From: Eledone cirrhosa
Taxonomy: Eukaryota
Assembly: GCA_964016885.1 (NCBI GenBank)
Contig: OZ024740.1
Coordinates: 351,044,001-351,108,000, forward strand
DNA length: 64,000 nt
Direction: 5' to 3'
Shown: in pieces, positions 1 through 64,000 of the stretch
How positions within the stretch are numbered: position 1 is the first letter of the stretch
How the letters are laid out: every line of letters starts with the position of its first letter
The notes under the pieces: model-generated
Databases searched by the model: none
What the model was told of the DNA's origin: nothing
What the model saw: the letters and a program-made list of their open reading frames with translations, nothing else
Made by a program: the position numbers and the translations under genes

Positions 1-50
1 ACATGCCAATCTATGTTCAGAAGCCCGAGCAACGCCGGGCCATTCTGCTA

Positions 51-243
51 GTTAGCAGTATCGGTGGAGGGTCGGACGCCATGCTTTCCAGCATAGTTAC
101 GTCCCATTACGATCTGAGTTCAAATCCCGCCGAGGTTGACTTTGCCTTTCATCCTTACGGGGTCAATAAAATAAAGTACCAGTAATGCACTGGTTAATTG
201 CTGGCCCTGTGCCTAAAGTAGAAACAATTATTATATTATTATA
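51..243 (+). mobile_element. tRNA-derived SINE, family A (5'-truncated)
   Basis: B-box-like GAGTTCAAATCC, body GACTTTGCCTTTCATCCTTACGGGGTC..ATAAAATAAAGTACCAGT (resembles Deu/Nin-type SINE domain), 3' GTAGAAACAATT(ATT)n; >12 copies in window. Confidence 0.85.
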
Positions 244-340
244 TTACACTCTATCTTGCTCTACACCTCGCCACTGACGTGAACCTAAACATCGAGTGCT
301 CACCTGGGTGAACCTACAGTAACTTTACGTTAAACTCCCT

Positions 341-550
<210 letters not shown>

Positions 551-1076
551 CGACATTTGGTTTGTTTACGAAGCATTGGGGAAATTCAAAAATAACCACT
601 TTTTGGAAAGCCGCCACAATACAAATAATTATAAATAAATAATTGAAAAAGTCGGATAAAGTATCCTTAGAGACAGTTAAAATTTATCAGAAACGCCTGT
701 TGTTTATGATATAGAATTTAGTTTTTCTTTTAAGCTAAAGAGTATTAATGACCACTGAAATCTAACTTTCTAAAAAATATTTCCAGAGTTTCTATTGATT
801 TTCATTTTTAACAAAACATTTTGAAAGACGATATGACGAGTAAAAAAAAGATTTGAAGAAGTAATATTTCAGTGAGAGAAATAATTCATCGGATACAACT
901 ATGGCTTTGGGGTTAATAAGTTCCCTTCGCAACTTGGTAGTTTCGTTCAGACCCTGCTGAATAATACATTGACTAAGTTTCTTCAACTAAAACATTGAGC
1001 TAACAAATACCTTGTGAATGAAATGTAGAAGAAAACGAAGGAAGCCCATCATATATATATATGTGTGTGTGTGTGA

Positions 1077-1108
<32 letters not shown>

Positions 1109-1309
1109 GGGGAGGGGAGAGAGAGATAGAGACCCTGTGTGAGTGCCAGAGAGAAAGTGAGAGACTATCTGTGTGCCTGTGTGAGAAGAAGAGAGAGAAA
1201 GTTAGAGAGACAGTGAGGGAGAGATCATTTGTGTGCATGCACATGTGTGTATGTGTTGTGTGTATGTGTGCGTATACGCGTGTCTTCCTCTGTGTTAATG
1301 TGTATGGTT

Positions 1310-1515
1310 ATAAGCCGCTATAATTATCCTGTAGTATTGAAGAACATAAAAGGAGTATGAACAAACTTAGGTCAAGTTAGCCATTCTATAACTAGAGATC
1401 GATAAAATGAGTACTATAATAATTAGTCAAGTCGATATTATTGACTGAAATTATTTAAAGTGCGGTCTCGCCATGAGTGCAGTCAAATGACTTAAATAAA
1501 TACAAGTATAAAAAG
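1310..1515 (+). mobile_element. degenerate SINE, related family
   Basis: GATCGATAAAATGAGTAC core and GCAGTCAAATGACT 3' region resemble the SINE body; diverged. Confidence 0.45.
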
Positions 1516-2326
1516 AAAATAGTATATAGTATATTGACAAAACTAAGTTTGATCCGAAGAAAACACAAATATTTTTCTAATATTTGACCCAAATTATTGA
1601 GATTTCTAATTTCTTTTTAATGTATGTGTGTGTGTGGGGTGGGGTGTGTGTGTGTGGGGGGGGGGGGGGGGGGGTGATTGCGTATGCTTTGCTTTTATTT
1701 TTATTTTTTTATTTCTATTTATTATTTATTATTTCTTTCCGTGCTCTCTTTCATTGCTCTCAATTACTCAAATCTCAATTCTGCTTGACCTATTACACTT
1801 TCGTTTTCGATTGCTACTTGTTTGTTGCCTAGCAACACCAGGATAATTTTATAAACTTGGATTTATGCATTGATCTGATTTGGCTGATTCTGGACTATTT
1901 TACAAAGTGCCAACATCTTATCTTTCATTTCAATTCTCATTGATTTCGGAATATTTAGATGAAGAAATATCAGATTGTTTACTTTCCTGCGCTTCTTTGT
2001 CATTTAAATAATTGTTATGGTTTTTAATACTTGTTTACTTTTGTAATAACATTCGCGATATTTATTTATGCTCTTTAACGTCCATAGGTCAAATCTTGCC
2101 GAATGCGTTTTTGATTTTTAACATGTTTGGATCCGTTAAAATAAGTATCGTTTAAGTAATGGGGTCCATGTAAGGAACTATATCTCAAACTGTTAGACGT
2201 TGTGCCTATATTAGAAATCTATATTTTCATTTCAATTTTTCCAAATATTCCGTTGCGTTTCGGTTTTTCTGGGGCGTTTTGCCCCATTTTGCTTTTGTGA
2301 TTTGCACACACACACACACACACACA

Positions 2327-2389
<63 letters not shown>

Positions 2390-2400
2390 TGCACACACAC

Positions 2401-2431
<31 letters not shown>

Positions 2432-2585
2432 ATGAAAAATTAGAAATTAGAAGTTAGTATTATACGTCATCAGTCGTATATATATATATATATACGAACA
2501 GAAGTTACGTTTTCTTAGTCGAATTCCACTCCCTTGTCTTTAGATTGGGTTACCTCGGATACGTAACCTTATTACATAAAGATGA

Positions 2586-2662
2586 TGTCTGATGATATTG
2601 CGTGACCGGTTACGTGATTAGACAATCACGTAGCCACGATCGTCATTGAAATATATATCACA
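2586..2662 (+). ncRNA. type I hammerhead ribozyme motif
   Basis: stem I TGT/ACA; CTGATGA 2589-2595; long stem II with hairpin GGTTACGTGATT/AATCACGTAGCC; GAAA-TATATA-TC (palindromic stem III, AUC triplet). Confidence 0.65.
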
Positions 2663-2759
2663 GCTTTGTTAATAAAGGATTCTTTCTCATCTACAATGAA
2701 CTTCTCATTTTCCTTATTCTCTCTCTCTATGTGTATGTGTGTGTGTGTGCGTGTGTTTG

Positions 2760-2800
<41 letters not shown>

Positions 2801-2815
2801 GTTTGTACATGTGTT

Positions 2816-2877
<62 letters not shown>

Positions 2878-3189
2878 TGCGCGCGCTTATATACGTCCAA
2901 GGATTCGAAGAAAGTCTCCAAGCCACGCACCAAAATTGAAACGAAAATAAGTTGATGATAAACATTGCATGGTCGATTTAGACGGCAATCGACTGAAAGA
3001 TCTTGGGATTGCTTCGGCAGCAGTGATCACAAAGGGATACTAAAGCATTGATGATCTCAGGCTAAGACCAAGCTGGGCTAAATAGATATATCATCTTGGT
3101 GAATGTGTGATGTGCTGTCTGTGTGGAATTTATGCAGTTGGTATTGTTAACATAGTGAACGCGAAAATTGCTAACTTAAAAATATTATA

Positions 3190-3620
3190 AAAGAAGACAT
3201 GACAAGGTTTGTATATACCAGCATGTCCCCAAAAGTGTCTTTGGTAACAGAGACAAACCAAAATACTCTGGGACTTCACTACCTAAAGACACCGCAGACT
3301 TTAACACAACAGACCTGATATTGTAGTTACGTTCAGAAATATCTATGAATATCTGATTATTGATTACCATACCAGGAGACCACAACAAAGCTTTGAAAGA
3401 AATTGAAAAATAACAAAAGTATACTGACTCGAAGATTGAAATTGCACAAATACGGCCAATAATACCTACCACCATCAAAATAATTTCTGTTGTCATCAGA
3501 ACTTTAGGTTCAATACTGAGCGGGTATTTGAAGCAAATATACCTCGATTCACAAATAGCTCCCTTACAAAGACTGCCCAGTTGGGTACTGTACATGTACT
3601 GTGTCTCTAGGGCAGTAGAT
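3190..3620 (+). pseudogene. decayed restriction-like endonuclease end of an R4/Dong-type non-LTR retrotransposon
   Basis: Frame-broken ILWDF, HNRPDIVV, LIID, IPGDHN, KEIEK, KYTD..IEIA motifs. Confidence 0.7.
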
Positions 3621-3746
3621 TACCCAGTAATTATCATATTAACAATTCAAAACATCGATAATATAATAATTTCTATTATGTATATAATGTGGGTGTGTGT
3701 GTTTTGTGCGCATATATATATATATACGCACACACACGCACGCATG

Positions 3747-3808
<62 letters not shown>

Positions 3809-3945
3809 CTATTTAAGTAGCTATGCTGTGTTGAGTAGAAATCTACTTGAATACTTTTACTTTTATAACATCGTCTCACACCAACGTCCCTGTTTCTTGC
3901 TCTCGTTTTCTCTTTCTCTCTCTCTTACACTCTCTATTACTGTAT

Positions 3946-4044
<99 letters not shown>

Positions 4045-4737
4045 GGGGGGAGCGAGAAAGAGAGGGAAGAGAGGGAGAGTTAGAAATATAGATATGCATA
4101 CATACATTCATGCATACATAGATAAAATTATGGCAACGACATTTTCAGAGTGGTATTTCGAATATGTGGCATTAACAAAAATATAAACAGAAAAAAAAAA
4201 TATACACACACACATTTTTTAACATTTCTGTACATATGTATATATTGCTTGTACGTTTTAGAATCTTCAAAGCGGCATACATTCTAACATTTGTTTCCTG
4301 TTATTAATAACAGGGCACATCTACCGTCTCTGTAGATGAAGAATAATTTTCGAGAAGAATTTTCAAAGATTATATAATAGAAAACGAAATTCTACAAATA
4401 TATATGTTACGAATTAATAGAGAATGTCAGTTACAGTGATAGTAATAGATTGAATGTATTAACTTTGATAATTGTCTCTAAAAAAAATGTGAGGTAGTCT
4501 ATTTCTATCAATATTGAATAAAACTCCGTCTGTTTCGACGCCGAGTGTTTTAGTTGTTCAGTGACATTAACCTGCATTGCACAGACATGTATGTATGTAT
4601 GTATGTATTTTTTTCGTGCAATGGCCATACTCGACAACGAGGGGGCAGTCATCATCACGTATGTATGTATGTATGTATGTATGTATGTATGTATGTATGT
4701 ATGTATGTATGTATGTATGTATGCTCATGTCAGGTCA

Positions 4738-5310
4738 CCAGTTGGTGCTACTGGTAACATGTATCCCAGGACAACCTGTCTCATGGTCGGGTCGTTGGCG
4801 ACTAAACTGGCAACCCCACCAAGGTTTCTTGGTGGGGAGTGTGACTTTGGACATCCTGCAGGACTAAAACAAAACCTGTCAAATGGCAAAGGAGCTCTTA
4901 AGAGTCAATGGCTATCCAAAATCACCGGGAGAGATGACCACTTAGCCTTTGTCAAGGCAGAATTCTAGGAGAAGGAAAACTCTGATATAACACCTGCAAA
5001 CCTGATGATTTCCAATGTTGACTTCTTTTTGGTAAATATCATCTTTGTGCAGTGCCTTTGCTCACTATAAAGCTTCACGGCACAGGCATTGCTTTATATC
5101 TGGAGATCTCTCTGCACTTGTCGTCACATGGTACCATGGGCCCAGCACTATGTGTCAATAATTGTCACAAGTGTAGTGTTTGTACCAGAGTTTTCAAGTC
5201 GCTGGCTGGACTAAAAAGTCACACTCGTTCAGCGCATCGGTAGGGGTTCTCCTACATGGATATAAAGTAGTGGCCGTACTCGAAAACGAGTTGGCAGCCA
5301 CCATGTACGT
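4738..5310 (+). mobile_element. internally deleted non-autonomous RTE derivative
   Basis: RTE-like 5' head joined to C-terminal CSVCTRVFKSLAGLKSH zinc-finger coding end and 3' GGCCGTACTCGAAAACGAG..GCAGCCACC(ATGT)n; closely similar copy at 44018-44616. Confidence 0.75.
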
Positions 5311-5807
5311 ATGTATCTATGTTTCTGGGTATGTGTATATGATGTGTATATACATGCGTATATACATGTGTGTGTATCTGCGTTCAATGATAGGAGTGGA
5401 CAAACAAATGTACCCTTATCGTAATTGTCGGTGCGATTCAGCTTAATACATTGTGTGATAAGCCTGGGCCTTTCAATTACAGGGACAGTCCACTGGGGAG
5501 CTTCAAAACAGTTTCTATCCACCCAGTTTTCTTCACAAAGCTAGAGACAATCGAATGTAAATGGCAAATAACATGGGTCCATGATGCAACGCAGTGGGAT
5601 TGAACTTTAGACCTTTTGATTAAAAAGCGAACTTCTTAAGCGTTCGGCCCTGGTCAGTCCACTCCTATCATTATACACATACACACATACACACACATAC
5701 ATACACATACATACATACATGCATACATACACACACACATACATACATACATACATACATACATACATACATACATACATACATACATACATACATACAT
5801 ACATACA

Positions 5808-7125
5808 TAGTAAAGAAAATATGGTCATCAGAACTGTCAGCGTACAACAAATACATTGCCCACAATACTTATGCTGTGCCAATTCTAACGCCAACATTTG
5901 GCCTGCTGAACTAGTCATTGCAAGAACTAAGTGAGATGGATGTTAGAACTCGCAAACTTCTCAGTGTTACTGGGAACTTTAACATCAATGGTGATGTGGA
6001 TAGGCTATACTTCTCACGCAAGGAAGGTGGCCGGGGTCTAAAATCAATATTAACAACATATGAGACCCGGATAGTAACACTGAAGCAACACCTTCAACAG
6101 AGGAAAAAGGTTGGCAAACCATCTTGCCCAGGTTTATGAGCATGAAAAAAAAATATCATTAGAATAGCGACTGATCTGGAGGAGAGATATGGAATAAAGC
6201 CTGATATAAATCTCTCACCCAGAGATATCGGAAGATCCTATTCAATGTTCAAACAAGATTAAAAAATTGACCAATTTACAGAAAAAGTTGTGCATGGATA
6301 CTTGAGGCGTAAAACACAGACCATAGAGGGGATAAACCACTCAAAAAGCCTGGCATGGAGTTCCGACAAGTTTATGACATCACACCTTGAGGGATATCTC
6401 TATGCAATACAGGAACAAGAACTCCCTACCAAATATCTGCTGCACAAAACAGGAGGGCCAGCAGCTGACAATAAATGTAGGCTATGTAAAACAAAGATCG
6501 AGGATGTAAGCCACATTGTTGCCAACTGCGAAAGAATGTCATCTCGCTACTACCTCCCCATGAGACACGATGGGATAGCTAGAACCATCTGGAATGCACT
6601 TCGGAAAACAAAATTAACAACAAACGAGGAAGAATATATTGAGACAGATGGCACTAAGGAATACTGGTGGAACCTGAAAATAAAAACTGCCACCAAATTA
6701 AACCGGCCTGATATTGTTGTTTGGGACCACACATTGAAAACGTGTTCTGTTGTGGAGATCAGCTGCCCACTTGATGTAAACGTTGTCAGAAAAATACAGG
6801 AGAAGGAGGACATCTACGGACCATTGATGAGGAGTTTACAAATCCAGTATCCAAGATACGCCTTTAGCTTCATACCCATCATTATTGGAGCTACGGGTTA
6901 TATACCAACCCGCTTGGACCAAAGTATGACTGAACTTGGATTTGCGGACAAAAAGCGCAGCTCCCTAATTCATAGTCTACAAATGGCTGCGATAGCTGGC
7001 ACCTTCAAAATTTGCAAAATATTCTTGCGATTCAAGGGATGACAATTTCTTTTCTTTTACAACCTTGCCACCAGGAAGGTGGCCGGTCAAAAAAAATATA
7101 CTCGAAATTAAGAGAAAGAGATAAC
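5808..7125 (+). mobile_element. 5'-truncated R4/Dong-like RLE non-LTR retrotransposon
   Basis: DVDRLY..RKEGGRGL, AIQEQ, CCHC knuckle CRLC..HIVANC, RHD, NRPDIVVWD, EISCP; stops/frameshift upstream of 6290; flanked by (TACA)n. Confidence 0.88.
6290..7042 (+). CDS. zinc knuckle + PD-(D/E)xK restriction-like endonuclease (C-terminal fragment of LINE ORF)
   Basis: 250-aa open frame with CCHC, RHD and PD..D/E motifs. Confidence 0.85.
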   Translation: MHGYLRRKTQTIEGINHSKSLAWSSDKFMTSHLEGYLYAIQEQELPTKYLLHKTGGPAADNKCRLCKTKIEDVSHIVANCERMSSRYYLPMRHDGIARTIWNALRKTKLTTNEEEYIETDGTKEYWWNLKIKTATKLNRPDIVVWDHTLKTCSVVEISCPLDVNVVRKIQEKEDIYGPLMRSLQIQYPRYAFSFIPIIIGATGYIPTRLDQSMTELGFADKKRSSLIHSLQMAAIAGTFKICKIFLRFKG

Positions 7126-7226
7126 ATACATATATACATACAATACAAATGGTTAAATCTCCGGTAACGAAATCAGGTGGCAGTAGGAAGAAACGTAAAA
7201 GAATCGTAAAAAACGTAAAACAAAGG

Positions 7227-7257
<31 letters not shown>

Positions 7258-8774
7258 TATATATACATACATCCATATGTGTGTTTGTGTGTGTGTGTGT
7301 GTGTGTTTGTGTGTGTGTTTATGTGTGTGTTTGTGTGTTTCTGTGTGCGTTTCTGTGTTTCTGTGTGTGTTTGTGTGTATATACATATGGTTGTAAGTGT
7401 TTGTGTGTAATTTTCTTTGAGATTTGTATAAGAAATGTTTTGTAACATTTAAGTAATAAGACCGTTTTGCTTCTTTTAAGAGAGCGACATAAACATGCAA
7501 GTCTATTACTGCATGATTATATGTAGGGTATATGTACTTGTACTCATATTCTTTGTGAGCAAGTCTCCCTAATGCATAGTTGTTTGGTGTGTGTGTGTGT
7601 GTCTCATTACTCTTTATATATGTACATGACATGCACACGCTTGTGGTTGTGTATTTTTATTAATTCCAGGAAACTCAATCGGAGAATTTTTGGAATGTCT
7701 TGTTAATCTTCACTGTACCACTAGTTGAAGGATTGCGAGGATGGTTGATAGTTTAGGTTCTTCTTTCTTAAACTTCCCAAGAATTTCTAGGTCATTATTC
7801 AAATTGTTAGTTATATATGCTTGCGCGTCTATACAAATGAAAATCTATATTCAGCATATAGGAACTCTAAATCCTGCATTACCTCGCCATATATATTTTC
7901 TTTGTCGTCGATCTCAGATGATATGCTTGTAGTATCACTTTCTCTCTCTTCTCTCTAAGCGTGTATGAATTTATGTGTGTATGCATGAAAAAGTTATTTG
8001 AGTTGTAGCTACTCTAAGTGTTGAATATTAATGATACTTCACGATCTAATCATATCTGGCATTCATGACATTGAGGTAATGTGCGCAGGCACTAAGAATT
8101 ATGCGACATTTAAAAGGAAAACATACCCTCTTAGTTTCGGGGAGACAGAGGGGGTGTTTTTGAGAAACAAAATATAAGCCAGCCATACAATAATAGGAAA
8201 TATGGTTTTAAATTAAAAAAAAAATTTTTTTAAAAACATATAACGGCTGCACCTCTCAGTTTCAAGTATGTCAAACCGAAAAATGTAAGCTTCTGATTCA
8301 GCCTTGTCACATGTCAAACATGTGAGAAGAAAGCAGCCAAATATATTTGAAATATATTCCTGTGCCTGTGAATATTGTACTGCAAACTGACTGAACCTAC
8401 TTAGCTTATCAAGATATTTAACACGAAATCTCAGCTGAAGGTTAAACTAAATGCTGATTTCTGCAGTCAAATCAAGTACAATCACTAACACTCCCCACAC
8501 AGACACAAACACCTACCTCTTAAAAAGATATATTCTTACGTGTACTATTTAAAACAATGGTATTTGAAAGAAAACAACGCGAACACTCAAGATAACATTT
8601 AAACTAAATGCTGAATATCTGTATCAAGTCAAGTACATTGATTCTCTTTAAGAAAGATCTTTTTCGGTTGGCAATCACAGCCCTTTATGTGTAACTCACG
8701 CAGTCTGTTAAGCAACGAAACGGTGAAGCCCTAGAGTCATCTTAGATAAGAGAGTGTTTGCCCTAATAAGTATA

Positions 8775-8960
8775 TAATTGTTTCTACTTTTGGCACAAGG
8801 CCAGCAATTACTCAGTGTATTACTGGTACTTTATTTTATCGACCCCCGTAAGGATGAAAGGCAAAGTTAACCTCGGCGGGATTTGAACTCAGAATGGCAA
8901 GGGCCGTAACTCTATGCGTCGAAGCATGGCGTCCGACCCTCTACCGATACTGCCAATCTA
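8775..8960 (-). mobile_element. SINE family A
   Basis: Reverse complement of the 51-243 body. Confidence 0.88.
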
Positions 8961-10008
8961 CTGTGTGTACGAAGGCAATGGCTGTAAAAATATGATTTTA
9001 CTCAACACTATGCATTGAGTACTTTTTCATAATCGGAATAAACAACGTACGTATATGTGTATATATACATACATACGAATGTATGTATGTATGTAAGTAT
9101 GTATGTATGTATGTATGTATGTATGTATGTATGTATGTGTGTAAGCATGAATGTATGTATGTATGCATGTATGTATGTATGCGTGTCTGTGTACTTTTAT
9201 GCACGTGTGTACTCTTGTGTACGTATGTTCCTGTGTCTGCCAGTATGCATTTGCTGTCCTACAAACAAAATATTTGACAAAAGGATTGCCACCTTTCAAT
9301 TAACCACATAATATAGTAACACAATTAATATTGAAATCAAGGCGATTTAGTAAATCAAAGCTATAAAATGTGTTTATTAAGTTCATTATTACTACGTTAC
9401 ATTAACTGTTCGGAAGCAGTTCTATTTCTCTTTGTCTTCAGACATTCTGAATGAGATTCAAAATTATAAACAACATTTTATAATTTAGCTACTTAATGAG
9501 ATTCTTCAACCTCTTGATCATTAAAATTTCTGACGGGCATGATTTTTATGGGGAAAAAAACACTACACAAATATTTTTCAAATTTTTGTAGTAGCATCTC
9601 TATAAGCTAGACAAATTTATGAGGAGCTCGCATGTTTAAATGGGATTGTTGCATCTTTAAAATAAAGGTCGTCGACATGATCAGCTTTTATGAACATTCA
9701 TTATTTTTTTTTTTTTCAAATGTTAACAAACAATATACTATGACACTTAAATGGAAATATTATTATGAAAATAAAAATTGCTTCTATGGAACTGTCAGCG
9801 TCACGATTATACGTGAACATTATTTAGCTTTGTATGCAAATGCATTTCAAATTAGAAAATTAAATAAGAATAATCATCATGTATGAAGATATTTATAGCT
9901 ATGAGATTAAGGAGATAGCTTTGCAGCCAAGCGGTTCCAAGTTTCGTTTTACTGTGCATAATCGTGTAGACACACATATATATATAATGTATGTATGTAC
10001 ATATGTAT

Positions 10009-10044
<36 letters not shown>

Positions 10045-10249
10045 TGTGTGTGAGTGTGTGTGTGTGTGTGTATTATAAAGGGTCCGACTCTTTACAATAT
10101 AATCATACTCTACTATCCCATCTATCGAGTACTCCGTTGAATAAAGGTCTAACCAGTTTCAAACTGAAACCATCTTGATATGTATACTTATATATATATA
10201 TATATTTTAGGAATAACCAAAGAGTGCTTAGAAATACATTGTTTTATTA

Positions 10250-10294
10250 GCTAACAGTGTTTCATCCATACCCTATGGCAGGAATCATCAGAGC
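10250..10294 (-). ncRNA. type I hammerhead ribozyme motif
   Basis: Minus strand GCT-CTGATGA-TTCC..GGAT-GAAAC-ACT-GTT-AGC. Confidence 0.7.
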
Positions 10295-11049
10295 CTATAA
10301 ACAAGAGTATATCAATAGTTGCATGCTCCATCAAGCTGCGTCATCAGAACAAGGTTAAAGGACCAGCAGGGTGGTCCCCAGGCCAGCGCTATATAGAAAA
10401 AGACACAATACATGACGCACATAATGTCATAAAATGTCATAAAATGTCATAAAAAATTACATCAAAAATTACATTAAAAATGTATCACATAAATGGTACA
10501 ATAGATGATAAGGAGGTTCGGAGAGGGTAGCAAGGAATGAGTGAAGGTGTTACTCAGCATGATCAAAAACAATTAAAAAAAGAACAAAAAACAAAAAAAA
10601 ACAAAGCAAAGCGTAGATACACCAAAGCACAAGCAGTTCAAATACAGGATGTACAGACAGATTAAGAGAGCTTGCAAGCATGAGTCTGCGAGAAGAATAG
10701 TTGGTTAGCGGTGGTGCAGCTTTACATGTATGATTGTCTATAGGAAGGATGGTGCACTCCAGTTATATCGCCTTGTAACAGGTCGATTCTCCTTATCATA
10801 TTAGCACCCTACGAACAACATCCATTGGTTCCAGTTCCGAGTGTTAGGCGAAATAACACTATGTTTCCAAAACATATACCCAGGGGATTTATCCGCATAG
10901 GTGGTCTGCGATAAACACCTAAAATTTAAAATAAAATAAAGTACGATGAGTTGAAGAAAGGTAGGGTATATGTACAGCCGGAACCCCAGTGAGGAAATTA
11001 AAAATACTACAGGTCCGCAATAACTGCCAGCCCCAAAGTCCTCACGTTC

Positions 11050-13500
11050 CAGGCGTCTAACAATGGAATACCACCCTTGTATGGGCTCCGCAAAGACCAC
11101 AAGACAGTCGACGACCCGACAACAGGACCACCAACAAGACCTGTATGCGGAGCAAATATAGCTAGCAACTACAGGATCTCCTACTTCCTCTCAATGGTTA
11201 TACGCCCCATAATGAAGATGTCCCCAGATGTATGTGACAGTACAGAGGACCTCCTCAGCAGAATCAGTTAGTGCAACAAAAACAGGAACTTATCCAACTG
11301 CATAATAGGCAGTATGGATGTGGTATCACTGTACCCATCCATTAACATTGATTTTGCTGTGGAAAAATGTGTGGAGATGATCATTGAGAGTGAGGTGGTG
11401 TTCTGCGACGTCGACACAGACGAACTGGGCCTCCTACTTAGACTTACCTACGACACTGACTACCTAGACAGCCACGACTTTAGACGTTTCTGCCTCAGTA
11501 GACCCATAAGAGGTAGACCCCCTACCATAACCTCAATGGCAAAAAAGACTCCCATGGGAAGGTGGATTGGGTGGACCAAAGGTATACGGACCCCCCCAAA
11601 ACAATGATCAGGTAAGAAAAATGGTCGCACATGCAATAGGAGCTAATATCAAAACTACCCTAAAGGGCCACATATTCAAGTTCAACGAGAAGACCTACAC
11701 CCAAATTGAGGGAGCAGCCATTGGCGTCAGCATAGCTGGTGACGTTGCCAAACTTTTTATGGTATGGTGGGGAAGGAGACTCAAAGATCTCCTTGATGAG
11801 AGCTCCATAGACCTCATCATGTACTCTCGTTATGTAGACGACATCAATATAGTAATAAGGACATCCCCACAAGAGAGCACTAACAGGTTTGATTTAGAAC
11901 GTAGCACAATGGAAAGCATCCAGCAGATAGCTAATTCCATACACCAGAGCATAACTGTAACTATCGACTACTCTTCCAAACACCCTAACAATAGACTACC
12001 TGTATTAGACACGGAACTCTGGATTAACACTATAGACGAGAGAGCCCAAATTCTCCACACACTATGCTAAACCCATGGCCTCCAAATACCTGATACTCAA
12101 AAACTCAGCAATGTCCAGTAGTGCTAAGTTTAATATCCTGATCGCAGACTTGGTACGAGTGATGAAGAACGCGTCCCACATGTGCGACCCAACAGAAATG
12201 GAAAGACACATCCAACACTTCATCAACCGCATGCAGTTCTCTGGCTACAACCAAAGAGACAGAATCAGAGTATACGAAGGAGCCACGGAGAAGTATAAGA
12301 CCCTCATAGAATTGGACATGAAAGGAATTTGCCCATTATACAGGAGCAAATCATGGAATAGCTTAGATAGGACTAGACATAAGATAGGGAAAGCCAACGC
12401 ATGGTACGACAACCAGAGATACCAGAGTGTCATGTTTGTGGACGCTACCCCTCGAGGGAAATTAGCTAACCAGCTAAAGGCCCTGAGAAAGACCCACTTA
12501 AATATTAAGGTGGTAGAAAGGCCAGGAACCACCATAAAATCCCTGATCAGCAAAACCTACCCTTTTAAAAAAACCCACTGTACTAATAGGAAATGTATCA
12601 TATGTAAACCCCCGGATAAGCCCCCGGATAAGTAAACCCCCGGATAAGCTGTAAAACTAGAAACGTAGTGTATAGCATAAGATGTACAGAGGGTACTTGC
12701 AGAAACATGACAACAACATAAATAGGCGAGACAGCTCGTAGCATAAGTGAAAGGATAGACCAGCACTGAGGGGGGGGGGGGGCTAAAAGGACAAAAAAAT
12801 GGTTCAGACGGTAATATAGAAATTAGAATAATATCTAAACATAGAAATGACCCAGCAGATAGGCAAATCAGAGAGGCCAGCGAAATAGAACTTAGAAGGC
12901 CAAGGCTAAATAGAAAAAATGAATGGAATAACAACAACACCCAAACAAACAACACTGACCTAAGAGAAGTATAAATAAATAAATAAATAAATACATACAC
13001 AAGCACAATAACAACAAAAACATATAAACACACACTAGTAAACTAAGATAGAATACAATAACCAATACACAGTCACCCAAACACGAACACACATAAAAAA
13101 ACACTATACACACACGCAAACGCATGAGCAGAGAAGACAAAAAATAAACAAATAAATAAATAAATAAACAGACTAAATAAAGATGGCGTAGGCATACAAT
13201 GCAACGGGAGGAAAAATAATAGCACCACTGACGATGTTGCAGATGTGCAACGAAAGAACCTTGTTAGACTATATATATGTGTTTGTGTCTATATTGTATC
13301 TGTATTTTTGACCGTTGGTCAGTCAATGGTAACATTGAGGACCGAATAAATTAAATTAACCGATATAAAAGACACAGAAGCGAAAACCAACCAAACAGTG
13401 AGTGTGTTCTGTTATTAATTCTGGCAATATTATTACACAAATATGACCCTCCCCAAGTTTAACAATATTTGTTTCGATAAACGATTTCATATCAAAAACC
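11050..13500 (+). mobile_element. Penelope-like element family P1 (5'-truncated, disrupted RT + GIY-YIG)
   Basis: GLRKDHK..RPVC, MDVVSLYPSI, Q.EGAAIG..IAGDVA, YSRYVDDI, LPVLD, CTNRKCIIC linker, NVVYSIRC..IGETARS; stops/frameshifts; hammerhead in 3' UTR. Confidence 0.92.
13224..13266 (+). ncRNA. hammerhead motif in P1 3' UTR (stem I/III imperfect)
   Basis: CTGACGA-T-GTTGCA-GATG-TGCAAC-GAAA. Confidence 0.6.
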
Positions 13501-13527
13501 TTAAGCTATACTCTGACTTTCATATCA

Positions 13528-14480
13528 AAAGCCTTAAGCTATACTCTGACTGTCTACCATCTCACTCAACAAACATTAGGATATACCTTAGTATAATCCC
13601 AATTTTAAGTTTGGGGTGCTAACTATATGTATTTTGTGGAAAGCCAGTTGTATTATTTTATATGAGATATAATTAAAATTAAAATATATCTCTCTTTCCA
13701 AACAATTGTTTCATTATATGTTTTCTACAAGTTGGGAGAATGTTTCCGGGTTATGTAGAAGCCTGCATATTTTTCTGTAAGAACATATGCAGGTGGGCAC
13801 TTATAAATCATCAGTGGATGCCCGTCAAACATTGATATAAGAAAAAATCTTTTACCACTGTCAGTTTTCGTGTCAGCAAATTGTCCTACCACGCATCACA
13901 ATGACCGCCAAATTTGAAATTCCAGCAGTCTCAGAATGAGGAATTTCACAGCGTCACGAAGCGGAAAAGGGAGGCAATCGCGAAACACAAGAAAGTAAAA
14001 TAATTTACACGTAGGTCAATTAATTTTTTCAACAATTTTAACCCTGCGTGTTAAGAACTCAATTAGATTTTTTTTAAATAAATGTATGCATGTATTAATT
14101 ATACACGCATATAGATATTTTCTTAGGCTAAAAACAGAGATATGATACCAAAATAACAATCAATATTTCATAATAATAATAAATACGGAAAGTTACGCTT
14201 AAAAGGTATCTGGAAATATCCATCTCTGGCCAAATCAAGAGTAAAATATTCAATACATTAACAGAGAAAGCCTTAACCTATACTCTGACTGGCTACCATC
14301 TCACTCAACAAACATTAGGATATACCTTAGTATAATCCCAATTTTATGTTTGGGGTGCTAACTATATGTATTTTGTGGAAAGCCAGTTGTATTATTTTAT
14401 ATGAGATATAATTAAAATTAAAATATATCTCTCTTTCCAAACAATTGTTTCATTATAAGTTTTCTACAAGTTGGGAGAAT

Positions 14481-14484
<4 letters not shown>
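13528..14484 (-). mobile_element. non-coding 739-bp unit with 218-bp direct terminal repeats and a hammerhead (retrozyme-like)
   Basis: 13528-13745 repeated at 14267-14484; no ORF; hammerhead 13697-13818 on minus strand. Confidence 0.7.
13697..13818 (-). ncRNA. type I hammerhead with long stem II
   Basis: TCCA-CTGATGA-TTTATA..TATAAT-GAAAC-AATT-GTT-TGGA. Confidence 0.72.
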
Positions 14485-14554
<70 letters not shown>

Positions 14555-14582
14555 ATATATATATGTATATATATATAAATAA

Positions 14583-14669
<87 letters not shown>

Positions 14670-14675
<6 letters not shown>

Positions 14676-15025
14676 GAGACAGTAAACAAAATCCCCATGC
14701 ACACATGTATATATATGCACACATATATATATATATGCACGTATCGTTTTACCGAACATTTATTATAATGCTCGGTTTGTTTGTAAACAAACAAACAGCC
14801 CGAATTACACCTAAACACTGTACTGCGTAATTCAATACCTCAGAGTGCGTGGATATGTATCCACCCACTCTGATGTATTGACTGGTTGTAAACAATGTAT
14901 TGGAGATCGATTGACGAAACAGCAAGCGATTAGCGAGCTCTAGACCACCCAGATCAACGAAACAATTGTCAGCACTGTGAGTAAAGCCCTTATAGTACAG
15001 CCAACCATGTTTCTCGTATTTCTTG
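14670..15025 (+). mobile_element. short (TA)n-embedded element with degenerate hammerhead; related copy 38570-38670 (-)
   Basis: CTGATGT..TTGA/TCAA..GAAAC-AATT-GTC; shared GCGATTAGCGA..TACAGCCAACCATGTT. Confidence 0.5.
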
Positions 15026-15043
15026 AATTATATATATAATATA

Positions 15044-15132
<89 letters not shown>

Positions 15133-15346
15133 TATTAATAAAATAGATGTTCTTTTGATCAATTACATTTTATTATACATATTTCGGATGTACAACAGTA
15201 CGTCCTCATCAGACAAAATATAATGATACATGACATACCCTGAGATGTTAAATGGTTAAGATTTAATCAAATGCGTTGAGTGCTTCCAATCTACTGTAAA
15301 ACTCATTCTTTGACATAATCATCGAATATTGTTTAACAACTTAATA

Positions 15347-15429
<83 letters not shown>

Positions 15430-17402
15430 TGTATATAGTGGTCTTTAATAAAATATGAAAACCACCCAATCTTAGTGGAATGAAATGTATCATTATTTGC
15501 GAAAATTATTTTTTCATATTTACACCTTATCCTTTTACGACGTCAGCAAAGTTGGCGATGTATCCTCGTCTCAGTAATATCTAGTCGTGATTAAAGGAAA
15601 GATAACAAGTTAATACAAAATAATCAAATGAATGAATAATTAAGTGAAACCAAATTTATAATCTGTATATTTTGGCGACTGTTTTTAGAAGGTTGCCGAA
15701 TACTTTTTCTGTTCTGTTTCTTCGGCGATACATACGCAAGGATATAAAATATATATGAAGATTCAAATGGTGCCATGATGTCTTTATAGTCTACTTCTGC
15801 ACTCATCCACATATTTTATATCATTTGTGTGTTCGCACTCATTATCATATATTCAAACATTAATATGACTTCTTTATTTATCTATTATTTTCTATTAAAC
15901 TGACTGACATTTTGTACTTTAAAGAGAGATAGAACGAGCGAACGAGGGAACGTGGCAACTTTCATTGGTTGATTTGTTCGGTTACCATTTGTCCCTTCAT
16001 GTATATATACAGGCACGAATACATTCATATATACATTTATAGAGGCATATATACATTTCTTTCAAGAAAGAGTACATAAAAATTTGATAAAATATTTCAT
16101 GCTTCAAACAGTTAGTTTCCCTTATCATCAAAGATTATTGGGTTTTGTTACTCTATACGGTAATTGTATATATAAAGATACTTGACTTCCAATTCCTCCA
16201 TGTATTAAACTGCCTACGAGAATCTCGCTGCATGAGTTCTAATACCTATAATCTTCTGTGTTATCTGGAAGTATTTCATTACTTTTTCTCGACTACAACA
16301 TAGAGGACCCAAAGACGTCGCAGTCTTCTATGCTACTCAGTAAGGCTTGTATTGGCAATATTCCCCCACCAGAATATTCCACTCATCCGAGCCAGTGAAT
16401 TCTGTCGGACTGTTTTCTATGTTCAAATCTAAAACTCCTTTTTAAAAAAAAGTGTCCACCCGTCAATAATGTTCTGTTTAAAACCTCGGAAAGAAAAATT
16501 GATTGGCTCCTTATTCTGGATTCAACATACTAAAACAAAGTGTACATTCCAAGCTCTAACTACAGTTAAACGAATGGTTGGTGAGGAAGTAACAGACTCC
16601 ATTGTCAGTATGGAAGCCCAAAGAAATCATTCACAGAGACAAGAGTGCTAACAATAATCAAAGGAGTGCATGTATAAATATTTATTTAGCTTACACAGTC
16701 ATATAAGACAGTCTGGTTATGCAGAAACGTGTATGCCAAAGCTAAAACAAAAGGAAAGAAAACATTATAATAGCTGAATTTTTTTTATTATTGTCTGTTT
16801 ACCTGGAGCCTAGAGGAGTTGGTTATTCTTACGATATGAGAGGAGTGACCCTGAGTATTTATTGAGGGATGTAGAAGTCGAAATATTGTAGTGATTGAAT
16901 GGAAAGGAAGAAGGTGAATAGATCTTATGTTTTTATGTGGGGAAGTAAGCCGTCGGATATTTCACAGGGGCACATACAACCTATATGGTAGATATATAAG
17001 AAGGATACTACTTGGCAAAGGGTCATATGCTGTAAACTGATAATCGGCTAGATGAGAATTCATTTGGATACAAGTCGATGTAGTTCAAAGTGTGTGACTG
17101 TATGTGTATGTTTGTGTGTGTATGTGTATGTTTGTGTGTGTGTGCAGGAATGAACATCGTAATTTGAGTAGACATATCCCTCTTTGGTGTAAGCTAAACC
17201 TATGTTAGCTGCTTAAGAGGAAATATAGGCTTTGTATTGCCGACATGCAAATGGTAAAAATGTGGAATAAATATGAAAGGATATCGTGTAATGTATGCTC
17301 TAGCAATTTTTACAATATACATGATTCTTACATGCATGAATTATTCAGTGTAAACAGAACTAACTCCTAAGTTGATAGAGGTTTGGCCTTCTTGAAACTC
17401 CG

Positions 17403-17472
<70 letters not shown>

Positions 17473-17476
<4 letters not shown>

Positions 17477-17745
17477 GTGGAACACTGGAAGGTAATACCC
17501 GTAGTGGTAGAGCACTCAGTCCATGGGACGAGTTAGGTAGAAGTGGTTACACAACAGTTAGTTCACCATACCGAGGACTATTGTTTCACCTTAGCGGATC
17601 CTTAGGACAACCGTACGAACGCGCATGCGCGTTCGAACGGTTGTCCTTCCTGTTCCTATAACCATACCCATTCTGAGCTGAGGATCCGCTAAGGTGAAAC
17701 AATTGTTCTCCGTATGGTGAACTAACTGTTGTGTAACCACTTCTA
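17473..17745. mobile_element. short inverted-repeat PLE-derived element with hammerhead
   Basis: Arms 17538-17602/17681-17745, internal palindrome 17604-17647, (TA)n both sides. Confidence 0.75.
17675..17710 (+). ncRNA. minimal type I hammerhead
   Basis: GAG-CTGAGGA-TCC-GCTAA-GGT-GAAAC-AATT-GTT-CTC. Confidence 0.8.
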
Positions 17746-17770
17746 TATATATATATATATATATATATAT

Positions 17771-18122
17771 CCAAAATTAAGATAGATTAAAAGAATTCAA
17801 TCAGAATCGAAATTGTGGGTGTCATTCCTTAACGGAATGCGCCATATCGCCCGGAAAATAAGCTCTAGGACTTTGTAGGTACGAGCATTTAATAATAACT
17901 AGGAATTGATCAACATATATATAAATAAATATAAACATGAAAAATCACAGGAGATAATTTCTACAAGCGTGTAACCACGCATGGCTAGTAGGTAACAAGT
18001 AAATAAAGTTAACTAGAACTTCAAAATATATACCTTTTAATGATTAATCTTCCCTGTAGAAATTATCTCCTGTGATTTTTCATGTTTATATTTATTTATA
18101 TATATGTTGATCAATTCCTAGT

Positions 18123-18127
<5 letters not shown>
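17771..18127. mobile_element. inverted-repeat element with tail in (TA)n
   Basis: 73-bp arms 17893-17965/18055-18127; tail 17771-17892 related to 51770-51865. Confidence 0.65.
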
Positions 18128-18165
<38 letters not shown>

Positions 18166-18166
18166 C

Positions 18167-18248
<82 letters not shown>

Positions 18249-18871
18249 TGAAAATTTAAGCAATTGTAACGGAATATGTCTGGGGCACAATTTTTCGGTC
18301 AGATTGCTGAATGTAGTTACAATAATTCGCCCCCCTTTAGGTTCAGCGCTTGGCAGCGGTAGATGCAGAGGTATAAACAAACAGGTGAACTAGGAATATA
18401 TTGAGTACACATTAAAAATGCAGTTGGAAGCGAAGCGGTTACCTGTTGTGACATCTTTTTCTGAAAGGGTATAGTACAATTTTGTAAGCTATCTAATTTA
18501 TAATTAATTAAATTCCTGAAAATTGGATGACGTTTTTTAGCTAGGGCAAATCGTGAGCTTACAAACAATCGCTACACAATGGTTATGAATGTGCCTTTGT
18601 TTTCATGTGCTGGCTTATACTGACGGTTGATACTTCTCTACGAGTAAACTGCATTTGTCTGTATCTCAACAACATATCTTCTCATAAATCTGTTAGTCAA
18701 TAGAATTCGTTGAACGTGAAGTGTTATAAACCCAATGGAACCATATTTAGGATTCCATTGAGTGTCTTGTCTAGATCGTCACATAAAACTCATCTGCTTA
18801 TCCCTTCTATACATCATATCATAAAACTTATAGTTGTCAAACTTGGAGACACTGTATCGTTCATCACTAAA

Positions 18872-19059
18872 TAATTGTTTCTACTTTAGGCACAAGGCCA
18901 GCAATTACGCAGTGCATTACTGGTACTTTGTTTTATCGACCCCGTAAGGATGAAAGGCAAAGTCAACCTCGGCGGGATTTGAACTCAGATCGTAAAGGGA
19001 CGTAACTATGCTGGAAAGCATGGCGTCCGACCCTCCACTGATACTGCCAATCCACGCCT
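18872..19059 (-). mobile_element. SINE family A with target-site duplication
   Basis: Full body; TCACTAAATAAT on both sides. Confidence 0.9.
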
Positions 19060-19293
19060 TCACTAAATAATACAGCCACATCCGTTATCCCTTTTCCAAC
19101 CGATGTGCTGCAATTCTGAGTGGTTATCTCAACAAATGGCAAGTTGTGAGTCCTTATTTTTTTTTCTCTTAGTAGCATCAAAATCCTTCAGATAGGAAGA
19201 AATAAATCCCGTGTGTTTTTTGTGCCTCAATTACAACTGAACATTTTTGGAAATAATATCATTTTTAATGAGTGAACGAAAGAGCCTCTATGT

Positions 19294-19582
19294 CAGGCAT
19301 GGGTAACTTTGGGCCCGTGAAGCTTTCTGAAAGGTTCGCCTAAGTCACCTAAGTGAAATCTTTCTGATGTTTTTACCCTAACTTTTCAGTCGTAATCTAT
19401 CCTTCTATCATTTTTATGATCGAGTAAAACAACGTGTGCGAATTCTGAAGAAACAAATCAAAACAACCTGAGTTACCGCCCTTTTTTTAATGTGGGCATG
19501 AATGAAATTAGCGTTTGCGGTCTGCCTGATGATGAGCCATATCTCATGCGGCCCGCTTCTTGAAATAGGTTGCCCATGCCTG
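19294..19582. mobile_element. hAT (Charlie-like) MITE
   Basis: TIRs CAGGCATGGGTAAC / GTTGCCCATGCCTG; 8-bp TSD CTCTATGT at 19286-19293 and 19583-19590; related 3' fragment near 59725-59793. Confidence 0.9.
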
Positions 19583-21100
19583 CTCTATGTCGTCACTATC
19601 TACTAAAAATATTACCCATATGTTACTTGAAAAAAGTGAACACATTGGACACTGCAGTTTCTGATATACAAAAACAAAAGGTGGTCACAAAGGGATAATT
19701 TTGTATTTTATTTCTGCTAGATTACGACTGGCTTTTTATTATACATCATTTGCTATGTATCTTAAAGAAATCAGTAGATATAAAAAGAAAACACTGCTTT
19801 TAGGATTCCTTTGACTGTCTTAGATAAATCGTCACGTTGAATGTTGTATCTATATTTAAGTAATCGTGTTCCGAATTATGCTGTAATATTTCTTTTTTTT
19901 TTTCGTTTGTCGTGTTAACACTTGTTTTGTAATGAAGTAATTTATTAATTGAAGTTAGATTTATTTTTATCGTAAAGACTTCTACTGTATTCCACATAAC
20001 ATATTCTCAATTCAAATAACAACTAGCAGACTGAATTGATCCTTATCATTTCTCTATAATGCTTCGAAGACAGTCATTAGGGTGCTGGATTAACTACCTG
20101 GTATTTGTTCCAGCTCACTGCACTCTGAGTTTAATACCTGTCGAGAGCAACTTTGTCTTTCATCATTTCGAGGTCAGTACATGAAGTACCAGCCTACTTT
20201 AGTCGATTGTTTTTTTTCTTTCTTCTTCCTTCGCTGGAAGAAATCGGTTATGCTCAGACCTCGTTGGCTCCACTGGCTTAAAATGCGCAAGACATACTGT
20301 GTTTTTTGAAGATGCGGGTGCGTCCTTACGTTTCCATCAGGAGTTAAAGTCTTTTTCCTATTCCTTCCTATGCTATGAGATGATTCTTCACCCCCTACAT
20401 TGTTTATGTGCCAACTCATAAATCTGGTAAATAGTAGACCAACGGGCAACTAAAGTTTCGAATACTACTAGATACATCATATAAAAACAATTGCAGATAA
20501 GTAGATATATGTGAATTCAGAAGACTTCAAACTTTTTCTTACCAAAACTTCATATTCCATTGTAATTTTCTTTTTTCCAAAAATTTCCTGTCCAATATTC
20601 ATTGCTATCGTAAAATCTGAGCATTCTTATAATGGTGTTTATAATCCAGTTTATTGTTAGTATTAAGATATAAAAATTATATATGATATATTCATACGTC
20701 TTAATTCCCAATTCTACACATAAAAATATGCCGAGCGGTTATTTTGAATGCGTGCTATGGATATATTTCATATTTGGAAATAAGTAAGTCCACATGCAAC
20801 AAACAAACTCGATCTGGCAGATAATTATCAAATTACCTACTCGCAAGTCCCCATAAAATTCATACATGCATTCACTTTGGAAGTATGTTAGAAGTTAGTG
20901 TCTAAAAATCGATAGAATAAATAGATTTTCTCACTGCTAGTAAATAGAGAAAGTAGATAATTATTCTGACATGGAGAAATTTCACTACAGTACTGTTAGT
21001 ATAATACTTGCTATATGGGAACTAGTAGTTAGTGCTTTACTGACTAACAGATAGAGTTTCTGAATTATATTTCGCAATGTTATTCAGAAAATAACGTGCG

Positions 21101-21199
<99 letters not shown>

Positions 21200-21228
21200 C
21201 GCAAAAATACACAAACACATACATTCAA

Positions 21229-21269
<41 letters not shown>

Positions 21270-21386
21270 CATTTACTGAATGGTGATTCATGTTAAGATT
21301 TATTGCTTGATATACGATTCTCAGAATTATCCTCTAAGCATTTATTTTATTGTATTCGTGAAATAGAGCCTATGCAAATATATATG

Positions 21387-21457
<71 letters not shown>

Positions 21458-22029
21458 ATGATATGATATGATATGCATAGGAATAGGAATAATTTTCATT
21501 CGACTACCTGCTGTCCAATTCTCTTGTACTATAGATGATATTCTATGCGATACAGTATACGCGTCCCTTTATGCGCCGAAGAGTCTCATGTGTATGAATT
21601 TATGTAACTGTGTGTGAATATCAGTGTGGGAATTTTAAATAGAATGGTAGTTTCTATTTTGTATATACAAACATCTACAAATATACAATTTCTTTTCATC
21701 GTACAAAACAATAACCAATGTGTTCCAGTAGCGAATTACCCAATTTAAAATTCATATCAAAAGAATCACCAGGAGACACATGATGTGTTCTTTGGCCTTT
21801 TTGCAACGGATTTATACAAAAGCTAGTCGCCAATTGCTTTCTCTGCTGTATAGTCACTAAGTAAGCAGTAGGTTATCTGGTCAGTGCTGAAAAAGGTGAA
21901 CTTTTGTTAAAGCAATCAAAATAATAATAATAGAGTATTACTTCTCCGTCTAAATAGATAGATAACGGTTCACCTTCTAAATACAACCAACTGCATCCAA
22001 TAAAAAAATTATTATTATTATCATTATTA

Positions 22030-22619
22030 TTGGCAGTATTTGTAGAGGGTCGGCCGCCATGCTTTGTAGCATAGAGTTACGGCTCTTTATGAACTGAGTT
22101 CAAACCCCGCCGAAGTTAACTTTGGCTTTCATCCTTACGGGGTCGATAAAATAAAGTACCAGTCACGCACTGGAGTCGATTTAATCGACTTTCCCCTCCC
22201 CTTCAAATTAGTGACCTTGTGCCTATACTAGAAATAATAATTATTATTATTAATTGGCAGTATTGGTAGAGGGTCGGACGCCATGCTTTGCAGCAAAGAG
22301 TTATGACTCTTTATGGTCTGAGTTCAAATCCCGCCGAGGTTAAATTTGCCTTTCCTCCTTACAGGGTGGATAAAATAAAGTACTAGTAATACACTGGGAT
22401 AATTGCTGGCCTTGTGCCAAAAGTAGAAACAATTATTATTATGATTTCTGATGTAGGCACAAGGACAGCAATTCAGGGGGAGGGCAATGTAAAATAAATC
22501 GACCAAGTCCATTACTGGCACTTTATTTTATCAAATTCGAACTCAGAACTTAAAGGGCCTTAACTCTATGCCATGTAGCATGGTGTCCGCCGCTCCACCG
22601 ATACTGCCAATCCACCGCC
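22030..22619. mobile_element. cluster of three SINE A copies (+,+,-)
   Basis: ~22030-22250 (+), ~22253-22440 (+), ~22445-22619 (-), each with the SINE A body. Confidence 0.85.
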
Positions 22620-22749
22620 ATTCAAAACGACAACACGTGTTTTAACCTCGCGCCGAAGGTTGATCGCTATTTCAATTTTGTTTTTTGTGACTTAAGGAAT
22701 TCCCCCTCCCCTTATATGGGGCTGGTCGACTTTATTCATTTCTCCCATT

Positions 22750-24030
22750 TAAGACAAAAATTATTACACAAGCCCGACCGGCTAGTTTTTGTTCACCTAA
22801 TTTAAATATACCAATATCGTTCCAGATTTTATGCATTTGTTTCCTATAAGCTTTTTTAGTGGGTTCACTTTCAGATAACATTTCATTACAGTTTTATTCA
22901 ATTCCTTCGTCCTGTTGGTTCTTCCCTCATTCCTTCTCTTCCTCCAGCACCAGCAGTATTTGGGTGAGAGTTAGATCCCTGCTGCTGGGACAGGAAACAC
23001 TAGACGGGTCAGAGCCCTTCATACGAGGTTTCATCCCCCTTTTCACCATTATTTTAACTATTTAGGTTTGACATTTAAGCACTCATAAAAAGGATTAGGG
23101 AATTTATGGTTGCACTGACACCAATGTTTTTGACTAGACACCATCACTTGGGACAGCATCTTCGGCAAAGATTTCGTTTTAAGGAAGTTAGCTCTTTTTT
23201 TTTTTTTTTTTTTTTTACATCTTCTTAGTCTCTGCGGTTTTGCTTGTATCTTTTGCTTGATTTCTTTCTAGTATGCTGTCCGGTTGGCCTTGTATTTCTT
23301 CCTCAGCCTGGAAAGCTTTTGGGGGATGATGTCAGTTCCCTTATCTATTTCGGATACGAGAGCGACATCTCTCCTCAATTCTGTAATTTTGTTCTTCAGC
23401 TGTGTCTGTCATTTCAGTATTCCCTTTGTGTTTATTTTCCCTGTTCGTATTTTGGGGTGCAGCTTGCCACTAATCACGGTTGCTGTGGCATATAGCAGCT
23501 GATTAATCTCATCAAGTGTCAGTGGTTTTCCGTGTTTGCCTCTGAATACCTCTAGTGCTTTGTTAGCTAGGTTGACCTTCTTTAGCCGATGCATGACTTT
23601 GGGCACTTTCTAGAGTTTTGTCCGATCTATCAAGTCCTGCATTTTCAGGATCTCTCACTCACGCAGAATATCTTCCATCATTGTCCAGATAGCCGCATCA
23701 ACCAGTGAGCCTTCACCTACATGTTCATGTTCAGGGAGGTTCTCATCTGTGGGAGTCTCAGCTATACTGTCACTGCTGCTTCTGTTGTATGCAGGTCTCC
23801 TTCTTGACTCAGGTCGTTATGTTGCTTACTTATCTCTGGTTTGATGGATTCTAGTTCTGATTCAGTGAGACCTTTGCTCCCCATAATGTCTCTTCTCACA
23901 TTAGCTAACTTATTCATGTCCATGTATTCTCTAGAGTTAGGGTTGGTATTCCTCCAGATACTATACGTTTCTTGCGTTGACGAGTTCTCTCTCGGAAACA
24001 GGATGGCAGTATAGTACGCAGCCATCACAT
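22750..24030 (-). pseudogene. N-terminal region of an R4/Dong-like LINE ORF, decayed
   Basis: YSIWRNTNP..MNKLANVRRDIMGSKGLTESELESIK and LTLDEINQLLYATATVI resemble R4/Dong N-termini. Confidence 0.55.
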
Positions 24031-24058
24031 ATGCCGCCCCGCCCCCCACACACACATA

Positions 24059-24094
<36 letters not shown>

Positions 24095-24309
24095 TCGATA
24101 GACTTTCGTCAAATCGGACCGAGGAAACAATGTTTCCGTTGGTTTTTCCAGTTGCTAGTACTATCTATCGGTCGCAACTCCAGGTAGAAGGAGCAGCGTG
24201 AAATAAAGTGTCTTGCTCAAGGACATAACGCACGGCCGGTCCAGCAATCGAACTCTCAACCTCAAGATTGTGAATCTAATTCTCTAACCACTCAGACACA
24301 CGCCTTCAC
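24095..24309 (-). mobile_element. tRNA-derived SINE, family B
   Basis: Minus strand GAGTGGTTAGAG..GAGTTCGATT (A/B-box-like) followed by TGTCCTTGAGCAAGACACTT conserved SINE central motif. Confidence 0.75.
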
Positions 24310-24379
24310 AAAATGTAGCAAAATAGGCTGTATTATGGAGAAAATCAGGAATATAAAGAAACAACTAAATCCCGTGCAA

Positions 24380-25685
24380 GAGACCCGGCTCCACAAAAAA
24401 GCAATAAGATATTCCGGTGAAATACCAAGATCAACACCAGATACTTGTCTAAGAGAGGCGTTCGACACAGTAATTGTCAAGGCCTCTAGAAGATAATGTT
24501 TAAATTTGGTTATACAGACAAATTTACTAATATTATCAAATAATTTCACGATGTCATGCTGGCTCATGTCCTTGATGATGGTGAAGCATTGGCAAACTTA
24601 CCTATCAGCAATGGTGTAAAGCAAGGCTGTGTACTAACAACAATCCTGTTCAGTGTGATATTGGCAGTGCTCACTAGGCCTGCGTGGATAATCCTCCTCC
24701 AGGTGTTCTCTTCTGTTATAGAATGAATGGTGAGCATCACCACCACTAAGTTCAACCTTCTCTTTGGAAATGATTGTGCACTCAAAACCAACACGGTAAA
24801 AGTCATACATCAAAGCATGGACAGACTCTCTTTCATCTGTGTCAATTTTACTATTGCAAAGAACAAAATAAAAACAACTGAAGTGATGTATCATCTCGCA
24901 GTAGGACACGAATACACCGAACCAAACATAATGGTCAAAGACAATTATCACCTATCACGGGAAAAGTTCACAAACCTTGATAGCCTTCTTTCCAAACACG
25001 CTTACATCGATGATGTAGGGGAGCCAAAGCTTGGAAGACTACAAACTACCATTTGGGAACGTAGATGTATTAGAGTCCCTACCAAGCATTCGTACACTCG
25101 GCACTTCTCATACCAGCGAGACATGAACTGTTTACAGCAAGCACGATACAATAGACGATAAGGTTTCACCGAACATATCTTCGCATTAAGTAATAAGATA
25201 AAGTTAAAGACGCGTAAGTGCTCCCATGGACGAAGCTTCCTTCAATAAAAATAATTTACTAGAAAACATCAAGTTGGCTTGACAGGTTATGTATACTGTA
25301 TAAACAATAGGGTCATACTAAATCAACCAGTCTGTTGTAGGCTCGCTACGGGGAAGAAAACTGTTGGTATCATGAAAAAAAGTTACGTGGATAGAATGAA
25401 ATTTACCCCGATAGCCATTAGCATTGACAAAAAGTACTGGGAGCAATGTTCTCAGAACATAACTTTACGGAATAGTCTCGTAGATGAAGGTACAAAATGG
25501 TAAAGCAAAAACATACATCAAGGCAGCGGAAAGCAGATATGAGCTCCGCAAAGTTTAATCAACAGGTACCTCAACTTCTGTTATTTCCGTGCCAGAATCG
25601 ACCTCCCAGACCATCCACGGCCATGCAAATCCTAATTAATCAAGTATCCAAAATGTTGGCCTTTATCGGTTATCGATAGAGAACA
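24380..25685 (+). pseudogene. decayed RTE-clade LINE RT and 3' end
   Basis: NGVKQGCVL, LLFGNDCAL, frame-broken downstream RTE motifs. Confidence 0.75.
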
Positions 25686-26805
25686 ATACAACATGCCAGG
25701 TAACCGCTCTCTAGCGTATAGTCGATTTCATCGATCCTACTATTTGGTCTATCGACTAATATTTATTTCATATTTGCTTCAATTCAGATATCTGCTAACA
25801 AGAGATCTATTGGAGGTAATCTTGGAAGCTACTAGAAACTGTGTATGGTCTAGTAGTCAGCAACCAGTACCATGTTTAGTTGATAAAGTGAGTGAACTGT
25901 TAACACTTTACGGGACGAAAAGCACGACCAGTCAACGAGTGGATGAACTGAGCAGAGTCGACAGCCATCGAATATAGACTAGAGGATTCATGGAATCACT
26001 TGAAATCAGCGAAGATACGTCATACTGTGAAAGTCTACCGACGAGCCATTGCTGTGGCTTTATTATCAGTATTTCTTGACCCTTTTCATGCCTGCTGTGC
26101 AAAGAATTTTAGGACATACATTTGTTGCGAGCACTATTATGAAATAATGTATACTGGATCAATCACCATACCACCCACGATCCCGGGGTTAATACAAATT
26201 ATGCTAGATGTCTCCCGCTAACAGAAACAACAGACGAAATCATTAGAATGCAAGAAATCAAGTCTTTATCTGTCTCAGCGGAAAATCAGAATGTTCCTAG
26301 GCAGAGAAAACACTTTGTTACATTGGAAAGATACAAGGTCGAAGTAGCTTCTCTGTGTGAGATCACACTGCCTGACATGAGCGTGGTCATGGGGGTTTAT
26401 ATTTCTTCATAACCCGTTCTTTGGTCATGCCATTTATTATAATGAATACTTATATAGTAAAATGCATGAAATGATATTTACATGTATTTTGTTTCATTAA
26501 ACCGGTTCCTGTCTACCATATATCAATCAAGTTTAATTTTCAACTTGTTATGGCATCGATTCTTTGTATTACCTGTTAGCTTGTTCACATGGTTTTTCAG
26601 GCTTCTTCTATTTTCAAACATGCAGGTGTTCAAACTATTAAACTACATTGCTGTCTTAATTATCCCCCGAAGACGGTGATAAACGTAGTATTCACATTTA
26701 ATTGAATATGTAGAACAAATATCCATTTTTGTGTTAATTAAACTTCAGATACTTTAGATTAATGCGCATAATAAAATACTTGGAACTCTTTTAACGATCT
26801 TTTGA

Positions 26806-26808
26806 TCT

Positions 26809-26878
<70 letters not shown>

Positions 26879-26901
26879 ATATATATATATTATATATATA
26901 T

Positions 26902-26934
<33 letters not shown>

Positions 26935-26948
26935 ATATATATATATAT

Positions 26949-27017
<69 letters not shown>

Positions 27018-27020
27018 ATA

Positions 27021-27087
<67 letters not shown>

Positions 27088-27096
27088 ATTTCACGC

Positions 27097-27128
<32 letters not shown>

Positions 27129-27130
27129 TA
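26806..27130. repeat. interrupted (TA)n with short fold-back of flank
   Basis: TTAATTTCACGC(TA)nGCGTGAAATTAA at ~27084-27143. Confidence 0.85.
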
Positions 27131-27739
27131 GCGTGAAATTAATTATGTTAGATATTACATTCGAAGATATTATATTATTCGTTATGTGTACAAAAAGAAG
27201 AAAAGAAAACTTATGTCTCTTCAAATAAAATTAGCCAACACTAGTTTACATTAAACTGATGATGTGACTCTGTGCAAATTATTATTTGTTATTCATAAAA
27301 TATTAGTGAGAACAATAACATTATTAAATCAATTACACCATAGAAATATTTAAGATATCAGTTAAAAAAAAATTCTGTAGTAATGAATATATTGGAATAA
27401 GAGCTAAATAATGAGAGATTATGAGATATCAGAAAGTGGATTAAAATGAATGAAGGAAAGATTACTAATTAAGATAAGAAGGCGTAAAAAAAACCCTAAC
27501 ATGAAGTTTTGTAATAAACGAAAGTATAAACAGTCGGATGATCAAAACTAAATTTTGTGTATAAAGTTGAATTTGAGATGGTATAAAATTAACTACAATA
27601 CTAATTAAAGGGGCTAAATCAACAAAAAGGAAGTTTCATAGGAATGTGTTGGTAATAAGTTTCAAGTTATATAACTTGAAGAAGAATAAATCTGATGTTA
27701 AAGAACTAAATTAATGACATAGCAATTCCTAAAACAACC

Positions 27740-28990
27740 CAGGTGCAGGTAGCCGATGGCTTTGCATTTCAATAGGGAGGGTCGTGGACTCCGATGGACC
27801 TAGTTACTGGAATTGTCATTTTTATTTCGCTCCTCTCACCCTCGGTCTTCCCAATAAAGGCACCGATCGAGGTGACCTCTCGACAACGGCTTTAGTCAAG
27901 GCCAGCATTTGGACGTTGGGGCAGGTGCTCATCCCAAGTGCCTCCAACCACACTACCCTCCGCTCATTCACGCGTCCCCAGTTCTCCACTCTTATGCTAC
28001 CTCAAGGCATTTATGCAACTGTGTAAATACTGAGTTAACTGAGGGTGATGTCTCGCGCGCTATCAGAGTAATGGTCTTTGGCGTCATCGTGCTCTAAACT
28101 ACCGAGGAGGTCTTGGCTGTTCTTCGTCTCAAACATCCTGAGCCACCCACATACCTCCGACTATACCTCCAAATGCTATACCTAGCCACCGAGGCAGCAG
28201 GGAAGTGGATGACGGTCTCCGACCTGGTGACCTCATAAACTTGTTGTCTCCCCTCACTACCAAGGCTGGGGGTGATTGTAGCACTCATTAATAGATTCGT
28301 TCACGACGCTCTCGGCCCATATTCCAGAGGCTTCTTCTTTTCGACCAGCCTGACAGCTCTGCGAGATAAAATCGAGGCAAAGGCCCTATCGCTGTGGGCA
28401 ATATCTTTAGAAGGCTGGCTGCTAAAGCCATCTGCAGGTCCATCGCCACTGACCTGGGCGAGAAGTTAAGCTAAGCGCACCACTAGGCAGTTCCTCAACG
28501 ACTGCCCACCTGAGTCGGCACCGAGAGATTTCAAGCATCTCATCGTTAAGCTTGAGATGAGAAATGGCTTCAACTGTCTGTGCTGTGGCCACTTACTCGA
28601 GGCTTGCTTCAGCCAAGCCCCGTCCGCCTACACATTGGCCTGCCTGTCGTATGGTGCTCGAGTAGGCCTCTCATTTTGGATATGGTTATATCTTCTTCCA
28701 CCAGCGTTCATCAGGGCGATCCATTGAGGCACTTCCTCCTTGATCTCAGGGTAGACAACTGTGTTCGGAGAATTACGGCTCATTTCAACGTCTGGTAACT
28801 GAATAATGCAACCACAAGCAGGCCCGTGGAGACTGTTTACCAGGATTGCCTATCAGTGGTTCATACTCACGAGTGTCGGCCTGAAGATCTACTCCTCTAA
28901 GTCGGAAGTCTTGGACGTTCGATAAATACTCCGCCGAGAACAGGTGACCCCGAAGAGCGATGTTCTCCTCCTCAGTCCACGGATCCACCC
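27740..28990 (+). pseudogene. decayed CRE-clade non-LTR retrotransposon RT
   Basis: FFSTSLTAL, PIAVGNIFRRLAAK, KLEMRNGFN, VHQGDPL motifs across frameshifts. Confidence 0.7.
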
Positions 28991-29420
28991 ACCTGCCATC
29001 CGCTCGATGCGCATAGTGTCTGAGGCTAATGCAACGATGTCCAGATCATATTTACCAATTTCTTTGGCAATTAATGGTGTGCGACTTTCTGCTCTATCAG
29101 ACTTAATGTTTTCTAAGAGAGTACGTACATTCCAACAAACAAACTTCATACGCTAGGTTTCTTCTTTGGTTGATTGTTTGTATTTGTCACAGAAGCAGGA
29201 TGATGTCTGGGCCCAATCTGTGGCATCCTAGGGCAGCTGCCGGACAAGATCTGTTCACCAAAAGATCCCAAGCTCTTTCTGCCATATACTGACTCTGCGT
29301 GAGTCATTTTAATTAGAATTATGGATCCATTTTTAGGTTACTGCTAACCCCCTCGTTACGATCTTAAATAAAGAGGAAAGTGTACAAGAAGTACCTGTGT
29401 AAAATATTATTTATAAAGTG
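28990..29420 (-). pseudogene. 5' end of RTE LINE (APE endonuclease N-terminus)
   Basis: MKFVCWNVRTLL..RTPLIAKEIGKYDLDIVAL. Confidence 0.8.
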
Positions 29421-29929
29421 GGTGTAGCTTACATAGCACTACCTCCACATTTTTGGTGCATGAAGTTCCTATTCAGTGTGACAAAAAAAAATAGTATGGC
29501 AAAACTGAATACTTCATGAACCTCCGGTTAACATTGGAGTTCTCCTTCTCATGTATAGATAAAACAGATTAAAATGTTAAAAGGTAAAAAGATTAATATG
29601 TATTTTAAAATAAAAGATGAAAGATAAAAGATTAAAGATATACCCACATAAATATATATAAAAATATAAAAGTATGTAAATATGTACATGTTTGATTTGA
29701 TGGCCGTTAACTCTCCTGAGTTCCTCCGTCCTTTGATGGGCTTTGTTTTTCATCCCGCGGGATATCCAATTCACCCTCCTCACCAAACAATCTTCGTGGG
29801 GGCGCCGGTTTAGTCGCCGACGACCTGAACTAATAGCAGGTTGTACTGGATTACATGTTCCCAATAGCACACAAAAGCAACCTGGTACATACACATACAT
29901 ACACACATATATATATACATACATGCATA

Positions 29930-30341
29930 CATACATGCATACATACATACATACATACATACATACATACATACATACATGATAGCTGCCCCCTCGTTAT
30001 CGAGTATGGCCATTGCACAATATAACATTATTAATAATTATCAATTAAGCTATCGTGCAATGCCTGTGCGTGAAGATTATTTTTAAGTGAGGAAAGACTG
30101 TGCACTGAGCCAATCCCACTCTCTGAGCGACAGTAGCTATAACCCGAAAAGAAGAAAAGATCAACATCATCGGTAACTACTGAGCCGCAGGTTTTATGTC
30201 GGAGTTATCCCAGTTTCCTGAGTTACCTTCTCCTAGAAGAATGCCCTGACAAAAGCTAGGGACCCTTCAATCACAGTGTTTTAACCGCGCGATCCGATAT
30301 CCAGCCCGACTATTTCTATGGCCCCGTGCATATATACACAT

Positions 30342-30374
<33 letters not shown>

Positions 30375-30442
30375 TACATACATACATACATACATACATA
30401 CATACATACATACATACATACATACATACATACATACATACA

Positions 30443-30473
<31 letters not shown>

Positions 30474-30860
30474 CCAAGATGGCTGCATCACGATTTCGAG
30501 AATTGCCATTACTTGATCTTTTTCTCATACATGTGAGGAACGAACATGAATTTTTCGATCTGCCAAGAACTTCTTTCTGCATATACTGCAGTGACAGAAA
30601 GGAATAGAAGAAAAAGAATTTACAAGCTACTGTCAGCCGCGCTCATGTAACGCTCGTGAAAGTCTTTTAGATTAAGTGATGGCAGTGCTTGAAGCTTTTT
30701 TAAGTAAAAGAAGGCTTTGCACTGGACCAATCCCACCTGAACAACCATGACAGATAACCAAATGAACAGGTCAACATAATTGCCTGCAGGCTTTACATCA
30801 GAGTTTTCTTTTTCCTTGTATGATTTCTTAACAATGGCTAGAGGTATCTCACTCCCGGTG
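29930..30860 (-). mobile_element. two short RTE-tailed elements with (TGTA)n tails
   Basis: Minus 3' ends ATGGCCATACTCGATAACGAG..GCAGC and ATGGCAATTCTCGAAATCGTG..GCAGCC running into (TGTA)n; related copy ~58900-59180. Confidence 0.6.
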
Positions 30861-31190
30861 GGCTAATCGTGCTTTCGGGCACCAAACCGAGTATTTCCAT
30901 GTCCCCGCTCATGTATACACATATCTAAATACACACACTCACTGACACACAAAGGAAGACCTACAAACCGACAAAAAAACACTGGAAGATACACACACGT
31001 ACAAACATTCGGTGTTATAGATATAGAGATATTGAATATAGAGAGAGTGACCACAAAAGTAAAACAAGATCCCGACTTTTGTTTTCTTAACCGTTTGACA
31101 TCTCTGAAGATTGAACTAAGAACAATGAGGCATTGAACTATAGTTAAGCATCAACTCTGGCGATCTACTGCGTTAATGATATGTCGAACG

Positions 31191-31310
<120 letters not shown>

Positions 31311-31669
31311 CACGCACATAAACATAAAAATCGGATATATATATATAGGCAGCTACATAGAAACACATACGATTTAATACAAATTGATACACATTCACAC
31401 ATATACACACGCATGAACGCATACATAGTTCCACACATACAGAGAATGATACACATAGTTATGAACATATAGATATATATATATGTGTGTAAAAAAATAC
31501 TGTAAAAACAAGTTTTGTTTTTTTAACCCTTCAGAATCAACAGAGTTTGAACTCAGAACAGTGCAGCATTAATCTAGATATAGTTAAACATTTACTCTAG
31601 CGGACAAATATGTTAACGTATGATTGAAGGCAAAACACACACTAGAGGACACGTATACATAGATACATT

Positions 31670-31723
<54 letters not shown>

Positions 31724-31792
31724 TACGCATATACAAGAATACACACAGACACATACATACATAAACGCTCATAGTTCTCGCTCACTCTTTCA

Positions 31793-31837
<45 letters not shown>

Positions 31838-31839
<2 letters not shown>

Positions 31840-32036
31840 ATTTCTAGTATAGGCACAAGGCCAGTAATTTGGAGGGAAGTCGATTAAATCGACTCCAGTG
31901 TATTACTGGTGCTTAATTTTATCGACCCCGTAAGGATGAACCACGGAGGGATTTGAACTCAGACCGTCAAGGACCGTAACTCTATGCTGCAAAGCATGGT
32001 GTTCGACTCTCTACCGACACTGCCAATCCACCGCCC
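31838..32036 (-). mobile_element. SINE family A variant
   Basis: Body match; another degenerate copy ~32290-32415. Confidence 0.8.
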
Positions 32037-32046
32037 TTCTCACTCA

Positions 32047-32078
<32 letters not shown>

Positions 32079-32525
32079 GCTATGTTATGAAATGGACCCG
32101 GAACTCCTGAGGAGTCGTAAGGGCACCATATTGACATACGGCGTTTCTGGGGCATTTTTAAAACCTGGCAGAGCCCATCTCATCTCCAGGCCTGAATACA
32201 GTAGATTTCTTCCTGAGAAGGATGGAGAGAGAGTGATAGAAAGGGAATGAGGAAGAGATATAGAAGAAGGATCGACTACAGTCAGGTTCTTTTTTATCGA
32301 CCATGAATGGATTAAAGGCAAATTTGACCTCGGCAGGATTTGAACTCAGAGACCAGAGAGCTGAAATGAATACTACAAAGCATTCTATCCGTCGTTCTAA
32401 CGACTCTGCCAATTCCCCCCCCCCTCTATCTCCCCCCCCCCCCCCTCACTCTCCCCCCCCCCCCCTCTCACTCTCTCTCCCGAGACTTCAGTCGGCACTT
32501 TTGTCAATTATTTCCTCATATTTTG

Positions 32526-32588
<63 letters not shown>

Positions 32589-32596
<8 letters not shown>

Positions 32597-33045
32597 CGTA
32601 AAATAAGAAAATTATAAAATTAACTTACTTACTAAAATTTCACTCCCAACTAATTAGTTTCTGAAAGGGAATAAACATACTTTCCGAAGAAGCGTACAGA
32701 GAAGCCTTTCTCGATGTCACGTGATTGATTCTTTTGAATTTGCTACCGACGCAGTAGGCAGTGATTTTCTCAATGCTTTTTTCCATCCACTGAATTATTT
32801 TTGTATAAGTTCCCTGTGTCCACGTATTGCCTGGAAAATTAGCTGAGAATAGACTTCCCAGATGACGAAAGGCTTCTCTGTACGCTTCTTCGGAAAGTAT
32901 GTTTATTCCCTTTCAGAAACTAATTAGTTGGGAGTGAAATTTTAGTAAGTAAGTTAATTTTATAATTTTCTTATTTTACGTCTCTCATGTTATTGTTCTG
33001 CAACCCCATGCATTGAACCACAAAGTTACTAAGACAAAACCTATA
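32589..33045 (+). mobile_element. inverted-repeat hammerhead element with tail
   Basis: 122-bp arms 32589-32710/32867-32988, tail to ~33045; arm-end fragment also at ~51671-51716. Confidence 0.8.
32854..32934 (+). ncRNA. type I hammerhead, U4A core variant
   Basis: CTTCC-CAGATGA-C-GAAAGG..CCTTTC-A-GAAAC-TAATTA-GTT-GGGAG. Confidence 0.6.
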
Positions 33046-33101
33046 TATTTGCTAGCATAAGTATGCATCTGTGTATATATATGTTACTAGATATACTAAT
33101 C

Positions 33102-33154
<53 letters not shown>

Positions 33155-33158
<4 letters not shown>

Positions 33159-34920
33159 TTAGTTAAGCAAAACAAGACCACACACATTTCACAAGGAAGA
33201 CATTATTAAAAGAGTGTCAACATATTTTAGTTTGATGTAAGGAATGTAGAGAATAATAATAATAATATTAATAATAATTGTTTCTACTTTTGGCACAAGG
33301 CCAGCAATTATCCAGTACATTACTGGTACTTTATTTTATCGACCCCGTAAGGATGAAAGGCAGAGTTAACCTTGGATCCTTAATATTAATAATAATAATG
33401 TCCGTTTAAAATTGTTTCGCTACTCCATATAATATTTCTGGATCAGATGACTATATATCATAATTGATCTGGTTCAGTTGAAAATAATTAACATATTTAA
33501 AAAACAGAGCGGCTCATCGGAACTTCAAAAGAATATAAATTAAAATAATTGTTTCTACTTTAGGCACAAGGCCAGCAAATTACCCAGTACATTACTGGTA
33601 CTTTATTTTATCGACCCCGTAAAGATGTAAGGCAAAGTCAACCTCGGCGGGATTTGAACTCAGATCGTAGAGGGACGTAACTATGCTGGAAAGGATGGCG
33701 TCCGATCCTCTACCGATACTGCCAATTCACCGCCCTTAATATAAATTAGAATAATGAGAGAATGTTACATAATATAATGTTCCATATATTGGTTTTTCAC
33801 TATGGTGTCTTGGTTGCATCAGTTGTCAGCCATAATCGAGCAGTACTCATCTGTCGAGGCTGCATTGTGTGAGATCTGCCTATGGGTAATATGATGGCTG
33901 CCAAAGGACATATTTACCTTACTAATTAGAGGGTGGTTTCAGGGGAAGTAACTCCTCGAGAGATTAGAAATTGTGGGTAGTTTATAGTTAAGTGCTAATT
34001 TTTAAATTGTTTTAATTGAGAGATAATGTAGGGGAGGTAACTTATAATTATCTAAGTTAGTCATAGCTATTTAACTTATTAGCTATAAGTAAAAATGGGG
34101 CTAGATGACTAAGTTGGGTCAAATATTCTATTGGCGAAGCAATTAGCCCTTCGATGTTGACAGCTAATAGTTACCTCCGTTCTATCGTTAATCGGTAGAG
34201 GTCGTGATAGAGTTATGTAATATGCTTCTGTAATACAGGGATCACAAGATTTTCTTCGTCCATTGAACGGTTGGGCCCTAGCCACGATATCCCATTTTAG
34301 TGAGTGTTGAACGTTGCTTAATTTAAGGTTTTCAATGAGCCTAGCTAGCGATGTCGAACATCTGTTGCTATGGTCTCGGAAGGAAAAAGAGTGCGTGTTA
34401 TAGCGTACATTAAAAGGGTTAGAGGTAGACCCGATATAAGAGCTGGTATTCGAAGCAGTTTTAACCGTGCACCTATAGACTATGTTGGGTGTCAGGCAGT
34501 GTCCATTTAATGGGCATGCATTAGGGTAACGGCAGTTGCAGTTGCTTCTGCGGTTAGTGAGAGTAGGGTAGTTTAACCTAATCGGTAGGTCAGTGCTAGA
34601 AGGATTAGATGGGGGAGGTGTGCTACTAGAGTAATTATTGGTGTAGTGGCCTGGTGTATTTGATAGGGGTGGTGGTACCGCGGTGTGGGAGTTATACTGT
34701 CTTAGTTTATGATGGTTACTGAATGCGATGTGGCTAGCTAGGTTAGGTGTTGTGGAAAATGAGATTTTAATGTTATTTTTATTAAAGAGTTTGGGGGGTA
34801 AATGTTTAGATAGGATAGAGAAGAAGCGTTTAGGGATATTAGTGGCTAGATTAGATGAGAATGAGGGTTTAAGCCAGGTGATATTTCTAGGTCTATTCCT
34901 TCTAGGAGTTCTAGTCTAGT
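33155..34920 (-). mobile_element. Penelope-like element family P4 (5'-truncated), with nested SINEs at ~33273-33375 and 33545-33735
   Basis: Open GIY-YIG frame 34915-34109, long 3' UTR shared with 49320-50072 and 38950-39085, hammerhead 33404-33523. Confidence 0.88.
34109..34915 (-). CDS. PLE C-terminal linker + GIY-YIG endonuclease (no start codon; absent from ORF track)
   Basis: Hand translation, 268 aa with no stop: RNITWLKPSFS..LFNKNNIKISFSTTPNL..CNCRYPNACPLNGHCL..IVYRC..YIGST..RYNTH..WDI..CDPCITE..CQH. Confidence 0.85.
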   Translation of the reverse strand, partial: TRTPRRNRPRNITWLKPSFSSNLATNIPKRFFSILSKHLPPKLFNKNNIKISFSTTPNLASHIAFSNHHKLRQYNSHTAVPPPLSNTPGHYTNNYSSSTPPPSNPSSTDLPIRLNYPTLTNRRSNCNCRYPNACPLNGHCLTPNIVYRCTVKTASNTSSYIGSTSNPFNVRYNTHSFSFRDHSNRCSTSLARLIENLKLSNVQHSLKWDIVARAQPFNGRRKSCDPCITEAYYITLSRPLPINDRTEVTISCQHRRANCFANRIFDPT

Positions 34921-35011
34921 CTAATGGCCCTTAATATGCTTTATATTTTAGCTATCTATAGAAGAAATAACGCTCGAATGATTGACACTTATATTATTGT
35001 AAATTTTTTTA

Positions 35012-35140
35012 TTTCTTGTCCAATTCTTTAAAGTTTTATCTTAGTTTCTTGTCCTATTCTTTTAAAGTTTTATCTTAGTTTCTTGTCCTATTCTTTTAAA
35101 GTTTTATTTTAGTTTCTTGTCCTGTATTTTTAAAGGTTTA
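35012..35140. repeat. 34-bp tandem repeat, ~4 copies
   Basis: TTTCTTGTCCTATTCTTTTAAAGTTTTATCTTAG. Confidence 0.92.
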
Positions 35141-35462
35141 TATTCCAACAATATTACTTTTTTTGCTGTACGCATTTTTCTATCTGGTCTACTATTTTTT
35201 AAAGCAATGCAAGCAACAACTATCTAATAATTAAATGATCATAGTGAATTACTGACAAGTGATTGACATTTTAAAGTTCTTTTGAGTATAATTGCAATCT
35301 AGTTGAGGCAACTGGCTTAATGACAAAGCTAGTAAATCATGAATGCATTTGAGATGATTAGTGCATAATAGTGAATTTGGTGAAACTTGTGCATTTCAAT
35401 GGTGTTACAACAATAGATGTAAGTTATATAGTAGTAATACTTTATCATTTTAACTTTTTAGA

Positions 35463-35825
35463 ATGGACAAAAACCCATGCAAAGAAATGACTTTGACTGC
35501 AGTGATTCTCTCCAATTTACTTACAAAGCAAAACGTGGTCAAATACCTTATCATCTCTGATAAAATGCCCATTGAATCACTGAAAATCGGATGCATGGAA
35601 TTCCTCATAAAATACACCTATGAATCGGAAGCCATCACATATATCAATGGATATAGGGAGTTGTTCACACTGGAAGACCATCACTTCATTTGTGACTTCA
35701 TCAGTTATCTCCACGATTATCTCAGACACCCAATGCCATTGATGAGAGGTGATCCAATGTGTGAGCATGTAACTAATCTTATAAAGTTGTTATCGACCAC
35801 CTGGCTTTTAGTGACATTTGACTGA
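35463..35825 (+). CDS. 120-aa protein with BACK (BTB-associated) domain-like helices
   Basis: LTKQNVVKYLIISDKMPIESLKIGCMEFL matches the pattern L..eN....L..AD......LK..c..FI of BACK/SPOP C-terminal regions; AATAAA at ~35907. Confidence 0.55.
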   Translation: MDKNPCKEMTLTAVILSNLLTKQNVVKYLIISDKMPIESLKIGCMEFLIKYTYESEAITYINGYRELFTLEDHHFICDFISYLHDYLRHPMPLMRGDPMCEHVTNLIKLLSTTWLLVTFD

Positions 35826-36001
35826 TTTGACTGATAATGATGTATTTTTAAAAAGTATGTGTACATTCTTGTTACTATTTTAAGGCAATGCAAGCAACAA
35901 CTATTTAATAAAATTTAAATTTAAAAATGACCATTGTGCATTACTGGAATGATGACATTTTTTTAAGTCACAAAATTAGTCAGTCAGCCATAGAACAAGG
36001 A

Positions 36002-36755
36002 TCAGGTGGCAAAAACATTGGCAAAAATGTGTGTCAATTTAAGATTTTCAACATTGTTCAAATGAATTATATCTGGTTTGAAGTCAGATTTGTCAAATTT
36101 TGACCAATTTTCAATGTTGTGAAGATTGGGCAAGTTCAATTTTTGAATCATTTCTTTCATGCAGTAATTAAACTTTTTCAAACGAGAATTTCTCTTGCCC
36201 AAGTCATTTTTATTTTCAATTACACTTTGTGGACGTGGAATGTCACCACTGTAGAAAATGGGTGTACAGTGGTGCTTTTCCGCTATTTTCTGTAGCCTTG
36301 CAAAGAGACTCTTCCCCTGTTTTTCCGGTTTTGTGCCTCGAATGGGCACTTTGTCCTTAATTTACAAATAAATGATTAATAAAAAATACTTGGGCAAAAA
36401 TTATTGTATTACTTTGCACAGCTTTGTAGTGCCAACGGTGCGACGAGGATTCAGATCATTAGAGCCGACATGAACCACCAATACTTTCACAAAAGGACAA
36501 CAGATAACAATGTTGGCGATTAACATTACCTGGCCCTGACAGGCCCCAGGTATACAAAATATCTAAGTATTTTTGTGGGTATGATAAGTAAATACACTTG
36601 AATTAATATTTTTATACCTTCTGGTCATTCGATTTCGCCACATTTCTAATTATTGATTTGTAAAAACTGGCATGAATGTGAATTTGATCAGTCCAATTGC
36701 CCGATTTTAGTGAAAAGTTTTGATTCGAAATGGAAATACTCCATTTCCGTGCCAT
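36002..36755 (-). CDS. three-exon SGNH/GDSL hydrolase-like gene, 213 aa (exons 36755-36618, 36562-36413, 36355-36002)
   Basis: GT-AG introns of 55 and 57 nt, both phase 0; spliced frame open; blocks KSIIRNV, CIPGA, VVHVGSND, DIIHL. Confidence 0.8.
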
Positions 36756-36844
36756 GGAAAAAATAAATAAGCCGATCAAAAAGCCGCGAAACATCATTTT
36801 TAATTAAGCGAAATTAGTGGATGCAAATCTCAGAAAATATTGTA

Positions 36845-37200
36845 CACTATTCGCACCTATCGCACTATTCGCACCTATCGGTACAAAAATATAGCGCACT
36901 ATTCGCACCTATCGGTACAAAAAATCGCACGACTGTTAATAATACTAGAAGTGCAAACTATCTGTTGAATACCTGGTATATGAAGAGCAACCGATACGAT
37001 CGGTCGGTGATCGGTCTTGAAGAAGAATGAAGAATGAAGTGAAATTTTGGTCTGGTTGTTGTCATCGGTGTTTCGCAGAGATGCCGGCATGAACAAAGGT
37101 GTCAGTGACACAAAGTTGTCCGCTTGAACAAAGGTGTCGGTCCGACAAAGGTGTCAGTCAGACAGACAGTCAGACAGTGTCACAGTCGGTGCGACAAAGG
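36845..37200. repeat. short subterminal-type repeats
   Basis: CACTATTCGCACCTATCG x3 (36845, 36863, 36897); ACAAAGGTGTC x3 (~37093-37155). Confidence 0.85.
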
Positions 37201-37369
37201 GATCGATGCGATTAAAAAAAATTTAACTCACATGTTTACCTATATTTTCGCAAACTATTGATAGATTGGTACAAAAACTAGCTTTGATAATAAACATAAA
37301 TTTTTAACGAAGTATTTAAAAAGCATTTTAGCAGTGAAAAGTGAAGTAATGTTTCACACTGACGCAAGT

Positions 37370-37490
37370 AGGGCCGTTCAGAAATGACGTAGTCAATTAG
37401 GAGGAGGGGATTCGGCGATTTGACTACATTTGACTAACGTAATCACAATCACAAGAGTTCCGCCGAAAAAAATTCGTCATTTCTGGATTA
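37370..37490. mobile_element. small MITE-like remnant (Harbinger/Kolobok-like terminus)
   Basis: AGGGCCGTTCAGAAATGACGT ... CGTCATTTCTG. Confidence 0.45.
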
Positions 37491-37800
37491 CCTCCCCTAG
37501 CGTCACGCTTACTACTCACTCACTTGAACACAAGATTTATCAGCAAACTTTGATTATAAACTTTTTCCCGCTGGACCAAATTTCTAGATTTTTAAGCCAA
37601 AAGATGCGTAATGATCTACTGTTCATGCTCATATAAGTTTTATCTCAGTTAAATAAAGTAGAGCCGCGCTGTACTTTCGTAAACAGACGATTGCCAACGA
37701 AAACACGACCACAACAATATTACTAAACGGACTACCGTCCGTTTAGGATATATTATGTTATATTTATAATGTTGAGAAGTGATACACGTGTTGATATATA

Positions 37801-38018
37801 TTAGGAAAAAAGCAAAAAGTTAGGAAATGCTAATAGGATTTTTACATAAAATAACAGTAATTTTTAGTACCGGTTTCAGCCTTTAAATATTTCGGCTTCT
37901 TGATGCTACAGGAAATATGATAAGAAGTATATAATCAAATTAAGATGTATATTAATTAGAAGAGGATATTAGGGATCATTGTTTACATATATATAAAAAT
38001 TCACCTTTTGTGAACCTT

Positions 38019-38064
<46 letters not shown>

Positions 38065-38108
38065 TCTCTCTCTCTCTCACTCTCTCTCTCTCTCTCTCTA
38101 TCTATCTC

Positions 38109-38145
<37 letters not shown>

Positions 38146-38425
38146 ATTGATGGTTTGGTGGTAGTAGCAGCTAAAATAGAAGTTGGCTTCTCTCCTGTTA
38201 CTGTCTAACAGATAAACGAAAATGTGAATTTTCCATGTTCCCTAATATCCTCTTCTAATTAATATACATCTTAATTTTGCTATATATTTTTTATCATATT
38301 TCCTGCAACATGAATAAGTTCGAAATATTTACAATCTGAAACCGGTACTATAAATTACTTTAAAAAAAATAATTTGCTGTTATTCTATGTGAAAATCCTA
38401 TTAGCATTTTCTACTTTTTTTCATA
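37801..38425. mobile_element. older inverted-repeat element around (CT)n with degenerate hammerhead halves
   Basis: ~200-bp diverged arms ~37801-38010/~38218-38425; GAAACCGGTA in both arms. Confidence 0.7.
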
Positions 38426-38429
38426 CTTT

Positions 38430-38563
<134 letters not shown>

Positions 38564-38885
38564 GTTAAAGAATGAAGAGTAACATGGTTGGCTGTACAAT
38601 AAGAGCTTTATTTAAAGTACTGACAACTGTTTCGTTGATAAGGTGTGTCTAGATTTCGCTAATCGCTTGAGGTTACTCTTCTTTCTTTAACTTTTATTAC
38701 TCCAAGTATAACCTGCATAGAAATTACCGCGAACTCGCTGCCTAACTATGGAAACATCTTGTTGAGTCAAACAAAAGCCGTACGTTAAAACCATCCACGA
38801 CGTGGAGTACTTTAACCGGATTACCTCTAACTGGATTACCTATAACGATAACTTGTTATCCCATATATATATATATATATATATA

Positions 38886-39085
38886 CACAGTTCAAGAGTA
38901 ACCAATCTTAAAGAGAGAGATGGAGATAGGAGAGGAGAAGAGAGATTGATTACAATTGTAAACGGACATTATTAGTATTATTATTATTCTTTACATTCCT
39001 TACATTAAACTAAAACTATGTTGACAATCTTTTAATAATATCTTCCTTGTGAAATTTGTGGTCTTATTTTGCTTAGCTAATGAAT
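38886..39085. mobile_element. short inverted P4 copy (tail fragment + arm)
   Basis: 38886-38948 matches 49097-49168; 38950-39085 matches 49931-50072. Confidence 0.8.
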
Positions 39086-39102
39086 ATATATATATATATA
39101 TA

Positions 39103-40315
39103 GTTATACTTTGGGAGGGTCATATTGCCAACAAGAAACACACGCACCAGTTTCACTTCAATTTATTATAAATTAAATTCATAAATTTAAGAATTTATAA
39201 ATTTCTGGTTGGTTGGTTGATTCCACAACCAGATGATTGTTCATATATTGTCAAAATTCTTTTGTCACACATTCTGTGACCTCTTCAGTGACTGGGGATT
39301 CTTTTCTTTGTTTTTTTTTGTTTTGTTTTTTGTTTTTTTTTGTTTTTTTTGTGCCTCTCTTTTGTTCTGTCCTACGCCATCTTGTCTTTGTGTGTGTTGG
39401 GTGCTTAGTTTGCGCATGTGTTACATCCGGGTGTCTGTGTGTGTTTCTATTTGTTTATTTATTTGTTTAATTACATGTTACTGGTTGGTTGTTTGTTCTA
39501 TGTGTGTGTGTGTTTTAATTTTGTCCTTAATTGTAAGTTGTGATGTTGCTGTTCCATTCATGTTTTCTATTTAATTTTGGTTGGAGTTCATTTATGTTTA
39601 TTGCCTCTGTGATTTGTCTAAACATTGCGTCTTTTCTGTGTGTAGATTCTATTTTTATTTCTATGCTCTCTAATTTACCCTTATGTTCTATTTTAGCATG
39701 TTGGTGGAGTACAGATGATTCTTTACTACCTTGAAGCTCTCGCCAGTGTTCATTTATCCGTTCCCCTATACTACGAGCTGTCTCACCTATGTACACTATA
39801 TTCTTATCTCTACATTGTCCTTCAGTACATCTTATGCTATATACTACATTTCTAGTTTTACAGTTAATATGGGGGCTTAATTTACAGATTATACATTTCT
39901 TATCTATACAGGTAGGTCTTTGAAAAGGGTATGTATTACTAATAAGTGTTTTTATGGAGGTACCTGGTCTTTCTACTATCTTAATATTGAGTTTATGTTT
40001 ATCTAGGGCCCTTCTAAATGTGTAAGCTAATTCACCTCTAGGGGTTGTATCGATGAACATTACACTCTGGTATTTATTGCTATCATACCATGAGTTTATT
40101 CTATTAACCTTATTCATAGTTCTTTCTATTCTATTCCAAAATTTGCTCCTATACATGGGGCAGGTCCCATTTGTATCATTATTTACCATTTTTTCTCATT
40201 TGATTCTGGCTCCTGTGTTTCTTATTGGCAAGATGACCCTCCCAAAGTATAACAATATCGGTTTCAACACACGTTTTCAGATAAAGAATCTTTCTAAACA
40301 AATACAGAAACGAAA
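39103..40315 (-). mobile_element. Penelope-like element, P1-related, 5'-truncated with inverted 3'-end copy
   Basis: ORF 39527-40189 (CIDKKCIIC, NVVYSIRC, YIGETARS, RQITEA, LNRKHEW); end motif ATGACCCTCCCAAAGTATAAC at ~39103-39123 (-) and ~40233-40253 (+); hammerhead 39250-39292 (-) with G12A. Confidence 0.92.
39527..40189 (-). CDS. PLE linker + GIY-YIG endonuclease fragment
   Basis: 220-aa open frame homologous to the P1 C-terminus. Confidence 0.88.
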   Translation of the reverse strand: MVNNDTNGTCPMYRSKFWNRIERTMNKVNRINSWYDSNKYQSVMFIDTTPRGELAYTFRRALDKHKLNIKIVERPGTSIKTLISNTYPFQRPTCIDKKCIICKLSPHINCKTRNVVYSIRCTEGQCRDKNIVYIGETARSIGERINEHWRELQGSKESSVLHQHAKIEHKGKLESIEIKIESTHRKDAMFRQITEAININELQPKLNRKHEWNSNITTYN

Positions 40316-40330
40316 TATATATATATATAT

Positions 40331-40372
40331 ATTTGAAAAGATGGCTTTTGCATACCCATCGAAACCGGTCAT
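40331..40372 (+). ncRNA. hammerhead, U3:A8 core variant (5'-truncated element)
   Basis: TTGAAAA-GATGG..CCATC-GAAAC-CG-GTC. Confidence 0.65.
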
Positions 40373-40530
40373 TTTTTATACCCTTTATTATTTCCTTACC
40401 TTATAAAATTATATGTTTTTTCACAAAAAAGTATTCTGTCTCTAATATATTCCATGTGCCATTACCAACCTCAATTTTCTCTATAACCTTCGTTTTGTGT
40501 AGAAAATTACACTTTTCATATATATATATA

Positions 40531-40594
<64 letters not shown>

Positions 40595-40615
40595 ATTTCA
40601 TGTTCACGCACAGAG

Positions 40616-40757
40616 AAAATTTCCCCTTAATGCACGAAACTGCACGACCGTAGGTGGTTGACACAATATAGGTGCAGTTGTCTTTTCTAAGACAACTGCA
40701 CCTCTATTTTGTCAACCACCTACGGTCGTGCAATTTAGTGCATTAAGGGGAAATTTT
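40616..40757. repeat. near-perfect fold-back, 69-bp arms, 4-nt loop
   Basis: 40616-40684 / 40689-40757. Confidence 0.92.
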
Positions 40758-41304
40758 ACTTGTCATATCAGTTTCCACAACAGATTTGAAAGCCGCTCTA
40801 ATGGTAAGATGCATGCGAATCAATATCACAACAAAGAATAAAAAAGAAAATGTGTCTGTCAACAGGAACAGAGATAAATCCATAAAGATATTACAACTCA
40901 AAATAAATGGACAATAGATTTATGGATAAGCACAAAAGACATATAAAAGGTCCAAAACTTTAAGGATGGAAAAGGGAAAAATTTTAACTGTTGTCAAAGG
41001 AATATAGTTGGATAGTTGGTTTGGTGGAGCCTAAAAAATTGTCTGCTAGCTGACGAATCTAAGGGATGAAAGAAAGAGAGATGAACAGAAGAGGGTAAGG
41101 AGGAAGAAATGGAGAAACATGGAGAAGTAGATAGAGAGAGAAAGAGGCAGAAGAGAGAGTTAAGACACTCAAATCAAAACTACTTTATCGACAGAAAACC
41201 TGCAGCGTTATATACATATAAATATAGTATGTCCATACGTGTGTGTGCGAGCATGTGTATATACACGTTAATACAGGTAGAGTTATTAAGTAATTAAACG
41301 TAAT

Positions 41305-42985
41305 TGATACACCTATAGTCTCAACGTTATCTCCCTCTACACATCAGTACCTGCCCACCCGGCAGTCAACCTTGTAACTGACTGCATCACTTCTTCTCAA
41401 CTCTACTGCTTCGGTCTCACCGCATCCGATATACACTAACTCCTATCCATCATCGTGGATAACACTTAGTTCACCATCTATCACCACATCTACAAGCAAG
41501 CACCAGGCCTACACATGGGATCCAGTCTCTCCGGTCTACTGACCATCACCAACGTGACCAGCTAGAAAGTCACGCGCTCAACACCTGCTACTCATGTACC
41601 TTCTTCACCAGGTACATAGATGGCATATTTATCCTCACGTCCTCCCGTGAAAAGGCCGATAGAACATTGACAACGCTCGCGAATATGAATGATAGTATAC
41701 AGTTAAGCGTAGAACATCCTCATAGCACCGGATCCCTGCCACTACTCGACTTCAAGCAGTAAGTAACGAAAGAAGGGGACATCTTTTCCAGTATCTACAG
41801 GAAAGCTGTCTGCAAAACCCTGTTTGTTCGTTATAATTCAGCCCTTCCGCTGGATGCTAAAACCGGATACATAAGGAATTAATTCACATGTATCCGGAAC
41901 AAATGCAGCAAGGTGGAGGACCAAGTCACACACACTGCATATTTCCTGGAAGTACTAGAGGTCAGCGGATACCCAACATGCACCGTGATTCATCTTAGGA
42001 GCCCGAAACGCTGGAAACATATGATTCCCTCTAACATCTGCTTCCTTAAACTGCTTCACTTCAGTGACGATACGCAGAGCCATCCGCAGGGAGGGACTAG
42101 ATGTACAATTAGCCGACTCCGGCCCTTCACTAAGAGGACACGTATCGAAAAAGCGACCCAGAGGTAACAACAGCGAATGTACGCTGGCAAACCGCTCCAA
42201 TCGTGACAGAGGTATATGCTAGCGGGCATATGTGATATACTGCATTCAATGTGACAAATGCAAAGATTTTTACATCGGTAGTACCGTTAGACATCTTCAA
42301 ACCCGCATTAAAGACCATCTAAGCACACACGCAACCTCCTTCAAGAAACACATAGACAAATGCGAAATGATCACCCACGATATAATGGTTAGCGTTGAAG
42401 CCAGCGATAGGAACATTGGCAGCATCAAAGAAGCAATACTAATAGCTAAGCTTAACTCACAATCAACTACAAATTAGAACTTAGCACGCAATAATTAACA
42501 TAAAAGCACATGCAGATAACATTTGACATAATAATACACACACACATAATAGCAGATTTTAACGTACATTTAAAACTAGACACACCAAATTTGACATAAA
42601 CATGCACAGATACTGCCCAAACATATAACTCAGTCCAGAATAGCTAGCATAGCCAAATAATTACAAAATGACACAGATTTGCATCGAAAACATTTTTGTA
42701 TAAAAACATAGACAAAAGCACACAATATTTCACAGTAACACGTACACATGAAGACGCAACAATATACACATATCAGTCCACACACGACGTCATTCTGCCA
42801 TTATTTCCGGCAGTTACAAATAGACCCCCGCTTGAAAACAAAGTAAGATTACCTGTCTATAACAACAAAAGCGCAATGCTTCGGACCAGTTTCTTATTAT
42901 AATCTTCTGAAGAAGGTATGATAGTCCCGAAATATTAGGATATTAGAAGGAAATTCGTATTTCGGGCATGTTTACATGTCTATAT
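41305..42985 (+). mobile_element. Penelope-like element family P3, decayed
   Basis: SLNVISLYTSVP, GLHMGSSLSG, TRYIDGIF, LPLLDF, YRK, IYCIQCDKC..YIGSTVRHLQTRIKDH; hammerhead-like CTGAAGA-AGG..CC-GAAA at ~42904-42950. Confidence 0.88.
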
Positions 42986-42991
42986 ATATAT

Positions 42992-43098
<107 letters not shown>

Positions 43099-43201
43099 GT
43101 GTGTGTGTTTATGTAAAAGGTAAACAGAAATAACAACACAATCGGTTCAGTATATGGAAGGAATATATTAAGTTAACTCGCTTGAAATAGCAGGAAGAGG
43201 G

Positions 43202-43237
43202 TCTTAACATTTCGGTCTCTAGTCCTTCATCAGAAGA
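43202..43237 (-). ncRNA. minimal hammerhead
   Basis: TCTT-CTGATGA-AGG-ACTAGAGA-CC-GAAA-TG-TT-AAGA. Confidence 0.65.
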
Positions 43238-43636
43238 AAGAATGAGAAATTAGATAGATTGAAGGGACGGGCGTGGTGGAATTGCTAATATATATATATT
43301 TATGTATATATATATATATATATATATCTTTGATAATTTATTCTCTACTATCTTGTGGTCGAGTAAAAGTGAGCTATTTCTAGCACTCGTTCGTACTTGC
43401 CGGCCGTCTATCTATTACTACCCTTCATACCGAGTGCCTTCCAATGACGTAACGGTCACATAAAAATATCTCTTGTTTTGGGAAGGTCCCTAAGGAACCG
43501 GTGTTCTTTCGATTTTCGATAACCCAACTTATTAGAATATCCCAAGTCGTTCTTACACGGCGAAACTGCAATCGGGATATTTGAAGTCAGAAGATATCTA
43601 TTATCTCACTTACTTTTCCCACTTATGAACTTATAT

Positions 43637-43704
<68 letters not shown>

Positions 43705-44017
43705 AAAATTGATGAGCAGAACAAACAAACATTAAACAATCCTTTAAATAAATTAAAAAATGATTTAAATATCTACCTGTTCATAATGCTATTACCGGCG
43801 GTTTCCATTTACAAAAGATTAGAAATTCAGAGAATTTCTAACGGAAAGTAAATTTCAGCAGATAGCTATTTCCATCCTATAGGACTAAGTCCCACGGTCT
43901 GCAAATATAATGCCAACTACCAGCTCGTATGACCCACACGTGAACCGGTCGCTAGTGAAAGCGGGAATATTACATACGTGTTGATCGCTTTGCTGCTAAA
44001 AAAATAGCAGTAAGCAA

Positions 44018-44616
44018 CAGTTGGTGCTACTGGTAACATCTATCCCAGTACAACCTGTCTCATGGTCGGGTCGTCGGCGACTAAACTGGCAACCCCACCA
44101 AGGTTTCTTGGTGAGGAGGGTGACTTTGGACATCCTGCAGGACTAAAAACAAAACCTGTCAAAGGGCAAAGGAGCTCTTAAGAGTCAATGGCCATCCAAA
44201 ATCACCGGGAGAGATGACCCCTTAGCCTTTGTCAAGGCAGAATTCTAGGAGAAGGAAAACTCTGATATAACACCTGCAACCCTGATGGTATCCAATGATG
44301 TTGACTTGTTCTTCTTTTTGGTAAATATCATCTTGGTTAAGAGAGTGGGACTGGCTTTGTGCAGTGCCTTTGCTCACTATAAAAGCTTCACGGCGCAGGC
44401 ATTGCTTTATATCTGGAGATCTCTCTGCACTTGTCCTCACATGGTACCATGGGCCCAGCACTATGTGTCAATAATTGTCACAAGTGTAGTGTTTGTACCA
44501 GAGTTTTCAAGTCGTTGGCTGGACTAAAAAGTCACACTCGTTCAGCGCTTCGGTAGGGTTCTCCTACATGGATATAAAGTAGTGGCCGTACTCGAAAACG
44601 AGTTGGCAGCCACCAT
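44018..44616 (+). mobile_element. internally deleted RTE derivative (second copy)
   Basis: Closely similar to 4738-5310, with a few small indels. Confidence 0.8.
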
Positions 44617-45045
44617 GTGTATGTACGTATATATGTCTGTATGTGTATGTACGTATATATGTCTGTATGTGTATGTACGTATATATGATTGTATGTGTAT
44701 GCACGTGTATATGTCTGTATGTGTGTGTACGTATATATGTCTGTATGTGTATGTACGTATATATGTCTGTATGTGTATGTACGTATATATGTCTGTATGT
44801 GTATGTACGTATATATGATTGTATGTGTATGCACGTGTATATGTCTGTATGTGTGTGTACGTATATATGTCTGTATGTGTATGCACTTATATATGTCTGT
44901 AGGTGTGTGTATGTATTTATGTCTGTATGTGTATGCACGTATATATGTCTGTATGTGTGTGTATGTATATATGTATGTATGTGTATGCACGTATATATGT
45001 ATGTATGTGTATGTACGTATATATATATCTGTATGTGTGTACGTG
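44615..45045. repeat. 26-bp minisatellite grown from the RTE tail
   Basis: ATGTGTATGTACGTATATATGTCTGT units with recurring variants. Confidence 0.88.
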
Positions 45046-45516
45046 TATGCGAAGAACAAATCTCTCAGGAAATATATTAAAAATAAAAATAGTAGAATAG
45101 AAAGAAGTTTTAAGCTGTAAGAAAACAAAAACAAAAACAGCAAAGAATTAAAAAACACCACGACAAACAAAACTAACAAGAAAACATCAGACACAAGTAA
45201 AGATCATTGTTTGTATAGCAAACAGACTATAAAGTACACATATCTCAAATAACGTATTTATAGTGAAGAAAGGGTTTGTATGTAGTTAAGAACAAAACAG
45301 TGAGTAACGTTGTTTTAATTTTTACTTCATTGTTAAAAAGAAATATTTTATTAACGCAATTAAAAAGGAATAGAAGAAATTGTAGGAAACATGGAGTGGG
45401 TCAAATATTATACGCTTGGTTGGCCTGCATGTCTCAGCTACAGACAGCGAGCAAGATGGCGAAAGTGTTGCTGAGGACAACATAAGCGTGGGCATAGTCG
45501 TTGTGATTGCCCCCAA

Positions 45517-45705
45517 ATAATTGTTTCTAATTCTGGCACAAGGCCAGCAATTATCCCAGTGTATTACTGGTACCTTATCGATCGATCCCGTAAGAATGAA
45601 AGGGAAAGTTAACCTCGGCGGGATTTGAACAAAGACCATAAAGGGACGTAACTCTTCGCTGCAAAGCATGACGTCCGACCCTCTACCTATACTGGCAATC
45701 GACTG
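45517..45705 (-). mobile_element. SINE family A
   Basis: Body match. Confidence 0.82.
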
Positions 45706-45871
45706 CTCCCAAATAATGATTGGTTCTTTACTTCATTGCCCCTCAGAAATGAGAAATTTGAATTTGATCTCGAAGGGAATTGATGCTTATCTTAGTCACT
45801 CTGGCGGAATTTCAACTCAATATCGCAAAAAAACTACGCTCTGATGTGTACATATTGCATTATTTCATCAA

Positions 45872-46250
45872 GGCGGTGGATGGATTGACAGTATCGGTAG
45901 AGGGTCGGACGCCATGCTTTGACGCATAGTTACGGCCCTTGCCATTCTGAGTTCAAATCCCGCCGAGGTTAACTTTGCCTTTCATCCTTATGGGGTCGAT
46001 AAAATAAAGTACCAGTAATACACTGGGTAATTGCTGACCTTGTGTCAAAAATAGAAACAATTATTTCATCAAGGCGGTGAATTGGCAGGGTCGGACGCCA
46101 TGCTTTCCAGCATAGTTACGTCCCTTTACGATCTGAGTTCAAATCCCGCCGAGATTAACTTTGCCATTCATCCTTACGGGGTCGATAAAATAAAGTACCA
46201 GTAATGTACTGGGTAATTGCTGACCTTGTGCCAAAAGTAGAAACAATTAT
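45872..46250 (+). mobile_element. two tandem SINE A copies sharing one TSD
   Basis: ATTATTTCATCAA at 45859, 46060 and 46246. Confidence 0.9.
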
Positions 46251-46629
46251 TTCATCAATTGGTATACTAGCACATGATAAGCGCATATTGCTTGAGCGAA
46301 AGGCATGACCTGTCTAGCGATCTCTTTTCTGTTACAAAAAAGTATGTATTGATAAAAATTTACACCTGTAGAAGGATTGAAATAATGCAGAATTATGTGG
46401 ATTACCTGTTGTAAACAGTATACGTTTTAAAGGGGTAGAGCGGAACACTGTGAGTATGGTGGATTAATAGACAATCACTTTAGTAGTGATGCTGATGGAG
46501 TTACCTTCCCAGAATGTGGAGTGTAGTCGTTTAAAAGCGGATCTTACTGTTACGAAGGAGATTGTAAAGTCAATCATCAGCTGCAATTAGTATCACTAGA
46601 ATTCGAAACACTGCTCCTCAGATCTACAA

Positions 46630-47290
46630 AAGAAAGCGAGAAAAAAACGAACAATGGATCACATGACTGATTTGAAGTATGATGCACGGGTTTCTTATGC
46701 GTTTTACTGGAGGTAGACTATTTAAACCAGTGGAGCTGCCGCTGCAGAGAGTTGGTGTGAGGTTGGCAACGAAAGCAATCTGTTGAAGTCTATGATGTGA
46801 TAAAAACAGTCGATGTAAAGTTGGGCGGCGAAGAACAACATTACACAAGACATCCAGCCTGGTCCATCTATTTCTTCCGTGTTAAGTAAGTTGCTTAGTT
46901 GCGGATTCCAGGCTGCTGACTTTGGGTTGTTGGAGCCGTGTTGTAGTTGGAGACCGCATTCTGCCTTTCATCCTTAAGGGGTCGATAAAATAAAGTACCA
47001 GTAATGCACTGGGTAATTGCTGGCCTTGTGCCTAAAGTAGAAACAATTATTTTGGTTATCTTACAATTGTCCTTATTGATGTGTCTTGTGGGAAGGTGAC
47101 CAACGTGCGGAAATCTCTTTGCTACACAGAAACTGGTTTCTGTGACCACTAAGTTGAGCTCAGTGTACTCATGATTAGCGAGGGCTGATGTAATACATAA
47201 GGTTGTTTTATTTTTATCAATTAGTGTGTAAATATGCAATTTGTCTGTGGACAAGTGTTCTTTTAAAACTATCATCAGATAGAATCAGCA
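46630..47290 (-). pseudogene. decayed RTE RT fragment with nested SINE piece (~46960-47050, +)
   Basis: NHEYTELNLVV..KRFPHVG parallels GHEYTEPNIMV..EKFTNLD at ~24900. Confidence 0.5.
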
Positions 47291-47378
47291 TGACACAGGA
47301 CAATGTTGATTCTTAGAATTACAGGGACAATCGTCCTTTAACTATGTGTGCATATATATACATATATGCGTGTGTATG

Positions 47379-47440
<62 letters not shown>

Positions 47441-47442
<2 letters not shown>

Positions 47443-47863
47443 ACAATGAAAACAAAACAAAAGTCAGAGATAGGTAGTTAATTAGTTTATTGGGTTGTTT
47501 GATCATGGAAGATCAGTATATCGACTAACATAGTAGTGGCTAGGTCGCTACCCGCTTCTAGTCTCGAAATCCCTGATCGATCTTCCTCGATCAATAAACC
47601 CTCTGAAACGATCGTAAAACAATGAACTAATTAACTACCTATCTCTGACATTCGTTTTGTTTTCATTGTTCTATACACACACATACACTTAGATGTAAAT
47701 GACTCTGTAACATGGGAAGATTCTTCTTAGAGGAAACTATACGCGATGAGCGCCTACCGCAAAAACTAGAGGATTCACCGCCTAATTTCGCTGAAACTAT
47801 CTTTCTTAGGCCAAACTGAGTTCTAACAACGTTATCGGCTCCACAACAAACAGGTGGAAACCA

Positions 47864-47865
<2 letters not shown>
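47441..47865 (+). mobile_element. inverted-repeat element with hammerhead 3' half and tail
   Basis: Arms ~47442-47492/47619-47670, inner stem GGGTT..GATC..GGAAGATC/GATCTTCC..GATC..AACCC, GAAAC-GATC-GTA. Confidence 0.6.
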
Positions 47866-47953
<88 letters not shown>

Positions 47954-48160
47954 TAAGTAAAGTTTGACGGTATTATACTTTACTTAACGATAAAAGAGAC
48001 TGCTGAGAAAACCTGATTTAGAAAAGAGTATAAATAGAGAAATGTCTTAAATAAAAATACAAGAATGACCAACAGCTAGATCCCAGTAAATTAATCTAAA
48101 AATAAGAAGCATCTTATCTTAGGAGTAGAGTTTTCGTTAAGCAATCTAAAATTAAAGGGT

Positions 48161-48240
48161 TCCCCTGACTGCAGTTTCATGAAAAAAAGGACAGAATTGA
48201 CCATCTCAATATATTAAGGCATTCCATTCTGCCAGAGGGG
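48161..48240 (-). ncRNA. degenerate hammerhead
   Basis: CCCCT-CTGGCAGA-ATGGAA..TTTCAT-GAAAC-TGCA-GTC-AGGGG; core altered. Confidence 0.45.
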
Positions 48241-48501
48241 CTCCGTCATCGGATGAGGTTCTGATTATCATTATAGGAAAAGGGTATATTAATATGTTGT
48301 CTGAAACCAACATGTCTGCTGACATTTCATCCCGCAGTGGATCAATAACTGCAGGGTGGAATATACATATATTGTACAGAGAGAGAGAGAAGGGGGGAGA
48401 GACACCCACACACAGACACCACACGCATTAATATATATATATGTATATATATATATCAAATTAAAAAACGGAGTTAACGACACACATTAATCCTTTATAA
48501 T

Positions 48502-48694
48502 TTAATTGTTTCTACATTTGGCACAAGGCCAGCAATTAACCAGTGCATTACTGGTACTTTATTTTATCGACCCCGTAAGGATGAAAGGCAAAGTTATCCT
48601 TGGCGGGATTTGAACTCAGAATGGCAAGGGCCGTAACTCTATGCGTCAAAGCATGGCGTCCGACCCTCTACCGATACTGCCAATCCATCGCCCT
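48502..48694 (-). mobile_element. SINE family A with TSD
   Basis: TTATAATTTAAT on both sides. Confidence 0.9.
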
Positions 48695-48992
48695 TATAAT
48701 TTAATGAGCTCAAGTTATAGATACTTTATAAGACAATATATAGAGAAATATACACAGAGGTGTGCGTTCAATTATAGGGAGTAGAATACCACCAATGCTT
48801 ACTGCATGTCCAGGAGATATAGTTATAAACGAATAGTCTATACATTTTAATTTATTCTTTTAATTGATATGTATTCTCCATTCTGTTCGTAGATTATGGT
48901 TTCCACTCTGGTAGTATTCCATCCCCTATAATTGAACACATACCTCTAAATATATATATGTATATATATACATAGACATATATATATATATG

Positions 48993-50139
<1,147 letters not shown>

Positions 50140-50457
50140 TATATATATATATATATATTATATATATATATATACATAGATAGATATAGATATATTAAGA
50201 TCTCATCTATAAAAAAGATCTACTTGTTCGTAAACAACCAAATATATCAAAATATATCATGTATATTGATATATTAATTATACCTATATTGTGTGTGCAT
50301 ATATATTTATACATACATACATATGAGTAGGTAGATAGATAGATGGAGAGAGAGAGATAGAGAGATACGTAGATAAATGGATATAGATATACATACAGAT
50401 ATATACACATATATGTCTGTCTATAAAACTAGCTACCTCACACTTCTCACTCTCTCT

Positions 50458-50502
<45 letters not shown>

Positions 50503-51064
50503 GTGTGTGTGTGTATGTGTGTGTGTGTGCGAGTTTGTGTGTGCGTGTGCGCGCGCACGTTTGTTTGCATGTGTGTGTGATTGCATTGTTGTCTGTGAAT
50601 TTGTATGATTGCCGAAATCCCAATATTTATATATCGGAAAAATCTATAAAATGTTATTGTTAATTTATTTTGAATGCCTATTTCAAATATCTAAACTTGT
50701 GTTTTGATAATGCATACTGTTGTTCTATTTCTGTACAGAAAACTGGTTGTTTAACAATTTTGAAAGTACTTTTATATCAGCTTAAGTCATATTATCTTGT
50801 TGATCAATAAGTAACAACACAATACTTTGTAATCTAACGTAACATAATTGAAATTCATCAATACTTGCTTGCTTTCATCTACAAATGAATACACATACAC
50901 TTATGTATGTGTATATGAATATTTACGTGCAGATAAATATTTATATATATATTCGTATGTGTAATGTATATATATGTGTGTGTGTTTGTATATATATATA
51001 TACGTGAGTGTAATATATATAAATATACATATATATATGTATAATTTGCGTATGTGTAATATAC

Positions 51065-51172
<108 letters not shown>

Positions 51173-51204
51173 GTGTGCGTGCGTGTGTGTGTGTGTGTGT
51201 TTGT

Positions 51205-51327
<123 letters not shown>

Positions 51328-51541
51328 TAGTGGAAGGTCAACATTGATAAACAAACAAAAAAACACTGGATACAAATATGAAGTACAATGTCAAAAGGAG
51401 TTATTAAGTACACGGTTGTACGAGATGGAAATAGAATTGTCTTCAACGTATTAGCCGTGCTTTTATATTAATGTATTAGGGACCTTATTTAACTATGGTT
51501 CCTTTCTTTCCTCTTCGGAAATTCACATATGTATATATATG

Positions 51542-51602
<61 letters not shown>

Positions 51603-51623
51603 GTGTGTGCCCCTGTGTGTGTG

Positions 51624-51672
<49 letters not shown>

Positions 51673-51708
51673 GTAAGTAAGCTAATTTTATAATTTTCTT
51701 ATTTTACG

Positions 51709-51767
<59 letters not shown>

Positions 51768-52197
51768 ATAAAATGCTCGGATCTATTCATTAAAATCTTG
51801 GAGCATATTTTACGGCTGATATGGCGCATGTCTATCTGACACCCTTAATTTAACTTAATTTTGGATATATATAAATACGGCCCCTTAATTGTAGAGCTAA
51901 CTCAGTTGAAATGACTTGACTGCTATTTCTAGTTGTCGATAACCCTATTGACGCCACTGGGACGAAGCTGGTACCATGTGTGTATTTTTAGTAAATACAG
52001 CACGTGTTACTGGCCAGTCGCTGATTTGAATTTGATGTGTAAACACAGATAGTTAGTCCTCTTCCTTGTTGAAAATCCAGGATCTGGCTACTGTCGTTTA
52101 CCAATTAATTGGTGAAATATATTTCTTTAATGGAATATATACAAGGAAGATTAATCAATTTATAATGTATCTATTTCTAGTTGATATATATATATAC

Positions 52198-52500
52198 ATA
52201 TGATAGCAGTATATAAGGGAACAAAGAATCATTGTTGCATCATATACATTTTTAATTCTCTGACGCAAGTCTACATGTTAACACATATCTGAGGAGCTTC
52301 GAATTCCAGAGTCAGATTTGCTTATTAATCGATCGTTCCTCGAGCTGACCGACAGTGAAACATATGTAATATGTAATAAAATATGTTTATGATACAACAC
52401 TCATTCTTTGTTCCCTTATATACTACTATTATTGATACTCTGCTCCCCAAGAGTATCGACTGGTCATTTAGCAATCCACCTACGGACGCAATTAATTTGG
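52198..52500 (+). mobile_element. inverted-repeat element with hammerhead and tail
   Basis: Arms ~52200-52255/52378-52432; ACATAT-CTGAGGA-GCT..AGT-GAAAC-ATAT-GTA-ATATGT at 52283-52374. Confidence 0.7.
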
Positions 52501-52524
52501 ACACACACACACAAACACACACCT

Positions 52525-52617
<93 letters not shown>

Positions 52618-52941
52618 TAATAAAAATAATGAATAAAAACAAAGAAACAGTTCCTTATATTAAAACATTCATCATTTTACGATCGTTTCTAGGATATATA
52701 TGTGTGTGTTGGTATGTATATCATATAGATCTATATAAAAGTTTTACAAACTATCAGAGGGAATATACATACCTACACATATATATGCTGTCTTCAGAAA
52801 TAATGATATTTGTTTATTGAAAAAAACAACAAAGATTTAATATAATAGGTCTGTTTGGGAACGGATTGGACACTACCGTATATTTTGGTAGATTTATCTA
52901 CATATATATATATATATATATATATATGTAGATAAATCTAC

Positions 52942-52986
<45 letters not shown>

Positions 52987-52993
<7 letters not shown>

Positions 52994-53344
52994 AAAAAGG
53001 GATGAAATCGAAAATGCAACTGAAGTCTTATTTTTTAAAAAAATATATATATTTATTTGGTTCCTTTACCGGTTTCGCAGTTCTTCTGCTTTTCAAAAGG
53101 TGAGTTGAGATGGAGGGTCTGTGGTTTTTCTCAGATGTGAGAAAAACCACAGACCCTCCATCTCAACTCACCTTTTGAAAAGCAGAAGAACTGCGAAACC
53201 GGTAAAGGAACCAAATAAATATATATATTTTTTAAAAAAATAAGACTTCAGTTGCATTTTCGATTTCATCCCTTTTTCTTTATACTTCCACTCGTGTAGG
53301 ACACCTCGGTTATTTTTCATTTTGTAAAAAAAAACCTCACTTTC

Positions 53345-53347
<3 letters not shown>
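52987..53347 (+). mobile_element. perfect 147-bp palindromic element with U3:A8 hammerheads and tail
   Basis: Arms 52987-53133/53138-53284; tail 53285-53347; longer copy 56390-56930 (-). Confidence 0.88.
53171..53208 (+). ncRNA. minimal type I hammerhead, U3:A8 variant
   Basis: CCTT-TTGAAAA-GCAG-AAGAA-CTGC-GAAAC-CG-GTA-AAGG; mirrored at 53063-53100 (-) and 56529-56565 (-). Confidence 0.8.
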
Positions 53348-53379
<32 letters not shown>

Positions 53380-54858
53380 AAATAAAGTTAAATAAAAGTC
53401 AAATGATTAAAATTTAGCTTCGTTTATTATTGCTATATATATTTCAGTGACAGCCATCTTTGGCTGTGACCTCTTCAGGCAGTTTGAATTAGTATGGTAT
53501 AGACAAGTACATATGTTGTTTAGGTGTATGATATTGTCAATACTCTGATATGCCCAGTTCCTTGTTGGGTTGTTAATTCACTGGGGAACTGGAGTCATAT
53601 GAATTCAAACAAACGAATTTTCGTGTCACAGGTCCCCTTCTCCTCTCATTGGTCAGTTATTAGAACATTCCTCATTCTAAGTGTTGTTATTGTTGGAGTT
53701 AGCTTAAAAATTGATAAAATGGTAGAAGGGACAAGGTGTTAAAGGAACAAAATAACAAAAAAAGTGTCAAACTTCCCATTGTTCAGTTCTGAGATCATTC
53801 CTCAGTCAGAAGTCTATAGAATTCTTTCTGGGGTGAGGCTCCCTGTAGTATTTTTGCCTGCTATTGTTCAGTACATTTGACCTCCACCATTATTTTGGTA
53901 CTGTTGTTGTTGTAGTGGTCAGCATATATCTTGCTGCTGCTAACAATTTAGAAGTATCCAGTTTGTGTTTTTTCTTCATACCTCCCGGCACCATCGTAGT
54001 GGTGGTGGTGGGTGGGGAGGGGGGTTCTTTCATGTATATGAAGAAATATAAGGCAATAAATGAAGAAAACAGAAAATAAATAAATAATATAATAAAATAA
54101 AATAATTAATATAATTTGTGTAATTTGAAAATAAATAAATAAATAGAGAATAAAGAATAAAGAGTAAATGAGAGATTGGTGAAAAAGTAATGATAATGTA
54201 TATGGAGAAGTGAGAAATAATGTAGGATAAAGTGTGTGTGTGTGTGCTATAACCAATCTCAAGGTCAGAATATGTTGGATAGATTGGTATGATACAAGAT
54301 GTTAAGATAAGATATTCAATGTGTTTGTGTTATAATCTATCTCAACTTAAAATAAATATAAGTTGATACAGTGAAGAGGGCAGAAAACAAATAACAAATT
54401 AATAAAGAGAAATCAAGATTTAAGATTGGAACTTGAAAGTCAGAAATCTGGTAAATTAAAAGTGTTTGTGTTATAGATGTTGGCCAAATTATTATGGCTG
54501 TGTCCGATTCTATCTCTAGGCTATCATGGTGTCTGCTCCGCCTGGGTTGTTCCCTATGGCTTGAGGGGAGTTCACAACCTAGGGTGTTGTTATTGCCCAT
54601 ATAGCTTGAGGGAGGTTTGGCCGAGAGGTGTTTTCATGTTCTGTAGAAGTCCCTATAGCTTGAGGGGAGTTCACATCTTCTTGTGTTGCTACTGTCCATA
54701 TATTTTGAGAAAGGTCCCGGCTCTAAGGTGTCTGCATGTCCCGAAGAAGTCGGTTCTGAGGTTTATCAGGCCGCTTCCATCTCTTAGTATCTCGAGGGTC
54801 TCGTTCAGGCATAGTTTGCATATGCAAGATCCCCCTTTATCGGGTGGTACTTTCCTGA

Positions 54859-55530
54859 TTATGTACCAGGCCAGTTCCCCCCCCCCCCACGTGTCCTGCG
54901 GTTGGGGTTGTCCGTCCTGGGGTAGTTAGCGTCACGCCTGAGACTGCTACTCATATTGTGCTCCATCTCGTGGTCAAGCTCACTAGTCCCGGCCACCCGT
55001 GTGGTGGTGTCTGGTACATGGTGCCTATTTGATTCTGCTCTGCCTGTATTGTTAGAGTTCGCCCTCCCCCCTCTGGCAACGCGGTTGTGGGTGTCTGTTG
55101 GGCTATACACCTGCCGGCTTTTCGGACTATATGTTATATTTTGTCCATGTGCCGCCTTCTTTAGAGCTGCGTTGTAATATTCCGCGTGGTTGTTGAATAT
55201 TTCCTTACTTGCGGACAGGCTGGAGATCCTGTCCGAGACACTCTTCACCACTGCCTTAGTTATGGATCTAGGGTGGTTTGCTTTGGCGTTAACATATACG
55301 AGTTTCTCGTTGGGCTTGTGGTAGGGGTAGTATTGCTCGGTGTTCAGGTTTAGGGTGGTGTCTAGGAAGTTAACTACCTTCCTATTTGGGTCTATTTCTA
55401 TGCTGAGCCCCTGGTTCTTAAAGAAATGGCGAATACGCCTCCTCATACTCTCCAACATATTGGTGCTGTGGTCATGTACTGTGAATAGAGCATCGTCACG
55501 ATATAATCCGCCGCCCAGGCAGGGGATTTC
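54859..55530 (-). CDS. PLE reverse transcriptase C-terminal part/thumb fragment
   Basis: ORF 54859-55551; its first codons lie in the inverted arm. Confidence 0.85.
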   Translation of the reverse strand, partial: EIPCLGGGLYRDDALFTVHDHSTNMLESMRRRIRHFFKNQGLSIEIDPNRKVVNFLDTTLNLNTEQYYPYHKPNEKLVYVNAKANHPRSITKAVVKSVSDRISSLSASKEIFNNHAEYYNAALKKAAHGQNITYSPKSRQVYSPTDTHNRVARGGRANSNNTGRAESNRHHVPDTTTRVAGTSELDHEMEHNMSSSLRRDANYPRTDNPNRRTRGGGGNWPGT

Positions 55531-55637
55531 ATTTCCCCAGTGAATTAACAACCCAACAAGGAACTGGGCATATCAGGGTATTGACAATATCATACACCTA
55601 AACAACATATGTACTTGTCTATACCATACTAATTTAA

Positions 55638-55692
55638 ACTGCCTGAAGAGGTCACAGCCAAAGATGGCTGTCACTGAAATATATATAGCAGT
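55638..55692 (+). ncRNA. type I hammerhead in P5 pseudo-LTR
   Basis: ACTGC-CTGAAGA-GGTCACAGCCA-AAGA-TGGCTGTCACT-GAAA-TATATA-TA-GCAGT; mirror at 53429-53483 (-). Confidence 0.82.
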
Positions 55693-55841
55693 AATAAACG
55701 AAGCTAAATTTTAATCATTTGACTTTTATTTAACTTTATTTTACACTACTCCGGAGTAACCAAACCAACCTGCGCACTTCGTCGAGTGCTCCAGCCTGCA
55801 TACTGAGGTGTTGGTATACAACCAACATAAACTCAAAATCT

Positions 55842-56295
<454 letters not shown>

Positions 56296-56389
56296 GCAGA
56301 CAATGGAATCACCTGGCATAATTGTAAGGGTGTTGGACTTACGATCATAATGTCGTGGGTTCGATTCCTGGGTTGCGTATATATATATA

Positions 56390-56929
56390 TTAGAAAGTGA
56401 GGTTATTTTTACAAAATGAAAAATAACCGAGGTGTCCTACACGAGTGAAAGAATAAAGAAAAAAAGATGAAATCGAAAATGCAACTGGAGTCTTATTTTT
56501 TTTTTTAAATATATATATTTATTTGGTTCCTTTACCGGTTTCGCAGTTCTTCTGCTTTTCAAAAGTACGGTTGAGATGGAGGATCTGTGGTTATTCTCAC
56601 ATCTGGTTGGTCTCTGAATGTTACTTGTTTTATATGGAAAAAGTGGCTCGAAATGCCAGGTTTTTCGAGAAGTAATTTCATTGGTTGGTGAATAATTATA
56701 ATAAATTTCGCGCCAGTTCGCGTTACAATAGTTCTCAAATAAGAGGGGGGTGTTTTTTTTATATATGAGTGTTTGAATCTCTTTTTTATTGAAAAAAGGG
56801 GCTCACGAAGGCTTTTTTTTAAAAACAGCGTAATTTGATTGGTTATAAATGAAATTATGGCTGTCACGTGAACAAGTTTTCATTACATTTTCGCGCCCTT
56901 ATTTGGAAATCCATTCTGTAGCCTTTTTA

Positions 56930-56930
<1 letters not shown>
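56390..56930 (-). mobile_element. longer non-coding copy of the 52987 family
   Basis: 56390-56604 matches the reverse complement of 53133-53347. Confidence 0.85.
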
Positions 56931-56960
<30 letters not shown>

Positions 56961-56963
<3 letters not shown>

Positions 56964-57888
56964 GATATTAAACAAATGGAAACTATATTTATAAAACCAT
57001 ATTTATTTCGTCATATATATTTCTGGGATATCATATTAAAAATATGGTATGCCTTCCTCAGACAAAATACAATACATAAGCTGTTTTATAAATAATTTTT
57101 GACATACCTTATAATAATGCAACTTCCATTTAAAAAGTTGATTTGGTAGTGAAACTGTTATGACAGTTATATAGAAAGAAAAACGAAGATGAGAAGAAGA
57201 AGATGAAGAGATGTATGTAAATAAAAAATGTATGTAAATAAAAAAAGAAGAAGATGAAGAGATGTATGTAAAGAAAAACAACAGAGCGAGATAGAGAGAC
57301 AAGGAGATATGGGAGAGAGAAATACATTGAGGAACTGAAAAAATATAGTAGGCAGCTTTTGGACAGATGATCATCGTATATGTGAGAGGTTAAGGAGGGA
57401 AGGGATACAGTTAAACTAGCCGACACATAAATCACGTCCAGTGTATAGGAGAAAAAGAAAGAAAGATGATATATTTAAAATATATTAAAAATATATTATG
57501 TCTCATCCATATGAATTATCAATTTTTATGAATTAGGTATTATAATGTAAATATCAGTATTCATGAATGAGACACATATCCATAATGTGTGAAAAAAAAT
57601 GACCACATGCTTAGTTTAAAAATTCTTAGGTCTATAAGCAAAATCTGAGATAAAACTTCAAACATAAGTATATATGCATTCTCATGAAAAAAGAAAAAGA
57701 GAAAAGAGAAGGTATACCATATTTTTAATATGATATCCCAGAAATATATATAACGAAATAAATATGGTTTTATAAATATAGTTTCCATTTGTTTAATATC
57801 GTAAACCTACTCCAGAAACTGTTGAGTGCTTTTATATCAGTTATAAAATATTTACTCGTTGTAACCCAACAATCTTAAATAAAACTTT

Positions 57889-57890
<2 letters not shown>
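56961..57890. mobile_element. inverted-repeat element with hammerhead and tail
   Basis: 96-bp arms 56961-57056/57708-57803; minus-strand TGT-CTGAGGA-AGG..CCA-GAAA-TATATA-TG at ~57008-57064; tail 57804-57891. Confidence 0.8.
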
Positions 57891-57926
<36 letters not shown>

Positions 57927-57974
57927 AAAGTTTTATTTAAGATTGTTGAACCCAACAATCTTAAATAAAACTTT

Positions 57975-58008
<34 letters not shown>

Positions 58009-58184
58009 AAAGTTTTATTTAAGATTGTTGGGTTACAACGAGTAAATAAAACTTTTGTATATATATATATATATATACAAAAGTTTTATTTAAGATTGTT
58101 GGGTTACAACGAGTAAATATTTTATAACTGATATAAAAGCACTCAACAGTTTCTGGAGTAGGTTTACGATATTAAACAAATGGA

Positions 58185-58224
<40 letters not shown>

Positions 58225-58230
58225 TCCATT
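57778..58230. repeat. nested fold-back duplications centred on (TA)n
   Basis: CAACAATCTTAAATAAAACTTTTG(TA)nCAAAAGTTTTATTTAAGATTGTTG recurs (third left arm shorter). Confidence 0.88.
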
Positions 58231-58716
58231 TAATTTCGTTTCGTTATTTGTTTTTATCGTCTCCGTTGAACCGGTACGTACTCACACTCTATGCAAATTA
58301 GTCTGCCCACTACTAATTTTCATAGAAAAAGCATATAACGATATGTGCTTTTACGATTCTCCAGAAAGGCCGGTAGATAGGTAAATATTGCTGATGAGTT
58401 GTAACAACAACGAAACTAGTTCAATATTCCTTGTCTGGCTTTCTAGAGAATAGAGGAAAGGTGTTTCCTCAAAAACCAGTATGACTCTAAAAACCGGTTT
58501 GTCTGTGTGTTTACATACAGAATAGCTGGCCACTCACAGTAAAGTGACCAGTGAAAGACTTGGTACATCTACATATGTATACGTGTGTGTATTCATATGC
58601 ATACTAGTATTTCAGTATACATATGTGGATGTACATTTTTAACTTAATTGTTTAAGCGTCAGTCATACAAAAGTGAGTTACAAACGAAACGAAATTTAAT
58701 TTCGTTTCGTTATTTG

Positions 58717-58817
<101 letters not shown>

Positions 58818-61800
58818 CTGTGGGGAGTGGTGCGTTGAACATTGTAATCAAAAGGCGAAGCTATGTGCTTAAATAGTTCATTGTTTTACATACATACTTA
58901 AATACATACATGCATACATATATACTTATATACATACATGATGGCTACAACTTGATTTCGAGTAACGTTATCGTATGATACTAAAGTAGATGTCAGATAT
59001 GAAATGATGTCTGTGCTTGAAGCTTTTTTAAGTGAGGACAAGATTTGCACGGAGCTAATCCCACTCTCTAAACATCGAATGCATTTACCCAAAAAATAAA
59101 ACCAAGTCGCAGGTTTTATATCTGAGTGTCCTTCTCCTAGAAAGATGTCTTAATGAAGACAAAGTGTCTCTCACTCCACTGCCCCCAACTCCTTAAAAAC
59201 ATTATTGACTCTTATGAGTGTTTATGCCTTTTGACGGGTTTTGTTTATCATATTGCGGGGTGTCCAGACCCACTTAGCCTGGTGGCGTTGCCGGTTTAGT
59301 CCCCGACGTGACGACCATGTACAGGTTGTACTGGGTTACATTCAAACATACATATATGCGTGTCTGTGTCTGTGTATATACCTATTTGTGTGTGTGTGTG
59401 TCTGTGAGCAACATGTAGAAATGTCTCGCCAGCAAAAGTAGTTAATCCATACTTCAAATTCATTTGGTTGAATGTTGCAACAATATGATAAATAGTCACG
59501 ATTAGGTTTGAAGCATGGTGAGAAAAAAATTGGAAGTGTTTTCAAAGCGTTTAATAAAACAGTTTTATTAAAACAAATTAAGGCTAAACAGCAAAAACCG
59601 TATTTGCTCTCTATTTTGTTTTACAGTCCAACACAAACATAAGATAACACCTCTTAGACCACTCATGTGCATTTTAAGTGACTTTTTAAGTGACACGCTA
59701 GCAAAAAATTACCTTGATCTTTTTTTATGCGGCCCGCCTTAGGATGAGCCATATCTCGCGTGGTCCATTGTACGAAAATGAATGCCCATCTCTGTCTTAA
59801 ACTTTCATTCATCATCTGAACTGATACCACATACTCACATTAGACAAGAGAAAAAATGCCTCCATTCACTTCGACGTGTCAAACCTGACAGTCTCCCATC
59901 GATTAACCTCAAATAGTTTTCGTCAGGGCAAGCTCATATCCTCAACAAAATATTTGTTCTTTCACGTTTCATGTAGTGTGAAAGAACAAATATCACATTC
60001 TGAAACAGTGCCCTCTATCTCACTGTGTTACGTACTACTTACTCAGGTTCATTTCGTGTTTCCCCCAAACATGTCGAAACATTTAGAAAACATTTGCCAG
60101 TAGTAACTGAACAATCGAGTCCTTTTCAACTGCACTAATACACAATTAAAACACTTATCAAGGAAAGAAAGCTTGTTTTCTAACCTACCATCTATGGGCA
60201 GCATGCGATGTAATTTCACAACTTTAATTTTACAAATATTAGGTCTATGGTGATCTTTCTTGAGACCAAAGACTGGATCTTTTCTTTAGAATCAGAAAAT
60301 AGTTCGGTTCTGTTAGTTGCTGACTCTTTACAGCTAAATTACCATCCACTCTGGCGTGTTAATTACATACCTAGAACTGTTATACACACACATATTCTAA
60401 CTTGCGTACAATCGGCAAAACATTTCAACCATCATGATAAAACCATTGGCTAACAGACGCGCTATTTCTTCCATTTTTCTCTTTCTTGGGCTACTGAGCA
60501 GCCTCTTCTCCTGGTAACTAACAATTTACATACCACTTCTGTTTCAGTCCACCTGATGCGTCTGCCTTTCCTCTTCTCGTCATATTATCCGTATCTAAGC
60601 TCACCCTATACAACTGTCTTTCCTCCTATCGTCTTCCCAATTCAGATATTGCACTGAACTCTTATTGCAATATTTCCTCCATAAGACAGCAACACTCACG
60701 AAATCCTTCCCTGTCCACGGTTTGCTTCCTACGAATACTAACCTATAGAACTCCAAACTGAACATCAAACCCATCGATCTAACTCGTCTGAGAAGGACTA
60801 CAAAGGTTATTGAGGCAGCCCTCATCGTTCCATTAATTAATTTTTTTAAATAACTTTTGCTGTTCTTTATTTATCATTATTGTTTTAATTAGATCATTGT
60901 CGTGAGCAAATTATCCGTGGAAATTTTCCCAAATCATTGATCTGCGGCGCACATACATTAATCAATATTTACAATAGACAAACAGACAGATTCATAGAGA
61001 AATAGATATATAGAGAAAGACAGAGAGAGAGAGGGGGACGAATAAGGGAGAGAGTGAGAGCCATATACGTGTGTACAATTTATATTATCTGATCCTTATC
61101 ATAATTCAATATGTAATTTTTATTGTTTTTATTAGCTAAACACATTAGCTGCTTGCTTCATACCTCAGTATCTCTACTTAGAGAGCAAAAGCCTGGTTAT
61201 AGCTAACCAGACGAATATGTTGGTTAATCTAACGCTATTTGTTTATCTGTCTCCCATGGAAAAAAAAAATCAAAATCAAATATTAGTAAATGAGAATTTT
61301 AAAAAGAATTTCTAACGAAAAAAATAATAACTTACTGAAAATTAATTATCGCAAATACCTTTTTTTTTTCTTCATAAATAGAACAAAAAACAGAAAACGG
61401 AAAATAAGAGTAAAGATGAAAAGTAAAATTGAATATCTATAGTTCTAAGTTGATTTAATGCATTGCTTTTTACAATGTATATTTCTTATCTTTGTAATTT
61501 CCCACCAATAATGGCTTCTATTAGAATGTTATTAGAATTTCCATTGTTGTAGTTATTAAGAAAATGGGTATTTACTGTCATACTCTTGCATTGTTTTTTT
61601 TTAAGCTTTTTTTGTTTTGTTTTACATTTCTCTTCTGTTATCAATAGTCATAAACAACAACATGAAAAGTAACAACACATATGGCAGGTCTTTCTGATGT
61701 TAGTTGCTTATTGAAGCATGTATTCATCCTCATATTTGATTCTGTGTTTTAAATGAACACGAGTTGAATATTCGTATAATCGTTTGGGCATGCTAGAGTA

Positions 61801-63377
61801 GGATGCTATAAAGGAAAGTTTATTCGTCCCGTACTTCCGGAGATACCAATTTATTGTTTAATGGTATGTAGCTTATTAAACATAATACATACATCTAGAT
61901 GTCCATCTCATGTTGAGGAAATTAATCTCAGCGTTTCGATATATACATCTTTATTTTGTTTTATTCATTTTTTATTACTTATTTATGGCATTCTTTACAG
62001 TATATATCATATAGAAATTAATTCTACTGGAACAGAACTGCTTCATTCCTTTGAAACTACCATGAAACGACTTTCATTGTGATTTCAAATGAATGAAACA
62101 GTTCTAGTCATGTAGAGGTCAATTCGTTCCATATTACATAAACACGTACCTTATCTACTAATGTATTGAGTACTTTATTTAACTATGGTTCCCGTTCGTT
62201 CCTCATCGGAAAACCATTCTTGATTATATATAGTGACGTCACAGATTTAGATGTCGTGTCGTGTTGATGACAGAATTATTCACAGAAATCTCTTCATGGA
62301 CCAAATAAGCATTTTGAATAAATATTTTGAACAGAGGTTTCTTTGGTTAGATGCCTTAATCATTCAAGAGAGGTAGGCATTGGTTTGGAGTCACAAATAT
62401 ATATATATGTGCATGTGGAGGAAGTAACTGACATTCTTTAGCTCACTCCATTTCGTAACTGTTGTGCTTAGAGACAATGGAACATCTTACTGTGAAATAA
62501 ACTCTATATTTATCAATTGTCGTTATTGATATAAGTTACCTAGCAGTTAACATAATTCCTGAGAGATTTACATTTTCTGGAAGTCTTTCAACTAAGAAAC
62601 CACAGCCAAATACTCAGAGTATCGAGGCCAAACTCTCTGTGGAACTCTCATATTTGACGAACTTCCTTGTATTATATTTTGTAGCCGACACTATTTCTGA
62701 ATCTTTAGATCAGAAGTGATGTTATGATGTTACCCGTAATCCCTCATTAGATAGCCAACACCCATGGACAATTTCTTTCTATGTCTGCCATTTTTTTTTT
62801 TTTTTTTTCTTGCCATAGCTTACTTTTAGTTTCACAAGATCTGCTTAAATCATTTCCAGTGATCGTTTGTGTACTTTTCAATCGTATGATTGGAGCTGAG
62901 TAAGTTGTTTCTATGGAAACCTTTAGTTACCTATTCCGATTCAAAGCTGAAATAAATCAGGAATGTTCGGCTGAAAACAAGGAAATTCATTGAATGTGAG
63001 CATTCTACAGATGGTTAGTCCGCAATACCCCAGCAACCAATTTGAAAGATTTAGAGCATATATAAATCACACTAGAATAATGTCCATTATTAGGTAGCGT
63101 ACAATAGTGACAATCGATAAATGCAACTGTTGCTGTATAATGAAATGTTATCTTGTTTCCAAACTCAACAATTTAAGGAGACCAAAGTATGGGGGTTTTA
63201 AGTCTATTTGAGCTTTCACATCTAATGACAGCGCAATTTTTTCCGCACATTATCCAATATGTTTAAACACACACACACACACACAAATCCATACATAAAT
63301 ATTAATTAGAGGTTAATTAGTCTCTAATACCCAAGCTAGTTTGTTTATACTCCCAGAATTAGTGTTTTTCTCATTTA

Positions 63378-63428
<51 letters not shown>

Positions 63429-63431
<3 letters not shown>

Positions 63432-63822
63432 TTAAGTCGTTTGGAAGCCTCGACAATACAGATGGGTAAATCTCCGGGTTACAAGATCCGGTGGTGGAGA
63501 GAGAGATGTAAGTGGGTGGACGTTGAGATGCGTGGCGTGTGTAAGACTGTAACGTGTAGAGAATGAAGCAAAGAGCGTAAAGGATAAAAATGAAAATAAC
63601 AACACGAGAAAGAGTTACCTTGGGAGAGATTTAATTGTCCCTATATATTTCGGATTCACATCCATCAACTGGGGGGGTTTCGGGGGGGGGGAGAGTTGTC
63701 TGTCGGAAAGGTGCGAAACGTGTACTCCACTGTTCGTTGTTTTGAATATCTGAGGTATTCCAAACGACTTAAAGAAATTTACCTTATTATTCCACAATGC
63801 TTCAAGCAAACTTCAATACTCT

Positions 63823-63823
<1 letters not shown>
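63429..63823 (+). mobile_element. inverted-repeat element with tail in (TA)n
   Basis: TCTTTAAGTCGTTTGGAA / TTCCAAACGACTTAAAGA; GAAACGTGTA half-motif. Confidence 0.55.
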
Positions 63824-63895
<72 letters not shown>

Positions 63896-64000
63896 CAACA
63901 TTAAACGTGTATTGCATCTAACAACAAACTAAGAGAAAGAATATTTTGCAACATCACCAGAATAAAGGAGTTTTTCGAGAAGCAACCACAATTCTGCATA

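Follow-up and report, generated by a model that had tools for sequence, protein, structure and literature searches.

Does a short-intron esterase gene embedded in repeat-dominated DNA of Eledone cirrhosa represent an intact gene, and what carries it? The question was raised by a locus in a 64,000-nt stretch of contig OZ024740.1 (positions 351,044,001–351,108,000; hereafter the window), where the original prediction placed an intact, spliced SGNH/GDSL hydrolase-like gene, either brought in by a DNA-level vehicle or domesticated. The frame is composed of the following parts:

36755–36618, minus strand: first piece of the reading frame, 138 nt
36563–36617, minus strand: predicted 55-nt GT-AG intron (intron 3 of the parent gene described below), GTATAA..ACTTAG
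36413–36562, minus strand: SGNH exon with the block II Gly and the block III Asn, 150 nt
36356–36412, minus strand: predicted 57-nt GT-AG intron, GTAATA..ATTAAG, in frame and with two TAA stops inside
36002–36355, minus strand: last SGNH exon, with Asp-x-x-His, 354 nt

The spliced frame and its identity

The predicted reading frame held up. The pieces of 138, 150 and 354 nt, joined over the 55- and 57-nt GT-AG gaps, gave 213 aa with no stop and with all four SGNH motifs in order, and an in-frame ATG at 36797 lengthens the frame to 227 aa. Among 200 dinucleotide-matched resamples, each allowed at most two short GT-AG introns, the longest frame was 189 aa and none came to 213 aa. At the first intron (36563–36617), the spliced product aligns across the site with a relative, P0003. 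The 57-nt intron sits in a variable loop, so homology by itself cannot fix its position; P0003 has a similar-sized insert in the same loop. Relative to the majority of 25 copies, the window copy differs at six residues, including a Gly-to-Glu change after the catalytic His.

A Pfam scan of the window exons taken singly gave no match, and exons 2–3 read through gave Lipase_GDSL_2 at an E value of 0.34 only; SGNH identity was instead reached indirectly, via P0003 and the structure 4c1b. P0003 was the one relative found among 1.84 billion representatives in a full HMMER scan (E 1.6e-4). It carries GDS, scores 20.2 bits against Pfam GDSL (curated cut-off 32.9) and matches the LINE ORF1 esterase of ZfL2-1 (PDB 4c1b) at E 2.4e-7; a two-sequence profile of P0003 and the window protein matches 4c1b at E 3.2e-9. 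The GDS of P0003 together with these matches identifies the domain as an SGNH hydrolase of the LINE ORF1 type, as the predicted likeness to CR1/L2 ORF1 esterases had implied. Word-indexed protein searches found nothing with exon 3 and returned only P0003 itself with P0003, and a metagenome scan gave 137 pattern matches, none of them confirmed. Matches in the Atlas point to GDSL-like clusters and serve as leads only. An AlphaFold model with a mean pLDDT of 47.7 was too poor for a fold search.

The carrier element and its 12.6-kb parent

Searching the genome (3.0 Gb) with the window gene yielded 346 candidates, with at least 40 matches at 98–100% identity among those listed. The 20 copies fetched with long flanks share a ~3.65-kb unit set in unrelated flanking DNA. 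The predicted gene is thus a repeat. The unit has the following features in the window:

34982–37748, minus strand: non-autonomous HLE2 Helitron, a 3.65-kb deletion derivative, delimited by dispersed copies and by alignment to the 12,628-bp parent D
37723–37748, minus strand: 5' terminus, TC and a hairpin with a 10-bp stem, preceded by the target A
37712–37724, minus strand: 13-bp asymmetric subterminal inverted repeat, seen in the sequence
34982–35188, minus strand: internal inverted copy of the element's 3'-terminal ~210 bp, at whose inner end the window copy stops
35012–35141, minus strand: 34-bp tandem repeats within this inverted copy

The window copy lacks the last ~0.9 kb and the 3' terminus, breaking off where a Penelope-type GIY-YIG fragment begins. 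The hairpin end occurs in 317 exact copies in the genome (control, 0), folds as DNA with a z score of −3.8 and is kept in sister family N/O by a compensatory change. In full copies the element ends in CTGG, the partner of the 13-bp repeat lies 31–43 bp from the 3' end, and the insertion layout is A/TC...CTGG/T, with slashes marking the element's boundaries. In the fetched DNA, each of the 36 insertions with both ends sits between an A and a T, so that the family combines the 5'-TC, the CTRR-3' and the A/T insertion of HLE1. The 3' hairpin that is a hallmark of HLE1 (16–20 nt, ~11 bp from the end) was not found at this position (z −0.5; 55 of 200 shuffles folded equally well). Joined flanks matched a paralogous empty site for 4 of the 36 insertions, with a gap-free junction in three of these four. 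A flanking repeat is absent in 10 of the 36; the other 26 show even-length repeats of 2–20 nt, as (TA)n tracts give, which were not checked individually. The family conforms in this to the lack of target-site duplication in the Helitron superfamily.

Of 20 further loci with the hairpin end, one retains the terminus alone; at the other 19 the derivative is shorter or truncated and lacks the catalytic exons. Two-ended deletion derivatives of 1.5–2.4 kb are present at 14. Because these loci were chosen for their absence from the SGNH list, they show that such derivatives spread and not what share they make up. An inverted copy of the last 190–216 bp, ~1 kb upstream, is present in all three families and in all 14 two-ended derivatives, and is missing in the short copies T and U. 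Pairing of the two copies would give the displaced strand a long stem that reaches to the terminus, and this putative fold-back may stand in for the missing 3' hairpin. An earlier reading of the hairpin as the 3' end of a DINE-1-like element was dropped once the direction of RepHel was known.

Further repeats were noted around the element. The Penelope-type GIY-YIG fragment that abuts its truncated end (34109–34915, minus strand; Pfam E 0.0095) was rejected as part of it, since other copies continue into the Helitron 3' end instead. Another Penelope-type GIY-YIG endonuclease fragment lies at 39527–40195 (minus strand; Pfam E 3.6e-5), LINE fragments with zf-RVT and weak RVT_1 matches at 6263–7042 and 11531–12070 (plus strand), and a perfect, MITE-like 122-bp inverted repeat with a 156-nt spacer at 32589–32988, beside a (TA)n tract. 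Coding-like stretches with no Pfam match occur downstream of the esterase (35457–35825, minus strand) and between the inverted arms (locus L026, 3060–3725).

The route to the parent was a genome search with DUF6570, which gave 54 matches; at several places these lie 3 kb after the hairpin end, with the SGNH exon following 5–7 kb later on that strand. A search with Helitron_like_N led to canonical HLE1 copies where the motif was read, and did not reach the parent. Parent D is a two-ended element of 12,628 bp. Its long frame encodes DUF6570 (E 1.9e-14, above cut-off), the RepHel made up of an HUH Rep (Helitron_like_N, E 4e-23) and a PIF1 helicase (E 4e-26), and a C-terminal UCH domain of the USP type. 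No unbroken RepHel frame was found in the inspected copies of the parent family.

Several features place the parent within the Helitrons. DUF6570 is a marker of HLE2, and UCH is found almost only in HLE2, according to the sections cited of PMC11417382. The RepHel motif reads EYQQRGAPHIH; Rep motif 2 is FWRLEYQQRGAPH, against IEFQKRGLPH in the HLE1 copies of this genome, and does not follow the HLE1 pattern of G-L-P without F/Y-x-R. In FWRLEYQQRGAPHIH, as motif 2 is also read, FWR is a signature described for Helentrons (PMC4067079, in part), and the residue between G and P is Ala, which is neither the Ser of Helentrons nor the Leu of Helitrons. Traits of strict Helentrons were not found: no Exo_endo_phos match for a C-terminal AP endonuclease appeared in the 13 ORFs scanned, where UCH follows the helicase, and an A/T target and a 5' hairpin occur instead of a TT target and a 3' palindrome. 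The architecture (5' hairpin before the left repeat, repeats of 12–16 nt, no 3' hairpin) is that of HLE2-reverse, in which a 5' hairpin lies ahead of short inverted repeats (as outlined in PMC11417382) and which was first seen in FoHeli3-5 (PMC5148889, in part). Judged by these sequence traits, the carrier is a Helitron of the HLE2-reverse type whose TC/CTRR ends are canonical. On the same traits, the predicted DNA-level vehicle (Helitron/Helentron) is a Helitron of the Helentron (HLE2) clade.

Two sister families, N/O and K/L/M, have RepHel proteins 83% (N) and 48% (K) identical to that of the parent, and end in CTAG, against CTGG in the window's family. The NADAR-SGNH gene described below was not detectable in either, which indicates that it is dispensable for transposition. 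A 12.8-kb sister HLE2 family (L173–L178; G000 C5:5.37 Mb, C3:72.98 Mb, C2:253.89 Mb) has copies 99.3–99.5% identical and unbroken RepHel frames of 2230–2245 aa with a UCH-like region at their end. Its 5' hairpin is long (z −9.6) and its 3' fold-back is as in the parent; the family is young and possibly active.

Other observations were made among these elements. Near its start, the RepHel frame contains a 2A-like motif (LLIIGCVELNPGP; L151, about 2330–2360), which families N/O share and which was not found in family K. It has Cys at the position of the 2A-peptide Asp; ribosome-skipping 2A peptides have Asp there. Between RepHel and the NADAR exon, parent copies A and D carry a duplicated short frame rich in Cys (L156, 3150–3359); it has no Pfam match and is possibly a further exon. 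A derivative of sister family N/O is nested inside the NADAR gene of a parent copy (L209–L210, G000 C28:136.46 Mb). Tandem parvovirus-like ORFs, two Parvo_NS1 and two PLA2-like, lie beside an HLE2 RepHel fragment (L187 1461–8901, G000 C12:9.077–9.085 Mb).

The parent NADAR-SGNH gene and the deletion junction

Downstream of RepHel, the parent carries a gene modelled as five predicted exons (191, 130, 183, 150 and 354 nt) encoding 335 aa with a canonical GDS. Its five-exon splicing is predicted. The whole gene is present in four copies, all with GT-AG at all four introns, whose ends are pyrimidine-rich; one copy is open, with Asn replacing the Asp of Asp-x-x-His, and the other three are frameshifted. 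The Ser, Gly, Asn, Asp and His of the SGNH blocks are present across the parent family.

The N-terminal part, missed by the original prediction, is a NADAR domain. Its single exons matched Pfam at E 0.003 and 0.019, and exons 1–2 read through with the intron included matched at E 9.3e-8 (32.9 bits; cut-off 35.1). The N-terminal 145 aa are 32% identical to phage YbiA (pairwise E 9e-15), aligned across introns 1 and 2. Mapped through YbiA onto 8bau, with residue roles taken from the sections cited of PMC11543638, the parent NADAR keeps E43, K50 and E125 (TVEHAYKYIK, LVED). By the same two-step alignment W89 and W133 are retained as well; the phosphate-binding residues R79, R93 and D130, seen in the Phytophthora NADAR, are missing from the parent. 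Searching the whole genome with a NADAR profile, a route limited by introns, recovered only the parent element (two matches of four candidates). With NADAR exons 1–2, a word-indexed protein search found nothing and a PDB search gave chance protease matches only (E 0.74).

P0003 has the same layout: a NADAR C-terminal motif, a linker equal in length to the parent's, then the esterase. It is 27% identical to the spliced parent over 236 columns (E 9e-20), an alignment that starts at the end of NADAR, passes GDS and reaches the last helix. Since P0003 has both domains, the NADAR-SGNH fusion exists elsewhere and is old.

Alignment to the parent resolves the first exon of the window copy into two parent places ~9 kb apart:

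36657–36797, minus strand: first 47 codons of the RepHel frame, with the ATG at 36797
36654–36656, minus strand: deletion junction at the Ser codon, ~9.0 kb gone (parent 1153 to 10136)
36618–36653, minus strand: last 12 codons of parent NADAR-SGNH exon 3

The predicted ATG at 36755 is 14 codons past the RepHel ATG, and 33 of the 46 codons of exon 1 are transposase. In parent copies G and P, ORFs of 829 and 847 aa begin with these RepHel-start codons and extend into DUF6570/Rep. In the parent, the RepHel start MARKW...HASFYKS continues KKRNY, and the esterase reads YIVGDSIIRNV. A 9-kb deletion fused the two at the catalytic Ser, so that GDS reads YKS in the window copy, where RepHel codons replace the block I strand and GDS. 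What had been taken for an altered GDS in an enzyme is a deletion scar, and exon 1 of the 'intact' gene is a deletion chimera whose first 33 codons derive from the RepHel frame. The junction falls within a short imperfect microhomology.

The genome contains 100 exact matches to the fused junction, against seven to the GDS-type exon. In run X2, contig depth is ~628 for the fused form and 25 for the GDS-type form, and the fused form also occurs in X4, the runs possibly being from the assembly's own sample. Runs X1–X4, whose kind is unstated, look like DNA, so the absence of a GT-AG joint in them was counted neither way. Among the 25 top-matching copies, the fused frame is open in 21, a splice dinucleotide is lost in five, and an open frame with all four splice dinucleotides is kept in 18. 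Distinct variants of these copies gave a pN/pS of 0.95 (48 N, 13 S). This ratio among young copies fits drift after insertion, with selection on a master copy possible. By sequence, the fused frame in the window is real but is not an intact gene.

Origin of the frame and comparison with known systems

We consider it highly likely that the window gene is the rear half of a Helitron NADAR-SGNH gene, itself predicted to be spliced, fused by deletion to the RepHel start, and a dead passenger. A 9-kb internal deletion would have joined this rear half in frame to the start of RepHel. RepHel of the parent would start with a nick at the 5' end, where TC and the hairpin lie, and would terminate at CTGG, and the shortened element would likely have been copied in trans by rolling-circle transposition; that short derivatives keep both ends points to trans copying by the parent RepHel. 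With the first strand and the G-D of GDS gone, the chimera has presumably lost esterase activity, and the copy in the window would likely be a passenger with no function. The small introns, which had been contrasted with the repeat-bloated surroundings, belong to an element-borne gene and are uninformative on the host's own intron sizes.

The fused frame might instead be a selected new gene, in which the RepHel promoter and a hydrophobic N terminus drive a working esterase that helps the short element to spread. The in-frame fusion does put Ser exactly at the nucleophile position, the fused form outnumbers the parent form 100 to 7, and the 18 copies keep their frame and splice dinucleotides. 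However, the Ser is accounted for by microhomology at the junction, neither the first strand nor G-D survives, derivatives without catalytic exons spread too (19 of the 20 loci chosen from outside the SGNH list), and pN/pS is 0.95; we regard such selection as improbable. That the window gene was domesticated, as the original prediction allowed, is scarcely credible: its frame is open and its splice sites are canonical, but it is one of ~100 near-identical dispersed copies, pN/pS over 25 copies is 0.95, and the window copy has lost the element's 3' end and carries likely damaging changes.

Were the introns unreal, the stretch would be a decayed intronless esterase broken by insertions. The in-frame 57-nt piece, in the loop where P0003 has its insert, would suit this, but four GT-AG gaps with pyrimidine-rich ends restore the 335-aa frame, their removal restores continuous alignment with intronless YbiA and P0003, and no resample reached 213 aa, which makes it very unlikely. 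A LINE or Penelope-like origin draws on the closest solved structure being a LINE ORF1 esterase, on the GIY-YIG frame that starts next door at 34915 and on the GDSL esterases carried by Terminons (PMC6431247, in part). Yet the element contains no reverse transcriptase; both ends are fixed rather than 5'-truncated; other copies run into the Helitron 3' end, not the Penelope fragment; and the hallmarks of a CR1/L2 ORF1 (a following APE-RT ORF2, variable 5' truncation) are not seen. RepHel in the parent contradicts an esterase of CR1/L2 ORF1 or Terminon-type cargo, and we give this reading almost no weight.

The deletion-derived Helitron passenger that we favour leaves the parent gene to be explained. 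NADAR enzymes strip ADP-ribose from guanine in DNA (PMC11543638, PMC11125620, in part), and the sections cited of PMC11125620 describe what NADAR domains do physiologically in animals as unclear. Ester hydrolysis and binding to acidic membranes are both described for the ZfL2-1 esterase (PMC3905857, in part). The parent gene could, tentatively, be an accessory whose NADAR strips ADP-ribose from guanine in the single-stranded intermediates of the element, DNA or RNA, with a role for the esterase alongside; the latter, of LINE type, would attach to acidic membranes or cleave off acyl groups. A neutral captured gene, an RNA substrate or a small-molecule substrate are possible alternatives. More speculatively, and with rather low probability, the old NADAR-SGNH gene would be a counter-defence, its NADAR erasing ADP-ribose marks set by a host transferase on the element's single-stranded DNA, by analogy with phage NADARs acting against DarT1, and the 3' fold-back would be a terminator replacing the missing 3' hairpin.

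Intron-bearing SGNH genes on Helitrons are already known from texim of fish Helitrons, and the new part here is the NADAR-SGNH cargo of the parent. Like the parent gene, texim is a multi-exon, multicopy, Helitron-linked SGNH gene without reverse transcriptase and related to CR1 esterases; unlike it, texim has up to 15 exons (five predicted here), lies upstream of or around the Helitron coding region (here downstream of RepHel within defined ends) and is expressed in testis. The parent gene is fused to NADAR, which the sections cited on texim do not mention (PMC4021074). The SGNH blocks of ZfL2-1 ORF1p align with the parent family. That protein is an intronless LINE ORF1 with a coiled coil, whereas the esterase here has predicted introns and sits behind NADAR on a DNA transposon (PMC3905857, in part); the domain may have had a LINE origin in the distant past.

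FoHeli3-5 of Fusarium oxysporum resemble the parent in an HLE2-type RepHel with DUF6570 and without AP endonuclease, a hairpin at the 5' end only, a length of 9–13 kb, and asymmetric inverted repeats of 13–16 bp whose 3' copy lies tens of bases in from the terminus. They end in TGCCT...CTCCTGT with no target preference reported in the sections cited, whereas the parent ends in TC...CTRR between A and T; an animal host, a USP domain fused to RepHel and an inverted 3'-end copy of ~200 bp also set the parent apart (PMC5148889, PMC11417382). The proto-Helentron of Phytophthora shares a Helentron-clade RepHel without endonuclease, a CTAG-type 3' end, A/T insertion and accessory genes; its 5' end is TT and its cargo a SET-domain gene, against 5' TC and NADAR-SGNH here (PMC4067079, in part). 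A YbiA-family NADAR on a eukaryotic transposon, as here, is described for an Ectocarpus Gypsy Pol and an oyster Tx1 ORF1. These carriers are retrotransposons, for which the sections cited mention no SGNH fusion, whereas the present one is a rolling-circle DNA element (PMC12477816). The HELIANO list of Helitron-carried domains contains neither NADAR nor SGNH, and neither a Helitron carrying NADAR nor a protein joining NADAR to SGNH was reported in the literature searched, with Repbase, Dfam and most subscription journals outside its scope. The two-domain parent gene is likely an undescribed Helitron cargo.

The fused form shows plainly how a deletion can generate, in 100 copies, what looks like an 'intact gene' and is not one. 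Its parent extends the HLE2-reverse end structure from fungi to an animal, and adds a second lineage to the texim pattern, in which a Helitron carries a LINE-type esterase with introns. A NADAR with its catalytic positions, on a transposon that moves as single-stranded DNA and beside a ubiquitin protease domain, offers a concrete substrate to test. If the counter-defence reading were true, it would imply an ADP-ribosylation defence of DNA against transposons in an animal. More broadly, the parent gene suggests that Helitrons gather enzymes that reverse host marks.
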